From NCBI GenBank assembly GCA_963828195.1, contig CAWHDT010000008.1, forward strand, positions 136,844 through 200,843: a DNA stretch of 64,000 nucleotides. Reading direction: 5' to 3'. Positions within the stretch are counted from its first letter, which is position 1; each line of letters begins with the position of its first letter. The notes beneath the pieces were generated by a model, which ran no database searches, was not told the DNA's origin, and was given only the letters and a program-made list of their open reading frames with translations. A program made the translations under genes and the position numbers. This document shows positions 1 through 64,000 of this stretch, in pieces. The stretch comes from Candidatus Bathyarchaeota archaeon (GTDB lineage: Archaea; Thermoproteota; Bathyarchaeia; Bathyarchaeales; Bathycorpusculaceae).

Positions 1-158
1 AATGCAGAGCCAACGAGCACTGCAGTGTCATAAACCTTCTTTTTTTGGACGTCTGGAATGTTTTCGGTTAACCCCACGAAAATGGGAATGTTGCCGAAGG
101 GGTCAACTATGATGAATAACGCTATAACGGCTCTGCTGAAATCAGTGATGAAATCCAA
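1..158 (-). CDS. MarC family membrane protein (N-terminal part; runs off the window edge)
   Basis: Manual translation DFITDFSRAVIALFIIVDPFGNIPIFVGLTEN matches the MarC DP(F/L)GNIP motif; start TTG at 158 or GTG at 164. Confidence 0.8.
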   Translation of the reverse strand, partial: MDFITDFSRAVIALFIIVDPFGNIPIFVGLTENIPDVQKKKVYDTAVLVGSA

Positions 159-258
159 GTGCACATTGCTCCAGACGCATCATAGAGTTAGCTAACTGAC
201 GCGATAAAAAGTTAACGGCTCAGCAAATAAACAAGCGGCAGGAACAGGAAAAATGTTT

Positions 259-1167
259 TTAGGTTAAGATTTTTTTCCAGTTTTCCACGTAATCCAGAAA
301 TTCCTGCACGGGTTGACCGCCATAACTTCTCAGTTTTTGCCTGTGCTCACCCAAGTTTAAAGCTGCTTTTTGGAAGTCTCGGATTTGTGTGGCTCCATCC
401 GTCAGATAGAGAAAGCCGTCGGCGCCTGCTCTTGCACACCGCGCAGTGACGGTTAGCAATTCTTGGGCTGTCGGAACGTCTTTTGGAGTGTCTCCTGGAC
501 CATAAACGTAGAAGCTGATGTAAAACGGTTTTTTTAGCAGTTTTTTGAAGGCGCGGGCAAGCATTTCCCAGTACCAGGGCGTCGCGTAGTTTTTGCTGAA
601 CATTACAACGTTGAAGGCGTCAGCGTGCTTTGCCAACTCGTCGAAGTCCACGCCATAGCGCTCTAGGGAGCTAACGGGGTCAGGCTGAATGCACAGAACC
701 AGTTCTTTCTTGACTTTTTCGCGAATCTGCGCGATGTAGTCGGTGACTTCTTTTCTGCGCCAATCCAGCCAGCTTAAACCGCTTTTCTTCCATAAACTGG
801 TGCATCGGGGGCAAATGCAGTGTCCATGCTCCGCGAAATATTGGCTGTTTAGCCACACGCCGAGGGAGCGCCCGTCGACGTCGGCGAGGTAGTTTAGCTG
901 TTCCGCTCTGTGCTCTGGCTGGGTAGCACAAACGATGTCCCAGTAAAAGTTAAAGTTGTTATTTCCCATCTTCGCCGGTCCCAAAAGAGACCGAGAAATC
1001 CAGTCTGGATGGTCGCGGACAGCAACGTTGTCAGCGAAAACGGCGACGTTACTGTGCATGTCCTGCACGGGCGGAAGCCTTGCGCCCATTTCTGTTTTTA
1101 CTCGTAAAACTTGGAAATCGAATCCCGGCGCCTTTTCAGGCTGGAAAGTGTATGAGCCAAACTTCAT
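259..1167 (-). CDS. Hypothetical protein, possibly a glycoside-hydrolase-like TIM barrel with a Cys cluster
   Basis: 302-aa ORF with HPDW and HCICPRC motifs reminiscent of GHL-type barrels; function not assignable. Confidence 0.45.
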   Translation of the reverse strand: MKFGSYTFQPEKAPGFDFQVLRVKTEMGARLPPVQDMHSNVAVFADNVAVRDHPDWISRSLLGPAKMGNNNFNFYWDIVCATQPEHRAEQLNYLADVDGRSLGVWLNSQYFAEHGHCICPRCTSLWKKSGLSWLDWRRKEVTDYIAQIREKVKKELVLCIQPDPVSSLERYGVDFDELAKHADAFNVVMFSKNYATPWYWEMLARAFKKLLKKPFYISFYVYGPGDTPKDVPTAQELLTVTARCARAGADGFLYLTDGATQIRDFQKAALNLGEHRQKLRSYGGQPVQEFLDYVENWKKILT

Positions 1168-1462
1168 CAGGTAGCCGCCTTTTCAGCTCAAAAGAAGCGG
1201 CTATAATGTTATAAGGTTTTTGAGTAACATTGAAAAACTGTCGGCTTTTTATCTTCAACAGATTCGACCAGTTTTGTGTTTCCATACAGGTTCTCCAGTC
1301 TAATCTCAAGAGTTTACTTGGAAACTCAGTTAATCTCTGGAAACAAGAGGTATGGGCAAAATAAATAGAGCGATAAAGACGTTCGAACTAGAATTTCGAG
1401 GAAGATTGAAAAATATATGGAGCTGTCATAGGTATGCTTGGCAAGTTATGATGTAATCTTCC

Positions 1463-1699
1463 TCATATTAGAAATAAGGCAAGTCCTGCAACTCCAAGAA
1501 CTATTGCAATTATTCCGTATGTTTTGTAAGTTTTTTGTTTGTAGACCCAATATCCTAAGATAATAGCCACTATACCAACTAAACCATACACCAACAATGA
1601 AACCGCCCCAAAAATAATAGCTATCCAGTAAATGGCTTTTTCATTTTTCTTCATGAAAGATGTATTGTTGTCAGCTTCACCCATTTTATTCGCTTCCAA
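1463..1699 (-). CDS. Small membrane protein
   Basis: 78 aa with 2-3 hydrophobic helices. Confidence 0.6.
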   Translation of the reverse strand: MEANKMGEADNNTSFMKKNEKAIYWIAIIFGAVSLLVYGLVGIVAIILGYWVYKQKTYKTYGIIAIVLGVAGLALFLI

Positions 1700-2053
1700 T
1701 TAATATTTTGCCGTTCAAGTTTTTCTCATCCTTCTTTACTTCACAGTTTAATTATTTTCTCCTATACAAGCTTGTTCCCCACTGTTTACCGAGATGCAAA
1801 GAACCAAGTACATTGCTAGAAATATCTGACAAGACTTGTTCAAAGTCAGATGTTTTTCACATAGCTAACCCGCGAGGCTAAGAAGCACTAGAATAATACC
1901 AATTATTACGAAAGACAAACCAATAATCATATCGCATCCTCCAGGCTGATATTGCTCCTGATTTGTTTGACCTGCTTTAATTCTTGACCTATTTTCCCTA
2001 CCGCATGAATTTGGCATGAAAACCAAAATGGCCTCACGATAAAATAAGCAAGA

Positions 2054-2404
2054 TTATTTTTTTAATTCAATTAGCATTTTTAACACCAGTTTAAGTGCAG
2101 AGTCGTAGCCATCATAGTATTCTTTGCTTTGGTCTGGGTCCGCATATGTTCGATCAACAATTTCTTTTCCAATGCCTTCATTAGTTAGCTGAATTGAGCC
2201 TTCCTTAAGCCATATCAGAGCATCCACATACCCGTGTTCTGGGTCTGAAAGCTCATCGGTTTCGGAAGATTCAGCCTTCTGCATGATTAGTCCCTCAATC
2301 TTTTCCTTTAACTCGTTCTCAACCTTGCCCACTTCTTTTTCACCCAATCGAATACTTGTTTGTTTTAGAGTTAAATATCTGCCGTCTTGCGTATGGCGCT
2401 TCAT
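2054..2404 (-). CDS. Hypothetical acidic protein
   Basis: 116-aa ORF with an internal repeat (HGYVDALIW / DGYDSALKL); start uncertain. Confidence 0.5.
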   Translation of the reverse strand: MKRHTQDGRYLTLKQTSIRLGEKEVGKVENELKEKIEGLIMQKAESSETDELSDPEHGYVDALIWLKEGSIQLTNEGIGKEIVDRTYADPDQSKEYYDGYDSALKLVLKMLIELKK

Positions 2405-2854
2405 TAAGCCATAATAAAAAAACGCTTGTTATCACCTTGCTTCTTTCTGCCAGCCTCCGGCAAACTCTGCAAACCACTATGTCGGTACCGATGCAGGCAC
2501 CATTATGCTTTGGGTGATTTACCCAAGCCATCTCCGTCTTCAGCTCCAGCATCGACTGCAAAATCAATTCACCGTTTTTAATTAAACCTGTTAATTTGTG
2601 TAGAGTTTCTGAAATCGGTGTTTTTTCATGGTATAGAAACTTTCAATTATCGGCTTATTTTTGAACGTTTTTTTATTTGCAGGCTATATTCCGCTTTAAA
2701 ATTGGATAAACATTGCCTGATCGATTGATTAAATCAACAAATGCGCATTATTAGCTGGCAATGTCTTTCATATGCGTATATTTTAAATATAACTTGATAA
2801 TAGGTGTAGAGTTAAAAAATATCCGATTAAACAAATGTCAAGAGAGGGAGAAAG

Positions 2855-4138
2855 ATGGCAGTTGACTCAGGAAGTATAGCTTGGATAATAACCGCTACAG
2901 CGTTGGTCATGCTGATGACGCCGGCGCTGGGGTTCTTTTACGGAGGCTTGGTGCGGAAGAAAAACCTGGTTTCCACAATCGTCCAGTGCTTCGTAATATT
3001 TGCAGTTGTAAGCTTAGTCTGGGCGCTCTGGGGATACATGCTTGTGTTCGGCAACACCGTCAACGGCTTAATCGGCTGGAGCCCAAACTTACTGGGCATG
3101 GGCAACCTTGGCATAAACACCGTTAACACCCAACTTGCACCACAAATCCCGCAGCTCCTGCAATTCGCATTCCAACTAAAGTTCGCAGCCATCACACCCG
3201 CACTGATCATTGGCGCATGCGCGGAAAGATTCCGGTTCAAGTCACTTCTTATCTTCATGGTGCTCTGGTCCACTCTCATTTATTGCCCGATAGCCTGCTG
3301 GGTATGGAATCCAACAGGTTGGCTCAGCAAATTCGGCGCCATCGACTTTGCAGGCGGCATAGTTGTGCACATTTCTGCGGGCATTTCAGCGTTAGCAGCA
3401 GCACTTCTGGTAGGCAGAAGAAAAGGCTGCGCCGTACCATGGCAGAAAGCCATGAAATCTCTCGATCAAAAAGATCATCCGACAGAATTCAAACCGACCA
3501 ACATCCCCTATGTGCTGCTGGGCGCAGCGTTACTTTGGTTCGGCTGGTTCGGCTTCAATGCCGGCAGCGCATTAGCCGCAAACGACTTAGCTGTCTCAGC
3601 GCTCGTAGTCACGAACTTAGCCGCAGCAGCCGCCGCCATAAGCTGGATGCTTGCAGACTGGGTATTTAAAGGGAAACCATCAGCCGTCGGCATCGCTGCC
3701 GGCGCCGTCGTCGGATTAGTCGCAATTACCCCCGCATCAGGCTACGTCAACGTACCATCAGCAATAATAATAGGTTTAGTAGCAGGAGTTCTCTGCAACC
3801 GGGTAGCTAACTGGAGAGCAGGCAGATCAAGAATAGACGATGCACTGGACGTGTTTGCATGCCACGGCGTCGGAGGAATCTGGGGCTCAATCGCAACAGG
3901 CCTATTCGCATCAGCAGCAATAAACGTTAGTATAAAAGGTGGCTTATTCACCGGAAACCCAGCCCAAATGATTCCTCAATTGGTGGCAATTGGTGTAGTG
4001 GTGCCGTTTGCATTCTTCGGTTCCTACGCACTGCTTAAATTTGTGAATATATTCTCGCCGTTGCGGGTAAGCGAGGAAGCAGAAGACGCAGGCTTAGACC
4101 TGGCGGAACATGGCGAAGAAGCGTTTCAATTAGATTAG
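2855..4138 (+). CDS. amt: Ammonium transporter (Amt family)
   Basis: FYGGLVR, DFAGGIVVH, LLWFGWFGFNAGS, DDALDVFACHG and HGEEA motifs; both pore His residues present. Confidence 0.97.
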   Translation: MAVDSGSIAWIITATALVMLMTPALGFFYGGLVRKKNLVSTIVQCFVIFAVVSLVWALWGYMLVFGNTVNGLIGWSPNLLGMGNLGINTVNTQLAPQIPQLLQFAFQLKFAAITPALIIGACAERFRFKSLLIFMVLWSTLIYCPIACWVWNPTGWLSKFGAIDFAGGIVVHISAGISALAAALLVGRRKGCAVPWQKAMKSLDQKDHPTEFKPTNIPYVLLGAALLWFGWFGFNAGSALAANDLAVSALVVTNLAAAAAAISWMLADWVFKGKPSAVGIAAGAVVGLVAITPASGYVNVPSAIIIGLVAGVLCNRVANWRAGRSRIDDALDVFACHGVGGIWGSIATGLFASAAINVSIKGGLFTGNPAQMIPQLVAIGVVVPFAFFGSYALLKFVNIFSPLRVSEEAEDAGLDLAEHGEEAFQLD

Positions 4139-4357
4139 AGCGCAATTAAGCCCTTTTCTTTATTTTCTTTTTTCGGCATTATTGATTTTTTGTTTAGACA
4201 AACCACCTCGATTGATGGCTCGTGAAGAGCATTTTATCCCAACGCTTATCGCACGCTGCCTTGCTCCATTATCAGACTACCTCAGACAAATCAAAAGGAA
4301 ACAATTTTTTACGAAATTGCGAAAGCTTATAAGAAAAATTGAAGCCAAAGAGTCTTT

Positions 4358-5479
4358 ATGAGGAATCTGAAGAAAATCTCAGCTATCCTGATTTTACTCG
4401 TTATAATTCTTGCATTGTCAGTAACAAACGCGGTCCATGCCCTTAGAGTTGTCAACACAATAAATTCAAACGAGTATCCATTCGACCTAGCCTATGACTC
4501 TGGAAAAGGAGAAATTTTCGTATCCAGCGAGATTGCAGGCACCGTCTCCGTCATCTCTGATAGCGGTAACTCCGTGGTTGCTAATCTGTCGTTGGGAGCC
4601 AAACCAGGATTTATAGTTTATGATTCGGGTAAAGGCGAAATTTTCGGGGTTAATAGTGATTCTGGCGCAGTCTCCATAATTTCGGATAGCGGCGATAAGG
4701 TGGTGGTCAACATGTCTTTAGGTATCCATTCGGCTGGGTTAGCTTATGACTCTGGAAAAGGTGAGATCTTCGTTACCGATTCTAATCTCGTCGTGCAGAA
4801 CAGTCAGCCTGTCCCCACTTACAACGGCACGGTCTACATTATTTCGGACAGTAGCAATTCTATTATTGCCAACCTATCTTTGGGAACCAACCCTGGAGGA
4901 ATAGCTTATGATTCTGGCAAGGGCGAAATTTTTGTAGGCAATTATGAAGACACGATCTCTGTCATATCTGATAGCAGCAATGCCTTGGTTGCGACCATAC
5001 CTATCGGATTTAATCCACAAGCAATAAGTTATGATTCTGGGAAAAGCGAAATCTTCGTTGTCAATGATAACCAGGGTGAGGGCAACGGCTCGGTTTCCGT
5101 CATTTCGGATACCAGCAATACCGTGGTTGCTAACGTCACCGTGGGGCCGAATCCTTCTGGATTAGCTTACGATTCCGGTAAGGGCGAGATCTTCGTGAAC
5201 AACCTTTACGGCACCACAGTTTCCGTTATTTCCGACCGTAGCAACACTGTGATCGCTACCGTCAATGTACCATACGGTCCCGCGGCGGTAGCCTACGATT
5301 CGACTAAGGGTGAAGTATTCGTAGCCGATTACCTATCTCACTCTGTCTCAATTATATCAGATTCCTCAACCACAACTGCGGTACCTGAGGCTCTAGTTTT
5401 AGTTGTATTAGTTGTGTCAGTGACCATTTGTGCAGTCGCATTGGCACATAAAAAATTGACCCGAACCAAAATGCCCTGA
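4358..5479 (+). CDS. YncE/YVTN-type beta-propeller surface protein with PEF-CTERM-like anchor
   Basis: Signal peptide, repeated AYDSGKGEIFV...VSVISD blades, C-terminal VPEA + TM helix + basic tail. Confidence 0.85.
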   Translation: MRNLKKISAILILLVIILALSVTNAVHALRVVNTINSNEYPFDLAYDSGKGEIFVSSEIAGTVSVISDSGNSVVANLSLGAKPGFIVYDSGKGEIFGVNSDSGAVSIISDSGDKVVVNMSLGIHSAGLAYDSGKGEIFVTDSNLVVQNSQPVPTYNGTVYIISDSSNSIIANLSLGTNPGGIAYDSGKGEIFVGNYEDTISVISDSSNALVATIPIGFNPQAISYDSGKSEIFVVNDNQGEGNGSVSVISDTSNTVVANVTVGPNPSGLAYDSGKGEIFVNNLYGTTVSVISDRSNTVIATVNVPYGPAAVAYDSTKGEVFVADYLSHSVSIISDSSTTTAVPEALVLVVLVVSVTICAVALAHKKLTRTKMP

Positions 5480-5582
5480 GGTCTACAATAAAAGGAAAAA
5501 AAACCGAGGGAAAAACGGCAAGCGTCCCTAACGCTACCTTTTTTTATCCAAATCTGCACTCTAACAATTCAGAGGGTTCAAA

Positions 5583-6158
5583 ATGAAGGTTATAGCTATT
5601 AATGGAAGTGCAAGAAAAGACGGCAACACCGCCTCTCTTATCCGCAGGGTTTTTCAAGTTCTTGAGAAAGAAGGAATAGAAACCGAGCTGATTCAGATGG
5701 CAGGCGAGCAGATCCACGGGTGCATGGCATGCGGAACCTGCCGAAAAATCAAAAACAAGCAATGCAAAATCGTAAACGACAACGTCAACCTCTACATAGA
5801 GAAGATGGCTGCAGCGGATGGGATAATTCTTGGTTCACCCACGTATTTCTCGATGATGTCTCCCGAAATGAAAGCGCTTATCGACCGCTCAGGGTTCGTT
5901 GCGCGGGCAAATTCTGATTTGTTTAAGAGAAAAGTGGGCGCTGCAGTCGTGGCTGTGCGACGGGCAGGTGGAATCCCGACTTTTGACGCGATAAACCACT
6001 TCTTCCTCATCAACCAAATGATCGTCCCAGGCTCATCATACTGGAACGTCGGCATAGGCTTAAACAAGGGCGACGTAGAAAAAGACGAGGAAGGCATGCA
6101 GACCATGGATGACCTTGGACGAAACATGGCGTGGCTCCTCAAAAAACTCAGTGCTTAA
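5583..6158 (+). CDS. Iron-sulfur flavoprotein / NADPH-dependent FMN reductase
   Basis: [18 protein letters not shown]...C and GSPTYF motifs. Confidence 0.9.
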
Positions 6159-6180
6159 ACGTTAAAGGATCGACTTAAGA

Positions 6181-6807
6181 TTATGGTGAGTTTGTCCATA
6201 CTGGCGTTGCGGTCCAGTTATTGGCAATGCCTGCATAGAAAATACCTATGTCAACTGTCACATTCTGTTCGCTATGCAGAGTTACAACTTGAGAACTTGT
6301 TACCTCACCTGAGCCGAAAACATTTAAACCGACTTCATAAGTTGCGTTACCCAAAGGAACCGTCAAGTCTATCAGCGATGAACCATTGGCATTGTAAGCA
6401 TCAACTTGCAATCCAGCGTTATAAACTGTTTCTGGCTCTGAATTAGTTACAGACCCATTGGTGAAAAGATATGATTCTGTTGTCGAGTCTATTTGAAGCG
6501 GGTCAAGTGTATCGCTCATTGATAAGTCAGATGTAAGATTTTCATAAAAAACTTGTGTTGTTTGACTAGTGGAATTTGCTGGTGGGCTCTTAATGTTTGA
6601 ATTTTGGCTGGTCAAATTTTCTAGTTCATTGTTCAGATTGGTTATGTCGATATTAAAATTTGATATTTGGTTGTTCAACGAAGCTATTTTGAAATTTTCA
6701 CTGTTAACTACGCCGTTATAATGAAATATCGTTCCTGTAATTGCACTTACAAAGAGTATAGCTATCAAAACTGAAATAACTATTAATTTTTTATCCAAGA
6801 TGTTCAC
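6181..6807 (-). CDS. Membrane-anchored secreted protein with coiled coil
   Basis: N-terminal TM helix, N/S/L heptads, beta-rich C-terminus; overlaps the upstream gene. Confidence 0.7.
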   Translation of the reverse strand: MNILDKKLIVISVLIAILFVSAITGTIFHYNGVVNSENFKIASLNNQISNFNIDITNLNNELENLTSQNSNIKSPPANSTSQTTQVFYENLTSDLSMSDTLDPLQIDSTTESYLFTNGSVTNSEPETVYNAGLQVDAYNANGSSLIDLTVPLGNATYEVGLNVFGSGEVTSSQVVTLHSEQNVTVDIGIFYAGIANNWTATPVWTNSP

Positions 6808-7624
6808 CGACTTGAATAATGGGTTTTCGTTTTCTTATGTAAACCAGTAGAGCAATAATGATAGCCAATAAGACCGCTATTACTACAACAGTCATAGTGG
6901 TTATTAGTAAAAGAGATGCGTAAGAAGCACTGCTAACGGATGCTGGAGTTGGAGTTAGCCTTGAAGTTGAGGATGATGGGGCAGGGGTAGAGCTCAAGGG
7001 AATGTTTGCAGGCACGGTTACTGTTTGTGTGGCGCTCCAACTGCTTGTTTCGCCAACAAATGCATAAACAGTGCCGTCTGATAAAACAGCGCCAGGGGGA
7101 TGAGCTAAAACATTGAAAGAAGTGTAGATGTATCCAATCATTGCTTCAACTTGAATATCGGTTTGAGTACCAGTTGGAATCGTTATGGAACCGACTTGGT
7201 AAGTTTCCACAGGGATTGATATGTTGGTATAATCAGAATCTGCCGACGGTTGTGGATAATAGTTAGCTGGGTTGTAAAGGTCTATCCAATCATCTGTTTC
7301 GTTGTGGGCTTTTATTTGAATGTTATAGTAGAATGAAATTTCTTTACCAACGCTTGCATTAAAATAGGATGTAAAAGGTTGATTCTTAATTGTCACTACT
7401 GCATTACTGTATCCCATTGTGTAGCCCAGTTGAGCCGCAACCTGTCCTGAACTTTGGTTTAGATAATAAATTGTAGGTGAAGTGTAAGAAGGACCAACAA
7501 GCTCCACAGTGAATTGTGGAACAGTTGGTGTTGGTATAGACGTCTGGGCAAATGCTGGTTTAGCCATTATTAGGCTTGAAGCAGTTAATATGAGAATAAG
7601 CCCTATGGTGAAGCTTTTGTTCAT
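6791..7624 (-). CDS. Secreted surface protein with C-terminal TM anchor
   Basis: Signal peptide, S/T/P-rich linker, TM helix followed by RKRK. Confidence 0.75.
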   Translation of the reverse strand: MNKSFTIGLILILTASSLIMAKPAFAQTSIPTPTVPQFTVELVGPSYTSPTIYYLNQSSGQVAAQLGYTMGYSNAVVTIKNQPFTSYFNASVGKEISFYYNIQIKAHNETDDWIDLYNPANYYPQPSADSDYTNISIPVETYQVGSITIPTGTQTDIQVEAMIGYIYTSFNVLAHPPGAVLSDGTVYAFVGETSSWSATQTVTVPANIPLSSTPAPSSSTSRLTPTPASVSSASYASLLLITTMTVVVIAVLLAIIIALLVYIRKRKPIIQVGEHLG

Positions 7625-7626
7625 AC

Positions 7627-8178
7627 CTAGCCGAACCTCCTTTGTTTGTACTTTTCAAAGTAGACCAACAAACCAGCAGTTACCATTACGATAAACAACA
7701 TTGGAATTGCTATTGCAGAAAACTCTGGAATGGTGGGTGTTGAAGTTGGATTTGGGGTAGGCTGTTGAGTGGGTGTTGTGGTTGGTGAGGGCAAAGTAGG
7801 CAAAGGCGTTGGGGAAAGAATGGGTATCGAATAAAGCATGGTGCTTGTTTGACCTTGAGAATCAGTTACTGTGATAACTGCCGAATCAGTGTCAGTTACA
7901 GTCACATTGCCCACCCAGTAACCATTAGCGATGACAATCGAAGAAGGAGTAATTGTACCTCCTTGAACACTCAAAGCAGCAATACCATTAGACATGTCAA
8001 ATATTCCAATTCCAAATGGGGTTCCTGCTGTTACACCATTACCCACGTCTGCACTGTAGGCAAGAACTAAAAAACTTGTAGAAGGAAAAGTACAGACTTG
8101 CGCTTGTACTGGAAAAATGGACAAAGCTAAGATAAAGGCAATGACAAGCAATGCCAAACTCTTGCTCTTGCTACCCAT
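7627..8178 (-). CDS. PEF-CTERM surface protein
   Basis: Signal peptide, PT-rich linker, IPEFS + TM helix + basic tail. Confidence 0.75.
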   Translation of the reverse strand: MGSKSKSLALLVIAFILALSIFPVQAQVCTFPSTSFLVLAYSADVGNGVTAGTPFGIGIFDMSNGIAALSVQGGTITPSSIVIANGYWVGNVTVTDTDSAVITVTDSQGQTSTMLYSIPILSPTPLPTLPSPTTTPTQQPTPNPTSTPTIPEFSAIAIPMLFIVMVTAGLLVYFEKYKQRRFG

Positions 8179-8531
8179 ACTTAGTATTAGAAAATCAGAG
8201 CCGATAAAAGGTTATTCGTAAAAGATTCTTGACTAATCCAAGTCAAAGTTTCTTGACTACGCTTCGCAGATTTAAGATTTTTCTGTGCTTTCAAAAAGTT
8301 TGAAAACCTGCGATGAGCCCCGACAAATAGGCATCTGGGCTTAAATGCTCTATTGCCGCAATGTGTTTGTATGTTACTGCTTGGATGGTTTGGAAGAAGA
8401 AGAAGAAAAACGTTTTTTCGGGGCTTCTTCTTCTTTTAAAAAAAATCACGCCGCGGAATTGAAATTTAGCTGAAATTTGCTGCGCAAGTTAGAAATAATT
8501 GTTACGCTACTGTATTATTCAGGCGAATATT

Positions 8532-8702
8532 ATGGTCGAGTACGTTAAGGGACCAGAGCCTGACAGGTGGCATTGGTACAAAAGCTGCAAGCAGTACCCT
8601 CGCGTTGTCATGCAGAAGCGTTCTTGGAGACCAAATTCTGACCTCTGCGACGAATGTCTTGAAATAGAGCGAATTGAACTACGCAAAGTAGCCGCAACAT
8701 AA
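8532..8702 (+). CDS. Small putative Zn-binding protein
   Basis: MVEYVKGPEPDRWHWYKSC...CDEC; ATG at 8532. Confidence 0.5.
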   Translation: MVEYVKGPEPDRWHWYKSCKQYPRVVMQKRSWRPNSDLCDECLEIERIELRKVAAT

Positions 8703-8947
8703 CGGGTTGATCCCTGAAATCGAATTGCGAGTTAATAATGAAGCTTATGCTATATGACTTGCAATTGAGAAGTTGGCTTTCACGAAAAAAATTTACGCTT
8801 CTCTGCACATCAAAAATTATTTTCAGACCGCCAATCCATTTTTTTCTTTCATGAGCAAACTTCGCATCGGGTTCTCTATCAGTATGCTTTTATTTGTGTC
8901 GCAGAATTATCCCTTAACAAACCGACTTACGCGTTGAAGGCAAGTGT

Positions 8948-10477
8948 ATGGTTGAGCTCAGAACACAGGAACAACAATTACTCTGCGCATTGGAGTCGCT
9001 CGGCGGAAAAGCCTCAGTGGAACAGCTAGTTGACGCATGCGGTTTTCCAGACACAGCGGTTATGCGCACCGGCCTAACTCTGCAAGAAAAAAACCTCCTT
9101 ACCATACATGCCGAATACCAAAACGTCATCAAAATAACCGCTGAAGGCGAGGCTTATGCGAAAAACGGGTTACCCGAACGCAAACTCATCCACGCCGTGG
9201 CACAGCTCGGCGGAGCATCTGACCTTAAAGGGGCGGCGCAGCAAGCGGGAATCGAAGCGGCGTTCGTGCAGATTGCGCTTGGCTGGGCGATAAGAAAAAA
9301 ATGGGCTCTCTACACTTCTAGCGACAACACGATACGCATAAGCGAGCCGCTGGTGCATCAAGCGTTTATTGATGAAGGATGCGACGAAACCCTCCTCAAA
9401 TACCTAAACGACAAACACCAAGCAGCTCTCGAAGAACTAAGCCCAGAGTTGAAAACGGCGGCTGAACAGCTGAAAAAACGCACGCTACTAACCATCGAGG
9501 CAAAAACCACACGCACACTCCAGATCACCCCGCAAGGCAAAACGGCAGCCGCAGAAGCCAAAGTAGCCCCCCAAGAAGTAACCCAACTTACACCTGAACT
9601 TATAATCACGGGTAAATGGCACACCTCAAAACTGCAAAAATACAACATAGAAGCACCAGTATCTAAAACGTGGCCTGGAAAAAAACATCCCTATCTGCAG
9701 TTTCTCGATGAAGTCCGCGCTAAGCTTGTGCAGCTTGGCTTCCAAGAAATGACGGGCACAGCCGTTGAAACCAGCTTCTTTAACTTTGACGCTCTCTACG
9801 TGCCGCAGGATCATCCTGCACGGGAAGAAAGCGACATCTACTACGTCAAAGACCCCAAGTTCGGCGAGATAGGACAGCATGGTGCAGCAGTCGAGCATGT
9901 AGCGGAGACACATGAGAACGGCTGGAACACAGGCTCGTCAGGTTGGGGTTACAAGTACTCGCTGCTGGCAGCGCAAAGGTTGATTCTGCGTGGTCACGGC
10001 ACTTGCCTCAGCGCCCGAACGTTGGAGAGCAAAAACTATCAGGTTCCCAGCAGACACTTCTCCATCGCTAGGGTTTACCGCCCCGAAATCACCGACAAAA
10101 CCCACCTCTCCGAATTCAACCAGGTGGAAGGCATAATCATCGACGAAAACCTTACCCTCAAAGACCTCTTAGGCGTGTTGGGCAAGTTCGCGTTGGAGAT
10201 TGCGGGAGCAGATAAAGTATGCTTCAAACCCGACTATTTCCCCTTCACGGAGCCCAGCGTGGAACTCAGCGCTTACAAGGAAGGCTACGGCTGGGTGGAA
10301 TTCGGCGGCTCAGGAATCTTCCGTCCCGAAGTCACTTTGCCTCTTGGAGTGAAAGAACCCGTTATCGCATGGGGGCTCGGTGTTGACCGCCTCTTCATGA
10401 TGCGGGCTGGCGTCGAGGATATTCGGATGATTTTCAGCCAAGACCTTGATTGGCTAAGAAAGAAACAGGTGACGTAA
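8948..10477 (+). CDS. pheS: Phenylalanine-tRNA ligase alpha subunit
   Basis: FNFDALYVPQDHPAR, EFNQVEG, YFPFTEPS, AWGLGVDRL; archaeal N-terminal DNA-binding-like extension. Confidence 0.98.
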   Translation: MVELRTQEQQLLCALESLGGKASVEQLVDACGFPDTAVMRTGLTLQEKNLLTIHAEYQNVIKITAEGEAYAKNGLPERKLIHAVAQLGGASDLKGAAQQAGIEAAFVQIALGWAIRKKWALYTSSDNTIRISEPLVHQAFIDEGCDETLLKYLNDKHQAALEELSPELKTAAEQLKKRTLLTIEAKTTRTLQITPQGKTAAAEAKVAPQEVTQLTPELIITGKWHTSKLQKYNIEAPVSKTWPGKKHPYLQFLDEVRAKLVQLGFQEMTGTAVETSFFNFDALYVPQDHPAREESDIYYVKDPKFGEIGQHGAAVEHVAETHENGWNTGSSGWGYKYSLLAAQRLILRGHGTCLSARTLESKNYQVPSRHFSIARVYRPEITDKTHLSEFNQVEGIIIDENLTLKDLLGVLGKFALEIAGADKVCFKPDYFPFTEPSVELSAYKEGYGWVEFGGSGIFRPEVTLPLGVKEPVIAWGLGVDRLFMMRAGVEDIRMIFSQDLDWLRKKQVT

Positions 10478-12211
10478 ATGCCGACAATTGACATAGAATA
10501 CCCTGAACTGGAAGAGCTGATAGGCAGAGAGACGTGCCGTAAACTGTTTGGAACTCCGCAGAACCTGCAGATTGGAGCGCTTGATAACAAGCTATCTTTA
10601 GTTAAGGCTGAAGTTAAGGGATACAACCAAGCCGAGAAAACGCTTAGTATTGAAATGAAGGATACAAGCCGAGCTGACCTTTGGAGCGCTGAGGGTTTAG
10701 CGAGGGGGCTGCGTTGCTATCTGGGTTTAGAAAAAGGCTCAAGGCAATACACAACGGGTGAACCAGCCGTCGAAGTTAACGTTGACGCAAATCTCTACGG
10801 TATCCGCCCCTTCATCGGCTGCGCTGTAGTAAAAGACGTCTGTTTAACCGATAACATGATTCGGGACATCATGCACCTTCAAGACAAGTTGGATAAAACA
10901 TACGGAAGAAACCGACAGAAAACATCAATCGGAATTTACAACTTTGACCTAATTAAGCCCCCGATAAATTATGCTGCCGTTAAGCCCGAGGCGGTCAGTT
11001 TTATTCCGCTGGGATTTACTGAAAAGATGACGTTAAACGAGGTTTTAGAGCGTCATCCAAAAGGCATAGAGTACGGCCACATAGTGAAAAAAAACTCTTT
11101 ATACCCCATGCTATTTGACGGCGAAGGAAAAGTCTTGTCTTTTCCACCAATCATTAACTCAAACGATTTAGGCAAAATCACTGAGGATTCAAGGAACCTG
11201 CTGGTTGAAGTCACAGGCACCCTGCATAAAACCGTCTCCAACACGCTGACGCTTGTAACTTCTGCCTTGATTGACCGCGGCGGAAAAGCGTACGCGGCAA
11301 AAATCCATTACCCACAAAACTCCAGTTACCCAAAAACGGAGGTAGTGACCCCAGATTTCAGCGACAGGCACGTACCTTTAAGTGTGGAGTACACAAATAG
11401 ACTTTTGGGGCTGCAGCTTTCGCCGCATCAAATTTCTGAACTCCTCTTGACTGCGGGCCTGCACGTCGGAAAAACGGAAGTTGACAGCGTAGAGGTTCAT
11501 GTTCCATGTTACCGCGTGGACGTTATGCAGCAGGTTGACTTAATCGAAGACGTCGCGATTGCTTACGGCTACAACAATATTGAACCGCTTTGGCGCGAAC
11601 TAGCCACAACCGGGCGAGCAAAACCCGACCAGCGCTTAATCGACATCGCAAGGGAACTCATGGTGGGGCTAGGCTACCAGGAAATCTTAACCTACACCTT
11701 AACCACTCCAGAGAATCTCTTTGACAAAATGAATACTCAAAAAACCAGCTGCGTGGAACTCGCCAACCCCAAAGTAGCCACTATGACGTGCCTGCGCAAT
11801 TGGCTGCTCCCGAGCCTCATGGAGTTCCTCAGCAACAACCAATCCACGGAGTTTCCACAAAAAATATTCGAGCTGGGAAAAGTAACTCAAATTGATGATG
11901 CAAAGGAGACGAGAACTCGCGATGAAGAATGGCTCTGCGTCGCCACGACGCATCCGAACGCAAATTTCACTGAGATAAAATCTGTCCTCGACTCATTCAT
12001 GGGCAACTTTGGGGCTCAGTGGCAAATAAAACCGACCGTTCATCCGAGCTTCATCGACGGTAGAGCGGGCGAAATTATTGTCGGCGACGCTAAAATTGGG
12101 GTGGTTGGAGAAATCAACCCTGTTGTGCTTGAGGAATGGAAACTTGAAAACCCGACCAATGCCTTCGAAATCAACCTGCAGAAAATCCTCCAAATTAAAC
12201 AAAACGCATAA
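10478..12211 (+). CDS. pheT: Phenylalanine-tRNA ligase beta subunit
   Basis: RADLWSAEGLAR, SFPPIINS, DLIEDVAIAYGY; directly adjacent to pheS. Confidence 0.97.
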   Translation: MPTIDIEYPELEELIGRETCRKLFGTPQNLQIGALDNKLSLVKAEVKGYNQAEKTLSIEMKDTSRADLWSAEGLARGLRCYLGLEKGSRQYTTGEPAVEVNVDANLYGIRPFIGCAVVKDVCLTDNMIRDIMHLQDKLDKTYGRNRQKTSIGIYNFDLIKPPINYAAVKPEAVSFIPLGFTEKMTLNEVLERHPKGIEYGHIVKKNSLYPMLFDGEGKVLSFPPIINSNDLGKITEDSRNLLVEVTGTLHKTVSNTLTLVTSALIDRGGKAYAAKIHYPQNSSYPKTEVVTPDFSDRHVPLSVEYTNRLLGLQLSPHQISELLLTAGLHVGKTEVDSVEVHVPCYRVDVMQQVDLIEDVAIAYGYNNIEPLWRELATTGRAKPDQRLIDIARELMVGLGYQEILTYTLTTPENLFDKMNTQKTSCVELANPKVATMTCLRNWLLPSLMEFLSNNQSTEFPQKIFELGKVTQIDDAKETRTRDEEWLCVATTHPNANFTEIKSVLDSFMGNFGAQWQIKPTVHPSFIDGRAGEIIVGDAKIGVVGEINPVVLEEWKLENPTNAFEINLQKILQIKQNA

Positions 12212-12297
12212 CAAGGATAATTCTCAGAAAATTTAATAATGTTATAGTTGACTCTTTACCCATAACTTTTAAGGGACCTGAAAGAGCAAGTTTTAGT

Positions 12298-15200
12298 TTA
12301 AAAACCGTTTTCAACAGTTTTCTTTTCATCTTCAGTTATGTCATAGAGAGAGAGTACAGCGTTATCTAACTTGTTTTCCAAAGAAGTTTCTTTTCTTTGT
12401 AAAATATCCAGTTCATTTTCTAGTTTTGCCAACGTAATTTGCTTTTTGACTTCAATGATTTCATTTACAATCAAGATAATCTCCCTTTGTAACTCATTAT
12501 CATTCTCACTGACGGGTAACCGAATTGGCAATTCCATAAGAGGAGTTTTATCAACTTGAAGTTGTTCGCCTTGTCTTTTCCCCATATGATATAACCAGAA
12601 GTTTATTAATTTTGAATTAAGTATGCCTGTAAGATATTTCATATTAACATTTGATGGCTTGATAATTAAGAAAGCTCTCGAAACATAACAGGGGAAGTCA
12701 GTATACGTAAATGAAACGCCTTGTGTTTTTCTCAGAGACAAAATCTTTTCGCCTTCAAAGTACTTTTGTTCCCGTGGTCGATGTAGCCCATAAGGTCTGA
12801 AATCTGAAGTCAGAATTTTCCTGAATTTATCTAGATGATTCTTGAAATTTGGGTATTTCTCAATATTTGACCTTACGTCAAAATCTGCATAAATGAGAAA
12901 GTATTGGTTCTTAGGATTACCATAGTATTTCGTCAATTCTTCAGAGGTATAGTACGGTTTAATTTTATTCATTTCAGCTTTGTTAAAATCAGTATTTCTT
13001 AATTCGTCTTTTCTTAACACGAAAATGCCGTTCCCTTTTATGAATAGAGGGTCTTTTAGAACATCTAAGTGATTTTGCGTAATGAAATCCTGCAGGACAT
13101 CAATCCCATTACCTATATCATCTTCTTTTAAGTGGAAATTTCCCATAAAAGACATTTTCTTAATTACTTTACGAGTTTCAGGAGTGAGAAAAGTTATTGT
13201 TTTTTCAGTTTCTGTCGGGTCGATTTCCGAACTGAATCGCAATATTTTATCGTTTTTCTTCGGTAATGTTAAATACCCTCGCAATGTGTCAACAGAAATC
13301 TTTTTGTCCAGAACTTTGAAATAGTCAACGTCATATTGTTCTTTGGTTTTTGTATTTTCCAAAACAAAAATCATGGTTTGAATACTGGCTTCTTTAAAGA
13401 CCTTAAACTCATTAAAATCAAAGAATGATAGAAGTTTTGTTTCCGACAAAACTTTTTTTCTCAGAATTGAAGCGCCGTCACTAGTCACCCAGTTGTTTTG
13501 TGCAATAAAGCTGTGGTAACCACCTTTTTTTAAGAGATCTATTGATTTACAGGTGAAGAAATACCACATATCCATGTACTTTTCATAATATTTTTTTAGG
13601 TTAGTTTGTTTGACCCAGCCAAAGGCGCACCGTGCTTTGTCTTCTTTCACATAAGGGGGATTGCCAATGATAACATCAAATTTGCCTTCTTGCAGAATTT
13701 TCCCAAAACCTTTTTTGCAATCTTCCCAATCGAAAGGCTTGATTTTCTGAAGTTCTTCCGTCGTAGATACAAGTTTTTGCTCAAAGTAGGATGAATCTAC
13801 TAATGAGTTCCCACATCTAATGTTACTATCTATATTTGGTAATGCCCGTTCTTGAAATAGCTTAAGTTGTTGGTTTACGCTCTCCTTTGTTTCATTTTCC
13901 AGTACTTTAAGTAGCAAGCTCAGTTTAGTAATTTCGACAGCTTGAGGGTCAATGTCCACTCCAAAGATATTATTTAGTAGAATTTTTTTCCTTACTTCTG
14001 TAGTTAGATACCACTGATTTTCTTTAATTTGGTAAATCTCTTTTTTGTATTTTTTAGGATTCTTCTGATAATAACTAAGATGATAGTCAAGAAGATACGA
14101 ATATGCTCTAACCAAAAACGTCCCTGATCCAGATGCCATATCAAGTATTCTCAGTTTCTCTATATCCTCGGGCGATTTTCCTATAATGAGTTTACCGATT
14201 GTATTTCTTATGATATAATCCACAACATAATCAGGAGTGTAGTAAACTCCTCCTGCTTGTCTTACTTCAGGTTTTTCTTCGACTTTAACCTGATGGGTTG
14301 GAGTAAACCTGATTGATTTTCCTAAAAATTGCTCATAGACATTTCCTAGTATTTCTATGCTGAGTACTGAAAAATCATATGGGCTTTGAGGATAATACAA
14401 AGTTGAAATAATAGCTTTTAAGACATCATCATCTATGGAAATGTGGTTCGTTATTTTATCTGTTTTGAAATCAAATATGCCACTATCATATTTCTTTTCA
14501 GCACCTTCAAAATGAGCTATAAGTTTTGAATACAGTTGTCCAGATGCGCAAAGGCTCTTTAACTTTTCATTTGGCTCAATGTCTCGATCCTCGCATATTC
14601 TGAGGAACAGTATTCGATTTATTGTCTCTTGAACGCAATAATTAAGTTCAGGAATAGATAACTTGGGATTATTTCGCGCGATATTCTTAGCTAAGTCATT
14701 TCTCCATTCTTCAATTTGTTTAAGGAAAACATCATCTACCTCACTCGTACCTTTCTTGCCTTTCTTAGATTCGGAAAATCTGTCAAAACTTCCCTTAAGA
14801 ACTCCTTCTTTTGAAAAGATTTCAGCTATTGTATCAAACTTGGAGACATAATCCTCGAAATCGATCAACATAAGTCTGCCGACTGATGCGCTATCATTCG
14901 GATTAGGTTTAATTTTACAATCGTATACAGAAAGCAAACGAAAGTTTGTTAAAATAGATAATGGAATTTTCGAGTTCCACGCGTAACGCCTTAACTGAAA
15001 TGCAGAATCTACATCCTCTTTGATATTTACAGACGGCTTTTTTGTCTCTACAAAAAAAACCCTGTTGCCACCTATCCTAAATGCATAATCAGGAGCTTTT
15101 GTCTTTCCCGCAATTTTTATGGCGTCCTCATTTATTACTTCTTTGTACTTTTCTGCTCGACCTTCATCATTATTGACGTCCCATCCCAAAGCAATAAAAA

Positions 15201-15327
15201 ACTTATCTACAAATTCCTTCCTTAGTTGAGCCTCTTTATAGCTTGATTTCACGTATTGGTCTATGTTCGCCTTAAAAACTGTCACGAGGTTTTTAATGAC
15301 TTGGAGTTCCTTGGTCATGCATTTCAC
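12298..15327 (-). CDS. Type IIG (Eco57I-like) fused restriction endonuclease / N6-adenine methyltransferase
   Basis: N-terminal PDY...VETK nuclease motif, GVYYTP, DMASGSGTF (motif I), GNPPY (motif IV), TaqI_C-like C-terminal domain; AT-rich. Confidence 0.92.
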   Translation of the reverse strand: MKCMTKELQVIKNLVTVFKANIDQYVKSSYKEAQLRKEFVDKFFIALGWDVNNDEGRAEKYKEVINEDAIKIAGKTKAPDYAFRIGGNRVFFVETKKPSVNIKEDVDSAFQLRRYAWNSKIPLSILTNFRLLSVYDCKIKPNPNDSASVGRLMLIDFEDYVSKFDTIAEIFSKEGVLKGSFDRFSESKKGKKGTSEVDDVFLKQIEEWRNDLAKNIARNNPKLSIPELNYCVQETINRILFLRICEDRDIEPNEKLKSLCASGQLYSKLIAHFEGAEKKYDSGIFDFKTDKITNHISIDDDVLKAIISTLYYPQSPYDFSVLSIEILGNVYEQFLGKSIRFTPTHQVKVEEKPEVRQAGGVYYTPDYVVDYIIRNTIGKLIIGKSPEDIEKLRILDMASGSGTFLVRAYSYLLDYHLSYYQKNPKKYKKEIYQIKENQWYLTTEVRKKILLNNIFGVDIDPQAVEITKLSLLLKVLENETKESVNQQLKLFQERALPNIDSNIRCGNSLVDSSYFEQKLVSTTEELQKIKPFDWEDCKKGFGKILQEGKFDVIIGNPPYVKEDKARCAFGWVKQTNLKKYYEKYMDMWYFFTCKSIDLLKKGGYHSFIAQNNWVTSDGASILRKKVLSETKLLSFFDFNEFKVFKEASIQTMIFVLENTKTKEQYDVDYFKVLDKKISVDTLRGYLTLPKKNDKILRFSSEIDPTETEKTITFLTPETRKVIKKMSFMGNFHLKEDDIGNGIDVLQDFITQNHLDVLKDPLFIKGNGIFVLRKDELRNTDFNKAEMNKIKPYYTSEELTKYYGNPKNQYFLIYADFDVRSNIEKYPNFKNHLDKFRKILTSDFRPYGLHRPREQKYFEGEKILSLRKTQGVSFTYTDFPCYVSRAFLIIKPSNVNMKYLTGILNSKLINFWLYHMGKRQGEQLQVDKTPLMELPIRLPVSENDNELQREIILIVNEIIEVKKQITLAKLENELDILQRKETSLENKLDNAVLSLYDITEDEKKTVENGF

Positions 15328-15499
15328 TTTGGATAAGTATTGAATTGATGTCTATTCTTAAAAGATTTGTTTAAAAAGAAGGTCTGCTTTTTTTAAAAAA
15401 AAGTTTACCTAGCTCGAGGTTTGCTGTCTCATTAGAGCAGTCTTAAGAGGAAAGGCTTAATAATCGTGAGGCTGAATTTTGGTATAAAAGGCGAATGCA

Positions 15500-15781
15500 T
15501 TGGCGCTTTCAAGAATGGAGATGTACCTCGCCGTCATCCAGGTCTTAAACACTTGGGATTCAATAACGCAAAAGCAGATATTATGCAAGGCGGAAATCGA
15601 TTTATCGTCCCCGAAAGAAACACTTAACTTTCTAATCAAGCTCGACTTGATAATGGAAAAAAGCCTTGGAAACAAAACGGTATATTCCATAACGGATAGA
15701 GGACAAAGACTAATTCAGTACTTCAAATTAAAAGACGACGACGCAATATTCGGCGGAACTAAAATAACGAAAATTGACTAA
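15500..15781 (+). CDS. Winged helix-turn-helix protein
   Basis: SRMEMYLAVIQVL...LIKLDLI...YSITDRG pattern of archaeal wHTH regulators. Confidence 0.8.
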   Translation: MALSRMEMYLAVIQVLNTWDSITQKQILCKAEIDLSSPKETLNFLIKLDLIMEKSLGNKTVYSITDRGQRLIQYFKLKDDDAIFGGTKITKID

Positions 15782-15874
15782 AAAGCCCAGCTGCTTCTTG
15801 CTTTTGCTCCGATAAATTTCCTTTAATCCAATCCTTAAAAGAGACAAAAAAAATTGAGAACTTAATAATTGCTC

Positions 15875-16165
15875 TTAATATGGAACTCGCAAGATTTTGC
15901 CGTCTTCATCTTTAGGGGGAAGAGCTTTGTCGAGTCCTATGAAGAATTTGATGACTTGTGTTCCGCGAGGGGTGTTTGCGTAAACAACGGTGCTTTTTTC
16001 CGTTACTTGCTCCTCAACTAGTCCTTGCTTGATCAGAAATTCCAAGTATCGATTTATAATATTGCTGTTAAGGTTTGTCTCACTCATGATTTGCGAAACC
16101 TTGAGCGGGCTGCTGTGCTCTAAAACGTTTAGAATATCAACGTACATTTCTAATTTGGATGCCAT
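15875..16165 (-). CDS. Winged helix-turn-helix protein (paralog of 15500..15781)
   Basis: SKLEMYVDILNVL...LIKQGLV...YANTPRG. Confidence 0.85.
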   Translation of the reverse strand: MASKLEMYVDILNVLEHSSPLKVSQIMSETNLNSNIINRYLEFLIKQGLVEEQVTEKSTVVYANTPRGTQVIKFFIGLDKALPPKDEDGKILRVPY

Positions 16166-16301
16166 GCCTAACCCTTCTAACAGGTTAACCCAAATTCGGT
16201 ATTAACGATTTGTGCGTAACAAAACGTACTTCAATAGCAGTTGTTAAGCCAATAAAAGAAACTCTTCTCAAACAATGAGACAAAGCATAAATCGTAATTC
16301 A

Positions 16302-16311
16302 CCCATATGGG
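16302..16311. promoter_or_regulatory. Palindrome CCCATATGGG, candidate TA autoregulatory operator
   Basis: Perfect palindrome 16 bp upstream of the antitoxin ATG. Confidence 0.4.
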
Positions 16312-16327
16312 CATATGGTAATATGGC

Positions 16328-16588
16328 ATGTCTCTTAGAGTGCAAATAAACCCTAAGGTTGAAGAAAAATTTAGGGAAGCAGCAATGAAACGCTTCGGAT
16401 ATGGAAAATGGGCCCTAAGCAAAGCCGCCGAAGAAGCCATCCTTAAATGGCTTTCAACAACCGAAAAAGAACCCGTTAATTTCGAGGGTGACCCTGTAAA
16501 AGCCTTAGAAGGATTGCTTAAGGATATTAAAGTAGATTCGGTGACCCTTCAGCATGAGACTCAGAAGGTATGGGCAAAAAAGTGTTAA
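16328..16588 (+). CDS. Ribbon-helix-helix antitoxin-like protein
   Basis: LRVQINPKVEEKFREAA...ALSKAAEEAI; directly upstream of a PIN gene. Confidence 0.75.
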   Translation: MSLRVQINPKVEEKFREAAMKRFGYGKWALSKAAEEAILKWLSTTEKEPVNFEGDPVKALEGLLKDIKVDSVTLQHETQKVWAKKC

Positions 16589-16591
16589 CGA

Positions 16592-16996
16592 ACGTAGCTT
16601 GTTGATACTAACATTTTTCTCGAGGTTCTCCTTTGTCAAGCAAAAACGGACGAATGCGAAAAGCTTCTTGATCAATTCAAAACAGGCAAGATACTGGGCG
16701 TAGTGACCGACTTTACCCTTCACTCTATAATTGTGACCATGTACAGCTATGAAAGGTTGGAAGGTCTCAAGGTTTTTCTCTCAAGTCTCGCAGGCTACAA
16801 AGGACTACGCATTTACCCAACTGACTTAACAAGTGAAATCAAAGCCACAGACTTAGCATCACAAGATAAACTTGACATGGACGACGCCATCCAGTATGCA
16901 GTAGCACTTGACGCAAATGTTGAAGCTATAGTGTCATTTGACAAACACTTCAATAAACTTGAACTTCCCAGAAAAGAACCGCATCAAAGAATCTAA
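16592..16996 (+). pseudogene. vapC: VapC/PIN toxin with disrupted start (ACG TAG before LVDTNIFLE)
   Basis: The in-frame PIN motif LVDTNIFLE begins at 16598, preceded by ACG-TAG instead of ATG-TAY; C-terminal DDAIQYA...SFDKHF. Confidence 0.75.
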
Positions 16997-17028
16997 AACC
17001 TTACATTGCCACAATCAGGATTAATTGT

Positions 17029-17844
17029 TTAAAAAGTTAGAACCATGAGAGGGTTCCATTTTTCCCTCGCGGTTTTTAGGCACCATTTATAGATGTAGTA
17101 TCCTACGGGTACGATGATGGCGCACATTAGCGCCAAAATCTCCAGGTTGGGCAGAATCATTGCAATGGTGGAGCCTGTTATGATTTCTTTTATGCATGTC
17201 ATGAAGTAGTACGGTGGAGTTATGTACGCGATTATTCTCAGGAAAGGCGGCAGAATTTGCGGGGGAAAAAGCACGTTCCCAAACAAGCTTATTGCTATGG
17301 TCATTAATGCCGTCACCGGGTCGCCTTGTTTGGTTAGAATCAATATTCCTGAGCCAATCATGCTGATGCCAATGAATGTGCCTATGCCTAAGACTAACAC
17401 AATTATTGTTCCTACAATGTTGACGCTGAGGACAACTCCGAAAAAGTACACGCCGATAAGAAGGTAAATTGCTACGACGCCTGTGCTCCAGACAAACCCC
17501 CAAATCGAACTGCCGATTATGAATGTTGTCAGGCTAGTCGGCGAAACCAAGACTTCTTCAAGAGCCCACGGGTTAATGGTTTTTTGCACAAGCGTCAAGG
17601 CTTGCCCGAGGTAAGTGTTGAAGGCTAATCCGATAAGCAGGTAAGTTGTGTAATTTGTATGGTACAGTTCTGTTACAGTTGCATTAACTGAGCTTTGCCC
17701 CAGATAAGCGAAGGATAAGGCTCCGAAAACCGCGGTGAAAATCAGAATAAGAATGTTTGTTTTGTAAGTCGAGAAGCTTACCATGTCCCGCTTCATGAAA
17801 TACCAGATTTTCTCAAGTTCAGCCGACGTACCCATGCCCCTCAC
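17029..17844 (-). CDS. ABC-2 type transporter permease
   Basis: Multiple TM helices and LEEVLVSP motif; probable +1 indel at the 3' end (other frame gives RKNGTLSWF*, stop at 17037). Confidence 0.9.
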   Translation of the reverse strand: MRGMGTSAELEKIWYFMKRDMVSFSTYKTNILILIFTAVFGALSFAYLGQSSVNATVTELYHTNYTTYLLIGLAFNTYLGQALTLVQKTINPWALEEVLVSPTSLTTFIIGSSIWGFVWSTGVVAIYLLIGVYFFGVVLSVNIVGTIIVLVLGIGTFIGISMIGSGILILTKQGDPVTALMTIAISLFGNVLFPPQILPPFLRIIAYITPPYYFMTCIKEIITGSTIAMILPNLEILALMCAIIVPVGYYIYKWCLKTAREKWNPLMVLTF

Positions 17845-18851
17845 GTCCTCTTAGTTAACTCTATGAACGCATCTTCCAAACTCGGTTCCTCCTGCTTAAA
17901 ATTGACAAGCTTAATTTTTTGTTCAAAAATAAAATCGAAGATTCGAGGTAGCGAATCCACGCTTTTCATTTCAACGCGTAAGGCTTGCTGCCCAGGCATC
18001 AGGTTGGGCTCGTCTTTCTGTGTCACGTCGATAACGCCTTCGAGGGACCGAATGTTTTCAATTTGAGCCTGCGTTATTTGGTCGAAAGTCAAGTAAATTA
18101 ACTCGTCTTTCTTGATTTTTGCTCGCAATGCATCGGGGGTGTCAAGGGCAACTATTTTGCCCTGTTTGAGGATGCCGATTTTACTGCAAATCTGCGCTGC
18201 CTCCTCAATGTAATGTGTTGTATAGAGCACTGTTTTGCCTGTTTCCTTAACTGTGCTTTTAACGAATTCGCGAACGTGGCGGGATGAAATAGCGTCTAAC
18301 CCAGTTGTTGGCTCGTCAAGAAGAATGATCGGCGGGTCAGGAAGCAAGGTTCTTGCAAGCGCCAGTTTTCTTTTCATTCCGCCCGAATACTTCTGGTACA
18401 GCTCAAAACCGCTGTTTTCTAACCCCACGAGCTTTAGAACTTCCAAAATTCGGTCATGCCGCATCTTCCTTGGCACATTATAAGTGGACGCGTAAAATTC
18501 GAGGTTTCTGTAGCCGTTCAACCGCCAAAAAAAGCCTCTTTCACCAACACTGAACAAAGTGCCAAGTGACTGCTTAACTTTCATCTGCTCCTTGATTATG
18601 TCGTAGCCGTTGATTAATGCAGTTCCTTTATCGGGCGGAAGAAGGGTGCATAGCATTTTGACCAGAGTTGTTTTCCCTGCTCCGTTGGGACCAAGAAGCC
18701 CAAAAAGTTCTCCCTTTTTGATTTCAAGGTTAAGGTTGTCAACAGCGTTTACGCGGACTGTTTTGCGCTTAAAAAATCCTGCTTCGCTCTGAACTTTTGA
18801 CTTAAACGTTTTCGTTAGGTTAATCGTTTGAATTGCGTTTTCGTTTTGCAA
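17841..18851 (-). CDS. ABC transporter ATP-binding protein (DrrA-like)
   Basis: GPNGAGKTT, YSGGMKRKL, LLDEPT, PSLEDAF. Confidence 0.95.
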   Translation of the reverse strand: MQNENAIQTINLTKTFKSKVQSEAGFFKRKTVRVNAVDNLNLEIKKGELFGLLGPNGAGKTTLVKMLCTLLPPDKGTALINGYDIIKEQMKVKQSLGTLFSVGERGFFWRLNGYRNLEFYASTYNVPRKMRHDRILEVLKLVGLENSGFELYQKYSGGMKRKLALARTLLPDPPIILLDEPTTGLDAISSRHVREFVKSTVKETGKTVLYTTHYIEEAAQICSKIGILKQGKIVALDTPDALRAKIKKDELIYLTFDQITQAQIENIRSLEGVIDVTQKDEPNLMPGQQALRVEMKSVDSLPRIFDFIFEQKIKLVNFKQEEPSLEDAFIELTKRT

Positions 18852-19171
18852 CCATTAAACCTCTTAGTTCCGCTCAATACCCATAGTTTGGCAAAAACAA
18901 TCAATTATGTTTTTCAGTTACCGCTAGCAGGCAATTAAGCATTTCGACATTTCGCATCGGTTTCGTTTAATCTCAAGAAGGGTATTCCAACGTCAATTTT
19001 TTGAGCCAAGTCACACCAAAGGTTGCTGGATGGCGCTGCTTATTTAAGTCAACGTTAAAATCTTAGGTCTGACCTGCACACTAAGGCTAAAAAACTTGTT
19101 GCTGTACAACTCTATTTGAAAGATAGTTTAAAAACCCTTGAGACTGCAACTTGTTTTTCAAGTATCGATTT

Positions 19172-20101
19172 TTAAAATTGATGGATCCGTTGAGTCAGCT
19201 GATTTGCATTTTCTATTTTTTCTGGAAGCTGCAACTCCAAGTAGGCACCGTGCCTGTTAAAATAGGGTGAGCCTTTTCTTGAAAACAAAGTCAAAACTCC
19301 GCCGTCATGGTTAATTTTGTAGCCTAAGTCGCTTGATTCGTGACCTCGTATCAAAATCTTGGCGTTTATGTTTGCAAGAACCTGTTTTGTCACTTTTTCA
19401 CCAAAGAGGTGTCCGGCGCCCCTTGGCGAAGAAGCAATGTCTTCTACGTTTTCGTCGGGGTCGCTCCAAAGCAAATCTTCCAGCACATCCCTGCTGTGGT
19501 TTTCTTTTGCTTGCGCGATGTCTTGGAGGCTTCTTATTTGTGGAGACAAGCCGCCGTGAACCATCAAATATCTGCCCTCAACCCACACCGCGTTATAGAG
19601 ATCAGCAAATAGAGCCCTAGTTTTTATGTAAGCCATCTTCCATTTTTCCCCGAACCGCTCTTGGAATTGGATGGGCAAGTCATGCGGTTCACCTAGCAAA
19701 TCTATTGGCGCCTCATGGTTTCCACGTAACAGAACAACTTGCATGGGGAAAGCCAGCTTAAGCTTCAGAACTGCGTAGTAGATTTCCGCTGAGTTAGGTC
19801 CTCTGTCGCCGTAGTCGCCTAAAAAAATCAACGTTGCCTCTTGGTTTTTCTCCATTTTCTCGACGAATTGGCTTTCCCGAAGGATAATGAGGAGGCTCTC
19901 AAAATCTCCGTGCAAATCGCCAATTACAAGTGCTTCGCCTAACGGTTCAAGTTTAACTAAACGGTTTATTATTGTTAAATTGCCAATTTGCCCCTTTTCA
20001 TTTTGCAGCAAAAACATGGCTTTGTCCAATATCTCGATAAAGGTGCCGCTTTTAACGCTGAAGGCTTCATCGACAAGTGAAGATAAATTCAAAGCCGACA
20101 C
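19172..20101 (-). CDS. PPP-family serine/threonine protein phosphatase
   Basis: GDLHG, GDYGDRG, RGNHE, HGG, WSDP, SPRGAG and RGHE motifs. Confidence 0.92.
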   Translation of the reverse strand: MSALNLSSLVDEAFSVKSGTFIEILDKAMFLLQNEKGQIGNLTIINRLVKLEPLGEALVIGDLHGDFESLLIILRESQFVEKMEKNQEATLIFLGDYGDRGPNSAEIYYAVLKLKLAFPMQVVLLRGNHEAPIDLLGEPHDLPIQFQERFGEKWKMAYIKTRALFADLYNAVWVEGRYLMVHGGLSPQIRSLQDIAQAKENHSRDVLEDLLWSDPDENVEDIASSPRGAGHLFGEKVTKQVLANINAKILIRGHESSDLGYKINHDGGVLTLFSRKGSPYFNRHGAYLELQLPEKIENANQLTQRIHQF

Positions 20102-20106
20102 GGCGA

Positions 20107-21357
20107 CTAGGAAAATTGAACTTTTATTTCAATTGAGCTGTAGATGTCTTTTTCAATTGACCGCTTGAGATTGCTGATTTTGTCAACAGACTCTTTATAC
20201 GCGTTTTCTTTGACTGCTTCATGCGTTTCTAAGCTTGTTTTTTTGGCTTTCAGCTGGTCAACCTGCGCCTGAAATACGTCTAGATTGCGTTTTACCTCAT
20301 CCATCATTGGTGAACTTGACAGCTGCACTCTTTCAGCCGCTAATTCTAAGCATCTGATTTGAAGCTTGACAAGCGAATCTGACTTAAGTACTTCATTTAT
20401 GGCTTGTTCCGCTTTTCTTGCTTTTTCAGGTTTTAATTTAAGTTTGTCCTCTGCTATTAAGGTCTCAAGCTTCTGCAAAATCTCCTTTAGCAACGGGTAA
20501 CCTTTTTCCTCTGCGGTCAGGGCATCGAAAGGATTCTCCAAGTATCCGTTGACTTTCTTAAGCTCATCTGGAGTTATTCCTCCTCCGCCCCCTGAGGTGG
20601 CTAACGCCTGCATTTTTATGAAGGGTTTTTGCAGGTGCCTGATTGAATTTTTTAATTCACAGCTCAGCACGTCTATCTCTGCATTTACCGAATTCAGTTT
20701 ATCGATGGGTCCGCTGTTCTTCAGTTCAGCTATTTTTTGTTCCAGTTCAGCGATTTCTTTTTCAATCGGGGTGCGCTCATCCTTTATTTTCTCTTTTTCT
20801 TCCCCGGTTACAGTTAATTGCTGCTGGACTGTTTGAAGTTCATTTAAAAGGTGAAAGGCTTCTTCCAAAGTTTTTGTTTTAACGTACTCTTTTGTGATGA
20901 AGTCGTTCAGGGTGTTGTAAGCCTGTTTTGATCTTTCGTATATGGCTAAAAATTTTCGTCTATCCATAATGAAGAAGGGCGAAATTCTTGGAAACCAATT
21001 CTTAATGTCGATGTCAATTACGATAAAGACCTTTTGAATTTCCTGCGCGTACTTGTTTAAAGTGTCATAAGAAATTTCTTCTGGGGCATCAACTTTTTTT
21101 AGGCGATCAAGAAATAAATGGGCAAGCTTGTTTAGGGCTCTGGCTCGATTGTAAACCTTCATGTTTCTTCTTTCGATTTCTCTGGTGCTGTTATCGAGGA
21201 GCATCTGGTTTACGTCCCTGACACTCTCGATTGCCATGTTCACGTCATCTCTTAACCTTTTGGCTTGAGCATGAACGGGCGAGAGGATCGAGTTTGTCTT
21301 GTCTTCAAGCCACCGGTTTACTTCGCTGGATGTTGTGAACTGGACTGTTTCCGTCAA
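20107..21357 (-). CDS. Coiled-coil hypothetical protein
   Basis: 416 aa, K/E/L heptad-rich, 5 bp upstream of the phosphatase gene. Confidence 0.75.
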   Translation of the reverse strand: MTETVQFTTSSEVNRWLEDKTNSILSPVHAQAKRLRDDVNMAIESVRDVNQMLLDNSTREIERRNMKVYNRARALNKLAHLFLDRLKKVDAPEEISYDTLNKYAQEIQKVFIVIDIDIKNWFPRISPFFIMDRRKFLAIYERSKQAYNTLNDFITKEYVKTKTLEEAFHLLNELQTVQQQLTVTGEEKEKIKDERTPIEKEIAELEQKIAELKNSGPIDKLNSVNAEIDVLSCELKNSIRHLQKPFIKMQALATSGGGGGITPDELKKVNGYLENPFDALTAEEKGYPLLKEILQKLETLIAEDKLKLKPEKARKAEQAINEVLKSDSLVKLQIRCLELAAERVQLSSSPMMDEVKRNLDVFQAQVDQLKAKKTSLETHEAVKENAYKESVDKISNLKRSIEKDIYSSIEIKVQFS

Positions 21358-21697
21358 ATTGTGTTTCCCTGTATCTTACTTTATGCGGGCTTATTTATCA
21401 CTATTTCCAAATTTCAGGTTCAATCTAATGGTTACCCATTATTTTTTGAGTAGCTACTCTTAAAAAGGTTAAAACGCCCCTGCCTTTTGTCATATAGGCG
21501 CCTTTGAGCTTGCCTACAACAAGCAACAGTAAGACATAAACATGCCGAAAAGAACCAATGCTGCCCAACTGTAAATGTCAATTATTGTATAAGAGGACTT
21601 GCGCTTTTTTTTTAAAAAAAATTTCCTATCGTCCTCCTGAAAAACAGATGAAAATCCGATAAGTCAATTCACCGATTTTCAAGCGTGAGTGCTAAAA

Positions 21698-23195
21698 TTA
21701 GATAGTTTGGTTCCAACAGTAAACGTGCTGATATTGTCCTGCCGTTGGGTAGGCTGGGTCATCGTAGACTATATCAAGCTTTGAGCCGTATTTAGCAAGG
21801 GGCTGCTTGTAGAGAAGTCCAGACTTGCGCTGAATTATTATCGGCTGGCCATATCCCCCAGATGTTGTCTCCTAGGTTTCTCATTCCCCAGCCATAGTCA
21901 TTAGGTAAAACTAATGCATCTTGCGCTTTCACATTATTAGTTTCTTTAGGATTTTCAACTACATCTGACCAGAACTTTTGGATTGCTGCGAATTGTTGGT
22001 CCTGCAAAAGGCCGCTCGCACTGCTGGCAACAGTACCATTCAGAGAAGTGCCAGACGTTTGCCCTGCGTAGTTAAAGACAACTACGTATTCTGCCCCACT
22101 TTCATACGATTGGCGCATTGCATCATACATTTGGTCGCCGCTCTGCAAGTAAGGCGTTGTCTCACTTGCCCAGGTTATCATTGTCCCCCAGCTTTTGCCT
22201 TGCATATCTGCAGCGCCCCTGACCAATGCGATATCCTGCGTGACTGATTGGTTCCAGCCAAGCTGCCCTAACACAACGTCATAGCCACCCAGATAATCAT
22301 ACCAGTCGAGAGCGTAGTCTGATGTAAAAAGCCTTACGTTTGTTTGATTGCCGATTGAGCTTAAGATATTCTGCTGCGTGCTAACGTAGTCGTTTGCGGC
22401 CTCGGTGTACGCTTGAAGCGGACGTGAATCCCAAAGTTGCTGGTAGGGTTCGAACTGGGAAATGTTGCCTTCGTCAGTCACTGCTGTGCCGTTTTCGTTT
22501 TGAACCATGCCGTTTGGCTGATACCACAGCGTTTCCATGTTTTCTCCAGTGCTTAACCCCCAGTCCATGGTTGACAGCAAAATCGTGCCGTTCGTTAAGT
22601 AAGTGGTAGTATTGGATTCTGATGAGGAATCTGGGAAAGACTGGCTATTGGAAACAATGATTTCTCCTGAAGTGAAAAATTCGATTTCTGTATTTTCAAC
22701 GTTGTTTAGTGATTCGTATATTGTTCCATCTTCACTCCTGTCGATTGATGCGCCTGTCGTGTTATCGTAAAGGTTTACGCTGGTGTCTATCATTTTTCCG
22801 CCCGGTTCATCGTTGTAGTATAATCCTAGGAAATGGTTGCCCCAGCGAGCTTGAGCAATACTCAAGAAAGAGTCACAGGTGTTTGCCGCATCGCCATTGT
22901 GGGCGTAATAAACTATGATGTTTAACCCTGAGTTGACGGTATAATCGCATATTTGCTCCATAGCCGTGAGGTTGCTCATGAGCGGTCCAGATTGCACAAC
23001 AAACAAGTTAGTGTAACTCTTTACTTTGTCGATAAGTTGCTCTGCCTCGGTGACTGAGCTGCCGCAGTATGTGACGCCGATGTAAAAGGGCTTCTTAGCT
23101 GCAACTTGAACAGAGTTCTCTAATGCCACAAAAGCCGATAAAAGAATAACTACGGCGACTGCCAGTGCCAAAGCTATTATCATACGTTTTTTCAT
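21698..23195 (-). CDS. Secreted/membrane-anchored hypothetical protein (frameshift near the 3' end)
   Basis: 467-aa ORF; removing one base from the G4 run at 21799-21802 extends it with ALAKYGSKLDIVYDDPAYP...WNQTI* to 21698. Confidence 0.7.
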
Positions 23196-23377
23196 ATTAT
23201 GCCTCCCTCGCTGATGTATACACCCTTAACTTGCTATGTTCGATTGCATTGCAATACTTAATGCTATATGTTAGAACATGCAAGCTATTGGATTGTCAAA
23301 GTCTACCCATAAAGCAACTAACCTAACGTGAACATCGATCATGCGGGAAAATCCATAGTCATTTAATACGGTAGCTA

Positions 23378-23385
23378 TCCAAAAT
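23378..23385 (+). repeat. Target-site duplication TCCAAAAT (left copy)
   Basis: Identical 8-mer at 27227-27234. Confidence 0.93.
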
Positions 23386-23405
23386 GGTTCTGTGAAGTCT
23401 TCGTC
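23386..23405 (+). repeat. Left terminal inverted repeat GGTTCTGTGAAGTCTTCGTC
   Basis: Exact reverse complement at 27207-27226; begins GGTTCTGT like IS6-family ends (e.g. IS257). Confidence 0.95.
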
Positions 23406-23467
23406 TAGAATGGGGTTCATGTGAAAAACCGTCTGTTTTTACCTTTTTTCTCTTAGGGTATGTAACC

Positions 23468-23650
23468 ATGAGTTATGAAAAACGGGTTAAGCGTCCTAAG
23501 CATGGAACTTTTAGATGGCGCAAAGGCGGTAAGCAGTGGATTGGCGGAAACCAATTTGTCAACGCAGAAAACGAATACGAAAAGAAAACTTCACTCGGCT
23601 CAACATACAGTTCTGAAAACGTCGAACAATATTTTAAAAACAAGAAATAA
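23468..23650 (+). CDS. Small basic hypothetical protein (transposon cargo)
   Basis: 60-aa ATG ORF just inside the left TIR. Confidence 0.45.
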   Translation: MSYEKRVKRPKHGTFRWRKGGKQWIGGNQFVNAENEYEKKTSLGSTYSSENVEQYFKNKK

Positions 23651-23678
23651 GACGCCGCTAAGCTAGTATCTTCTTTTT

Positions 23679-24599
23679 TTATTTTCTTGGAAAAATCTGT
23701 GTAAACTGATTTTGCCTAACCTCATAGACCGACAAAAACACTTTCCCACTTTCGCCAAAACTTTTGTTATCTTTAAGATATTGACCAAACCGCTCTAATT
23801 TTCCACTGATAGTTTTTAACTGACCGCTCTTTGCATCAATTTCTTTAGACTTTTCAATATACTCAAAGTTTTCGTCAGTTAACTTATCTGACGTAACAAA
23901 ATACGACTTTTCCAGTGAACAATCGTTAGCTAAGAATATTTGCCTTGAGTTTTGAATCCATTTTGCAACATCTTCTTTCTTAGCGTGCCTATCTTTACAT
24001 TCAGCTATAACTATTGGTTTATCTTCAGCGTCAAAACCTACAACGTCTATTTCGCCTATTTCTGGAAATTTGTGACGAGTTGCAATTCGGGTTATTTTCA
24101 GTTTGGAATTGCGCATGATGAAATTAGCCGTTCTAAATTCAAGGAATACCCCTTTTCCATCAGACTCTTTTTTTATGAAAATGCGGTTTATCTTTTCGAG
24201 CAAATTATCAGTCATTTTGTCGTAAAAATCAGAGCCTCTTCCGTTTGGAGTAGGCTCTTTTAATTTGTTGGCTAATTCGTTTAAAACTGAAGAGTCGATT
24301 TTTTCTCCATGAGTTAATTCTCGAATAGTCGCCATTTTATCGAAAGTCAGCTTTGTTGTTTCTTTAGAGTTAATTTTTATGCCTTTTTCTTTGATGGTTT
24401 CATGAATTATTGTTCTTTTGGTTTCTTTTTCGTAAACTTCAGCGGTGTACTCTTTAATTTTTTCTAAAGTTAACAGTCCGTCTAGATATTTTACGAGGTC
24501 ACGTTTGCCATAGGTTTTGGGTACGGTAAGGTTTTCGGCTTTTGCAATTTGCTTAAGGTCTTTTTCATCCAGTTTTGACAATAGCTCGGTTTTAGTCAT
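23679..24599 (-). CDS. PD-(D/E)XK restriction-endonuclease-like protein (Mrr-like; cargo)
   Basis: FLE...EIDVVG...IAECK catalytic pattern; small helical N-terminal domain. Confidence 0.7.
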   Translation of the reverse strand: MTKTELLSKLDEKDLKQIAKAENLTVPKTYGKRDLVKYLDGLLTLEKIKEYTAEVYEKETKRTIIHETIKEKGIKINSKETTKLTFDKMATIRELTHGEKIDSSVLNELANKLKEPTPNGRGSDFYDKMTDNLLEKINRIFIKKESDGKGVFLEFRTANFIMRNSKLKITRIATRHKFPEIGEIDVVGFDAEDKPIVIAECKDRHAKKEDVAKWIQNSRQIFLANDCSLEKSYFVTSDKLTDENFEYIEKSKEIDAKSGQLKTISGKLERFGQYLKDNKSFGESGKVFLSVYEVRQNQFTQIFPRK

Positions 24600-24634
24600 G
24601 CCTCTCCATTATTTGCAGAGGTTGTATAAATCAT

Positions 24635-25762
24635 TTAACTCTTTTTTACCGACGCATTTTGAATTAGGGTTAGCCACTTGTTTTTTCCCTCAACCGTGTT
24701 TCCGCAAGCGTCAGCGGGAGTTTTACCGCCTAACGCTTCGTGTGGTCTAACATAGTTGTGGTAAATCTGGTAGCCGTCTATGATGTCGCTGTCAGTGATT
24801 TTTAGTCCTCTCATGGTTTTTTCTCTGTCTCGGATTTCGCCGTTCATTCTTTCCATTTTGTTGTTGTGTCTCAGTTCACCTTTCCCTGTCAACGTGATTT
24901 CGTGTATGTGGTTAGTGCGTGGGTAGATTTCCATGCTTGCGTCAGAGTAAGATGCTAAGCCGTCTGTTATGAGTGTTTCAGGCTTTTTACCCATAAGGTA
25001 GCTTGCTCTTGAAAAGAGCCTTGTTGCGTCATGTCTGTCTTTTGTGTCAGCGACTTCTTGCGCTATCCAGAAGCGTGTTTCATCATCCATCATGGAGAAT
25101 ATGTACTTCATATTTCCTGAAAATTTGACGTAAATTTCGTCTGCACGCCATGTGTCGCTTACGTTGGGTGTGATTTTTTCAGCGTAATCTTTCATTAGGG
25201 CTATGTATTTTCTTATCCAGTTTAGGATTGTTCGGTAAGACACTTTGACACCCATCAGTTCTAGGGCTTTCATTGTGTTTCTGAGGCTTTCTCCGCTGAA
25301 GTATAGCTGAAGGCTTGTTGTGATTGCTTGCGGGTTGTGCTTCATTTTTTCAAAGCCTATGTTGAATGTGAAGTATTTGTGGCAGTCTCGGCAGAGATAC
25401 TTTTGGATTGTTACGGCTTTGTTTCTGCGTTTTCCAGCCTTCATTAGGTTGTGTGATCCGCAAAAGATGCATTCGCTTAGGTTCTCTATTGGCGCTATGG
25501 TTCTTACTTTTACTTCTGCTCTGAGCGTTAGTGAGAAGTTTACTGCGTGGATGTGTTTGCATTCTACATGTCGGTAAGTGTTATCAGGGCATTGGCAAAC
25601 CCATTCATTATCAACCTTTGTCACTGCGTAGTCACCGTTTCCCGACTGAGATTTTACGGTGTATAGGTAGTCGTCTATTCGGCTTACTTGATTGGCTGTT
25701 TGGGCTATTGCTTTGCCTTTTGTTTCTCTGAGGTTTTCGGTCATCATTGTACTTACCTTCAA
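24635..25762 (-). CDS. IS6-like DDE transposase with N-terminal SWIM and Zn-ribbon domains
   Basis: SWIM CQCPD...CKH; CIFC...CRDC; catalytic WRADE, ITDG and NNKMER; C-terminal YNYVRPH-like YHNYVRPHEALGGKTPA. Confidence 0.92.
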   Translation of the reverse strand: MKVSTMMTENLRETKGKAIAQTANQVSRIDDYLYTVKSQSGNGDYAVTKVDNEWVCQCPDNTYRHVECKHIHAVNFSLTLRAEVKVRTIAPIENLSECIFCGSHNLMKAGKRRNKAVTIQKYLCRDCHKYFTFNIGFEKMKHNPQAITTSLQLYFSGESLRNTMKALELMGVKVSYRTILNWIRKYIALMKDYAEKITPNVSDTWRADEIYVKFSGNMKYIFSMMDDETRFWIAQEVADTKDRHDATRLFSRASYLMGKKPETLITDGLASYSDASMEIYPRTNHIHEITLTGKGELRHNNKMERMNGEIRDREKTMRGLKITDSDIIDGYQIYHNYVRPHEALGGKTPADACGNTVEGKNKWLTLIQNASVKKS

Positions 25763-25869
25763 TCTTACCTATTTTACCTATAGGCTTACCCCGCTTATAA
25801 ATATTTAGGTAACGCAATAGGTAAGATTAATATAACCGTTTAACCATGAGCATACCTGATAAGAGGTAA
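25753..25869. promoter_or_regulatory. Bidirectional promoter/operator between the transposase and the AbrB-like gene
   Basis: 13-bp inverted repeat AATCTTACCTATT (25761-25773) / AATAGGTAAGATT (25816-25828), several TTACC/GGTAA boxes and a central TTATAAATA. Confidence 0.7.
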
Positions 25870-25874
25870 ATTAA

Positions 25875-26051
25875 ATGGGAGAAATAACATATCTGAACAA
25901 AGCCACAAACAAAGGCGAATCACTCAGAACAACCGTGCCAATGAGTGTAGTTAAACAGTTTGGGCTAACCGACGAGGATAAACTAGATTGGCAAATTAAA
26001 GCAGAAGGTAGCGAACTAATAATCCAAATAAAAATAATCAAGAACAAATAG
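25875..26051 (+). CDS. AbrB/MazE-type DNA-binding protein (58 aa; not in the ORF track)
   Basis: MGEITYLNKATNKGESLRTTVPMSVVKQFGLTDEDKLDWQIKAEGSELIIQIKIIKNK*, a swapped-hairpin pattern; GAGGT upstream. Confidence 0.8.
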   Translation: MGEITYLNKATNKGESLRTTVPMSVVKQFGLTDEDKLDWQIKAEGSELIIQIKIIKNK

Positions 26052-26265
26052 AAAAAGCAACCCAAAGCTACCGAGATTTAGAGGGATAACGAATAGAGTT
26101 AACCCATACACCCAATCCAAACGATACAAGCATTAAGTCGGCAGTTCCGACATATTTTATACATTGGGGAAAAAACATCGCTGAAAAGAGTATGGTAATT
26201 AAGCCCACTACAACGGTTGCTATTACAAAGTTTTCAGTTTTCATAGTTAATCAATAGAAAAAGGA

Positions 26266-26652
26266 TTGATTAGTGTGACTCTACTTGTTGACGTTTTTTC
26301 GGTGTTCGATATAATTTTGATTGCCATTATGCTTTCAGGTTCAATAGTCAAAATGGGTACTAGACATGGAACGATAAGAGGCGATACTCATTTCAAAGGT
26401 TTTTACTTACTTTTCTTCGCATTCATATTAGAAAACGTCGCAATTACAGTGTTCGCAAACTACGTGTTTTTGCCATTTCTTGAGCAAATGTTACCAAACA
26501 GTTTCTTCAAAGTATTGGCACTAACGGGCACTTTGATATGTCTATGTAATATTTGGTTTGCTTCAACTTTTAGATTCAACCAACGAATAGAAGTAATTGT
26601 TTTGACTGTAGCAATGGCGGTAATAACATTTTTGCTCTTTATTTACACCTGA
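26266..26652 (+). CDS. Membrane protein with about 4 TM helices (cargo)
   Basis: 128-aa hydrophobic ORF. Confidence 0.6.
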   Translation: MISVTLLVDVFSVFDIILIAIMLSGSIVKMGTRHGTIRGDTHFKGFYLLFFAFILENVAITVFANYVFLPFLEQMLPNSFFKVLALTGTLICLCNIWFASTFRFNQRIEVIVLTVAMAVITFLLFIYT

Positions 26653-26679
26653 CCTAAACTGACCTAAATAAAAAAAGGA

Positions 26680-26700
26680 AAGTCGGTTTGTTACCGACTT
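26680..26700 (+). terminator. Hairpin AAGTCGGT-N5-ACCGACTT (terminator or operator)
   Basis: Perfect 8-bp stem after the membrane gene; preceded by the tandem repeat CTGACCTAAA x2 (26649-26668). Confidence 0.35.
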
Positions 26701-26788
26701 GAACGTACTTTTCTAATTGCAAGTTTAGCTCTTACATGGGTTAGGTGTTGATGCCTCAAGCAATTAACCTCAAAAGAAAAAAACTATA

Positions 26789-27208
26789 TTGACAGCGAAA
26801 CAACAAGCTATTATGAAAAAATATAAGCCAAGCATAGACATCCCAAAACTTGCGAGAAAATACGGGACTCTCAAACCTTCGGAACTTTCAAGGGCAATAT
26901 TGCAAGACAAGGGAATTAGGAAAAGCCAACCCTCTATCTATGCATGGCTTCATAATCACCCTAACGAGCGTAACAAGTTAAGCATTGAAATCAAAAATGC
27001 CTCTCCCAGAAAAAAACTCCATGAAATACCTATACCCTATGCCAAACTAACAAGTCAATATTTTGGTTCAATGGAAATAATCAATTTAGAAACGATTGAA
27101 AAAGCAAGAGAAGAACTCAAAGTAATTGAAGAACAGTTTTGGCATGAAATTTGGGAAAAGACAGGAGAAGAGTTCGCTAGACGATTTTTCACAGAGAAAA
27201 CCACCTGA
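26789..27208 (+). CDS. Hypothetical protein with possible HTH (cargo); stop codon overlaps the right TIR
   Basis: PSELSRAILQDKGIRKSQPSIYAWL resembles an HTH; TGA at 27206-27208. Confidence 0.55.
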   Translation: MTAKQQAIMKKYKPSIDIPKLARKYGTLKPSELSRAILQDKGIRKSQPSIYAWLHNHPNERNKLSIEIKNASPRKKLHEIPIPYAKLTSQYFGSMEIINLETIEKAREELKVIEEQFWHEIWEKTGEEFARRFFTEKTT

Positions 27209-27226
27209 CGAAGACTTCACAGAACC
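27207..27226 (-). repeat. Right terminal inverted repeat
   Basis: GACGAAGACTTCACAGAACC is the reverse complement of the left TIR. Confidence 0.95.
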
Positions 27227-27234
27227 TCCAAAAT
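27227..27234 (+). repeat. Target-site duplication TCCAAAAT (right copy)
   Basis: Identical to 23378-23385. Confidence 0.93.
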
Positions 27235-27307
27235 CATATTACCCAAAAATGGGTAGTTACTCTTAAATAGCTAACGGCGGCATTGAACCAACAAAGAGAC
27301 AAACCAA

Positions 27308-27892
27308 ATGGACACGAAAAGACTCACGCTAATCATCATCTTCATCGCATTAACAACCGCCCTAAGCATAGGAGGACCAAAAATCCCCGCACCCTATGCA
27401 CCATTCCTCTATTATCAACTATGGGAAATCCCGATTGTTGTAGCCTTTTTAGCCATAGGACCAAAAGCAGGCGTCACAGTAACTATCATAAACACATTGA
27501 TTTTGCTAGCTGTTTTTCCCGGTTCCCTTCCGATAGGACCAATTTACAACCTTGACGCTGTGCTGGCAATGCTGCTGGGTATCTACATACCGTACAAAAT
27601 TGCAACGCGCAAATGCCCAACAGAAAAACTAAGCAGTTTCCTGCGACAACACCTTAAATTAATAAGCGTATCAGCAACTGCATTAGGAATCATTCTCCGA
27701 GTACTCGTCACTACACCAATAAACTACTTCGCCCTACAACTAACTTATCCATTCGGTTTCGGACTTAACTCCACCGGATCTCTGGTTCTGCTTCCAGAGA
27801 TCGCATTCTTCAATGCGACAGTAGCGCTCTACACAATACCTGCTGCACTTGCAGTTGTAGTAGCAATTACTTCCCGATTTAAACTACAATAA
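27308..27892 (+). CDS. ECF transporter S component
   Basis: PAPYAPFLYYQLWEIP...IGPKAG; 5-6 TM helices. Confidence 0.8.
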   Translation: MDTKRLTLIIIFIALTTALSIGGPKIPAPYAPFLYYQLWEIPIVVAFLAIGPKAGVTVTIINTLILLAVFPGSLPIGPIYNLDAVLAMLLGIYIPYKIATRKCPTEKLSSFLRQHLKLISVSATALGIILRVLVTTPINYFALQLTYPFGFGLNSTGSLVLLPEIAFFNATVALYTIPAALAVVVAITSRFKLQ

Positions 27893-27899
27893 AAAAGAT

Positions 27900-28859
27900 T
27901 TAGAATCCTAAGGATTCTGCCAGTACCTTAGGGTTTATTTGTCCTGCTTTGAATGTTCTGCCAGTTTTCGCATTGTTTATTATAAGGACCGCTGGGGCGA
28001 ATAAGCCGTGGTCTATTTTGTAGAAGTCTTTGTCTGCTTCGCGGAAAATCTGCAGGAACGGTTTGCCATAGTCTTTTGAAGCCATAGATGGGGCTTGCTC
28101 CACCAGTTTCTGCAAGGCAGCCTCATCGTCATAATCGACGGTGCAGTAGACGGTGCCGCCGTAGAGGATAGCGTCGTTTGTACGTGCCATTGCCACTTCA
28201 AAATCGGTTCCAAGCGGAGGAATCGGCGCGTAACCCAATGCGTAGCGAATCATCTTCGGGTTCAAGCCGAGGGTTCGAAGTTTGTGAATTCCCACTTCTA
28301 CAACTCTGCCTGCAACTTGGGTTAAGCCAGCTATGCTTGCGGTTGGAGCCACAACCACAATCAAGTTTGGGGCAGAAACGCTGCTGGCGCAAGTGACCTT
28401 TTCGATTAGCGCATCGGAGGGCAAAACGTTGCTTTCCAACGTAAGAACCGCCCTATCGCTTTGGTCTTTGTAGCCGATTTCTTCGTAAACATCCTTAGGC
28501 TTCAACGCCAACGCACGAACTGGACCCGACCCGATGGCTATTGCGTCGCCGTCTTTTATGCGCCACCCAGCAAACTGCGAACCCAACATTGCAACGGCTG
28601 GGAAATCTGAGGAAACAGTTATCGACGGAAAAGTTATATCTCCGTAGGTTTTGAAGCCAAGTTGGACTTTTCCAGCGCCGCCCAAGCAGAGTTCAGTCAG
28701 TTTTTTTCCTGCCTGAAAGCCGCCTGGTGCTTTTACACCTGCGTCAACGATGGTGGCTCCAGCGGTTGATTTCGAGACGGTTACTCCGTAGGATTCTGGG
28801 TTATCGATAAGTTTTTGGGCTATATTCCAAGCCATTTTGTTCACGCTTAAAGCTGCCAT
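27900..28859 (-). CDS. mch: Methenyltetrahydromethanopterin cyclohydrolase
   Basis: LGSQFAGW, GSGPVRALA, RTNDAILYGG, DFYKIDHGLFAPA. Confidence 0.96.
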   Translation of the reverse strand: MAALSVNKMAWNIAQKLIDNPESYGVTVSKSTAGATIVDAGVKAPGGFQAGKKLTELCLGGAGKVQLGFKTYGDITFPSITVSSDFPAVAMLGSQFAGWRIKDGDAIAIGSGPVRALALKPKDVYEEIGYKDQSDRAVLTLESNVLPSDALIEKVTCASSVSAPNLIVVVAPTASIAGLTQVAGRVVEVGIHKLRTLGLNPKMIRYALGYAPIPPLGTDFEVAMARTNDAILYGGTVYCTVDYDDEAALQKLVEQAPSMASKDYGKPFLQIFREADKDFYKIDHGLFAPAVLIINNAKTGRTFKAGQINPKVLAESLGF

Positions 28860-29080
28860 AACTATTCACTTCAAGTATGCCTATTGTTGACTGGCTTTTC
28901 GATATTAACTTAACGCTGCTAGCAAGAGCTTGGTTCGTTACAGGCATGAGGCATATTGCAAACTGTAAGTGAGAAAATATTGCTCATCATAATGAGTAAT
29001 ATTAGGCATTATTGCCTCATTAAGTTAAGCAACAAATAAATTTAGTGACTCTGCGGAAATGATTTCAGCTTTTTTCGTTT

Positions 29081-29614
29081 TTAACCAATCGTTGCCGCCT
29101 TAGGCTTTAATTTGTTGTTAGCTTTGACTATCGCGTTTTTGGCGAAGCCAATGACAGTGGGCGTAAAGATTGAAAGCGAAGCTAACAGGAAGTTCAGCGG
29201 GAAAACTGATGGGTACTCAAAAAGGTTGCCGCCCCAAGACCCAGCAATGCCTAAAAGTCCGCCCGAAAGCTGAATCAGCGACCAAATAGCCACCGCCAAC
29301 AGAGCGCCGTAGAGTCGAGCCACATATTTTTCTTTTCCCAATAGGGTTTTGGATTTGGCACTTGAAAAAAAGACTTCGCCAGCGATGGCGCCTGCGCCGC
29401 CGGGGAAAAAAGCGTTAACCAGAATCTTCTCAACCAGGTTCCCAGGAACCCACATGCCAATCCATGGAGTCGAAACTAAACTCAACACAGGCAAAATAAC
29501 GCTGCCCGTAGCAATCCGAATCGCAGCGGGAACAGCATATATAACTGCGCCGCAGATTCCCCAAACCCAAAACCTCCTGCTTTTAAGCATGTTCTTGAAG
29601 GCTTGCAAATACAT
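29081..29614 (-). CDS. Hypothetical membrane protein
   Basis: 177 aa, several TM helices, EKILVNAFFPGGAGA motif. Confidence 0.7.
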   Translation of the reverse strand: MYLQAFKNMLKSRRFWVWGICGAVIYAVPAAIRIATGSVILPVLSLVSTPWIGMWVPGNLVEKILVNAFFPGGAGAIAGEVFFSSAKSKTLLGKEKYVARLYGALLAVAIWSLIQLSGGLLGIAGSWGGNLFEYPSVFPLNFLLASLSIFTPTVIGFAKNAIVKANNKLKPKAATIG

Positions 29615-29686
29615 AGCTTTAAACTAACAGGAATGTTGTAAAAAGCCTTTCCAAAAACCAGCTACCGAAAAAATAAGCCAACCGCT

Positions 29687-30634
29687 TCATGGCCTATATC
29701 CGCAAAGAGTAAAAAGCGCCAAGGCAGCAGCTGTTAAATCCGCGGTTGTTCCAGGGTTGCATTTATTTTGGGATTCCCTAAGTTTCAAATCGAGCAGTTT
29801 AAGGCTTTTTCGTCCTTCAGCCGTTTCTAACCCGCCGAGTTCCAGAACAACCTGAGCTTCTGCTGAAACTTCCTTCGCTTTTTCTTTGCCGACTTTTCTG
29901 GCTATGAAAGTGTCTGGGCGCTCGGAGAGGATTTTTAGGAAAGTTTGAACGACCGCTGTGTTGACAGGTCTATTTTTCACATGATTTTTCAAGAATGGGT
30001 AAGCCAAATCAAATGTTATTGGATAGTTGTTGACCCATTCGGCGCAGATGTCATCGTATGCTGAAGCTAAGCGGAAAACCTCAAACAAAGTGGCATTCTC
30101 TTTTATCAGGCGCTCTTTGGATTGCGGGTCAGTCACATCTAGATCTGGCGCTTTGTTGAGTCCACTGGGGTTGGCAATGCCCACCGCTTCGTACAGGTGC
30201 ACTGAATCCCATGCAGTCGTTGATTTTACTGCCAAATCGATGTTTTTGCGCAACACAGAAAAATCCAAAGAATAATCTGGCTTGGCTTGAGTCATGCCTG
30301 CGGCAACCGCGAGGGGCATAAATAACATTATGGTACCGAGAATCGTGTTCCCGCCCTTTTGCCAGGCGTTGACGTCAAAGGCACAGGTTTTTATGAGTTG
30401 CCCCAAACCAACCTCGCCGACACCCAGCTTATTTTCTGCGACTTGTGTTCCGCGGTTGGCTGCTTCTTGAAAGGCTGGTCCGGCTGCGATGGCTGAAGCC
30501 AAGAAATGCTGGCAGGTTGTCTCCTCAAAGCTTGATGTTAAGTTGACGTTGCCGGGTTTTTCTGCGCTTACCTCAAGTAGTATCGCCAACTGCAGGCATT
30601 GAGAGATGTGTTGAGCTTTTTCACAGTTGCTCAT
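29687..30634 (-). CDS. citG: CitG-family protein (triphosphoribosyl-dephospho-CoA synthase-like)
   Basis: LEVSAEKPGNV, NTILG, PDTFIARK, NPGTTADL. Confidence 0.9.
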   Translation of the reverse strand: MSNCEKAQHISQCLQLAILLEVSAEKPGNVNLTSSFEETTCQHFLASAIAAGPAFQEAANRGTQVAENKLGVGEVGLGQLIKTCAFDVNAWQKGGNTILGTIMLFMPLAVAAGMTQAKPDYSLDFSVLRKNIDLAVKSTTAWDSVHLYEAVGIANPSGLNKAPDLDVTDPQSKERLIKENATLFEVFRLASAYDDICAEWVNNYPITFDLAYPFLKNHVKNRPVNTAVVQTFLKILSERPDTFIARKVGKEKAKEVSAEAQVVLELGGLETAEGRKSLKLLDLKLRESQNKCNPGTTADLTAAALALFTLCGYRP

Positions 30635-30716
30635 TGATTATCAACCTTAAATTCACAAAAAAGGTTATTAAAGTTTATAAAAACAGCGCCCATTTCAAAT
30701 AGTCTTACTCTGAGAG

Positions 30717-31739
30717 ATGGCGAATTTGATGAAGGCTCGAGAAGGCGACTTAATTAAAACAAAGAGCAGCGTAGTTTTTGATGTCAAAGGCTTGGTTCAC
30801 CCAATGGAGAAGATTGTTGCTTTTCCCCGGTTTATTCCCTCACCTCAAGGCACTAGGCAGGGCAAAGGCGGCACCTACGGCAAAGTCTACAATTTCGAAG
30901 ACAGATTCAAGTATCTTCAGGAAAACCAGCCTGAACTGATTGTTTTTGACCCCGTGTTCGGCGAAACAATGTGTGAAGTCCCAGTTTCCCAAATCGCTGA
31001 GCATTACAAGCCTGAAGAAAAACTCTGGACCTTACGCACATCCAAGGACCATACCATATTGGAAAGCAAGGCTTTGGAGTTGGCTGAAACCCTAAAAAAA
31101 GAAGCAAATATTCCTTGGAGCAGCATTGGAATTTCAGGGTCGATAATGGCTGGATTGACAACTGAAAAATCAGATATAGACCCGCTGGTTTACGGGGTTG
31201 ATAACTGCAGGAAAGCCTACGTTGCCTTGAAGAAGCTAAATGTTAGCGATTCTGGCTTCAAGCCTTATACACGAGCAGAGTTGCAGGAGCTATTCGACTT
31301 CCGTTCAAAGGACACTCACATGAGCTTCGACGACTTCGTTTCGGTCGAAAGCCGCAAAGCTTTTCAGGGCAAGTTCATGGGAACTGACTATTTCATTCGT
31401 TTCGTGAAGGACTGGAGCGAAATAAGCGAGCAGTATGGCGATGTGTGCTTCAAAAACAGCGGCTACGCAAAAGTAACTGCCAAAATAGCCGACAGTTCCG
31501 ACTCACTTTTCACGCCCTGTACCTACAAGCTTCAAGACGTCCAAGTTGTTGAAGGACCCAGATTGGGGCCAATAGCCGAGGTTGTTTCGTTCCGCGGCAG
31601 GTTCTGTAAGCAAGCAGCAAACGGCGAGGGAGTTGAGGCTCAGGGAAAAGTTGAATTGGTCACCAATAAGAAAACGGGCAGCGAACATTTCCGTTTGATA
31701 CTTGGCAATAAACCATCAGACTACATGGTTCTTTCGTAA
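30717..31739 (+). CDS. Pol-beta superfamily nucleotidyltransferase (COG1665-like), paralog 1
   Basis: GISGS...SDIDPLVYG; N-terminal EGDLIKT...FDVKGLVHP; OB-like C-terminus. Confidence 0.85.
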   Translation: MANLMKAREGDLIKTKSSVVFDVKGLVHPMEKIVAFPRFIPSPQGTRQGKGGTYGKVYNFEDRFKYLQENQPELIVFDPVFGETMCEVPVSQIAEHYKPEEKLWTLRTSKDHTILESKALELAETLKKEANIPWSSIGISGSIMAGLTTEKSDIDPLVYGVDNCRKAYVALKKLNVSDSGFKPYTRAELQELFDFRSKDTHMSFDDFVSVESRKAFQGKFMGTDYFIRFVKDWSEISEQYGDVCFKNSGYAKVTAKIADSSDSLFTPCTYKLQDVQVVEGPRLGPIAEVVSFRGRFCKQAANGEGVEAQGKVELVTNKKTGSEHFRLILGNKPSDYMVLS

Positions 31740-31960
31740 ATAAGGGGTTAGAAAAGGAATTTGGGTTTTTGAAAGAACAACAACACCCGAAAAACAACTG
31801 TTGTTCTTCTGGGCAATATTTCAAAAGAAGAAGAAGCTGGGTGAAATTGTTTTTCTTCTTCTTCTTTGCCCGTTTCTTTTTGTGGTTGTTTTCTGGCACA
31901 AATAGTAGGTAGGTCTATAGTTAGGTTGGGTACGAAACGTGTTTTGGATTGGTTTGTTTT

Positions 31961-33040
31961 TTAAGGCGTATGCTTGACTTTGAGGACTTGCTCGTAGTAG
32001 CGTGGGCAATAAGTCAACGTGACCTGTAAGAACCGTTCTGTCGGCGAAGCCACTTCTTCCAGGTTGCCTTCAACGATGATTTCTTCGTCTTTTTGCACTT
32101 GCTGGCGGAACTCTTCCATGAACGAGAAAACCCGTTTAACCTCTATAGCCTCTTTTGCACCAGTATAAACTTCAATGGGTTCAATGCCGTAAATCGACGG
32201 AATGAACGGCGCTTCATCATCCGAGGTGACGCGTGCTTTGAGTTTAACCCAGCCCTTCTGCTTAATGCGGGTTTGCGGGTCATATTCTGATTCGATTTCG
32301 CCCCAAGCCTTCACTGGCTCAAACTCGGCTTTTATGGTTCGCCCGCTTGCAGTATCGTCATACAAACCGTAGATTTGCTTGCGACGCTGATGCCATACGA
32401 AGTCTGCAACTGTGAAGTTTTGGAAACGCCAATCCTTGCCCGCCATAGCCTGTTCAGATTCAAACTCGTTATGCAAACCAGACGACTTATCACCGTACAG
32501 GTTTTCGAGTGTTTTTCGCATTGTAGAGTTTTCTTTTTTTCCATAAACGATTAAGTCAATATCTGAAAACTTGGGGTGGTGAAAACCGTGGAGCATGGAG
32601 CCGAAGACGCCAAAGTTCTCCGTTTTTAAGCCAGAACTGTTAAGCGATATCGTTAGGACACGTTCCATCGCTGCTAGCAACTCGTCTGTTGGCCCAGCTT
32701 CAAGAAGTTCTTGTAGCCGCACCTCGGGTTTTCTCGCTTCCTTAATGCCGCTGTTTTTTACTCCGACGAGATTTAACCCGAGCATTTCGTGGAAAACTTG
32801 GAATTGAGGGTACTTTTTCACGACGAGTTTCATGCCTTCGTCATTGTAGAATTTGTAGTAAAGCTTGTTTTTGCCTGTTCTTGGTGCCCGCGGGTCAGTT
32901 GACGAAAAAATCTTTGACGAAGCATATTCTGCATCACAAATGTATGCGCCTGGCGGGTGGGAATAGCCGAAGACTCGGAAGATTAAGCCTTCAGCGGTCT
33001 CGATGGCGTCGCGGTCACGAAGTTTTATGTCACTGGCCAA
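31961..33040 (-). CDS. Pol-beta superfamily nucleotidyltransferase (COG1665-like), paralog 2
   Basis: GVFGS...SDIDLIVYG; DRDAIET...FRVFGYSHP. Confidence 0.85.
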
Positions 33041-34059
33041 ATGTATTCTTCCTCGGAAGTTGCTGTGCCAACAACCACTTGATAGAAAACTTCGCTTGAA
33101 CTTGTTGATTCGACTCTTTCCAGGTTGCCCGCAACTTTTATTTCGCTGCCGCAGCGAGCTACATTTCTGTAAAGGCCGATATTTGACACGACTTGGATGG
33201 GGATCTTGTCGAGGTCTAGCTCTGATTGTTCATCGAGGGGGTTGTAGTTTGAAATCTTGTATGTTGATGGGCGATACATGGTTTCGGTGTCATCGCAAAC
33301 GGTAGCTTGGAGCCTTACTGGGTCAAGCGGGATGTATCGGTAAGCGCCATATTTTTCCTTGACTTGCTCGGGTTTTTTCGTGGCATTGTACATGAAGATT
33401 TTTCCTTGGTACCTGCCCTGGAATTTTCTTGCCGCCTCAATACGGTTACCAACGATATATGTCAGTTTTCCCGCGTTGACAAGCCTTGCAATGGCATCTT
33501 CCACTAAACGGAAGTTTTCTGTGCCATAAACAACAAAATCTATGTCTGACTCGGGCGAATGCATCTCCAAGGCAATGGAACCGTGTAGCCCTAAATCATC
33601 AAACGGAACACTTGATTCTTTGGAGATCAAATTAATAATGTCTAAAGCCATTTGCTGCAGTTTATCCCTTTTAGGCAAGTTCTCAAGCCAGACCAAGCGG
33701 TCTTTGGGAACAAAAACCTGCTGGATCAACTCGAAGGGAGCAGTGATCAGTTCTTTGTTGCGGAAGGGGCAGTAGTACAGGTAGTCGGGGAAGTTTTTGC
33801 GGAAAGCTTCAATGAATGTCTGGTAGTTTTTCGCTGTGTAGAGTTTTTCTGCCCTAAAAAGCTGGTTGTCGCCGAACTTCCAAGTTCTCTCCAGCATCTC
33901 GACGTTGAAGAGTTTTCTGAATTTTGCAGGAATGTACTTGAGAAACGCAAAGACACGGTCGTCAGGATGCTCGTACCCAAAAGTGTTCATTATGAAGCCG
34001 TCTTTAGTGACAAAGGTGTCTCCGTCCATCGGAACCCAAATTTCTTCGCTCATAAGCAT
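33025..34059 (-). CDS. Pol-beta superfamily nucleotidyltransferase (COG1665-like), paralog 3
   Basis: GLHGS...SDIDFVVYG; DGDTFVT...NTFGYEHP. Confidence 0.85.
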
Positions 34060-34130
34060 GCGCTGCGAAAGTAAGGTAAAATGAAGCCTAAAAAAGTTAT
34101 TGCAACGTATTTAATTCCACGTTATAGCTA

Positions 34131-34591
34131 TTATTGTACTTCATTTAAGCTTTGAATTTGAAAGGATGGATTTATGGTTGAAATTAAATCCAAAAATTTC
34201 TTGTTTTTCTTCAGATTTTGAATTTCTTTGTCTTCTGTTATTAAAGCGTCGCAATTATTAATTGCAGTTGACAGGATCAGACAATCTATAAAGTCAACTA
34301 TGAAGCTTCTAATCGTGAATGCTGTCAAGATGATTTCGGCATCATACGTCGAAATTTTTTCGATTGCGTCATTGTAAAGTATCGTTCTAATGCCAATTGC
34401 CACTCTTTCTGGTGGAAGCTCCTTATTAAGAACGAATTTGGCCCCTTTTGCTGAAACCTCAAAAATGCTTATTTCGCTAATCGCTATTTCTATTTCTTTT
34501 ATTTTCATTTTTTTAATGGCGTCTTTTGATAGCTCTTTAATGTAATTCCTGCGGCTGGAAGAAAATATGTTGTGTCCAGCAGGACTTTCAA
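34131..34591 (-). pseudogene. vapC: VapC/PIN toxin, frameshifted
   Basis: TTG at 34591 gives MKVLLDTTYFLPAAGIT; the rest (IKELSK...SIFE...DFIDCLI...ITED) is in another frame from about 34540. Confidence 0.75.
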
Positions 34592-34821
34592 GCCTCAACC
34601 TTCTTAGAAAGTTCCTTTCTTTCCTTATAAAATTCTTCCAAGGTTATTTCGACAGTAGGACTGAGTTCAATTGCTTCTTAGAGTGTCAAAACGGGCTCGA
34701 CTATAAGTCTCCCCGATTCCATCGCGAATATCACTTTGGTACAAGCTTTAAGGCCTAGTTTTTCCCTCATTTCTTTAGGCGGAAATAGTTCTCCTTTCGA
34801 GCCCACTCGACTTTCGTGCAT
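34588..34821 (-). pseudogene. AbrB-type antitoxin with internal TAA
   Basis: MHESRVGSKGELFPPKEMREKLGL...VEPVLTL*EAIELSP...KKVEA*; stop at 34678-34680. Confidence 0.75.
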
Positions 34822-34895
34822 TTTTCTGGTCAACCGAATAATACATTAATCTCCAGAAAAATTAAACTTTTCGGACCTCCGTCATATGTCAGAAA

Positions 34896-36119
34896 GTGCA
34901 TAACAGTTGCTTTAACCGAAAAAGCATATATGACAACACGCATTTTCTCTTGACAAAGGCACTGGTGATAAAGACGACTTCATCTAACGCTGAAGAAAAC
35001 AACAACGAAATGGTAGTCACGCCGTGGGAAGTAAAAGGCAAAGTAGACTACGAGCGATTAATACGTGAATTCGGCACGCAACCCATAACGCCCCAACTGC
35101 TTGAGAGAGTGGAAAAACGTACCGATAAGCTGCATCTGCAGCTGGAGAGAAAAATTTTCTTCAGCCACCGAGACCTCGACACCGTTCTGGATCTCTACGA
35201 TAAAGGCATAAAATTTGTCCTCTACACGGGAAGAGGACCGTCTGGACCAGTGCACATAGGTCATCTGGTGCCATGGATTTTTACGCTTCACATCCAACAA
35301 AAATTCAAAACACGACTTTATTTCCAGCTTACAGACGACGAAAAATACCTCATTAACGACGATGCAGACCTAAAAGAAACAGGCAAATACTCCTATGAAA
35401 ATGCCCTGGACCTGATTGCGCTCGGCTTCAAACCGGAAGACACCTTCATCATCTACGACACCCAAGACATCGACTTGCTCTATGATATAACATTGGAAGT
35501 TGCCAAACGCATCACCTACAGTACTGCTCGCAGCAGTTTTGGCTTCCAAGACAGCACCAACATCGGCTGGGTATTCTGGCCCGCCATCCAAGCCGCCCCA
35601 TGCTTCATCCACAAAAAACTCACAGGCGAAAACGTGCCAGCGCTCATCCCAGCAGCCATCGACCAAGACCCCTATTGGCGAGTAACCCGCGACATAGCAC
35701 AAAAACTCGGCTACTACAAACCCGCCCAAATCCATTGCCGTTTCCTACCTGGCTTGGGCGCGGGCGGAAAAATGAGTGCCAGCATGCCCGAAACCAGCAT
35801 ATTCACTGTAGATCCTCCTGAAGTGGTGAAAAAGAAGATTTGGAATGCTTTCACTGGCGGCAAAGGTACAGCTGCAGAACAACGGAAGATGGGAGCTGAC
35901 CCAACGGTTTGCAGTATCTTCCAATATTACTTCTACCTCTTCGAAGAAGACTCGGGAAAACTTGCGGAGCGGGAACGCAGATGCCGTGCAGGCGAAATGC
36001 TATGCGGAGAATGCAAAAAAGACATAGCAGACAAACTCAACAAATTCCTCGAAGCCCACAGAGAACGCAGGGAAAAAGCCAAAGACATAATTGAACAATT
36101 CCACATAAAACGAAAATAA
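34896..36119 (+). CDS. trpS: Tryptophan-tRNA ligase
   Basis: VTPWEV, TGRGPSGPVHIGH, DQDPYWR, KMSAS; true start probably later (e.g. ATG 35010). Confidence 0.97.
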   Translation: MHNSCFNRKSIYDNTHFLLTKALVIKTTSSNAEENNNEMVVTPWEVKGKVDYERLIREFGTQPITPQLLERVEKRTDKLHLQLERKIFFSHRDLDTVLDLYDKGIKFVLYTGRGPSGPVHIGHLVPWIFTLHIQQKFKTRLYFQLTDDEKYLINDDADLKETGKYSYENALDLIALGFKPEDTFIIYDTQDIDLLYDITLEVAKRITYSTARSSFGFQDSTNIGWVFWPAIQAAPCFIHKKLTGENVPALIPAAIDQDPYWRVTRDIAQKLGYYKPAQIHCRFLPGLGAGGKMSASMPETSIFTVDPPEVVKKKIWNAFTGGKGTAAEQRKMGADPTVCSIFQYYFYLFEEDSGKLAERERRCRAGEMLCGECKKDIADKLNKFLEAHRERREKAKDIIEQFHIKRK

Positions 36120-36156
36120 TCCTTGGATAGGTAATTTCTGCGAGTAAATAATCAAG

Positions 36157-36600
36157 CTACTTTTTTTGGAAAGGATTAAGCGTCTTTATGAATGTATAAT
36201 TTTTAAAGTCTTTTACGTTTTCCGTGTAAATTATGTCTATGTTGTTCTCTTTTGCGGTAACTGCTAATACGCAATCGAATATTCTGGTGCCCGATAGATT
36301 TCTTTCTTTTGAAAGTTTAAACACGTCAATTGAGGCGACTGCTGTTGGGCATATCTTCTCGATTTCGTAGCTTTCCCACAGGTCAAGGCATAGATCCGCT
36401 GCGTCATTTGGGTTCATAGGCGAGCTAGCTTTCTTTGGGTTGGTGATGACAGTGAAAAACTCGTAAAGCACCTGAGGGGAAAGATATGCTTCGATTTCTT
36501 GCCTAAATGCTTTATCCATTATAGTTTTTGCTTGCTCATGATTTGCCGATGACTTGTCATAAGCGTAAACGAGTATATTTGAGTCAAGTAATATCTTCAT
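36157..36600 (-). CDS. vapC: VapC/PIN toxin (intact)
   Basis: MKILLDSNILVYA, QVLYEF, IFDCVLA, TENVKDF; ATG at 36600. Confidence 0.88.
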   Translation of the reverse strand: MKILLDSNILVYAYDKSSANHEQAKTIMDKAFRQEIEAYLSPQVLYEFFTVITNPKKASSPMNPNDAADLCLDLWESYEIEKICPTAVASIDVFKLSKERNLSGTRIFDCVLAVTAKENNIDIIYTENVKDFKNYTFIKTLNPFQKK

Positions 36601-36823
36601 ATATCTCTTCTCTGGAAACATGCCCTTTGATTCCAAGGCTAGGTGGATTTTCGAGTAACTCACGGGCTAACTTTGCTTTACGGCACCCACGAACTACACT
36701 CATCTTTGCAACGCCTTTCTCGACCACTTCAATGCACAGCACGTCTCCATCAACAAGCCCCAGCTTCTCTCGAATACTTCGAGGAAGATACACTTTATCT
36801 TTATAGTAAGTAGTCTCAGCCAA
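36584..36823 (-). CDS. AbrB-type antitoxin (VapB)
   Basis: KVYLPRSIREKLGLVDGDVL...SREEIYED; overlaps vapC; TTG at 36823. Confidence 0.85.
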   Translation of the reverse strand: MAETTYYKDKVYLPRSIREKLGLVDGDVLCIEVVEKGVAKMSVVRGCRKAKLARELLENPPSLGIKGHVSREEIYEDIT

Positions 36824-36837
36824 CTCAAACCACCATA

Positions 36838-36857
36838 TTACCCAATCAATTGGGTAA
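36838..36857. promoter_or_regulatory. Inverted repeat TTACCCAAT-CA-ATTGGGTAA, candidate VapB operator
   Basis: Perfect 9-bp arms 14 bp upstream of the antitoxin start. Confidence 0.6.
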
Positions 36858-36974
36858 AATATAAGCTTTCTGACGGAACCTTTCCAAAAAGAAAAACCTG
36901 CCTCATATTTCTGTTTTTCTGACCTATTTTTGCTTTTTTTTCCATTCAAAGTTAACCATATCTTTCAATGTAAG

Positions 36975-37220
36975 CTAAGGCGCAGTAGCGTTTCGAACGT
37001 GCGTTATGTGGGAGTGGATGAAGTCTTGTTCTGAGAGCGCTTTGTAGATTAGGTCTTGGACGGCGGCGTTGAGGTTTCCGTGATAGTATGGTCTGACGAT
37101 TTTCTCTGCGAACTCGGCAATGAGTGAGGCTGGCACATCGTGCAACGTTAAATCTACTGATAGATCGGTTTCTTCGTCTAATATTGTTGCTTTCGCTTTC
37201 GTGTCAATCGCCTGGCTCAT
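36975..37220 (-). CDS. Small hypothetical protein (possible RHH-like fold)
   Basis: ATG at 37220; VDLTLHDVPASLIAEF...LNAAVQDLIYKAL. Confidence 0.55.
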   Translation of the reverse strand: MSQAIDTKAKATILDEETDLSVDLTLHDVPASLIAEFAEKIVRPYYHGNLNAAVQDLIYKALSEQDFIHSHITHVRNATAP

Positions 37221-37382
37221 GCCTACGTTTATGGTTTTTAAAAGATAGATGGACAAACTAACATAGAGCATAGTGGAGGGGTAAGTGAATATGAAAACCT
37301 ATTTTACTTTGCGCTAAAAATAGAAAACGACGTCTGCTTTGTAACGAAGTATAGTGCCTAAGCCGCCCTTCTTCGTTGGTTA

Positions 37383-37613
37383 TTATGGCTTGAAAATAAC
37401 TAAATAATTCTCATTCTCTTCAAACGCAAAGTTTCTGATGCTCAGAAATTTTTCGATTAGTTGACGGTTATAACCGCCTTTAATCTCAAGTTGGTACCTG
37501 TCAGGCTCTCTTTGTTGAATGATAACAAAAGTCGGTTGAATCAAATGCTCGGAGCCTAGCTCCTTCAATAAAACCACCGCTTCTGTTCTTTTCATACGTT
37601 CCCTCTTAACCAA
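37383..37613 (-). CDS. Small hypothetical protein
   Basis: 76-aa ORF with protein-like composition. Confidence 0.55.
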   Translation of the reverse strand: MVKRERMKRTEAVVLLKELGSEHLIQPTFVIIQQREPDRYQLEIKGGYNRQLIEKFLSIRNFAFEENENYLVIFKP

Positions 37614-37728
37614 TTAGGGACGTACAGGGCTTATAACACTTTGCAATCTGTCTCTTAACAGTTGACTAAAAATGTTCTCTTCCACAAAAATGCGCCATCA
37701 ATCAGGCGAGTAATTCCGCCAGTATATG

Positions 37729-37896
37729 TCACTTTTTTTTGGCGTTTTTGCATTGGAAACAAGTTATTTTTGTGTTTTTTCCAGCTTCTGCTTCTTCCCG
37801 CGGTACTACGCTGGTTCTGACTATTTTGCCACAATCATCACAGATAAATTGGACCTCTGCAACGCGGTCGTTGGATTGGAGAACCTTAATTGGCAC
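37729..37896 (-). CDS. Small Zn-finger protein (55 aa; not in the ORF track)
   Basis: MPIKVLQSNDRVAEVQFICDDCGK...TCFQCKNAKKK*; two CxxC motifs. Confidence 0.65.
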   Translation of the reverse strand: MPIKVLQSNDRVAEVQFICDDCGKIVRTSVVPREEAEAGKNTKITCFQCKNAKKK

Positions 37897-37901
37897 ACTT
37901 A

Positions 37902-38054
37902 TTATCCTTCTTTTGCGCTCTTGTCCTTTGCAAGCAAGAATTCAAGGTATTCCTTCATTGTGAGGTTATTCTCTTGTGCTCTTTTTCTGATGTTTTCGTG
38001 AACTTTGTCGGTGACGGTTATACATTTGTATCCTTTGCGTGGCAAAACTTTCAT
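37902..38054 (-). CDS. Small ribbon-helix-helix DNA-binding protein (50 aa; not in the ORF track)
   Basis: MKVLPRKGYKCITVTDKVHENIRKRAQENNLTMKEYLEFLL. Confidence 0.7.
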   Translation of the reverse strand: MKVLPRKGYKCITVTDKVHENIRKRAQENNLTMKEYLEFLLAKDKSAKEG

Positions 38055-38179
38055 CCTCTTCCGTACTTTACCGTGCAACCAAATATATAACTAGCGGTGA
38101 AACATGATGATGAAACAAGCGTATATTGTGAAACCTTATATAAATGTACGTTCGCTAACTAACTTAAGAGGGAAACAAA

Positions 38180-38374
38180 ACGCCCAAGAAAGGCTATAAA
38201 ACCATCACGGTGAAGGCTGAGGTTTACGACTATTTTTTTAAAGAATGGCTAAAAGTCAAAGAGGAATACTCGATTAAAAAAGGCATCCACAGCTTCTCAG
38301 CCTACGTCACTTATACCTTGTCTCAACTGATGGAAGAAGAAAAGAAAAGCAAAAGTGAGCGTACAAAGCGTTAG
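38180..38374 (+). CDS. RHH-like protein starting at ACG (non-canonical start or pseudogene)
   Basis: (ACG)PKKGYKTITVKAEVYDYFF...SFSAYVTYTLSQL; GAGGG upstream; in-frame TAA at 38165 excludes an earlier start. Confidence 0.6.
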   Translation, partial: TPKKGYKTITVKAEVYDYFFKEWLKVKEEYSIKKGIHSFSAYVTYTLSQLMEEEKKSKSERTKR

Positions 38375-38555
38375 GGAACTAAAGAACCTTTTCAAAGAAA
38401 TAAAGAAAAAAGGAGCGCCAAAAAAGTTTAGAGGAGCGGGAAGGCGCGACAAGAAAAATCAAACAATGCATATAAAATGCTCTTAGTTGTTGAAATCAAA
38501 GAAAAGAGAAATAAGCGAACACACCTCCAATAGTTTACTTACAAAGGTGATTTAT

Positions 38556-39107
38556 GTGTCCGCAAAGACCCAAGTTAACCTTGCCTCGGCATATAGGCTT
38601 CTTCACCCAATGCACACTATACTGGTTTCATGCGTGGGAAAAGCAGGCAAACCCAACATTACCACACTTGCGTGGGCGATGCCAACATCAATTAACCCGC
38701 CGCTTTTAGCCATCAGCCTCGCACCCAGCCGCCACTCACACACCCTGATTGAAGAATCAGGCGAATTCATAGTGAACATTCCAACCTTGGAGACCCTTCA
38801 AGCCGTCTACGCATGCGGCTCCTTAACGGGAAGAAGCTTTGACAAATTCAAAAAAACAAACCTAACGCCTATGCCTGGCAAAAAGGTTAAAGCGCCAGCA
38901 ATACGCGAATGCATAGCACACTTGGAATGCAGTGTTGAAGACAAATTTACAACAGGCGACCACACGGTTTTCGTGGGCAAAATACTTGACGCCTACGCCG
39001 ACATGGGTATCTTTACGGAGAGTTTTGACCTCAAAAAGGCAAGAATGCTCTATCATACGGGCGGCAACAACTTTGCAATTCTTGACCCCAAAATCTACAA
39101 AGCCTAA
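38556..39107 (+). CDS. Flavin reductase family protein
   Basis: PNITTLAW, PPLLAISL, AHLEC, GDHTVFVG. Confidence 0.9.
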   Translation: MSAKTQVNLASAYRLLHPMHTILVSCVGKAGKPNITTLAWAMPTSINPPLLAISLAPSRHSHTLIEESGEFIVNIPTLETLQAVYACGSLTGRSFDKFKKTNLTPMPGKKVKAPAIRECIAHLECSVEDKFTTGDHTVFVGKILDAYADMGIFTESFDLKKARMLYHTGGNNFAILDPKIYKA

Positions 39108-39195
39108 AACACCAAGTTCCACAAGTGACTAGCGTGTAGGTTACCCATTTAAGCATCTACACAATAATCCAATCTATCACGGCAAGTGAAATAAG

Positions 39196-40098
39196 ATGCC
39201 ATACGATAAAGAAGAACTTGAAAAATTCCGCCTGTCGGGGAAGATTCTGCGTGAAGCAAGAGAAGAAATGAGAGCTGTCGTTAAAGAAAATATGGCTGTC
39301 ATTGATGTCTGCGAGAAAACTGAAGGATTGATTAGGGCTAAAGGCGGCAAACCAGCTTTTCCCTGCAACGTCAGCATCAACGAGGTTGCTGCACATTATA
39401 CTTCGCCTCCGGGTGATACGCTGAGGATTCCTGAAGGGTCCACGGTAAAAGTGGATTTAGGCGTGCATGTAGATGGCTACGTTACGGACACTGCGTTTAC
39501 CGTGTCTTTCAATACGGAAGGCAGAAGCATGGTGAACACTGCTGAGCAGGCTTTGAAAGTTGTGTTAGAAAACATTCATGGGGATATGGCTTTGAGCAAA
39601 ATCGGCAGCTTAGTTGAGACGACAATAAAAAACCGCGGCTTTAAACCTATTTCGAACTTGACGGGTCACTCGGTTGGGAGATACCTGATTCACGCAGGAA
39701 CATCTATACCTAATGTGGCTCAAGTATCGCTTACGAAGGTGAAAACAGGCGAAGTTTACGCTATTGAGCCATTCGTCACCTTACCTGATGCAGTCGGCCG
39801 CGTTGATGATAGCCCGCAAACTACCATTTACCGTTTACTTAAAGCAAAATCAATAAAAAACGAGTCAGCCAAAATAATGCTCAAATACATTGAGTCTAAT
39901 TTTAGAACACTGCCTTTTGCCGAAAGATGGCTGATCGGCGTGGTTCCGAAAGAGCAGCACAAAGCCGCCTTCAAAGAGTTGCTTGCGTCAAAATCAATTA
40001 TGAGTTACCCAGTATTTGTTGAGGTAAGCAAAAAACCCGTTGCTCAAGCCGAGCACACGGTGCTGTTAAAGGATGATGGCTGCGAAGTTTTAACTTAA
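39196..40098 (+). CDS. map: Methionine aminopeptidase type II
   Basis: AFPCNVSINEVAAHY, DLGVHVDGYVTDTA, NLTGH, AIEPF, QAEHT. Confidence 0.97.
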   Translation: MPYDKEELEKFRLSGKILREAREEMRAVVKENMAVIDVCEKTEGLIRAKGGKPAFPCNVSINEVAAHYTSPPGDTLRIPEGSTVKVDLGVHVDGYVTDTAFTVSFNTEGRSMVNTAEQALKVVLENIHGDMALSKIGSLVETTIKNRGFKPISNLTGHSVGRYLIHAGTSIPNVAQVSLTKVKTGEVYAIEPFVTLPDAVGRVDDSPQTTIYRLLKAKSIKNESAKIMLKYIESNFRTLPFAERWLIGVVPKEQHKAAFKELLASKSIMSYPVFVEVSKKPVAQAEHTVLLKDDGCEVLT

Positions 40099-40529
40099 AC
40101 GTTGTATGTTTTTTCTTTCTCTTTGACTTCCTTGTAGACCGCAGTGATTAGCTGTTTTGTGTCGGGGCATTTCGGGCATGGATCCAAGTCTTTGTAGACG
40201 TAGTCGCCACGTTGGAATTCACGCATTGTTTTGGTTCCGCATTTTTTGCATTCGATGGTTGTCATTACTTTGGGTACTTCAATTTTCATTTCTGCTGCTT
40301 GTCTACGTGACTGATACAGCGTGAAAATTGACATGCTTAAAGCGATGGCGCCGATAACTGCGAGGAAACCCGCTGTTAAGTCAGCTTGAGCTGCGGTGGG
40401 AGTGGCGCTTACGTAGACGCCGACTGCCAATATTATGGAGATTACTGATAGCACTAGAACAATTACAACTATCGTCATGATGTAGCTTGAGATTTTTTTG
40501 TTTCCGGCGGATGTTTGATTTTGGGTCAT
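40095..40529 (-). CDS. Membrane protein with C-terminal Zn ribbon
   Basis: Two TM helices then CKKC...REFQRGDYV...CPKC. Confidence 0.75.
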   Translation of the reverse strand: MTQNQTSAGNKKISSYIMTIVVIVLVLSVISIILAVGVYVSATPTAAQADLTAGFLAVIGAIALSMSIFTLYQSRRQAAEMKIEVPKVMTTIECKKCGTKTMREFQRGDYVYKDLDPCPKCPDTKQLITAVYKEVKEKEKTYNV

Positions 40530-40541
40530 TTTTTAATCCTC

Positions 40542-41645
40542 CTATTGTCCAACTCCGATGGAGTTGCCGACGCCTACGATTATTATTTTGTCGCCTTCTT
40601 TGGTTTGTTCCATGATAACTGCTTTGAGGCGTTCGATGACTTTGTCTACGGCATCGTTGATTTCTTTGCGCAGCGGTGATACTGCGTCGCCTATGTCCTC
40701 TTTGACTATTATGGCATTTATCGGGATATGATATTTTGCAAGTTTTGCTTCAATCTTGAACTGGTCTACTCCTGGTCCGCCGATTGCCGCGCCGATTCCT
40801 TCTGCAACTTCTCCTAGTGTTTCGCCTTCAAGCTTTAAGCCAGCATCGATCATTATTACGTTAGCGATTTTACCCTCGTTTTCTTCGATGACTGCTTCAA
40901 CTGCATCTCCTGGTTTGCCGACGTTTCCGCCTGGACCTTCAGCTTTTATGATTAAAGCTGTGCGTCCTTCAAGTGGGACTGTAGCCATAACGCAGTCTTT
41001 TGGCAGTTTGCGGATTTCGTAGCCATGCATTAGTTTTGCAGCTACCAATGGTCCCGCGCCGTCGCCGATTGGTTGCCCATACGCGAAGGCTTTCAGAGCG
41101 CTTGCATACGCTTCGGCTTCTTTCATAACCATTGGCAATATCATTTGAATTTGCATTATCACGTAGAGGCTTAGGGTTTTTTTGCCTTGTATGTAGTAGT
41201 GCCTCACGACTTTGTAGATGAAGTTCAACGCCATCGCGGCTTCCAAAGTGTTTTCTAAATTGTTCACCTGGACGTCGTCGCATCCTGGCGCCATCAGTTT
41301 AACCTCGTCTTTTAATCGTGTGTCTCTAACATCAAGGATATGATCAAGCTTGTAAACGATGCCGGCTGGATCCATGCTCTGCGGACCGATGGTGAAATAA
41401 TCCAAATAGCGGTCTACGCGAGCTGTAGGATCAACTGTTGGTTTGCCAATTTCTTTTATGGCATCTATGGCGTTTTTACGCCCTTCCTCTTTTATGAACT
41501 TTAATTTATGAAGAGAGTTTTCTACCTCACGAATCATAACGTACATTTGGATTCGTTGACCATAGAAAATTAAGACTATGAAGAAGCCGTACGAAGCGAG
41601 GCTCAATATCTGCAGAACCGCGTCATTTCCCGAAAGAAGACTCAA
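40542..41645 (-). CDS. DUF1512 family protein
   Basis: PIGDGAGPLVA, KAEGPGGNVG, IDAGLKLEGE, GVGNSIGVGQ. Confidence 0.85.
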   Translation of the reverse strand: MSLLSGNDAVLQILSLASYGFFIVLIFYGQRIQMYVMIREVENSLHKLKFIKEEGRKNAIDAIKEIGKPTVDPTARVDRYLDYFTIGPQSMDPAGIVYKLDHILDVRDTRLKDEVKLMAPGCDDVQVNNLENTLEAAMALNFIYKVVRHYYIQGKKTLSLYVIMQIQMILPMVMKEAEAYASALKAFAYGQPIGDGAGPLVAAKLMHGYEIRKLPKDCVMATVPLEGRTALIIKAEGPGGNVGKPGDAVEAVIEENEGKIANVIMIDAGLKLEGETLGEVAEGIGAAIGGPGVDQFKIEAKLAKYHIPINAIIVKEDIGDAVSPLRKEINDAVDKVIERLKAVIMEQTKEGDKIIIVGVGNSIGVGQ

Positions 41646-41727
41646 TGTTTACACCACTTCCAAAAAACTATTAACGGTTAGTTATAAAGCTATGCCAAAT
41701 CTACCTAAATTTTTATAAGAATAAGTA

Positions 41728-41849
41728 GGCTGCCAGCTTTCCCAGGTTCGCATGGCCTAAGACCACACTACAGCTGGAAACGGAGCACAGTTTAACTTCT
41801 GAGTTCGGAATGGGATCAGGTGGAACCCGTGCCCTTTGACCGGCAAACC
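41728..41849 (-). rRNA. rrf: 5S rRNA (not linked to 16S/23S genes)
   Basis: Reverse complement contains CACCTGATCCCATTCCGAACTCAGAAGTTAA; the ends pair (GGTTTGCCGG / CTGGCAGCC); about 122 nt. Confidence 0.92.
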
Positions 41850-41970
41850 CAGCAATACTCCTCAGCTTTCCTTCATTAACCTTTCGCTTTTCACATGCGG
41901 GATTATTGAATAGTTTTCGTGGGGGCTTGTTTTCGGGTTGTTTTTTTGGTTTAGGGTTTGAGGTGTTTGC

Positions 41971-42051
41971 AGGTTGCGTCTTTTCCCGTTGTCTTCCGTT
42001 TTTCTGCGTGCTTCCCCGTTCTTCTGCGTTGATTGCCGTTTATTTTCCGTT
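41971..42051 (+). repeat. Degenerate 10-bp-period tandem array (consensus about YTTYYSCGTT, 8 units)
   Basis: CGT at the same offset in 7 consecutive 10-mers plus one 11-mer. Confidence 0.75.
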
Positions 42052-42187
42052 CTAAAAGACTGCAGTTGAGAACTTCGTTAGAGGCTGAAGCGTGCCGCTT
42101 AAGGAAACAAGGTTACTTTGCACTCATGACCGCATCTATTATATATGCGACCTCCGGACAAGGAAGAATACATCAGGATGTGTAAAA

Positions 42188-42835
42188 ATGAAGGTTTTAG
42201 CCATTAACGGAAGCCCAAGAAAGAATAGAAACACGGCAGTGTTGCTAAAGAATGCCCTTGATGGCGCCGCTTCGCAGGGAGCAGAGACCGAACTCGTTCA
42301 TTTATGCGACCTTGACTACAAGGGATGCACTAGCTGCTTAGCCTGCAAGCTAAAGAACGGAAAGAGCTATGGCAAATGCGCACTGCGGGACGGACTCAGC
42401 CCAATACTGGACAAAATTCCGAACGTCGATGCCTTAATCTTAGGATCGCCAGTCTACTTCGGCTCAATGACCGGAGAGATGTGGTCGTTTATAGAGCGGC
42501 TCTCTTACCCATACCTTTCCCTCGACCCTATGGGGGATTCGCTTTTCCCCAAGAAGATCAAGATGGGGTTCATCATAACATTATCGATGGGCGAGAATCG
42601 CATGAAAGAGCTGGGGTTAGATCGCCATTTTGAGACTACAGCGATGATTGTAAGCAGGCTTTTTGGCTCGCATGAATTGCTGGTGGCCGCTGGCACAAGC
42701 CTGTGGTGTTCCGATGACTACACAAAGTATATCCGTTCGACCGATGAGGTCGCCGAGGCTAAGCAGCGCAGTGAAGAAAGGTTCCCGATCGATTGCCAGA
42801 AAGCCTTCGACATGGGAGTGAGATTCGCAAAGTAG
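42188..42835 (+). CDS. Iron-sulfur flavoprotein / flavodoxin family protein
   Basis: MKVLAINGSPRKNRNT, CTSCLAC...C, GSPVYF; ATG at 42188. Confidence 0.9.
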   Translation: MKVLAINGSPRKNRNTAVLLKNALDGAASQGAETELVHLCDLDYKGCTSCLACKLKNGKSYGKCALRDGLSPILDKIPNVDALILGSPVYFGSMTGEMWSFIERLSYPYLSLDPMGDSLFPKKIKMGFIITLSMGENRMKELGLDRHFETTAMIVSRLFGSHELLVAAGTSLWCSDDYTKYIRSTDEVAEAKQRSEERFPIDCQKAFDMGVRFAK

Positions 42836-43290
42836 CCCGAACAAAACTTACCTCAAGATTCATCTGTCATATTTTCTTAACTCTATGAAATTCAACTTCC
42901 TTAACCTTTTAAAAAAGGTAGAGGTTGCGTTTCGCTAAGAGAAAACTGGAAGGTGATATCACCACTCCGACAGTATGCCATGATAGGCTACGAGCCCTTT
43001 TCCACGTCTAAACCACTAGTATACGATGCTAAGGTGGTACCTGTGTACTAGCTCCTTTAGCTACGGATTTCGTGTTTCTGAGGGCAGACTCGATATTTAG
43101 ACTTTGCATGTCTGTCAATCTGGTTTTAGGTTTTCTAAAGTAAGGAACATTCAATGAAAAGATAAAGCAGACCCCATACTTCAACAAGTAATATCGGGAC
43201 AAGGCAGCGCTAGGCAAACTTTTTAATCTGTAGACTGAGGCAGCTTGTTTTAGGACGCAAATTCTTAAAGCAAGTTACATCCATCAATTA

Positions 43291-43905
43291 TTGAGGAATC
43301 AAGGGTTGCTTGAGCCCAAAAAAGCTGGAAAACAAAGATTCGGAGGCGCCACGGGAATATTGGCACCCATAATTGCGTTTACCTGCATTCTGTTAGCCAT
43401 CGCATCCTACCCTGCTTTCAGCTGGACGAGAAATGCCTTAAGCGATTTAGGCGTAGTAGCAGGCAAAACGGGTTTACTCTTTAATTTCGGGCTAGTTGCC
43501 AGCGGACTTTTAGCCTTAAATTTTGCAGTATTTGGCTTGTACGCTTACCTTGGAAAAAGTTGGGTTGGCAAAATCGGCGCAGCAGCCTTTGCAGCTGCAA
43601 CAATAGCACTTATCGCCATTGGAGTTTTTAACGAGCACTATGCCGGAATACACTACGCAGTTTCAGTAGCGTTCTTCACGCTAATGCCCATAGCAATGTT
43701 CATTATAACCTGCGCTTTTCTGCTTGCTCACCGGGGACAAATGGCTCTTTTCACAGTTTCAACTGGGGTTGCCGCCGCACTGCCTTGGCTACTGTTGTTT
43801 GCCTTTAAGTATGTTCCAAATGTGGCTATTCCAGAATTCGTGTCGGGACTCATCGTTTCAGCATGGACCATTACCCTGTGCTACAAAATGTTAAAACAAC
43901 ACTAA
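43291..43905 (+). CDS. DUF998 family membrane protein
   Basis: FSWTRNALSDLG, FNFGL, IGVFNE, VAIPE. Confidence 0.8.
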   Translation: MRNQGLLEPKKAGKQRFGGATGILAPIIAFTCILLAIASYPAFSWTRNALSDLGVVAGKTGLLFNFGLVASGLLALNFAVFGLYAYLGKSWVGKIGAAAFAAATIALIAIGVFNEHYAGIHYAVSVAFFTLMPIAMFIITCAFLLAHRGQMALFTVSTGVAAALPWLLLFAFKYVPNVAIPEFVSGLIVSAWTITLCYKMLKQH

Positions 43906-43911
43906 AGCCGA

Positions 43912-44913
43912 TTACTTCTTGATTTTTTCTGCAGCATCCAAGTACATTTGTGCGCAGCAATAAGAAGAAAAAGAAGTTACGAAGCCCATGCATTGCGCGT
44001 ATTTTACAGCTTCTTCAGCGGGAAAAGCAATAGCGTCTACCCCGGCTTTCAACGCCAAAACGTCTGTTTCGCTTCGCGATGCCCCTTTGGGTCTCATGCA
44101 ACCCAAAATCAACGGGGTTTCTGGAAACATCAACCGCGCAACAGACGCAACTTTGGCTATGTCGATTGGTTTGGGCGGCGTCGTTTTCTCCATGGCTGTT
44201 CCACGTATGGGCATGAACGCAATTATTACAAGGGCAGACGGTTTGACTCTGCTTATCATCTGGAGCGCTTCTAATTCCCCGTCTAATTTGCCCCCATTTA
44301 AGCCGACGATAACATGAGGCACAAAATTTGACCCTGATTTATCCAAAGCTTCTAACGAATCCACATAATCTTTCAAAGTTATATGCAGGTTGTAGATTTT
44401 TTTAATAGTTTCTTCCGAGCCTAGAACATCGATTAATGCAGCATCAACTTTCGCCTTCATTAATGCACCGGCAGTTTCAAGATTTATTATGCCTGTGTGG
44501 ACAAAAACCGTTAAACCGAGCTCCCGCTTAATTCGCTCAATCGTTGGCACGAACCAGTTAAGCGGCACCGAACCATCAGTTAAACATCCTCCACTGATAA
44601 GGCAGCCTTGAGCGCCGCCCTTTTTCAGCTTGGCGCTTAATTCAAAAAGTTCCTCGGGCGAGCCCGCTGGACTCATGGTTTCAAGCACTTTGCCCCCGCA
44701 ATGCTTGCAATTCAACGCGCAAGAGCTGCCGGTCACCGAAATTGTCGGGAAAGCCGTTGGGGACGAGCAGTAATATTTTGTTTTGTAGTATGTGAAGCTT
44801 GGAGCGTAAAAACGAATTTGTTTAGGCTTAGGCGTAAAGTAGCCTGATTCCAGTAGCCCTAAGAGGCCTTTTTCGTTCAGGTTCCAAACTGTTTCGGGAG
44901 CGAGAATAGTCAT
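43912..44913 (-). CDS. Radical SAM protein (COG1856 / LipS1-like)
   Basis: ISVTGSSCALNCKHC, GCLISGG, LGCMRP, terminal CC. Confidence 0.85.
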   Translation of the reverse strand: MTILAPETVWNLNEKGLLGLLESGYFTPKPKQIRFYAPSFTYYKTKYYCSSPTAFPTISVTGSSCALNCKHCGGKVLETMSPAGSPEELFELSAKLKKGGAQGCLISGGCLTDGSVPLNWFVPTIERIKRELGLTVFVHTGIINLETAGALMKAKVDAALIDVLGSEETIKKIYNLHITLKDYVDSLEALDKSGSNFVPHVIVGLNGGKLDGELEALQMISRVKPSALVIIAFMPIRGTAMEKTTPPKPIDIAKVASVARLMFPETPLILGCMRPKGASRSETDVLALKAGVDAIAFPAEEAVKYAQCMGFVTSFSSYCCAQMYLDAAEKIKK

Positions 44914-45098
44914 GTTTTTTCACTCTAAGAGTCTTTGCGTTGCTTAATAGCTTAGTGTAAGGTAAATTCTCTCCAAAAAGAATCCGTTTAACCAGCGAAA
45001 AACCGCCATTTTGCCTGCTTACTTCCACAAAATGTATGCGAACTTTAAATATTAAAAAATTTATAGTTTAACATGCAAGTGCAGTTTTAGGTTTAAAT

Positions 45099-46271
45099 AT
45101 GAACAGAAAAGAACTATTTCAATTATTCAAAACTTCATTCAAGAACTGGCTAAGCAACAACGCGCCGATAAGGGCGGCAGCATTAACATTCTTCATTATT
45201 CTCCCCCTGCCCTCACTTTTACTTATTGTAGTGGCTGGTTTTGCATTGTTTTATGGTCACGCTCAAGCCATCCACTTGTTGATACAGCAAATAACGGCGC
45301 TTGCAGGGCCAGCTGTAGCAGGATTATTCAACCAATTGCTTGCAAGCTCAACTTCACCCTTCTCATCCCTTTGGGTTTCTGTCACAACATTGGCTTTTTC
45401 TTTAGGTGGAGCAATCGGTGCCTTTGCCGTCCTACGTGACACAATGGATACTGTCTGGGAAATTAAATCGACAAAAGCGCCAAGTTTCACAAGAATGGTG
45501 CGAAAAAGAATCGGACCATTTATCGTTGTTTCTGTTCTTGGATTAATTGTGATAGCTTGGACTGGAGTGGCATCTCTTCTTTTTGGAACGATTAAGTTTT
45601 TCTCAGTAAATGGAACCCTAACCCTGATTGTGATAACAATAGCGCGAATACTATCGTTGTTTGGTTTATCCGTGTTACTTTTTGCCTTAACTTACAAGTT
45701 GATTCCCGACACCAAGGTTCACTGGAGAGACGTCGCATTAGCCTCAGTGTTGGCAGGCGTGGCTTTCACCGTAACTAACTATATCATCGGAACCTACGTT
45801 GAAACCTTCACAGTCACCACAATCATTGGAGCCGCAGGTTCACTAATGATTATTCTACTGTGGATTTTTATCCTAAACCAAATTATGCTGTTCGGCGCCC
45901 AATTATCAAAAGTTTACGCCACAACCTACTCTGGGGAACACACAAAGCAACATTTGCCTCAAACAGCGGCGAAAAAAATAGTCAAGTCCATTGAAAGAGC
46001 GGGACAGAAAATAGAGCAAGCAACAAAAGGAAATGATACAGCAACACAAAAAACGATCGCACAAAAACCTGAAGCCGAAAAAACAACTGTGAAAACCTCA
46101 ATTCAAACTCCGAAGAAAGAGGGAAGAGCTGAGGAAAAAGACGTCGAAACTAAGCAGCTGCCGATGGAAGAAAAAACAGAAGAAGCGGAACCCGAAAAAC
46201 CTGACGAAGGCAAAGTAGAAGTTACCGTTAAAATTAAAACTCCTGATAAGAAGCCGAAAAGTAACGATTAA
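45099..46271 (+). CDS. YihY/BrkB family membrane protein with charged C-terminal tail
   Basis: AAALTFF, GAAGSLMIILLW, LFGAQL. Confidence 0.88.
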   Translation: MNRKELFQLFKTSFKNWLSNNAPIRAAALTFFIILPLPSLLLIVVAGFALFYGHAQAIHLLIQQITALAGPAVAGLFNQLLASSTSPFSSLWVSVTTLAFSLGGAIGAFAVLRDTMDTVWEIKSTKAPSFTRMVRKRIGPFIVVSVLGLIVIAWTGVASLLFGTIKFFSVNGTLTLIVITIARILSLFGLSVLLFALTYKLIPDTKVHWRDVALASVLAGVAFTVTNYIIGTYVETFTVTTIIGAAGSLMIILLWIFILNQIMLFGAQLSKVYATTYSGEHTKQHLPQTAAKKIVKSIERAGQKIEQATKGNDTATQKTIAQKPEAEKTTVKTSIQTPKKEGRAEEKDVETKQLPMEEKTEEAEPEKPDEGKVEVTVKIKTPDKKPKSND

Positions 46272-46321
46272 TCATGTTTGACGCGAATTGTTTGAAAAAT
46301 CATGGGCGCTAACGCTAAATA

Positions 46322-46669
46322 TTGATGCTTTATATCATAGTTAATATGCGCCACGTTAAAACGTCCTTCTTTCTAAGCGGCTTGTTTCTATGCATTGAAG
46401 TGTTTCTGCTTTACCTCTGCCTTTCCGCAAAAGTCTACTTTGTAGGTGTTCCTTTTCTTGCACTTACTCTGTTAGATGTTTATCGGCTAAACCGTAAAAT
46501 AGGATTCTTAAAAAACCACCCGAGCCGCCGAGAACAAGAAGAAAGAAGCAACTCGCGGCAGCAGGCACGCGGCTACTATTGGAATCTCTGGTTCCGATTC
46601 GCCGACGCTCACGAACACGAATTTATTTCACAGAAATTCCATGAACGCATCAGAAAAATTAGTAAATGA
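46322..46669 (+). CDS. Small membrane hypothetical protein
   Basis: Two TM helices followed by a soluble tail. Confidence 0.5.
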   Translation: MMLYIIVNMRHVKTSFFLSGLFLCIEVFLLYLCLSAKVYFVGVPFLALTLLDVYRLNRKIGFLKNHPSRREQEERSNSRQQARGYYWNLWFRFADAHEHEFISQKFHERIRKISK

Positions 46670-46687
46670 TTCTTTTGAAGTAGAAGC

Positions 46688-46765
46688 TGGTGGGCCGAGG
46701 CGGATTTGAACTGCCGACCTTTCGATTATCAGTCGAACGCTCCAGCCGTGCTGAGCTACCGGCCC
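46688..46765 (-). tRNA. tRNA-Ile(GAU), CCA encoded
   Basis: GGGCCGGTAGCTCAG...TTCGA-CTGATAA-TCGAA...GTTCAAATC...GGCCCACCA. Confidence 0.95.
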
Positions 46766-46853
46766 ACCGTATAGGGTACTGAAATTAAATATTATGTTAG
46801 TTTATAAGAATTGCCGTAATTCTTTAATGCAACTCCATTATTGTTTTGTCAAG

Positions 46854-46929
46854 GGGCTCGTAGCCTAGCACGGATTAAGGTGTCGGCCTTCGGAGCCGGA
46901 GATCGTGGGTTCAAATCCCACCGGGCCCG
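46854..46929 (+). tRNA. tRNA-Arg(UCG)
   Basis: GGGCTCGTAGCCTAG...TCGGC-CTTCGGA-GCCGG...GGTTCAAATCC...GGGCCCG; divergent from tRNA-Ile. Confidence 0.95.
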
Positions 46930-47030
46930 CTTCTTTTGAAAAGCAGACAGTGGGTACTTCAGTTTTGGCCGATGGTCTACAAACGAGGATTAAATAAGAA
47001 AACCGAACTATGCTATGATGAGGCATCCAT

Positions 47031-47555
47031 TTGACAAACGATGATTATGCCACTGAAAAAGACATGCAGCAAGCAGAAGTTTTTGATGCATTGGGGCATC
47101 CTACACGAGTTGTTATTTTGAAGGCTTTAAGTGAAGGACCAGCCGGTTTTGCTGAGTTAAAAAAGAAAACTGGGATCGAAAGCAGCGGTCACCTTTTACA
47201 TCACTTAAACAAACTCGGAGGCTTGGTAAAAACTGATGAGTACGGCAAATACTGTCTTTCAGATCAAGGAAGAGACGCTTTGCTAAGCGTGCAAACTGTA
47301 GAAAAGGTTGCAGACCTAAAAGCAAATAGAAAGGCTGCAAACTACCTTGAACACGCAGAAACGATCTTGAAAGGTCTTTTTGTTGCGTTTGCTGCTCTTT
47401 TAGTTCTAAGTTCTGCAACAGCATTTTACCAATTAAAAGAGATGGGGCTGTTTGAGCAGACTATTTTTATAGCCGTTGGCTTTTTTGCGTGCTTGGGCGC
47501 TTATCTTCGAATACAAGCCGAATATGTCTCAAAAGTAGAACCAGCACCAAACTGA
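47031..47555 (+). CDS. ArsR-like wHTH regulator with two C-terminal TM helices
   Basis: FDALGHPTRVVILKAL...SSGHLLHHLNKL...Y.LSDQG followed by hydrophobic helices. Confidence 0.85.
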   Translation: MTNDDYATEKDMQQAEVFDALGHPTRVVILKALSEGPAGFAELKKKTGIESSGHLLHHLNKLGGLVKTDEYGKYCLSDQGRDALLSVQTVEKVADLKANRKAANYLEHAETILKGLFVAFAALLVLSSATAFYQLKEMGLFEQTIFIAVGFFACLGAYLRIQAEYVSKVEPAPN

Positions 47556-47588
47556 AAGGTAAAAAATGAAACTAACAATTTGGGTTGG

Positions 47589-48449
47589 TTATGCATTTAG
47601 TAGTTTTAGTTGTCGCATTAATGCTTCTCTATCGTTGGGTTGCCGCATCCACAGTTCACGTTTTTCCCTGAATTGGTCGCCTGTGATTTTTCCTTTTGCT
47701 TGCAGCGCACCGAGCAGCTTCACAAATTCGCCTAGTTCCAGCTGTTCCTTGGTTACTGCGTTTCGTGTTTTTCCCTCTCCCGTCGGGTGAGGCGCGGCTT
47801 TTTCTTGGTCCGGCGGCGGGTAAGCATTGTATAGGAATCTAGCGAAATAAGTGATTTCCCAAGGTTTAGTTATCGGCTGGGTTTCTTTTGCGGCCAGCAG
47901 TTCGGACGTTAAGGATGCGTACTCTTCTCCCAGCGAATAATACTTTCTTGGGTTCGGTTTATCCACAACTTTGCTAACGAAAAACTTTAGGTGGGGCGTG
48001 CTGAAAATCGGAAGCACTTTGCCGCTTTCATAGTTGAAGCAAAAGATAGTTTTTTTGGCAATATGTTTGTCTCCGCCTAAATGGCTTATGGTTTCCCATC
48101 GAGCATCCACTTTTTCGGCAAGCGACTTCTTTTGGTCAACAACTATGCGAAGCAAAGCTTTGAAGTCTTCAAGCTGCAACCTGACGTTTCGGTAAACCGT
48201 GGAGCCTTGAACGGTTAGGTGCCCAAGCGGAGCAAGATAATACTCTAAATAACGAAAAAACTCGCCTACTTCACCCGAACTCGCCCTGAAAACATCGTCA
48301 CCAGTCAACCAATCTATTGACTGAGGATTTTCAGCGAAAGGAAATTTCACTCTAAAATCCTTCAACAGCAAAAGCGCTTTTTCTATCTCAGCCTTCATTG
48401 ATCCGTCTTTGTCAAAGGCATTTGCTTTCTCTATCATCGAATTTCCCAT
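47589..48449 (-). CDS. Hypothetical protein with SHOCT-like C-terminus
   Basis: 286 aa; LLGALQAKGKITGDQFREKR resembles SHOCT. Confidence 0.6.
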   Translation of the reverse strand: MGNSMIEKANAFDKDGSMKAEIEKALLLLKDFRVKFPFAENPQSIDWLTGDDVFRASSGEVGEFFRYLEYYLAPLGHLTVQGSTVYRNVRLQLEDFKALLRIVVDQKKSLAEKVDARWETISHLGGDKHIAKKTIFCFNYESGKVLPIFSTPHLKFFVSKVVDKPNPRKYYSLGEEYASLTSELLAAKETQPITKPWEITYFARFLYNAYPPPDQEKAAPHPTGEGKTRNAVTKEQLELGEFVKLLGALQAKGKITGDQFREKRELWMRQPNDREALMRQLKLLNA

Positions 48450-48616
48450 TGCTATTTCAACCCCATCTTTATTTTAAATTTGCCCTAAAGAACATTTGCA
48501 ATCGACAAAGTCAAAAAGAAATCACTTGCCTTCTTAAGACTGCTATTTCCCGTAAACTAAATCGTATTGTGACAGCTAAAAAATGGGTTTTTAGAGATGT
48601 GTGTCTTGATACGGGT

Positions 48617-49075
48617 TTATGGAAAGCCTTCTATTAGGTCGTAGAGGTAAGCGTTCCACTCTGAGGATTCTTTCTCCAACATTTTAATTAGTTCAGCGAG
48701 AACCCTGTGATGTTTCCGCTCGTCATCCAAAATGTTTAAGATAACTTGTTTAACCTGCTTATTCTGTACGACTTTACTTATTTCCTCTGTTTGCTTTAAC
48801 ATAACGGCCTCTTCCGTTAAGTGGCGGGTAATCTCGGTTTTGCCAAGTTCTTTGCTTTCCTCACCGATAAGCGCAGTTGAATTCAAATCTATAAGCATTT
48901 GATAGGTTTCGGAGTGCTTTGTGGTGTCCAAAATTATGCTGTGAATCATAGTTTTAATAAGAGGATTTTTCGCGGCTTCATACAGGGGCATTAGACTCTT
49001 TGCGGTTTTATCCTCAAACTCTTTTTGCTTCTTTATTTTATTGAGAGTATTTTCATCTAATATTTCCCAAGACAA
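48617..49075 (-). CDS. Ferritin-like/rubrerythrin-type four-helix protein
   Basis: Two E...(D/E)xxH-like motifs (DTTKH, DERKH). Confidence 0.75.
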   Translation of the reverse strand: MSWEILDENTLNKIKKQKEFEDKTAKSLMPLYEAAKNPLIKTMIHSIILDTTKHSETYQMLIDLNSTALIGEESKELGKTEITRHLTEEAVMLKQTEEISKVVQNKQVKQVILNILDDERKHHRVLAELIKMLEKESSEWNAYLYDLIEGFP

Positions 49076-49155
49076 ACTGTTGACCTCATTAAACTTCTAT
49101 AAAAATAGCTTATTTAAGTTTCTGAATTGAGCAAATAAGCAAATCTTAAATCTAT

Positions 49156-50139
49156 TTGACAATAATAAGCAGTCAAGGAATGGGTAATATGGTAAATGTA
49201 CTTGACGGTATAGCAATTCTGGTGCTTTTAATTATAATTCTTTATGTATTTATTGTGTCGCTTCGAATTGTCAGGCCTACCGAAAAGGGCTTGGTGGAGC
49301 GGCTTGGCAAGTACCAGCGGTTTGTTGAAGGCGGCATAACTTTGCTCGTTCCCTTCGTAGATAAAATCATCAAAGTTAACGTCACCGAACGCATGACTCC
49401 AGTCCAGAGGCAAGACGTCATAACAAGAGATAAGGTCTTCATGGGTGTGGATGCCGTAGTGTTCTACAGAATCAAGCATGACGAGGCATCGGTTAAAGCT
49501 TCACAGTACAATGTGGCGAACTTTGCCGAACAAATAGACACACTTGCCCGAACTGTACTGAGGGACATTATAGGCGGCATGGACATGGCTATAGCTAACA
49601 CTTCAAGACCCACAATCAACGGCAGTCTCAAAACCGCTCTAGACGAGCAGACGGAAAAATGGGGAATTGAAATTGTCAGGGCAGAAATTAAAGATCTTGA
49701 GCCCCCGAGGGAACTCATCATATCCATGGAATCTGTCTTGAAAGCTGATAATGAGCGTCAAGCCGCCGAAAAAACCGCTATAGCACAAGCCACTTTGGCA
49801 AGCGGAGAAAAAAACGCGGCAATTCAAGTTGCTGAGGGGCAAAAGCAAGCTGCCATCCTTGAAGCGGAAGGGCAGAAATCCGCCACCGTAACAATTGCTG
49901 AAGGGGACGCCCAAGCGACCAAGTTGAGGAGCGAGGCTTTGACCACGTACTTCAAAGACAGCGCCATAGTGTCCAAACAACTAGATACGATTGCGGCGGC
50001 TTTGCAGAATAACACGAAGATAATTGTTCCCGAGGGGAAAGCTATCTCATTAATCCTTAACGAGCAGGAGAACCTTTCAAAAGCAACCATCATCCCTGTG
50101 ACGCTGCCACAGCAAAGGAAAGACAACAAACAAATGTAA
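49156..50139 (+). CDS. SPFH/band 7 (QmcA-like) membrane protein
   Basis: LVERLGKY, QDVITRD, WGIEIVRAEIKD, AEGQK repeats. Confidence 0.93.
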   Translation: MTIISSQGMGNMVNVLDGIAILVLLIIILYVFIVSLRIVRPTEKGLVERLGKYQRFVEGGITLLVPFVDKIIKVNVTERMTPVQRQDVITRDKVFMGVDAVVFYRIKHDEASVKASQYNVANFAEQIDTLARTVLRDIIGGMDMAIANTSRPTINGSLKTALDEQTEKWGIEIVRAEIKDLEPPRELIISMESVLKADNERQAAEKTAIAQATLASGEKNAAIQVAEGQKQAAILEAEGQKSATVTIAEGDAQATKLRSEALTTYFKDSAIVSKQLDTIAAALQNNTKIIVPEGKAISLILNEQENLSKATIIPVTLPQQRKDNKQM

Positions 50140-50188
50140 GCTTTTCTTCCTGCCTAACTGAAGGGTTGATAAGCTAATCCTTAAATAA

Positions 50189-52408
<2,220 letters not shown>

Positions 52409-52622
52409 CAAAGCTAGTGAAAGCAGTACAGCATAAGTAGCTCGCCCGGAACAAGAAGCCCGCAGCTGCATTACCTCTTTTCTTTTTTTAGACATGCTTA
52501 GGCTTAATTTTGTCTTTTTCAAGTCACCATTTTTTGAAGTGCTTGCGGAAAGAAGATTTTCAAAAAAGGACAGGAAAGAGATTAGTAAGAGCGAGTAATG
52601 CGTTTATCTTGAATAACAATCT

Positions 52623-52826
52623 ATGTGCCCTAGAGTTATCGTTAAAGAAAAAGCAGCAATTTTCATAGTGTCTACTGTCGTTCTAGTGTTGAGTTTGACT
52701 CTTTTGGAATTAAGGATTTTTAGTTTTCTCGGATTTCTCTTGGTTTTGCTGGTAATTTTTGTTGGTGCAAACTTGGCTTTTCGTTCCATTGATAGGCGAG
52801 GCAAAAATGCAGCGAAAACAGCCTAA
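52623..52826 (+). CDS. Small membrane protein
   Basis: Two TM helices and a basic tail. Confidence 0.45.
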   Translation: MCPRVIVKEKAAIFIVSTVVLVLSLTLLELRIFSFLGFLLVLLVIFVGANLAFRSIDRRGKNAAKTA

Positions 52827-53064
52827 CATTTCGGGGAAACATGCCAAATTACGATAAAAATAGGTTAAAATTAAGGTGACTTTAAAGTCGTTCAAGGTAA
52901 AAATTGACAAAAGCCTGTTGAAGTTTTTTGAAAGTCAACCAAAGCTACAATAATGCAACTATAAACAGGGAATTGGTAAGTTTTTAAAAATGTCTGCAAT
53001 CTGTTTTACGCATAATGCTTTAATAATTCAAGAAACAAATTAGGTGGTTATCGGGTAAATCGGC

Positions 53065-53301
53065 ATGGATTTTGGTGAAGCGTTAGAGTTCTCAAAAAAG
53101 TTTCGCACATGTCACCCCAAAGTATTCAAAGGCTTTACTGAGTGGGGCATTTACAATAGTAAAAACGATGGTTATGTTGTCCTAACCGACGTAACGTTAG
53201 CCGATGAACCACTGCCTATCCAATTAGAAGAGTATGTTAAGATCCATAAGCTAAGGGTAGATCACTTCAGGGATCACTTGATTATTTCCAGTGTCTGTTA
53301 A
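53065..53301 (+). CDS. Small hypothetical protein
   Basis: 78-aa ATG ORF with a TTTATAA box upstream. Confidence 0.55.
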   Translation: MDFGEALEFSKKFRTCHPKVFKGFTEWGIYNSKNDGYVVLTDVTLADEPLPIQLEEYVKIHKLRVDHFRDHLIISSVC

Positions 53302-53547
53302 GTTCCCACATTTTGGGTTCAATCCTACTAGACACTTAAAGACTTTTTTCCAAGCCGATTTTTGTCGGAATTCGATTTTAAGCCCTTATTTTTGAGCTCA
53401 AACCCAAACTTTCAATTTTTTAAAATGGTCGCCCGTGATTTCAAAAGGGGCCGGATCTTAAAAACGTGGCTTATCAGCAAAAGTACGAACTAAAAAAATA
53501 ATGGAAAAATTGAGTTATTAAAATCTAAATGGTTTTTCGCGAGTCTC

Positions 53548-53673
53548 TTATAGTCCATCTACTAGATGGGCTGTTCCGTCTGGGCAGTAGACACAATTAC
53601 CTTTCTCAACGACAAGGTAACGCCTAGTGCACGGTTTCATTTGGGAGCATCCGTCGCAATCTCTTGATAACAT
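53548..53673 (-). CDS. Cys-rich microprotein (41 aa)
   Basis: MLSRDCDGCSQMKPC...CVYCPDGTAH; GGAGG upstream of ATG 53673. Confidence 0.55.
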   Translation of the reverse strand: MLSRDCDGCSQMKPCTRRYLVVEKGNCVYCPDGTAHLVDGL

Positions 53674-53942
53674 TTCTTTTCCTCCTTTGTTACTGTGACT
53701 TTCTATCAGGGCAAGTTGAACGCACGTTCGCTGAACCGGTAGCCACCTGTTCGCATATGTTCTCTCTTGTCTCTGATGAAACTGCATAGCAATGACGAAG
53801 CATCTTTTAAACGTTATTGCGTTTGTTAAAGCAACTTTTATTATTCAAACCGAGGTGGCACAAAATTTTTTCGCGTCACAATCAGGTTTGGACAAAATCA
53901 AGTAAAATCAAGTTTATTATTTGGCAAAGTAAACTTTACTTG

Positions 53943-54308
53943 GTGGAGCCGTTGAACAATTACATCATCATACTGGTGACAGCGAAAGATAAGCAGGAAG
54001 CTGAAAAAATAACTCAAGCGCTTGTGAGTGAACGTTTGATTGCCTGCGGAAACATCGTTTACCCAGTTACTTCCTTTTTTCATTGGATTGGCAAAATTGA
54101 AAAGGCAGAGGAATGCTTGATTGTTATGAAATCGCGTGCGGATCTGTTTGCGCAGGTTGCTGAGCACGTGAAGCGTCTGCATAGTTATGAGGTTCCGGAG
54201 GTTCTTGCGTTGCCTCTTGTCGATGCGTCGAAGGCTTACCTGGACTGGATGCAAGCTTCACTCAAACCTCAAGCTTCCCCCTTTTCAGCTACATCACATC
54301 AAATGTAA
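53943..54308 (+). CDS. cutA: Divalent-cation tolerance protein CutA
   Basis: LIACGNI...SFFHWIGKIE...HSYEVPEVLALP...YLDW; start at GTG 53943 or TTG 53952. Confidence 0.93.
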   Translation: MEPLNNYIIILVTAKDKQEAEKITQALVSERLIACGNIVYPVTSFFHWIGKIEKAEECLIVMKSRADLFAQVAEHVKRLHSYEVPEVLALPLVDASKAYLDWMQASLKPQASPFSATSHQM

Positions 54309-54466
54309 AATAAATTAGGCACATGTGTTTTGCATCGTTCTTTGTTTACTGAAAAAATTGTATCTTTGACGGAACCTTAGATTAGTTGCATATGAGCAAG
54401 CGGGAGAACGAAAGCTTTAAATGGTTAGAGATTCCCGTTTTGGTTGAGGAAAGTTGAGGAGTAGTT

Positions 54467-55675
54467 ATGAAGGTTAAAGTTTGGAAGGTTTTAAGTTTAA
54501 TAATTATTGCGATATTTGCGTTATCAACACTCAGCATGGTTCATGCCGCTGTCACACAACTTCCAACACCACCCACCATATCTAGTGGGGGAGTTGGTGA
54601 ATACTTAGCTTATGATTCTAGCTTAGGAGAGATATACTCAACTAACGGAGAATCAGCCAACACCGTCTCAGTAATATCGGACAGCTCAAGCACCCTTGTT
54701 ACAACCGTAACCGTGGGAGTCGATCCGGTAGGCATAGCTTATGATGCAGGGAAAGGAGAAATGTTCGTAATTAATGATGAAAACTCCGGCTCCTCCGGCG
54801 TCAACAGTACTGTTTCAGTCATACAAGACAGTTCAAACAACGTTCTCGCAACCGTAACAATAGGAATGGGCGCCCAGACAGGCATAGCTTATGACTCCAA
54901 CAAAGGAGAAGTATTCGTAGCTAATGGCGATGGCACCGTTTCCGTCATATCGGACAGCTCAAACACTGTAGTTGCAACCGTGACCGTGGGAAACAGTCCG
55001 TGGGGAGTAGCCTACGATTCCGCAAAAAACGAAGTCTTCGTAACCAATGAGGCAGACAGCTCTGTTTCAGTCATATCGGACAGCAATAACCAAGTGGGTG
55101 CAACCATAACAGGTTCAATTAGCGCTCCTGAAGGCATAGCCTTTGACTCTGCCAAGGACGAGATGTTCCTAGCAGATTGGGATGCCGCTTCTTTCTCCGT
55201 TATATCAGACAAGAACAATGACGTAGTTACAACCGTGGATATGTCGCTTGCAGACGATGCAGCTGGAGACCCCACCGCTGTTGCTTATGATTCCGCCAAA
55301 GGCGAAGTATTTGTAGCATGTCCAGGAGGCAGCCTCCAAGTCATATCGGACAGCAATAACGCCGTGGTTTCATATATCGCCTTGGGCAGCGGCTTAGCTG
55401 CAGAAGGAGTGGCTTATGATTCTGGCAAGGGAGAAACATTTGTAGGCACTTACAACAGCGTGCTTGCCGTCATAGCGGACTCCGCCAGCACATCTTCGCC
55501 CACAGCCACAGCGTCTGAAGCCCCAACTTCAACGCCCTCGTCAACCACTACTTCGTCAGCTACATCTTCGCCAGCGGTACCTGAGTTCAGCAGTGTAGCA
55601 TTCGTTTCCGTCGCGGCTGCTATGGTAGTTGTGACTTTAAGTGCAGTTGCCATTCGCAGGAAAAATCAGAAATAA
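54467..55675 (+). CDS. YncE/YVTN-type beta-propeller surface protein with PEF-CTERM anchor
   Basis: AYDS.KGE.FV repeats, S/T-rich linker, VPEFS + TM helix + RRK; paralog of 4358..5479. Confidence 0.88.
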   Translation: MKVKVWKVLSLIIIAIFALSTLSMVHAAVTQLPTPPTISSGGVGEYLAYDSSLGEIYSTNGESANTVSVISDSSSTLVTTVTVGVDPVGIAYDAGKGEMFVINDENSGSSGVNSTVSVIQDSSNNVLATVTIGMGAQTGIAYDSNKGEVFVANGDGTVSVISDSSNTVVATVTVGNSPWGVAYDSAKNEVFVTNEADSSVSVISDSNNQVGATITGSISAPEGIAFDSAKDEMFLADWDAASFSVISDKNNDVVTTVDMSLADDAAGDPTAVAYDSAKGEVFVACPGGSLQVISDSNNAVVSYIALGSGLAAEGVAYDSGKGETFVGTYNSVLAVIADSASTSSPTATASEAPTSTPSSTTTSSATSSPAVPEFSSVAFVSVAAAMVVVTLSAVAIRRKNQK

Positions 55676-55837
55676 ATCGTTCTGGTCTTTAGACGCGCGA
55701 TGCGCGTTTCTTTTTTTTGTTTATTTTGTATTTTTCTGCAATTGTTGTGCTTATCAAACCTTAATGTACATTTCAGTGCAGATAAGCCTTAAATAATACA
55801 TTCGTGTATGTTTCTGAACTGTACGGAAGCCTGAAAA

Positions 55838-57254
55838 ATGGGGAATCGCCTTTGGCACAAGCACAACAACCCAAACAAAACCATCTAACTCCTTAAAAAT
55901 CATAAAAATCCACCTTACACAACAACCCCTCGAAATATTCTCAAAACTCCAAAAACAATACAAAACCACCTACCTTCTCGAATCAATCGAAGGACCAAAA
56001 AAACTCGCCCAATACTCATTCATCGGCTTTGACCCAAAAATCAACATCCAAACCAAAAACGGCAAAGCCCAAATCAAAAACGAAAAAAACGGTGAAGTAA
56101 CCCTGCAGAAAACGAGCGATCCACTGCAGCTCGTAGAAAGCCTCCTCAAAGCTGATGCAATCGCAAACGGCGAATTCAGATTCGTAGGTGGAGCTGTTGG
56201 CTACATTTCTTATGATGCGGTGCGTTATTGGGAAAAACTGCCTGAGCATAGCCTGGCTGACGTGAATTTTCCCGACTTGGAAATGGGCATATTTGATGAC
56301 GGTTTCATCTTTAACCATGTGCAGCGGCAAGCCTTCTACTATTACCGAAGCGAGAACCGTTTACCCTCAGTTGAAAGCCTACTTAAGCAACCAACCGTTT
56401 CTGAAGAATTATCCTACACTGAGCCTAAGGTGAACACTAAAAAAGAAAACTATGAAAAAGCGGTGGAGAAAGCAAAAGAATACGTGACTGCAGGAGACAT
56501 TTTCCAAGTTGTTTTGTCCAAGCGCTACCAATTCCAAATAGACGGCGAACTGATTCCGTTTTATCAGTCTCTCCGCGCCATCAACCCTTCCCCCTACATG
56601 TACTTTTACAAGTCAGGCGATCGGCAAATCGTTGGTTCCAGCCCAGAAATGCTCGTTCGAGTTGAAAACAGAACCGTGGAAACGTTTCCCATTGCAGGAA
56701 CAAGAGCAGCCGTTGAAGACACCGTTGAAAACAAAAAATTAGCTTGCGAGTTGCTAGCTGATCCGAAAGAGCGGGCTGAACACGTGATGCTTGTAGATTT
56801 GGCACGCAACGACATCGGAAAAATCTCGAAATACGGCAGCGTTCATGTGCCCGAGTTCATGAAAGTGCATCGGTACAGCCATGTGCAACATATTGTTTCG
56901 CAGGTTGTAGGCGAGCTTAGAGAAAACTTGCAAAGCTACGATGCCCTTCGCGCAGTTTTTCCCGCCGGCACGGTTTCCGGGGCACCAAAAGTGCGAGCCA
57001 TGGAAATCATCGACGAGCTTGAACCAGCCAGACGTGGACCCTACGCTGGAGCAGTAGGCTACTTTTCCTACAACGGCAACGCCGACTTTGCCATAACCAT
57101 CCGCACCCTCTTCGCCGACAAGAATCAAGCCTATATTCAAGCCGGCGCCGGAATCGTGGCTGATTCAGTTCCAGAAACAGAATGGTTCGAAACAGACCAC
57201 AAAGCAAAAGCGCTGATGCAGGCGCTTGCGCAATCTGGAGGCGCGAAACCGTGA
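55838..57254 (+). CDS. trpE: Anthranilate synthase component I (start codon out of frame; +1 shift needed near 55840-55855)
   Basis: Frame is open from 55818 with YLLESIEGPKKLAQYSFIGFDP, GGAVGYISYD, NPSPYM, EHVMLVDLARND and GTVSGAPK; no in-frame ATG/GTG/TTG before 56220. Confidence 0.93.
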
Positions 57255-57841
57255 AAGTGGTGGTTATTGACAATTATGATTCGTTCGTTTACAACCTTGT
57301 CCAGTATATAGGCGAACAAGGCGCCGAGGTCATTGTTTACAGAAACGACCAAGTTACACTAGAGCAGTTAACCAAGCTTAAACCTGACAGAATCGTGATT
57401 TCGCCAGGTCCGGGTAATCCTGAAGACGAACGGTACTTTGGCGTCTGCAAAAAAATCCTTCAAACCCTAAGTCCCAGAGTTCCCACTTTAGGCGTCTGCT
57501 TAGGCCACCAAGGAATAATCCATGTCTATGGCGGAAAAGTCATCCATGCCAAAAACCTCATGCATGGAAAAACCTGCACAATAAAACATGACCAAAAAGG
57601 CATCTTCACAGGCGTACGCAACCCCTTTACAGCTACAAGGTACCATTCACTTGCCGGCGAACGATGCTCCATTCCAGCTTGCTTAGAAATAACGGCAGAA
57701 TGCATCGAAGACGGCGAAATCATGGCTGTTCGGCACGTAAAGTTCCCGATTGATGGCGTGCAATTTCATCCTGAATCCATCCTTTGTGAAGACGGCAAAA
57801 TCATCATCAAAAACTTCTTGGATGGGAGGCGCCAGCGGTGA
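57251..57841 (+). CDS. trpG: Anthranilate synthase component II (glutamine amidotransferase)
   Basis: IDNYDSF, SPGPG, GVCLGHQ, QFHPES; GTG overlaps the trpE stop. Confidence 0.97.
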   Translation: MKVVVIDNYDSFVYNLVQYIGEQGAEVIVYRNDQVTLEQLTKLKPDRIVISPGPGNPEDERYFGVCKKILQTLSPRVPTLGVCLGHQGIIHVYGGKVIHAKNLMHGKTCTIKHDQKGIFTGVRNPFTATRYHSLAGERCSIPACLEITAECIEDGEIMAVRHVKFPIDGVQFHPESILCEDGKIIIKNFLDGRRQR

Positions 57842-58899
57842 TTAGGGAAGGTATACAGAAACTTATCGAGGGCTTCAGCCTGACAAGCTGCGAATCAGAT
57901 GAAATCATGAGGGAAGTTATTTCGGGTAAAGCAACCAATTCGCAGACAGCGGCTTTCTTAACTGCGCTGCGGATGAAGGGGGAAGAAGTTGAGGAACTCA
58001 TCGCTTTTGCCTCTGTTATGCGTGAGCACAGCAGCCAAATACACCCCCATGTGCTGGGTCGGCTAGTGGATACTTGCGGGACAGGCGGAGACAAAATAAA
58101 AACCTTCAACGTCAGCACAACCGCAGCCTTTGTCATTGCAGGCGCTGGCGTTGCCGTCGCCAAACATGGAAATAGGGCTGTAACCAGCAAAAGCGGAAGC
58201 GCTGATGTACTGGAACAGCTCGGTCTCAACCTGAACTTGGAGCCAAAATCAGTAGAGGCTATCATTGAGAACGTCGGCATAGGCTTCATGTTTGCTCCAG
58301 CTTTCAATCCAGCCATGAAATACGCGGTTGAGCCGCGGCGCGAAATTGGCATTCGAACAGTATTCAATCTTCTTGGACCCTTAACTAATCCAGCAGGTGC
58401 AAACGCGCAATTACTCGGAGTTTATGACGCTAAACTAACTGCGCCGATGGCTTATGCCCTGCAGCGGCTTGGCTGTGAAGAAGCCATGGTTGTCCACGGA
58501 TTAGATGGCTTAGATGAAGTGTCAACTGTCGGCAAAACCGCCATCGCGCATTTAAGAAATGGCGGAGTCACGGAAATTGAAGTTTCCCCTGAAGATTTTG
58601 GGGTAAAAACCGCCTGCGTAGCCGATTTAAACGTGGCGACGCTTGAAGAAAGCGCTGAGGTTCTATTTCAAATTCTCAGCGGCAACCTCACTCACGGGGA
58701 CCCTAAAATGGAGTTTGTGCTTGTTAACAGTGTTGCAGGAATAATGGTTGGTGGAAAAGCGGTGGATTTTGAAGGCGGGATGGAGATGGCTCGAGAATCA
58801 ATAGACAGCGGTGCTGCTTACAAAAAACTTAAAAATTTAATTAAGGCGTCAGACGGAGATTTATCGAAGCTTGAGGAGTTGGAAGCGAAGTATGAGTGA
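57838..58899 (+). CDS. trpD: Anthranilate phosphoribosyltransferase
   Basis: DTCGTGGD, KHGNR, GSADVLE, LGPLTNP. Confidence 0.98.
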   Translation: MIREGIQKLIEGFSLTSCESDEIMREVISGKATNSQTAAFLTALRMKGEEVEELIAFASVMREHSSQIHPHVLGRLVDTCGTGGDKIKTFNVSTTAAFVIAGAGVAVAKHGNRAVTSKSGSADVLEQLGLNLNLEPKSVEAIIENVGIGFMFAPAFNPAMKYAVEPRREIGIRTVFNLLGPLTNPAGANAQLLGVYDAKLTAPMAYALQRLGCEEAMVVHGLDGLDEVSTVGKTAIAHLRNGGVTEIEVSPEDFGVKTACVADLNVATLEESAEVLFQILSGNLTHGDPKMEFVLVNSVAGIMVGGKAVDFEGGMEMARESIDSGAAYKKLKNLIKASDGDLSKLEELEAKYE

Positions 58900-59671
58900 T
58901 TTTCTTGATGTGCTGGCGCGTGTTGCCCAGATAACAATTGAGAGTGAGTATTATGAAACAGTAAAGAAAGCAGACATCATGCCCATCAGTTTAAAAGCGG
59001 CAATTTTAAGCTGCAAAGCCGTCCCCATTATCGCTGAAATCAAGTCTGCTTCGCCGTCAGCCGGCGTGATTAGAAAAGACGTGGAGCCAGGCGAAATTGC
59101 TGAGGCGATGCAAAAGGGCGGCGCAACAGCCTTATCTGTGTTAACGGAGCCTAAACAGTTCAGCGGCTCTTTAGAAGCGTTAGCCCAAGCCCGAGAAGCG
59201 GTGAATCTGCCCATTCTCATGAAAGATATAATCTTGAGCCCCATACAAATCCAAGCGGCTTCGAAAATGGGCGCCAACGCCGTTTTACTGATTAAGGCGC
59301 TTTTTGACAGAGGCTACAGCGACAAGAGCCTCGACGAAATGATAACAGGAGCGCATATGCTGGGTCTAGAGGTTTTGCTTGAAACCCACACTGAAACAGA
59401 GTTTTGCACGGCAGCCAAAACAAGCGCTGATTTAATAGGCATAAATAACCGCGACCTCGGAACATTAAAAGTAGATTTGAACGTGACAAAAAAAATTCTC
59501 TCAAAAAACGGCGCAAACGGAAAATTGGTTGTTAGCGAAAGCGGAATAAATACTGCCGCAGACATCCGGTTCCTCCGTGAAAGTGGTGCGTGCGCCTTCC
59601 TAGTCGGATCAGCCATAATGTCAAGCGTTAACGTTGAAGAAAAAGTTAAGGAGTTCGTGAACGCAAAATGA
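58892..59671 (+). CDS. trpC: Indole-3-glycerol phosphate synthase
   Basis: [29 protein letters not shown]. Confidence 0.97.
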
Positions 59672-60864
59672 AAGTAAGCAGTTACCCCGTGGACGGAAAA
59701 TACGGGAAATATGGCGGTCGCTTCGTTCCAGAAGTTCTGATGGAGGCGATCAAGGAACTGGAAGAAGCCTACGAGCAAGCGCGCAAAGACCCGACTTTCC
59801 AAAAGGAACTTGATTATTATCTTGCAGAGTTCGTTGGAAGACCCACACCGCTGTATTACGCTGCTAACTTGACGCGTAAGCTGGGCGGCGCCAAAATTTA
59901 CCTTAAACGGGAAGACTTAGCCCACGGCGGAGCACACAAAATAAACAACACAATCGGGCAAGCGCTTCTTGCTAAACGAATGGGAAAAACCCGCGTTATC
60001 GCTGAAACGGGGGCGGGTCAACACGGCGTTGCCACAGCCATTGCATGCGCTGCCCTTGGCTTAAAAGCTGAAGTTTACATGGGCACAGAAGATTGTGAAA
60101 GGCAGCGGCTTAATGTTTTTCGGATGAAACTGTTAAACGCAGAAGTGCATCCTGTGGAAACGGGTTCCAAAACGCTCAAGGACTCCATTAACGAGGCATT
60201 CCGCGATTGGGTAACAAACCTTGAAAGCACCTATTACCTAATCGGTTCAGTTGTTGGTCCCCACCCGTACCCGATGATTGTCCGCGATTTCCAAAGCGTA
60301 ATTGGCAAAGAACTCAAAGCGCAATTCCACAAAAAAGAAGGCAACCTGCCCGATGCGCTTGTTGCTTGTGTAGGCGGCGGAAGCAACGCAATAGGCACCT
60401 TCCACCCCTTCGAAGACGATGCTGACGTCAAATTTTTTGGTGTTGAAGCCGCTGGAGAAGGTTTGGAAACAGGCAAACACGCCGCCTCCCTTGGCGCAGG
60501 AGCAGAAGGCGTCTTCCACGGCATGCTAACCTACGTTCTCCAAGACAGCAATGGACAAATCCAGAACACAAGCAGCATATCTGCGGGTTTAGACTATCCC
60601 GGCGTTGGACCTGAACATTCTTTTCTTAAAACCCTCAAGAGAGCGCAGTACGTTTCAGCCACGGATAAAGAAGCCGTGGACGCTTTTCTTACTTTGTCCC
60701 GAGAGGAGGGTATCTTGCCTGCATTAGAATCCTCGCATGCGGTCGCTTACGCCATGAAACTTGCGCCTCAAATGAAGAAAACCCAGTCGATCGTGGTGAC
60801 ATTGTCGGGGCGGGGAGACAAAGACGTTGAAACTATAGCGGACTACATCGGAGCCAAAATATGA
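59668..60864 (+). CDS. trpB: Tryptophan synthase beta chain (TrpB1 type)
   Basis: [47 protein letters not shown]. Confidence 0.99.
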
Positions 60865-61724
60865 ATACCATAAGCGAGGCGTTCCTAAGAGCAAAGAAGC
60901 AGGGAAACGGCGCACTCATCGGATACATTATGGCTGGAGACCCCAAACCCGAATTAACCGCGAAAATTGCTGACGCCCTGATCAAAGGCGGCGTAGACAT
61001 TCTTGAGTTGGGTTTGCCTTTCTCTGACCCCATCGCTGATGGACCCACTATCCAAGCCGCGGGCGTACGTGCCTTAGCTGCTGGAACCACCCCCATTCAA
61101 GTGCTGGAAATCGCTAAGCAAATACGGCAAAGCCACGACGTGCCAATTGTAATAATGACTTATTATAACCCCGTGTTCAGAATGGGGCTGGAGAAGTTTT
61201 TCGGTTTAGCCAAGGATTGCTTGGTTGATGGCGTCATCGTTCCCGACTTACCGGTTGAAGAAGCAGGCGACCACAAGAAAGCCGCAAGCAAGTTCGGCAT
61301 CGACACGATCTTTCTAGCTGCACCTTCAACTTCTGATGAACGACTTGCAAAAATAGTTGAGTGTTCATCAGGTTTTCTGTATCTTGTTTCCCACTTCGGC
61401 GTCACAGGCGCACAGGCAAAACTGGAAGACTCAACTATTGAGCTTGTCAAGCGTGTTTTGCCATTTACTTCGGGCAAGATTCCGTTGGCGGTTGGGTTTG
61501 GCGTCTCAAAGCCCGAGCACGTAAAACGCATCATTGAGGCAGGGGCTGACGGCGTAATCGTCGGAAGCGCTTTCGTTAACCTAGTTAAAACGCATCAGGA
61601 AACCACCGATGTTCTCCTCAAAAAGCTGCAAGCAACGGCTTCTGAACTTAAAAAAGCAACAAAAACTCATCGAATAGCCTTAGCAATCCATAAAGAGGCA
61701 AGCGTTGAAGAAATCGCAAAATAA
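60861..61724 (+). CDS. trpA: Tryptophan synthase alpha chain (with a short C-terminal extension)
   Basis: [35 protein letters not shown]. Confidence 0.98.
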
Positions 61725-62354
61725 TCGGAAAAAAACTACTCAACCATCCTAAGAGCCACAAATCCGCTTAGCATCAGGAGTTTAATTTATTATCAGCTTG
61801 AACGGACCGCTCCTAAAGGAAAAGAACTCCGTTACTACGCACTAACCTTCAGCGGCTTAACCATGTACCTTAGCAAGAAAATAACCCTCAACGAAATAAG
61901 AGCGGTTGCAAAAGCGCATGAGGATAGGCTCTTGGTTTTTAAGAAATGGGACAAGTTTGTCACTGCAGGATGCGAGGAAGAAATCTTTTTGTAGTTAAGG
62001 AACGCATTAAGATTTGAGCGGCAACGAGACATAATTCAATACAGCATCGATTTCTTAATTTCGTTTGGACGAGTTCCGGAAAAGGAACCTGAAAGTAGTC
62101 CGCTGGATTTTTTTGATTCAGCCGTTTTAGGCTTAATTTTTATGGACCAGCCAATTGAGTATGTGAAGGAAAGCCTGCCTGAACAATGGAAAGTGTTGCA
62201 GAAGATTTGGCCAGTAATAGAGAAAGATTATGAGCTAAGAAAGAAACGTGACGAGTTCTTGAGCTATTTGGAAAGAGAGCATGATGAAGGTCTCAAAGCT
62301 GTTGCAGAATGGCAAAAATACATAAAGCAAGAAAAAACCAATCCAGACAAATAA
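61668..62354 (+). pseudogene. Remnant of a wHTH-containing gene, in frame with trpA, with two internal stops
   Basis: [30 protein letters not shown]...GKELRYYALTFSGL...IFL*LRN...MDQPIE; stops at 61722 and 61992. Confidence 0.65.
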
Positions 62355-63242
62355 TCCGTATGACGGCAATTCCGCCGAAGAAAATCATGAAGCTTTTTTG
62401 AGAGCTTCATTTAGCGGTTTTTAGTGGTTTTCCCCTATTTTCAGCGAGAAAAGGACAAAGTAGAATGCAACGATTCTTTCATGTAATTTGAAGACCCTTG
62501 GTTTCTGAGAAAAGCTCACAAGCAGATGGGACAATTTTTTTATTTCAAGGGAGCAACACCCTGCTTAGTGCAAAAAGGTGCAAAAGTTCTGTAACGATTT
62601 TTTAGAAGATGGTTCTTCAGCTATTTTCAAAAAAATTTAGGGTCAAGGGTTGTGGTTGCTGAGAAAATCTGCTTGGTTGTTCTGTAGACTTTTCATCGAG
62701 CACTTGATTAATAGAGTCTTCTTAAAATTGTGGGCGAACTAAGTTTTAAAATAAGCAATTATCAACGTGGTGTCTTCACCCATGTGACAGTTCCCTAAGG
62801 TAGCTTTTCTCGGTCAAGAGGCGTCATAATGAAGTTTTACGCAAAAAAAACGGAGAAAAAAGAGACCTACTCAATATCAGCATTTCACCATAAAGGGCCT
62901 CTCCTTTCTTCGCTTGTGAAGGGCTTGAAAATGAGCTGAAATGCGCTGAAAAAAGAAGACCCTTAGCTCTTATTATTTGATGTCTACAAATTGCTTGATC
63001 TGACGCTATTGATTTTCTGAGAAGCTAGCTTGAAGCATCTCTATATTAGGTCTTCGAACATGTTGTCGGATTCTTCTGTTAGCGGTTATCCCGGCATTCC
63101 CGGCTCATGCCCTATAACTAATCATAGATCGCACATACTTTGATGCAGGATTCCATTTCTTTGGAAAGTCTTAACTATTTACTTCGCCCATATGCTACGG
63201 GTTTCCAGTTATAATGAATCCCGTCTGTGGGAGTTGAGATGA

Positions 63243-64000
63243 GTGCCTGTTGAAATCAGCTTAGAAATGTACGCTGAAAAGCCTGTCGTGTTGCCCTTTT
63301 TTACGGGGCATATTGCTAGGGGTTTGTTGTTGCATTTTGTTAGGCTGGTTGATCCTTCCGCTTCGGGGTTGCTGCATGAGCTGAATGTGTCTAAGCCGTA
63401 CAGTGTGACGCCTTTACGTTTTAGAAGCAGCAGCCGCAATGAGGAGGGGTATGTTTTGGAACCCCAATTTCCCTGCAAAGTCGGTTTCAGGTTTTTGAAA
63501 GACGAGTACTCAACTTATCTGCTTAACTTCTTTCAGAAACAGAATACTGCCTTAATTTTTGACACCACTTTCCAGATTGCCTCAATGAGCATAAACTGCA
63601 AGACCTATGCCGATTTGGAAAAGGAAGCACAAGCGGTTAATGAGCTTACGCTGGATTTTAGAACGCCCACATATCTGGCGAATCTAAACAGCAATTACCA
63701 CTGGATGTTTCCTGACCCTGTAAAAGTGTTCTGTAGTTTGATGCGGTGCTGGAACCAGTTCAGCGACGAACGGCGCTTCACAAAAGAAGAATACGTTGCC
63801 TACAAGGACTGGCTGGGTAAAAACGTGGGCGTGAGCAGATACGAGTTGCAGACACGGCTGGCAGTCATGCGAAACAAGAAAGTCACAGGCTTCTCAGGCA
63901 CCATCACCTACGAGTTAGGCGACAAAGAAAACCCCTATAACAAAACCACCCACATGCTTGCACACTACGCAGAATACGCCAACATAGGCGGAAACAAAAC
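63243..64000 (+). CDS. cas6: CRISPR-associated endoribonuclease Cas6 (partial, runs off the window edge; not in the ORF track)
   Basis: GTG 63243: MPVEISLEM...GHIARGLLL...KPYSVTPL...LDFRTPT...FPDPVKVF.SL...W...GFSGTITY...AEYANIGGNK, ending at the start of the Gly-rich loop. Confidence 0.88.
   Translation, partial: MPVEISLEMYAEKPVVLPFFTGHIARGLLLHFVRLVDPSASGLLHELNVSKPYSVTPLRFRSSSRNEEGYVLEPQFPCKVGFRFLKDEYSTYLLNFFQKQNTALIFDTTFQIASMSINCKTYADLEKEAQAVNELTLDFRTPTYLANLNSNYHWMFPDPVKVFCSLMRCWNQFSDERRFTKEEYVAYKDWLGKNVGVSRYELQTRLAVMRNKKVTGFSGTITYELGDKENPYNKTTHMLAHYAEYANIGGNK

Follow-up and report, generated by a model that had tools for sequence, protein, structure and literature searches.

A probable unit transposon with an IS6-like transposase and passenger genes in a Bathyarchaeia-like archaeon, and its relatives in several archaeal phyla

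Introduction

Canonical elements of the IS6/IS26 group (IS26, IS257 and IS6100) are 0.8 kb long and consist of a single gene. They share with the archaeal family described here a DDE-K/R catalytic core, a GG...CTGT end motif with G at position 7 and an 8-bp target duplication, whereas the transposases are 24–28% identical. In the canonical elements, cargo is flanked by two IS copies in direct repeat (pseudo-compound transposons), but in the archaeal family it lies inside one pair of ends. Another set of relatives is formed by the long clostridial IS6 elements (the ISCpe7 group), which correspond to clade h of one classification (Varani, 2021) and clade VII of another (Harmer and Hall, 2019). 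ISCpe7 itself gave the best match to the catalytic part of the transposase studied here, with 29.8% identity over residues 132–364. Both groups have a Cys-rich, Zn-binding N-terminal extension before the HTH and DDE domains, in which the DDE residues and the basic residue align, and both produce an 8-bp duplication. However, the clostridial elements, as described in those parts, are 1.2–1.3 kb long with one gene, compared with 2.15–9.2 kb with a regulator and passengers in the archaeal family; their first Zn module is a second CxxC ribbon instead of a SWIM finger (CxC...CxH), and their hosts are clostridia instead of archaea. In the available part of one source, a GG start is given for a single long clostridial IS, whereas the ends of the archaeal family begin GGTTCTGT; the same source argues for separating even the archaeal and the long clostridial entries of ISfinder from IS6/IS26 (Harmer and Hall, 2019).

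ISDsp3 from Dehalococcoides is the only ISfinder member of the IS6 family reported with a passenger gene in the part of the review available to us (Varani, 2021). In the corresponding part of another study, it is a single-copy element of 1456 bp with a single hypothetical passenger and no intact Zn finger (Harmer and Hall, 2019), and by this description it is set apart from a diversified family with variable multi-gene cargo.

In general architecture, the archaeal family also resembles the Tn3 family, with a single transposase and variable passengers enclosed by one pair of inverted ends and, possibly, replicative (cointegrate) transposition. In some Tn3-family members, small toxin-antitoxin-like genes adjoin the transposase. 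The Tn3 family differs in its unrelated TnpA of ~1000 aa, its 38-bp ends, its 5-bp duplication and its dedicated resolvase, none of which is present here, and its target immunity is the opposite of the tip-adjacent clustering seen in the archaeal family.

Boundaries and ends of the element

The element lies in a window of 64,000 nucleotides (the whole stretch of DNA that was analysed) from a Bathyarchaeia-like soil archaeon and spans positions 23386–27226 (~3.8 kb). A first-pass annotation had reported perfect 20-bp terminal inverted repeats with an exact 8-bp duplication, and both direct reading of the sequence and a repeat finder confirmed this. The arms at 23386–23405 and 27207–27226 are 20 nt each, 100% complementary and 3801 nt apart, and the 8 bases outside either arm, at 23378–23385 (left) and 27227–27234 (right), are exactly TCCAAAAT. 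With up to 3 mismatches allowed, the 20-mer was found in the window at these two arms only, while shuffled sequences gave a mean of 0.01 matches and 0/100 shuffles reached two. Just inside the arms is an imperfect second inverted pair at 23420–23434 and 27179–27193 (15 nt, 93%), and the ends are therefore two-part, covering 23386–23434 on the transposase 3' side (plus strand) and 27179–27226 on its 5' side (minus strand). Across the family, the ends follow the consensus GGTTCTGTnAAGTCTnCG..G.T, and a subterminal tgt.aa occupies positions 34–39.

The left junction was bridged by contigs from four public soil runs belonging to three studies, and the right junction by contigs from two of those runs, in all cases with 0 differences; therefore, the insertion is not an assembly artefact. 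One of the four runs may be the source sample.

Transposase and divergent regulator

The sole transposase ORF between the ends encodes 375 aa (24635–25762, minus strand) and is located 1249 bp and 1464 bp from the two ends, as expected from the earlier description of a single central transposase more than 1.2 kb from either end. Its predicted start is the TTG at 25762, and family alignments indicate that the true start may be an ATG 5–6 codons inward. The protein consists of a SWIM finger (C56, C58, C68, H70), followed by a Zn ribbon (C98, C101, C124, C127), an HTH region and a DDE domain (D208, D267, E304, R311). The four catalytic-domain residues align with those of ISCpe7 and IS257 and, together with all eight Zn ligands, are invariant across 46 family members. 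The SWIM domain proposed previously is sub-threshold in this copy (Pfam SWIM, 0.036, 14 bits) but passes in a paralogue (23.1 bits), and the CxC...CxH pattern is invariant in the 46 sequences.

The description of the enzyme as IS6-like was upheld, though the relationship is distant. Pfam DDE_Tnp_IS240 (PF13610) matched at 65.8 bits (cut-off 27; 5.6e-18), whereas the NCBIfam IS6 model, the top of 9 families, gave 108 bits (5.4e-31) and stayed under its cut-off of 125, and identity to bacterial IS6 enzymes was 24–30% in the catalytic part only (residues 127–364). Judged by these profile and alignment scores, the enzyme is a distant relative of IS6 and its IS6 membership is not clean.

A small AbrB/SpoVT-like DNA-binding protein of 58 aa is encoded divergently from the transposase (25875–26051, plus strand). 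The annotation had proposed such a regulator as the element's own, which is consistent with the presence of a small DNA-binding gene divergent from the transposase in 50/62 elements of the family (see below), although the assignment to a protein family is sub-threshold in this copy (Pfam MazE_antitoxin, 3.9e-4, 20.8 bits, cut-off 24.7) and its profile gave weak matches to AbrB-family regulators in the PDB (E 0.19–0.9). These small genes form three homologous clusters. AbrB-like homologues occupy the same position in 24–26 of the 62 elements, with S16, L17, R18, T20, P22 and W39 invariant; a MazE/AbrB cluster passes Pfam, and for a ribbon-helix-helix cluster the PDB matches include omega and CopG (E about 1e-4).

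Between the two divergent genes, a palindrome at 25761–25828 with 13-nt perfect arms (AATCTTACCTATT and AATAGGTAAGATT) and additional TACCT repeats surrounds an A+T-rich, TATA-like stretch. Among 21 elements with the same regulator type, the best intergenic inverted repeat holds TACC/GGTA in 14 and beats all 30 shuffles in 11. We infer that the palindrome is an operator: the AbrB-like protein would bind the TACCT/AGGTA palindromes between the divergent promoters and thereby repress both itself and the transposase.

Passenger genes of this copy

All five ORFs noted earlier around the transposase are present, and a sixth had gone unlisted, a putative gene for a hydrophobic protein of 58 aa with one hydrophobic segment (26068–26244, minus strand). 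The small basic protein corresponds to a predicted ORF of 60 aa with a pI of 10.0 (23468–23650, plus strand), a putative passenger gene with no Pfam family, one spurious weak NCBIfam match and no homologue in the other 61 elements. The next passenger, a protein of 306 aa (23679–24599, minus strand), has two N-terminal helical modules and a C-terminal PD-(D/E)XK nuclease-like domain. The nuclease reading was strengthened by D185, E200 and K202, invariant in 23 homologues (32 were found in all), and by fold matches of the AF2 model (pLDDT 81.7), the best being NucS/EndoMS 2vld (E 1e-3, probability 1.00, 110 columns), followed by Card1/Can2 and restriction enzymes; Pfam gave weak matches to DUF234 and HSDR_N_2.

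On the other side of the core, a passenger protein of 128 aa (26266–26652, plus strand) has no family in Pfam or NCBIfam, and its four hydrophobic segments in the Kyte-Doolittle plot (residues 1–32, 45–72, 80–102 and 106–128) agree with the four transmembrane segments predicted before. The last passenger is a basic protein of 139 aa (26789–27208, plus strand), whose stop codon overlaps the first bases of the inverted repeat. It had been called HTH-like, a label that found no support: Pfam and NCBIfam gave no family, the atlas leads were all <0.85, and no homologue was found in the other 61 elements. No passenger of this copy was found in another element, nor in congeners at syntenic positions.

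A family of archaeal elements

Relatives were delimited by matching ends together with a perfect 8-bp direct duplication, so that the duplication is present in 62/62 by design. In this way, 62 non-redundant elements were obtained, none sharing >1 kb at ≥90% identity with another, and in five flank-swapped controls 0/80 had both ends and duplication in each case. Ends and duplication were found for 6/7 full-length transposase genes of the same genome (59–100% identity), 11/14 close homologues in congeners and 50/80 loci in named archaeal genomes; at the 30/80 and 3/14 homologous loci where ends were not found, many sequences are short contigs and some could be organised differently. Outside the genome studied, members occur in congeners, Nitrososphaeria, Methanomicrobia, Thermoplasmata and an Asgard genome. 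No fewer than 62 different elements from several archaeal phyla share these ends, the transposase and a small DNA-binding gene divergent from it.

Five further places in the same genome contain delimited elements, of 6051, 4109 and 5375 bp and, twice, of 2434 bp. The two 2434-bp copies are 100% identical and have different duplications (CTCTCTCT and TCGAACAG); therefore, whole elements move as units.

The conserved core consists of the ends, the transposase with SWIM finger, Zn ribbon and IS6-type DDE domain, and the divergent small gene of AbrB or ribbon-helix-helix type. Element lengths range from 2153 to 9197 bp with at least ~1 kb of non-transposase DNA, and ends directly flank the transposase gene in 0/62, which rules out long-range ends as a peculiarity of one element. 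Variants of the ends follow the clades of the transposase, with GGTTCTGGTGC in the L097/L062/L065 clade and GGTTCTG(G/T)TAACT in the L111/L022/L105/L120/L067/L109 clade. The G+C content is lower in the element than in its flanks in 55/56 cases.

Alternative explanations

The family could already be catalogued, in ISfinder under IS6 or in the archaeal ISMhu11 subgroup of IS1, and would then be nothing new, which we consider unlikely. We take the ISMhu11 subgroup to have a Zn finger-HTH-DDE transposase, GGnnnTG ends, 8–9-bp duplications, archaeal members and several-kb sizes, presumably listed up to about 4.6 kb, and such sizes imply passenger genes. The ends studied here fit that presumed IS1 consensus no less than that of IS6, and duplications of 8–9 bp are made by both families. 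Moreover, with 29.2 bits the N-terminal Zn ribbon exceeds the cut-off of 28 set for the NCBIfam IS1/IS1595 Zn domain, and the NCBIfam IS1 transposase model aligns nearly full length (residues 98–313, profile positions 1–192 of 199). However, it does so with 52 bits against 108 for IS6, a difference of 56 bits, and no Pfam IS1 DDE match was obtained at E 0.1 or better. Also in favour of a catalogued family, members occur in Methanomicrobiales genomes (L124, L138, L140), and one homologue carries the NCBI name "IS6 family transposase". Five IS-like transposons are given for Atabeyarchaeia in the available part of one report (Valentin-Alvarado, 2024), and one such genome contains a delimited element (L115). 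Against this reading, besides ISDsp3 as the one IS6 member with a passenger, extra N-terminal domains are confined to 10 clostridial entries (Harmer and Hall, 2019) and passenger-gene transposons were as yet undetected in archaea (Krupovic, 2019), in the parts of these sources available to us. The literature searched contained no mention of ISMhu11 and no description of IS6 elements with passengers in archaea, a Bathyarchaeia restriction-modification transposon, IS6 with SWIM or an archaeal cargo-DDE element. The family is apparently uncatalogued, as judged from the literature searched.

It is improbable that the locus is a fixed, immobile relic in which ordinary chromosomal genes lie between old ends. 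Such a relic would fit the search for an empty site or a circular junction, suggested at the outset, in which neither was found: no empty site was present among 60 congeners checked for synteny, the four metagenome runs (low depth, contigs only) had the occupied form alone, and no circle junction or transposition event was observed for this copy. But neither the 20-nt ends nor the duplication has a mismatch, the transposase gene has kept its frame and all catalytic and Zn residues, the G+C content is 37.9% compared with 43–44% in the genome, a sister element is present in two identical copies, and the passengers, as noted, are peculiar to this copy.

It is very improbable that a small IS of ~1.6 kb (regulator and transposase) sits inside an unrelated non-autonomous element or island that owns the outer ends. 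In favour of this reading, homology with the closest relative (80% nucleotide identity) is centred on the AbrB gene and transposase (about 1.43 kb), passenger DNA is located to either side of that block, and mini-elements with family ends but no transposase occur (785 bp, G000 C3:74585-75369). Against it, that relative also shares the last 69 nt and the ends and nothing else, no end-like sequence occurs inside the element or flanking the core, the outer ends are kept with the transposase in 62/62 with variants following its clades, and in each of the three smallest elements 7 nt separate the transposase stop from the outer end.

We thus regard 23386–27226 as very probably an intact autonomous unit transposon (an IS with passenger genes) that belongs to a large branch of the IS6 superfamily in archaea. 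With one transposase, one pair of ends and no internal ends, it is non-composite, as had been proposed. It may, as was also proposed, have inserted recently, judging by the perfect ends and duplication; no empty-site allele was seen.

Movement and proposed growth of cargo

The transposase would bind both repeats in each end, and staggered target cuts 8 bp apart would lead to insertion of the whole 3.8 kb. Transposition may pass through a replicative cointegrate resolved by host recombination, as in IS26 and its relatives, and simple insertion is also compatible. Each of the two identical 2434-bp copies has its own direct duplication, unlike the outcome of unresolved intramolecular replicative transposition, so the cointegrate route is an analogy only.

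The proposal that the family shuttles variable cargo is well borne out, since non-transposase DNA amounts to about 1 kb or more in 62/62 elements, and the passengers, to one side of the core or to both, differ in nearly every element. The cargo comprises 250 ORFs in 194 clusters, 166 of which are singletons. In the 150 largest cargo ORFs, Pfam identified N6_Mtase (11), Methylase_S (6), HSDR_N_2 (5) and N6_N4_Mtase (4), as well as MmeI, BsaWI, Mrr, ParE and NYN, and type I, II and IIG restriction-modification dominated the PADLOC results. By these profile matches, restriction-modification systems are the commonest identifiable cargo.

Neighbouring elements are spaced in a characteristic way. 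At 15 tip-to-tip junctions the gap is exactly 8 bp, while no other gap between 0 and 40 occurred more than once, and 12/62 elements have a neighbour at offset 8, compared with 0–1 at the other offsets tested. IS26 is likewise drawn to resident copies by a "targeted conservative" reaction, as described in the available part of Harmer and Hall (2019); this targeted insertion produces no duplication, whereas the archaeal neighbours are separated by an 8-bp spacer equal to the duplication. Nine relic internal ends were found in 7 of the 62 elements, compared with 2 in shuffled interiors, and none was found in the 3.8-kb element. Together, the 8-bp spacing and the relic inner ends in these seven elements suggest that cargo accumulates through tandem insertion and later mobilisation by the outer ends. 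A second element would insert within the 8 bp that border the tip of a resident one, the pair would then be mobilised by its two outermost ends, and the inner ends would decay along with the spare transposase.

Ends and insertion site of the focal element

The focal element is 3841 bp long (23386-27226) and is bounded by 20-nt terminal inverted repeats that are perfectly complementary (GGTTCTGTGAAGTCTTCGTC, 23386-23405 and 27207-27226). An 8-bp target-site duplication, TCCAAAAT, lies directly outside both arms (23378-23385 and 27227-27234), and the repeat finder also returned an imperfect inverted pair in subterminal position, about 35 nt inside each tip. When up to three mismatches are allowed, the 20-nt end occurs at two sites in the 64-kb window, and two matches were reached in none of 100 shuffles. 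The ends and the duplication, already proposed in the first-pass annotation, are therefore borne out by reading of the sequence, by the repeat finder and by the shuffles. The sole transposase ORF (375 aa, 24635-25762, minus strand) is separated from the two ends by 1249 and 1464 bp and is accompanied by five or six further ORFs. All those named in the first-pass annotation are present, and a 58-aa hydrophobic ORF on the minus strand extends its list.

The left junction is covered by contigs from four public soil runs (three studies) and the right junction by contigs from two, with no differences; one of the runs may be the source of the window. Since the contigs span both junctions without a difference, the focal structure is not an assembly artefact. 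No empty-site or circular joints were found in the four runs, in a search of contigs only, at a depth of about 2-6, which therefore carries no weight against mobility. A 7.2-kb query across the insertion was also compared with 60 congeners, in which the right flank (from 27250) and paralogues of the left gene were never adjacent. Synteny is not kept here, so the lack of an empty site has no bearing on the age of the insertion. The 467-aa gene left of the insertion (21792-23195, minus strand) belongs to a multi-copy family in the genus, with several nucleotide matches of 65-83% per genome at varying places, and the right flank, from 27250 on, occurs as a single copy and is conserved across most congeners; the insertion thus stands at a synteny break. 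The G+C content of the element is 37.9%, against 43-44% for the genome (2.83 Mb in 9 contigs of 43-45% each).

Sister elements in the same genome

Seven full-length transposase genes of this kind, 59-100% identical, are present in the focal genome together with fragments. When GGTTCTGT-type ends were sought on both sides of each gene, end pairs with perfect 8-bp duplications were obtained for six of the seven. Besides the focal element, these delimit elements of 6051 bp on contig C5 (duplication TGTTTTTT), 4109 bp on C4 (TAATAAAG), 5375 bp on C3 (CATTTTGG) and 2434 bp on both C1 (CTCTCTCT) and C6 (TCGAACAG). The C1 and C6 copies are 100% identical, include a 271-aa passenger and are flanked by different duplications; therefore, whole elements have been copied to new sites with their passengers. 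For the seventh transposase copy (C3:117396-118484), no convincing ends were found within 20 kb on either side.

Relatives and family-wide ends

Among the congeners, ends with a duplication were found at 11 of 14 close homologues, delimiting elements of 2591-5985 bp, and ends of the focal family's pattern at none of six distant homologues (32-38% identity). The scan of species-representative genomes gave 242 relatives, and 50 of the best 80 loci have ends with a perfect duplication (2153-9197 bp). A flank-swap control, in which left and right flanks were taken from different loci, gave 0 of 80 for all five permutations. After four places fetched twice had been dropped, 62 elements of 2153-9197 bp were retained, no pair of which shares more than 1 kb at 90% identity. 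The long-range ends of the focal element might have been a one-off; they are not, because all 62 relatives carry extra DNA besides the transposase, at least about 1 kb in each case. The three smallest elements (2153, 2169 and 2334 bp) end 7 nt from the transposase stop codon on one side and have about 1 kb upstream of the gene.

The family end consensus is GGTTCTGTnAAGTCT, also written GGTTCTGTnAAGTCTnCG..G.T, and a further block of conservation is seen near positions 34-39. The search pattern itself set positions 1-2 and 5-7, so their 100% conservation exists by construction. Position by position, agreement between the paired ends of an element is 64-100% through the first 24 nt. End variants track transposase clades, and therefore the ends belong to the transposase of this family. 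Elements have a lower G+C content than their flanks in 55 of the 56 cases that could be compared, with a mean difference of 6.4 points. One further element of 3035 bp (L128:4737-7788) has strong ends (22/25) and is flanked by the 8-mers CGATTAAA and TTTAATCG, which are reverse complements and not direct repeats, and further family ends lie 8 bp past both of its tips. A rearrangement between neighbouring copies could be the cause.

The transposase

The focal transposase passes the Pfam model of the IS6 catalytic domain, DDE_Tnp_IS240 (5.6e-18, 65.8 bits against a cut-off of 27), and also gives weaker rve matches and a sub-threshold SWIM match. In NCBIfam, transpos_IS6 is the top-ranked IS family at 108 bits, under its cut-off of 125, followed at about 52 bits by the IS481 and IS1 models, of which transpos_IS1 fails its cut-off of 100. 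The NCBIfam model for the N-terminal Zn domain of IS1/IS1595 is just passed (29.2 bits against 28). Comparison with 72,556 plasmids returned IS6-family genes only, at 24-30% identity over residues 127-364, with ISCpe7 (Clostridium perfringens) as the top match. When the protein is aligned with ISCpe7 and IS257, D208, D267 and E304 are among the invariant columns, and R311 stands seven residues after E304, at the position of the K/R of IS6 enzymes. The DDE residues and R311 are likewise invariant in 46 family members, as are a SWIM pattern (C56, C58, C68, H70) and a ribbon (C98, C101, C124, C127). The SWIM domain rises above the Pfam threshold in one paralogue (23.1 bits). No match to the transposase was found among PDB sequences, and its AlphaFold model is poor (mean pLDDT 60.4, pTM 0.30), being confident for the SWIM region (residues 10-80) alone. 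The 6-kb sister element on C5 (L020:4047-5432) encodes a transposase of 461 aa, with an extra C-terminal extension of about 85 aa that the other copies do not have.

Conserved core and putative regulator

The closest relative, L076, has a transposase 85% identical to the focal one (80% at the nucleotide level). The two elements have in common the AbrB-like gene plus the transposase (about 1.43 kb), the last 69 nt and the ends, and both cargo arms of the focal element are unrelated to those of L076. A small ORF begins on the opposite strand at most 420 nt upstream of the transposase in 61 of the 62 elements, and the small divergent ORFs of 50 elements form three homologous clusters. The first is the AbrB-like type of the focal element, found in 24 elements (26 by the first jackhmmer pass); the focal ORF itself matches Pfam MazE_antitoxin below threshold, and its PDB profile matches to AbrB regulators are weak. 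The second, in 17 elements, is of the ribbon-helix-helix type, with profile matches to omega repressor, 56B and CopG at 1e-4 to 6e-4. The third is another MazE/AbrB type, which occurs in nine elements and passes Pfam at 37.8 bits. In the 12 elements outside these clusters, some of the small ORFs look like ribbon-helix-helix, AbrB-like or Zn-ribbon proteins.

Between the focal transposase and the AbrB-like gene, the repeat finder located a perfect 13-nt palindrome around an A+T-rich stretch (25761-25773 and 25816-25828). In elements with the focal regulator type, the best intergenic inverted repeat contains the TACC/GGTA motif of the focal palindrome in 14 of 21 cases and lies above all 30 shuffles in 11 of 21. 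The AbrB-like protein may repress the divergent promoters and thereby regulate its own gene. No third gene common to all cores emerged: the gene after the regulator often encodes a coiled coil, but iterative searches link at most eight of the 62 elements, and the 139-aa ORF of the focal element is a singleton among them.

Cargo genes

In the 62 elements, 250 cargo ORFs of at least 60 aa were counted, which fall into 194 clusters including 166 singletons. Delimiting the homologues and cataloguing their contents has in this way supported the variable cargo that the first-pass annotation had anticipated. Cargo ORFs of 100 aa or more number 159, and a family scan of the 150 largest gave members of the Pfam families N6_Mtase (11), Eco57I (9), Methylase_S (6), HSDR_N_2 (5), Proteasome (5), N6_N4_Mtase (4), MmeI_Mtase (3), NOV_C (2) and NYN (2), and one member each for BsaWI, Mrr_cat, ParE toxin, GNAT and TBP. 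In the PADLOC analysis of the cargo, restriction-modification systems of types I, II and IIG predominate, and the largest cargo protein matches a type IIG model at 1122 bits. Restriction-modification and toxin-antitoxin genes are both present inside the ends of relatives. Of the sister elements in the focal genome, the 5.4-kb one encodes an N6 methylase fused to a nuclease, together with a specificity subunit and a NOV_C protein; a SocA/Panacea antitoxin-like protein of borderline score (25.2 bits, cut-off 25.7) is found in the 6-kb one.

Matches to the Proteasome subunit family (best E 1.8e-13) are unusual among transposon cargo. One cluster consists of five cargo proteins (79-428 aa) in five elements (L087, L124, L129, L131 and L132), and these are assumed to be the five Proteasome matches. 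A homologue of the TATA-binding protein is the cargo of another side case, a single element (Pfam TBP, 1.3e-29).

Among the passengers of the focal element, the 306-aa protein has an invariant D...ExK motif (D185, E200, K202). In its structural model (pLDDT 81.7), the best folds for the C-terminal domain are NucS/EndoMS, the nuclease domains of Card1/Can2 and restriction enzymes, with E values of 1e-3 at best and probabilities of up to 1.00. The motif and the fold matches therefore support the earlier PD-(D/E)XK assignment, and the protein is a predicted nuclease. The 128-aa passenger has four hydrophobic segments. The 60-aa and 139-aa ORFs gave no family match in Pfam or NCBIfam, and Atlas look-ups of the 306-aa and 139-aa passengers gave leads below 0.9 only (NERD on 22% of one cluster).

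Tip-adjacent junctions and the proposed accretion of cargo

In a tip-to-tip scan of the focal genome and the fetched loci (4.3 Mb), a spacing of exactly 8 bp was counted at 15 junctions; no other spacing between 0 and 40 bp was seen more than once. A neighbour at offset 8 was found for 12 of the 62 elements, against 0-1 at ten other offsets tested. At L132 and L082, where three tips are aligned, an identical 8-mer fills every spacer. Such repeated 8-bp spacers are the pattern expected from serial insertion into the 8 bp flanking a resident tip. A transposase-less mini-element of 785 bp (C3:74585-75369 of the focal genome; L026:2586-3370) has family ends and a 7/8 duplication, encodes an 87-aa Zn-ribbon protein and a 59-aa protein, and is inserted next to a degraded copy, with exactly 8 bp between their tips; the transposase fragment of that copy lies at C3:74074-74175.

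Relic internal ends were detected at nine sites in seven of the 62 elements, against two in shuffled interiors; none was found in the focal element. In the Atabeyarchaeum element, one relic end lies 22 nt past the transposase, where minimal elements end. The 4.1-kb element of the focal genome (C4:105826-109934) has a third, inner end-like sequence (C4:108713-108727), 1.2 kb inside its outer end, which suggests that a neighbouring element contributed the distal 1.2 kb by fusion. Tandem pairs might move from their outermost ends, by which their contents would fuse, and the inner ends and the surplus transposase would then decay. Such a tandem fusion would account for cargo lying to either side of the core.

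Distribution

Of 36 other genomes in the genus, 17 encode the transposase at E 1e-20 or better; across the phylum, where 401 genomes were sampled, 30 have it at E 1e-80 or better, and these cluster in a few families. The family is abundant: a protein search gave 5727 matches at E 1e-3 or better, of which the top 120 are all 64-87% identical. The titles of 80 named loci refer to Bathyarchaeia, Nitrososphaeria (Nitrosotalea, Nitrosopumilus), Methanoperedens, Methanoregulaceae, Thermoplasmata and Atabeyarchaeum, with a few bacterial MAG labels. A quick, unrooted maximum-likelihood tree of 59 transposases, whose relatives are not independent samples, separates a mainly Bathyarchaeia clade from a clade of the other groups with a few Bathyarchaeia. 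Host labels are clustered on the tree (five changes, the minimum), and some mixed pairs are well supported, for example Bathyarchaeia with Atabeyarchaeum at 99. The tree fits a spread mostly within lineages with occasional transfer.

Bacterial labels (Limnocylindrales, Pirellulales) are attached to four loci (L079, L100, L101 and L111). Transfer to bacteria is less likely here than mis-binning, given that the two of these loci that entered the tree both nest inside Bathyarchaeia clades; the four are probably mis-binned archaeal contigs. A family element of 2584 bp with a perfect duplication (CTTGCCTA) was also found in a 55-kb IMG/VR contig (L169:6555-9138). Its neighbours encode an MCM helicase, a clamp-loader-like (RFC-like) ATPase and a reverse transcriptase with an Mtd domain, the last of which looks like a diversity-generating retroelement. 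This putatively viral contig may be a vehicle between cells.

Classification and mechanism

The focal element resembles the IS6/IS26 family in its enzyme, with an HTH and a DDE triad in which R311 follows the E by about seven residues; in its ends, which begin with GG and have G at position 7 and a cTGTt motif; and in its 8-bp duplication, seen also at 50 of 80 and 11 of 14 related loci (controls 0 of 80). It differs from the compact single-gene format of that family (about 0.7-0.9 kb, up to about 1.7 kb, no passengers). Non-transposition genes inside one end pair and duplication of the whole unit, as in the C1 and C6 copies, are instead the features of unit transposons. Judged from its sequence, the focal element is a real, intact and autonomous cargo transposon of unit-transposon-like form, and its enzyme probably belongs to the fringe of the IS6 superfamily, passing the Pfam profile threshold and falling short of the NCBIfam one.

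The IS1 family is another candidate: the N-terminal Zn domain, the GGnnnTG ends and a duplication of 8-9 bp fit the focal element, but the IS1 transposase model, at 52 bits, does not reach its cut-off. The archaeal ISMhu11 subgroup of IS1 is listed at sizes of up to about 4.6 kb, and it is the main threat to the novelty of the focal family. Tn3 elements differ in having a TnpA of about 1000 aa, ends of about 38 bp, a 5-bp duplication and a resolvase/res system, against 8 bp in the focal duplication, and no Tn3 transposase or resolvase family was among the family matches of the ORFs scanned. Aloposons, as described by Wu (2022), are another kind of element, integrating at tRNA genes and carrying giant genes.

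Within IS6, Varani (2021) names ISDsp3 as the single member with a passenger gene and places Zn-finger extensions in clades h and i. Harmer and Hall (2019) report extra N-terminal domains in ten clostridial entries only and argue that archaeal and long entries should leave the IS6/IS26 family. According to the survey of Krupovic (2019), thaumarchaeal IS-like transposons have one or two genes, and passenger-carrying transposons had by then gone undetected in archaea. Five IS-like transposons, given without family names, are described from Atabeyarchaeia (Valentin-Alvarado, 2024), and these may include the 6.2-kb Atabeyarchaeum element delimited here (L115). In the literature searched, no description of a cargo-bearing SWIM/IS6 architecture in archaea was found.

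For the family, ends, duplication, an intact DDE enzyme, duplication of the unit and tip-adjacent clustering are observed. By analogy with IS26 relatives (Varani, 2021; Harmer and Hall, 2019), transposition would be of the copy-in type and would yield cointegrates, to be resolved by host recombination; no resolvase-like gene is present. Direct duplications round single copies fit a resolved intermolecular cointegrate and a simple insertion equally well. An unresolved intramolecular event does not fit the identical C1 and C6 copies, each of which has its own direct duplication.

Implications for archaeal gene mobility

The chances are about even that these elements represent the first recognised widespread archaeal family of unit transposons, a self-regulated branch of IS6 that inserts beside tips and ferries cargo. 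Such a family would combine a SWIM/Zn-ribbon/DDE transposase with an interchangeable repressor of AbrB or ribbon-helix-helix type, and would grow by insertion into the 8 bp beside a resident tip followed by movement from the outermost ends. Restriction-modification, toxin-antitoxin and accessory genes would be ferried among Bathyarchaeia, Nitrososphaeria, Methanomicrobia, Thermoplasmata and Asgard archaea, perhaps with occasional rides on viruses or other mobile elements.

In bacteria, accessory genes are spread by passenger-carrying transposons. If the reading of these elements as a cargo-ferrying archaeal family is true, they would be a concrete means by which restriction-modification and toxin-antitoxin systems came to be patchily distributed among archaea of soils and wetlands, and would account for some of the variability of defence islands. 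They also offer a compact, possibly portable DNA-insertion system for archaea that are now without genetic tools, and tip-adjacent insertion is a testable route from simple insertion sequences to cargo transposons.

Follow-up and report, generated by a model that had tools for sequence, protein, structure and literature searches.

The trpE gene of a Bathyarchaeia genome begins out of frame: a probable programmed +1 frameshift that may sense charged tRNA-Trp

In the DNA analysed here (the window, a stretch of 64,000 nucleotides), which belongs to a soil archaeon, trpE is without a usable in-frame start and is preceded by a short, SD-led reading frame that overlaps it in another register. We consider it likely that TrpE synthesis requires a programmed +1 frameshift at CUU_U_GGC, helped by an internal stretch resembling a Shine-Dalgarno (SD) sequence and triggered by scarce Trp-tRNA, and that this shift switches on the tryptophan operon. 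Initiation would take place at the ATG at 55838, which has its own SD, and the first residues made would be Met-Gly-Asn-Arg-Leu; with CUU then in the P site, the A site would hold UGG, the one Trp codon that the short frame contains. When charged tRNA-Trp is plentiful, UGG would be read and translation would stop ten codons on at TAA, yielding no TrpE. When it is scarce, the A site would stand empty and the peptidyl-tRNA-Leu (anticodon GAG) would re-pair on UUU, a slip pushed by GGGG..AUC, whose pairing with the 16S 3' tail would lie 1-3 nt nearer than a relaxed fit allows. After the slip, TTT would occupy the P site and GGC (Gly) the A site, with T55853 pairing twice yet being skipped as a codon base. 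GGC would be read next and the ribosome would proceed through trpE, and overlapping stop and start codons would carry it onward to trpG, D, C, B and A. In this way the cassette would gauge how fully tRNA-Trp is charged and activate the tryptophan operon.

All features described here lie on the forward strand. The trpE frame opens at 55818, behind a TGA at 55815-55817, and its first ATG, GTG or TTG is the GTG at 56220, which is residue 135 and lies inside the conserved domain. The archaeal TrpE profile TIGR01820 matches the frame opened at 55818 with 542.9 bits (E 8.1e-163, residues 37-470), above its curated cut-off of 512.05 and over profile positions 1-448 of 449, that is, at full length. 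Since this match begins at residue 37, a start at 56220 would strip some 98 residues from the conserved N-terminal part. The initial annotation had claimed that trpE has no in-frame start until 56220 and that an ATG at 55838 opens a short out-of-frame reading ending in TAA; both statements are borne out by the sequence, and trpE is without a usable in-frame start. Among the 32 long frames of the genome whose first start lies at least 40 codons in, trpE is the most extreme, at 134. Counted from the first post-shift codon GGC to its TGA, trpE (anthranilate synthase component I; assigned by translation and TIGR01820) spans 55854-57254, and the predicted protein after the shift has 471 residues, five from the short frame and 466 beyond it.

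trpE is the first gene of a fully overlapping trpEGDCBA operon. The GTG start of trpG (57251-57841; TIGR00566, 224 bits, matching from residue 26 of a longer ORF) overlaps the trpE stop as GTGA and has a GGAGG 9 nt upstream. In the trpD-trpA block (57838-61724) each start overlaps the preceding stop; by their ORF coordinates, trpD lies at 57838-58899 (TIGR01245), trpC at 58871 or 58892 to 59671 (NF001377), trpB at 59668-60864 (TIGR00263) and trpA at 60861-61724 (TIGR00262).

The short reading frame (55838-55888) comprises an ATG, 16 sense codons with a single Trp codon, and the TAA at 55886-55888, and lies at -1 relative to trpE. It opens ATG GGG AAT CGC CTT TGG C and reads MGNRLWHKHNNPNKTI; its first five codons would form the N-terminus of TrpE after the shift. 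The ATG is led by the Shine-Dalgarno sequence GGAAG at 55825-55829 with an 8-nt spacer, and genome-wide the spacing from GGAGG to the start codon peaks at 7-9 nt. Because this SD stands at the usual spacing of the genome, the start in the -1 frame appears genuine. Across 140 distinct Bathyarchaeia sequences a G/A-rich peak lies at -14..-10, and distant families show a clear GGAGG or GGAG ahead of the corresponding start. That start is ATG in 134 of the 140, GTG in five and TTG in one (the collecting pattern admitted only these three), and in 139 of them the short frame terminates after 7-34 codons. By analogy with archaeal promoter architecture, the stretch at 55781-55797 is a putative promoter, in which a conserved GATAAGCC precedes the TATA-like TTAAATAAT (55789-55797), some 49 nt ahead of the ATG; the same string lies upstream of the cassette in relatives of the genus. 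A hairpin with a T-run at 55691-55719 follows the upstream gene, and this terminator-like element, if it functions in archaea, would part that gene from the trpE promoter.

The same layout recurs in many other archaea. We defined the cassette as a start codon, a G-rich SD-like stretch, NTT TGG and an early stop, and found it before trpE in 210 of the 229 loci examined, corresponding to 182 distinct sequences. When distinct loci were tested, 182 of 196 had the cassette in the trpE frame, against three and one in the other two frames, and the controls (shuffled sequence and a window inside the gene) returned none. The arrangement is far beyond chance. The genomes that carry it fall into 24 numbered families of at least two classes of the phylum, 16 in Bathyarchaeia and eight outside, and in all but one of the 182 cassettes the short frame ends 0-28 codons past TGG. 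A comparison of trpE 5' ends had been proposed as a check for a conserved out-of-frame start with its slippery codon and Trp codon, and the start, the G-rich stretch, NTT and TGG are all kept in the 182 distinct sequences.

The shift site, CTT_T_GG_C, occupies 55850-55856, with CTT (Leu, 55850-55852) as the P-site codon, TGG (Trp, 55853-55855) as the A-site codon and the trpE-frame TTT at 55851-55853. Among the 140 Bathyarchaeia sequences the P-site codon is CTT in 89, GTT in 26, ATT in 24 and TTT in one, and NTT T, a slippery site that would allow +1 re-pairing, occurs in every one of the 182 distinct cassettes. TTC occurs in none of them, though the genome uses TTT and TTC for Phe at 50:50. 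This pattern fits tRNA re-pairing, because the P-site codon is always NUU and TTC is absent. The base after the site gives GGC, the commonest Gly codon, in 105 of 140. Genes for tRNA-Leu(GAG), tRNA-Ile(GAT), tRNA-Val(GAC) and tRNA-Phe(GAA) are all found in the genome, in a list that is incomplete: aragorn calls with and without introns gave 36 and 46 tRNA genes, and tRNA-Trp, tRNA-Tyr and others are missing.

Natural variants show where the frame changes. In 14 distinct sequences, belonging to families f11, f51 and f62 plus locus L108, a stop in the trpE frame lies directly 5' of TTT, reading ...TTA GTT TGG, and in three a stop in the short frame lies directly 3' of TGG. Together these stops confine the frame change to NTT_TGG. 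Only two loci of cassette-bearing groups (L011 and L036) lack TTTGG, and in both the ATG is already in the trpE frame; L011 is also altered at other otherwise invariant bases, and its TrpE lacks GIAFG.

Between the start and the shift site lies the predicted SD-like stimulator (55840-55847), in which GGGG (55840-55843) and ATC (55845-55847) can pair with the 16S 3' tail, which in this genome ends ...GGATCACCTCCT. The duplex is predicted at -6.7 kcal/mol for the window and at -7.6 kcal/mol on average over the 140 sequences, compared with -2.2 and -3.3 in controls. All 182 cassettes are predicted to pair at -4.9 kcal/mol or stronger (median -7.1), while the median for ordinary in-frame NTT-TGG pairs in this genome, 897 in number, is -3.3 kcal/mol. 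The spacer from stimulator to NTT is 6 nt in 116 of the 182, 5 nt in 51, 4 nt in seven and 7 nt in four, with no such 4-mer in the remaining four; it is thus 4-6 nt in 174 of 182, 1-3 nt shorter than the 7-9 nt of initiation. By analogy, this SD-type pairing would stimulate the slip on elongating archaeal ribosomes. The initial annotation had placed a GGGG 6 nt ahead of CTT, which is confirmed, and had proposed a +1 slip from CTT to TTT just before the only Trp codon with help from this G-rich sequence, a proposal that conservation, the confining stops and the 16S pairing all support. At the level of sequence, comparison among relatives shows that the frame must change, at what position, with which conserved signals and with what complementarity to 16S rRNA; from these we infer that ribosomes do slip at NTT_TGG.

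No downstream stimulator emerged. We found no consensus downstream structure in 40 sampled sequences, the 60 nt past the site averaging -3.3 kcal/mol and being essentially free of folding, and within 55600-56100 there are no terminator-like sites downstream of 55719. An Rfam scan of 55650-56050 with E up to 1 found no T-box or other described RNA switch; its one hit, to a baculovirus element (E 0.76), is put down to chance. The cassette does not qualify as a trpL-type terminator/antiterminator, because the leader overlaps trpE and there is no structure or terminator downstream.

What the site senses is suggested by its A-site codon. The 16-codon frame holds one TGG, which is invariant in the 182 distinct cassettes, and in one family (f52) the short frame carries two Trp codons. 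The invariant Trp codon and the function of trpE suggest that tryptophan supply sets the slip rate. The shift at CUU_U_GGC could also be real but constitutive, blind to tryptophan, and serve to fix a low level of TrpE or persist as a 'frozen accident'. A single tRNA serves UGG, and no residue is rarer in the genome than Trp (11.3 per 1000 codons), so that UGG may be a reliably slow codon, and an SD-like stimulator of the prfB type could drive shifting alone. In 182 cassettes, however, UGG is never swapped for a different slow codon, and the gene concerned is the first of the Trp pathway. Moreover, the cassette is dispensable for TrpE function, because some families and L011 have plain starts; that 24 families have kept it therefore suggests selection for a role in regulation. 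We regard a constitutive shift as unlikely.

Several observations count against the frameshift model. Some trpE-frame start lies upstream of TTT in 66 of the 182 cassettes, although its position is not conserved, and in ordinary genes NTT-TGG pairs are not avoided, their counts being at or above expectation. In some lineages the trpE-frame codon directly before TTT is ATG or GTG, and family f40 has a conserved GTG in the trpE frame. Direct initiation may contribute in such lineages. We weighed whether there is no frameshift at all, with trpE starting at a conventional or near-cognate codon in its own frame (the ATC at 55845, or ATG/GTG) and the ATG frame being a regulatory upstream ORF with a Trp codon that overlaps the start; in bacteria, regulation through stalling on overlapping upstream ORFs is common. 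No trpE-frame start lies between the last stop of the frame and TTT in 116 of the 182 cassettes, however, and the window and 84 of the 182 have no ATG, GTG or TTG in the trpE frame ahead of the conserved core. In the 14 sequences noted above, a stop follows the ATH or GTG codon in question, and the SD-like stretch is 1-4 nt from the candidate starts instead of the usual 7-9 nt. A ribosome stalled at UGG would also cover the start, so that starvation would reduce TrpE, the opposite of the response needed. We consider initiation without any frameshift to be quite improbable.

A further reading puts the frame change immediately after the AUG, with one purine skipped before GGA AUC GCC UUU GGC, so that TrpE starts MGIAFG and the Trp codon matters only as part of Phe-Gly coding. 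It draws on the pattern of variation. The variable cassette bases (55841, 55844, 55847, 55850 and 55856) are third codon positions of the trpE frame (G-I-A-F-G), in codons GGN ATH GYN GGN, and in that frame a change such as ATC to GTT is conservative; such a pattern resembles coding constraint, acting on bases that a shift at CUU_U_GGC leaves untranslated in the trpE frame. In the modelled rRNA duplex two of the variable bases would correspond to an unpaired base (55844) and the helix end, an explanation that is post hoc. GGG and AGG are also minor codons (13% of Gly and 15% of Arg), and no tRNA with anticodon CCC or CCU appears in the aragorn list, itself incomplete. Against this, the 14 sequences with a trpE-frame stop 5' of TTT could not be translated through the stretch in the trpE frame, TTT is never TTC despite their 50:50 usage, the base before TTT is T in only one of 140, and the TrpE of L011 does without GIAFG. 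We know of no mechanism that shifts the initiator tRNA forward from AUG, and find a shift at that point very improbable.

Finally, the initial annotation had named as a strong alternative an assembly or sequencing error that put a surplus G into GGGG (55840-55843), so that the real gene would read ATG GGA ATC GCC TTT GGC; deleting one G does restore the frame and the assembly is a metagenome bin of nine contigs, but the same out-of-frame layout recurs in 182 distinct sequences from many projects and more than 180 independently assembled species, and the extra base is A (ATG AGG) in 34 of 140 Bathyarchaeia sequences, leaving no homopolymer to miscount, so that this alternative is refuted and its chance is negligible. 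None of the loci examined has the in-frame ATG GGA ATC form, and a 196-base DNA contig (X1) from a public run, which may be the source sample, matches 55771-55966 with no difference or gap. The out-of-frame start of trpE is not a sequencing error. Two metatranscriptome contigs (X9 and X13) cover 55932-56088 at 90-95% likeness and the low-complexity stretch 55706-55737, the site lying outside both. The initial annotation also spoke of other homopolymer indels in the window; the adjacent ORF pairs scanned show different Pfam domains or no match; no such pair forms two halves of one Pfam family, and where they matched they are separate genes.

The cassette resembles several known systems and is identical to none. 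The closest is the autoregulatory +1 frameshift of bacterial prfB (RF2), with the consensus AGG GGG UAU CUU UGA C. Common to both are a short zero frame, a slippery CUU_U, a C after the site and a close upstream SD-like G-rich sequence, and, under our model, tRNA-Leu re-pairing on UUU, a slow A site and the union of sensor and effector in one element. The A-site codon of prfB is the stop UGA, whereas that of the trpE cassette is the sense codon UGG, and the cassette is therefore no member of the prfB type, although its mechanism would be alike. In addition, prfB senses its own product while the cassette would sense charged tRNA-Trp, the prfB spacer is 3 nt against 5-6 nt in the cassette, and the cassette differs in host (an archaeon), in gene (trpE) and in its choice of CUU, AUU or GUU in the P site.

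In bacteria, tryptophan-operon switching is done by leader-peptide attenuation or T-boxes. Like the cassette, trpL has a short leader ORF with one or more Trp codons before trpE; its translation speed reports tRNA-Trp charging, and starvation means on, as would hold for the cassette. It uses terminator/antiterminator RNA, of which none is predicted here and for which Rfam gave no match, and a tandem pair of Trp codons, compared with one in the cassette (two in f52); the leader of the cassette overlaps trpE, and its output would be a changed reading frame and not terminator read-through. Antizyme, the eukaryotic polyamine sensor, makes its full protein, as the cassette would, by a metabolite-set +1 shift and is likewise very widely conserved, but shifts at a stop codon with a downstream pseudoknot and polyamines, whereas the cassette has a sense codon, an upstream stimulator and no downstream structure.

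Yeast Ty1 (CUU_AGG_C) and the hungry codons of Escherichia coli show the same slip from CUU to UUN while a scarce tRNA is awaited, at a rate set by the supply of the awaited aminoacyl-tRNA as in our model; unlike in our model, Ty1 depends on a constitutively rare tRNA and yields a fixed Gag:Pol ratio (points taken from portions of the review PMC5009743). The hungry-codon shifts of E. coli are errors, while the hungry codon of the cassette specifies the amino acid made by the downstream operon. In the portions consulted, that 2016 review of frameshifting states that no utilised starvation-linked example is known (PMC5009743). In human cells, tryptophan shortage leads to frameshifting at Trp codons, according to excerpts of two reports (PMC13751296, PMC8942854).

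Within archaea, the trpE cassette would be a +1 shift at the very start of a gene, and it is conserved across a phylum. The fucA1 gene of Saccharolobus solfataricus is, as trpE would be, an archaeal cellular gene lying over two frames and expressed by recoding, and is named in part of a 2021 review as the only demonstrated programmed frameshift in such a gene (PMC8211752); as described there, it shifts by -1 on A_AAA_AAT, in mid-gene, in few species and with no known regulatory logic, unlike the cassette. Our literature search, subscription-only papers and supplementary files aside, found no description of a frameshift in archaeal trpE or of a tryptophan-sensing one. Within the window's own genome, 21 sites match the pattern and only trpE pairs a short ATG frame (16 codons) with a long +1 frame (471); neither these matches nor the long frames with late starts offered a convincing second cassette. 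Archaea carry Mbf1. It should be noted that yeast Mbf1 suppresses frameshifting by stalled ribosomes, as stated in an excerpt of PMC6301793, which counts against the model.

On balance, we favour the view that the NUU_UGG +1 slip into trpE is an ancient tRNA-Trp sensor of the whole phylum, present in Bathyarchaeia and several other Thermoproteota lineages, probably including ammonia oxidisers, and that it switches on the entire, translationally coupled trp operon. If true, programmed +1 frameshifting would gain its first case in a cellular gene of archaea, and starvation-induced frameshifting its first natural regulatory use, an archaeal counterpart of bacterial attenuation. For most archaea, little is known of how amino-acid synthesis is regulated, and to our knowledge no amino-acid sensor based on the ribosome has been reported in them. 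Should the model hold, a lack of one charged tRNA would directly produce a frame change that makes the pathway of the missing amino acid, and an internal SD-like sequence would steer elongating archaeal ribosomes as it does at prfB in bacteria. The short cassette of 19 bases is portable and opens to direct test the old question of whether hungry-codon frameshifts are ever put to use. The model would also explain the seemingly truncated or start-less trpE genes of about 180 species, and it would affect automatic annotation and metabolic reconstruction, in which Bathyarchaeia and their relatives could be mis-scored as tryptophan auxotrophs.

The trpE frame, encoding anthranilate synthase component I, lies on the forward strand of contig C8 (the genome comprises 2.83 Mb in 9 contigs) and is open from 55818, after a TGA at 55815-55817, to the TGA at 57252-57254. 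It matches model TIGR01820 in a profile search (542.9 bits against a cut-off of 512.05, residues 37-470 covered), and, as the initial annotation stated, it has no start until 56220, where the earliest ATG, GTG or TTG, a GTG, falls at residue 135; initiation there would lose the conserved N-terminal part of TrpE. An ATG at 55838, one base out of register with trpE, encodes MGNRLWHKHNNPNKTI followed by a stop. This short frame contains GGGG (55840-55843) and reads CTT (55850-55852) and TGG (55853-55855), exactly as described initially. Upstream, GATAAGCC-TTAAATAAT (55781-55797), conserved genus-wide ahead of this arrangement, looks like an archaeal promoter, and a hairpin with a T-run (55691-55719) closes the preceding gene. 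The genes trpG, D, C, B and A follow trpE.

The operon (57251-61724) has the order trpE-G-D-C-B-A, with each stop codon overlapping the next start; at the trpE/trpG junction the overlap is GTGA (57251-57254), with GGAGG 9 nt upstream. No trpF was seen within 57251-61724. The product of the gene upstream of trpE (54467-55675) is a beta-propeller protein that looks secreted; it has YVTN repeats (TIGR02276, E 1.5e-19), a Ser/Thr-rich linker and a C-terminal PEF...hydrophobic...RRK tail, which we take to resemble an archaeosortase sorting signal. Further upstream, the product of 50210-52408 has 732 residues and two peroxidase domains (PF00141, E 3.8e-72); it is a KatG-type catalase-peroxidase, found here in a lineage that is mostly regarded as anaerobic. 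An ORF running off the window end (63243-63998) matches Cas6 weakly (TIGR01877, 47.9 bits, below the cut-off of 58.65), and no CRISPR-like repeat array was found within 61700-64000.

The same arrangement recurs in relatives. A trpE-frame protein query found relatives in 28 of 41 genomes, including 23 of the 24 other species of the genus, and 29 of the 30 loci from that query (a set that includes two duplicate pairs, the same place twice) carry A-ATG-(G/A)GG-NAT-NNN-NTT-TGG 5' of trpE, with trpE one base out of frame; many of the 30 have a trpE-frame TGA overlapping the ATG, where the window has TGG. The result was the same in 80 named contigs, in a class survey (trpE match in 178 of 401 genomes, 70 loci read) and in a phylum survey (match in 178 of 401 genomes, 49 trpE 5' ends read). 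We then applied one rule to 229 trpE 5' ends, defining the cassette as an in-frame TTTGG 5' of the conserved core with a -1-frame start codon within 15 codons and no stop between. Aligning the 5' ends of related genes, as the initial annotation proposed, thus yielded the cassette in 210 loci (182 distinct sequences); it was absent from 14, while 3 met a contig end and 2 were unaligned. As a control, the rule was satisfied in the trpE frame by 182 of 196 distinct loci, against 3 and 1 in the other two frames and none in shuffled sequence or in a window inside the gene. The cassette occurs in 16 Bathyarchaeia families (f1, f4, f7, f10, f11, f12, f14, f17, f19, f26, f27, f30, f31, f32, f35 and f37) and in eight others of the same phylum (f40, f45, f46, f47, f51, f52, f57 and f62). 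Plain in-frame starts led by a Shine-Dalgarno (SD) sequence were found in f24 (4 of 4 read), f34 (1), f44 (4), f77 (1), f83 (1) and one f51 genome.

The possibility that one G too many had been called in GGGG, initially considered a strong alternative, is refuted by this recurrence and by the base added after the ATG, which is A in 34 of 140 Bathyarchaeia sequences, so that a homopolymer miscount cannot explain the frame. A 196-base DNA contig of a public run, which may be the source sample, is identical to 55771-55966.

The cassette's anatomy was counted in Bathyarchaeia with a stricter pattern, which matched 167 of 178 loci and gave 140 distinct sequences. The start codon is ATG in 134, GTG in 5 and TTG in 1, these three being the only ones the pattern admitted. 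Codon 2 is GGG (105), AGG (34) or GGC (1), codon 3 is NAT and codon 4 ends in C or T (136 each), and codon 5 is CTT (89), GTT (26), ATT (24) or TTT (1), followed by TGG and then, in 105, by C; in 139 the short frame stops after 7-34 codons. These sequences show a purine-rich SD peak at -14 to -10, the genome of the window places GGAGG 7-9 nt before its start codons, and its 16S rRNA ends in GGATCACCTCCT; because these agree, ATG 55838 is, on sequence grounds, a normal SD-led start. Distant families have a plain GGAGG or GGAG upstream of the cassette start, and outside Bathyarchaeia the start codon precedes NTT by 2 to 8 codons. The constant core is an SD-like stretch, a short spacer and NTT TGG. 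In f52 (L216, L217, L200) the ATG lies only two codons before CTT and the short frame holds two Trp codons, for example M-P-R-L-W-G-M-C-L-W-Q-stop.

The last trpE-frame stop and the stop of the short frame must bracket any frame change. In 39 of the 182 distinct cassettes the trpE frame opens only three codons before TTT, at the TGA overlapping the ATG, and in 14, from f11 (same order as the window), f51, f62 and locus L108, it opens at TTT itself: these read ...(C/T)TA GTT TGG, so that a trpE-frame TAG immediately precedes TTT. In three the short-frame stop directly follows TGG, as in CTT TGG TAA of L192. Taken together, and assuming that the cassettes are homologous, these stops place the change at the step where NTT occupies the P site and TGG the A site, or at the following codon. 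Only two loci of cassette-bearing groups lack TTTGG, namely L011 (genome G006; ATG AGG AAC CAC CTT GAC...) and L036 (...CTT TGC AGC...). Both miss one base of TTTGG, so that the ATG frame runs straight into trpE, as if hard-wired. In L011 several more bases that do not vary in other loci have changed too, as is to be expected of a signal that has fallen out of use; L036 belongs to a long-read bin, where an assembly error could account for the missing G. As natural controls, both agree with a frame change at NTT_TGG. The +1 frameshift initially suggested is thus supported by cassette conservation and by stops confining the change to this site.

There are plausible grounds for a slip at NUU_U. 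Genes for tRNA-Leu(GAG), tRNA-Ile(GAU), tRNA-Val(GAC) and tRNA-Phe(GAA) are present in the genome; such GAN-anticodon tRNAs read NUU and, one base forward, would keep an A35-U and a G34-U pair, which would require U at all three of 55851-55853. TTC occurs in no cassette, and the genome's Phe codons are TTT and TTC at 50:50. A T before TTT, giving a four-U run, is nearly absent (1 of 140). The A-site codon after the slip would be GGN, mostly GGC, the commonest Gly codon (41%). NTT-TGG pairs are not avoided in ordinary genes of this genome, so shifting must depend on a stimulator or be tolerated.

The 14 nt before NTT are predicted to form a duplex of -4.9 kcal/mol or below with the 16S tail in 182 of 182 cassettes (median -7.1), compared with a median of -3.3 for 897 ordinary in-frame NTT-TGG pairs in the genome's ORFs, only 7.7% of which reach -7.1. 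The pairing predicted for the window involves GGG 55840-55842 and AUC 55845-55847, with 55843-55844 left unpaired; this would account for the free variation at 55844 and the near-invariance of A55845 and T55846. An SD-like four-mer precedes NTT by 6 nt in 116 cassettes, 5 nt in 51, 4 nt in 7 and 7 nt in 4, and 4 have none; this spacing is 1-3 nt closer than the 7-9 nt of initiation. At bacterial prfB, such closer geometry is held to push the ribosome forward. The 60 nt downstream are G-poor (A 44%, C 30%, G 10%, T 17%; 140 sequences; mean fold -3.3 kcal/mol), with no structure predicted there, and the cassette region matched no Rfam family. Its low G content may serve to keep structure, or additional SD-like stretches, away from the site. 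The first ~50 trpE codons after the site (55857-56000 in the window; loci L001-L180) are A/C-rich and essentially unfolded, and encode a Thr/Gln/Lys/Pro-rich linker, hypervariable in length and sequence.

The variable cassette bases are the third positions of trpE-frame codons G-I-A/V-F-G, suggesting at first sight that the stretch is itself translated in the trpE frame. However, trpE-frame stops in 14 sequences exclude this for those lineages, and the predicted rRNA pairing is another possible reason for the pattern, although it does not fully explain the match. Some lineages carry ATG or GTG as the codon immediately preceding TTT, and in such groups direct or leaderless initiation may supplement shifting or take its place. 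Family f40 (L194, L195, L202-L214) reads ATG GGT G(G/A)N NNN NTT TGG, with GTG kept in the trpE frame in 15 of 15 genomes read and, some 30 nt ahead of the out-of-frame ATG, a TATA-like box; its transcript may be leaderless, and translation may begin at a 5' AUG, which would need the shift, or at GUG, which would not. In f11, however, the same GTG meets a stop two codons later, and GGTG there is therefore probably an SD-like element.

Under a regulated +1 shift, ribosomes would start at ATG 55838 and read five codons, after which the speed of A-site filling by Trp-tRNA at UGG would decide the outcome. When it is plentiful, the short peptide would be finished and no TrpE made; when it is scarce, the ribosome would wait, peptidyl-tRNA-Leu would slip from CUU to UUU, GGC would be read and the 471-residue TrpE made, the rest of the operon then probably being expressed through its overlapping starts. 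Control would then run in the useful direction, and the quantity sensed would be that of bacterial attenuation and T-boxes. We consider it highly probable that a +1 shift at CUU_U_GGC is required; that it acts as a tryptophan sensor we favour with moderate confidence, and the two combined we regard as likely.

In its workings the cassette would resemble prfB, where an SD-like stimulator acts on CUU_UGA_C, and Ty1, where a tRNA is scarce at CUU_AGG_C, but it belongs to neither type, its A-site codon being the sense Trp codon and its gene trpE; with trpL attenuation it shares the logic, but it has no terminator. For human cells, tryptophan shortage is reported to bring about frameshifting at Trp codons (PMC13751296, PMC8942854), so the basic event has precedent, there as an error. 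Where a 2021 archaeal recoding review treats cellular genes, only the fucA1 -1 frameshift is given as demonstrated (PMC8211752), and a passage of a 2016 review states of starvation-linked frameshifting with utilised products that 'no examples are known' (PMC5009743); the terms anthranilate and tryptophan did not occur in a search of a 2013 survey of conserved frame transitions (PMC3711429). The initial annotation knew of no description of such an attenuation substitute, and we likewise found none of a trpE or tryptophan-sensing frameshift in archaea in the open full-text literature. The regulatory use of programmed +1 frameshifting at trpE would be new, and family f40, which is probably Nitrosopumilaceae, would, if so, make the model testable in culture.
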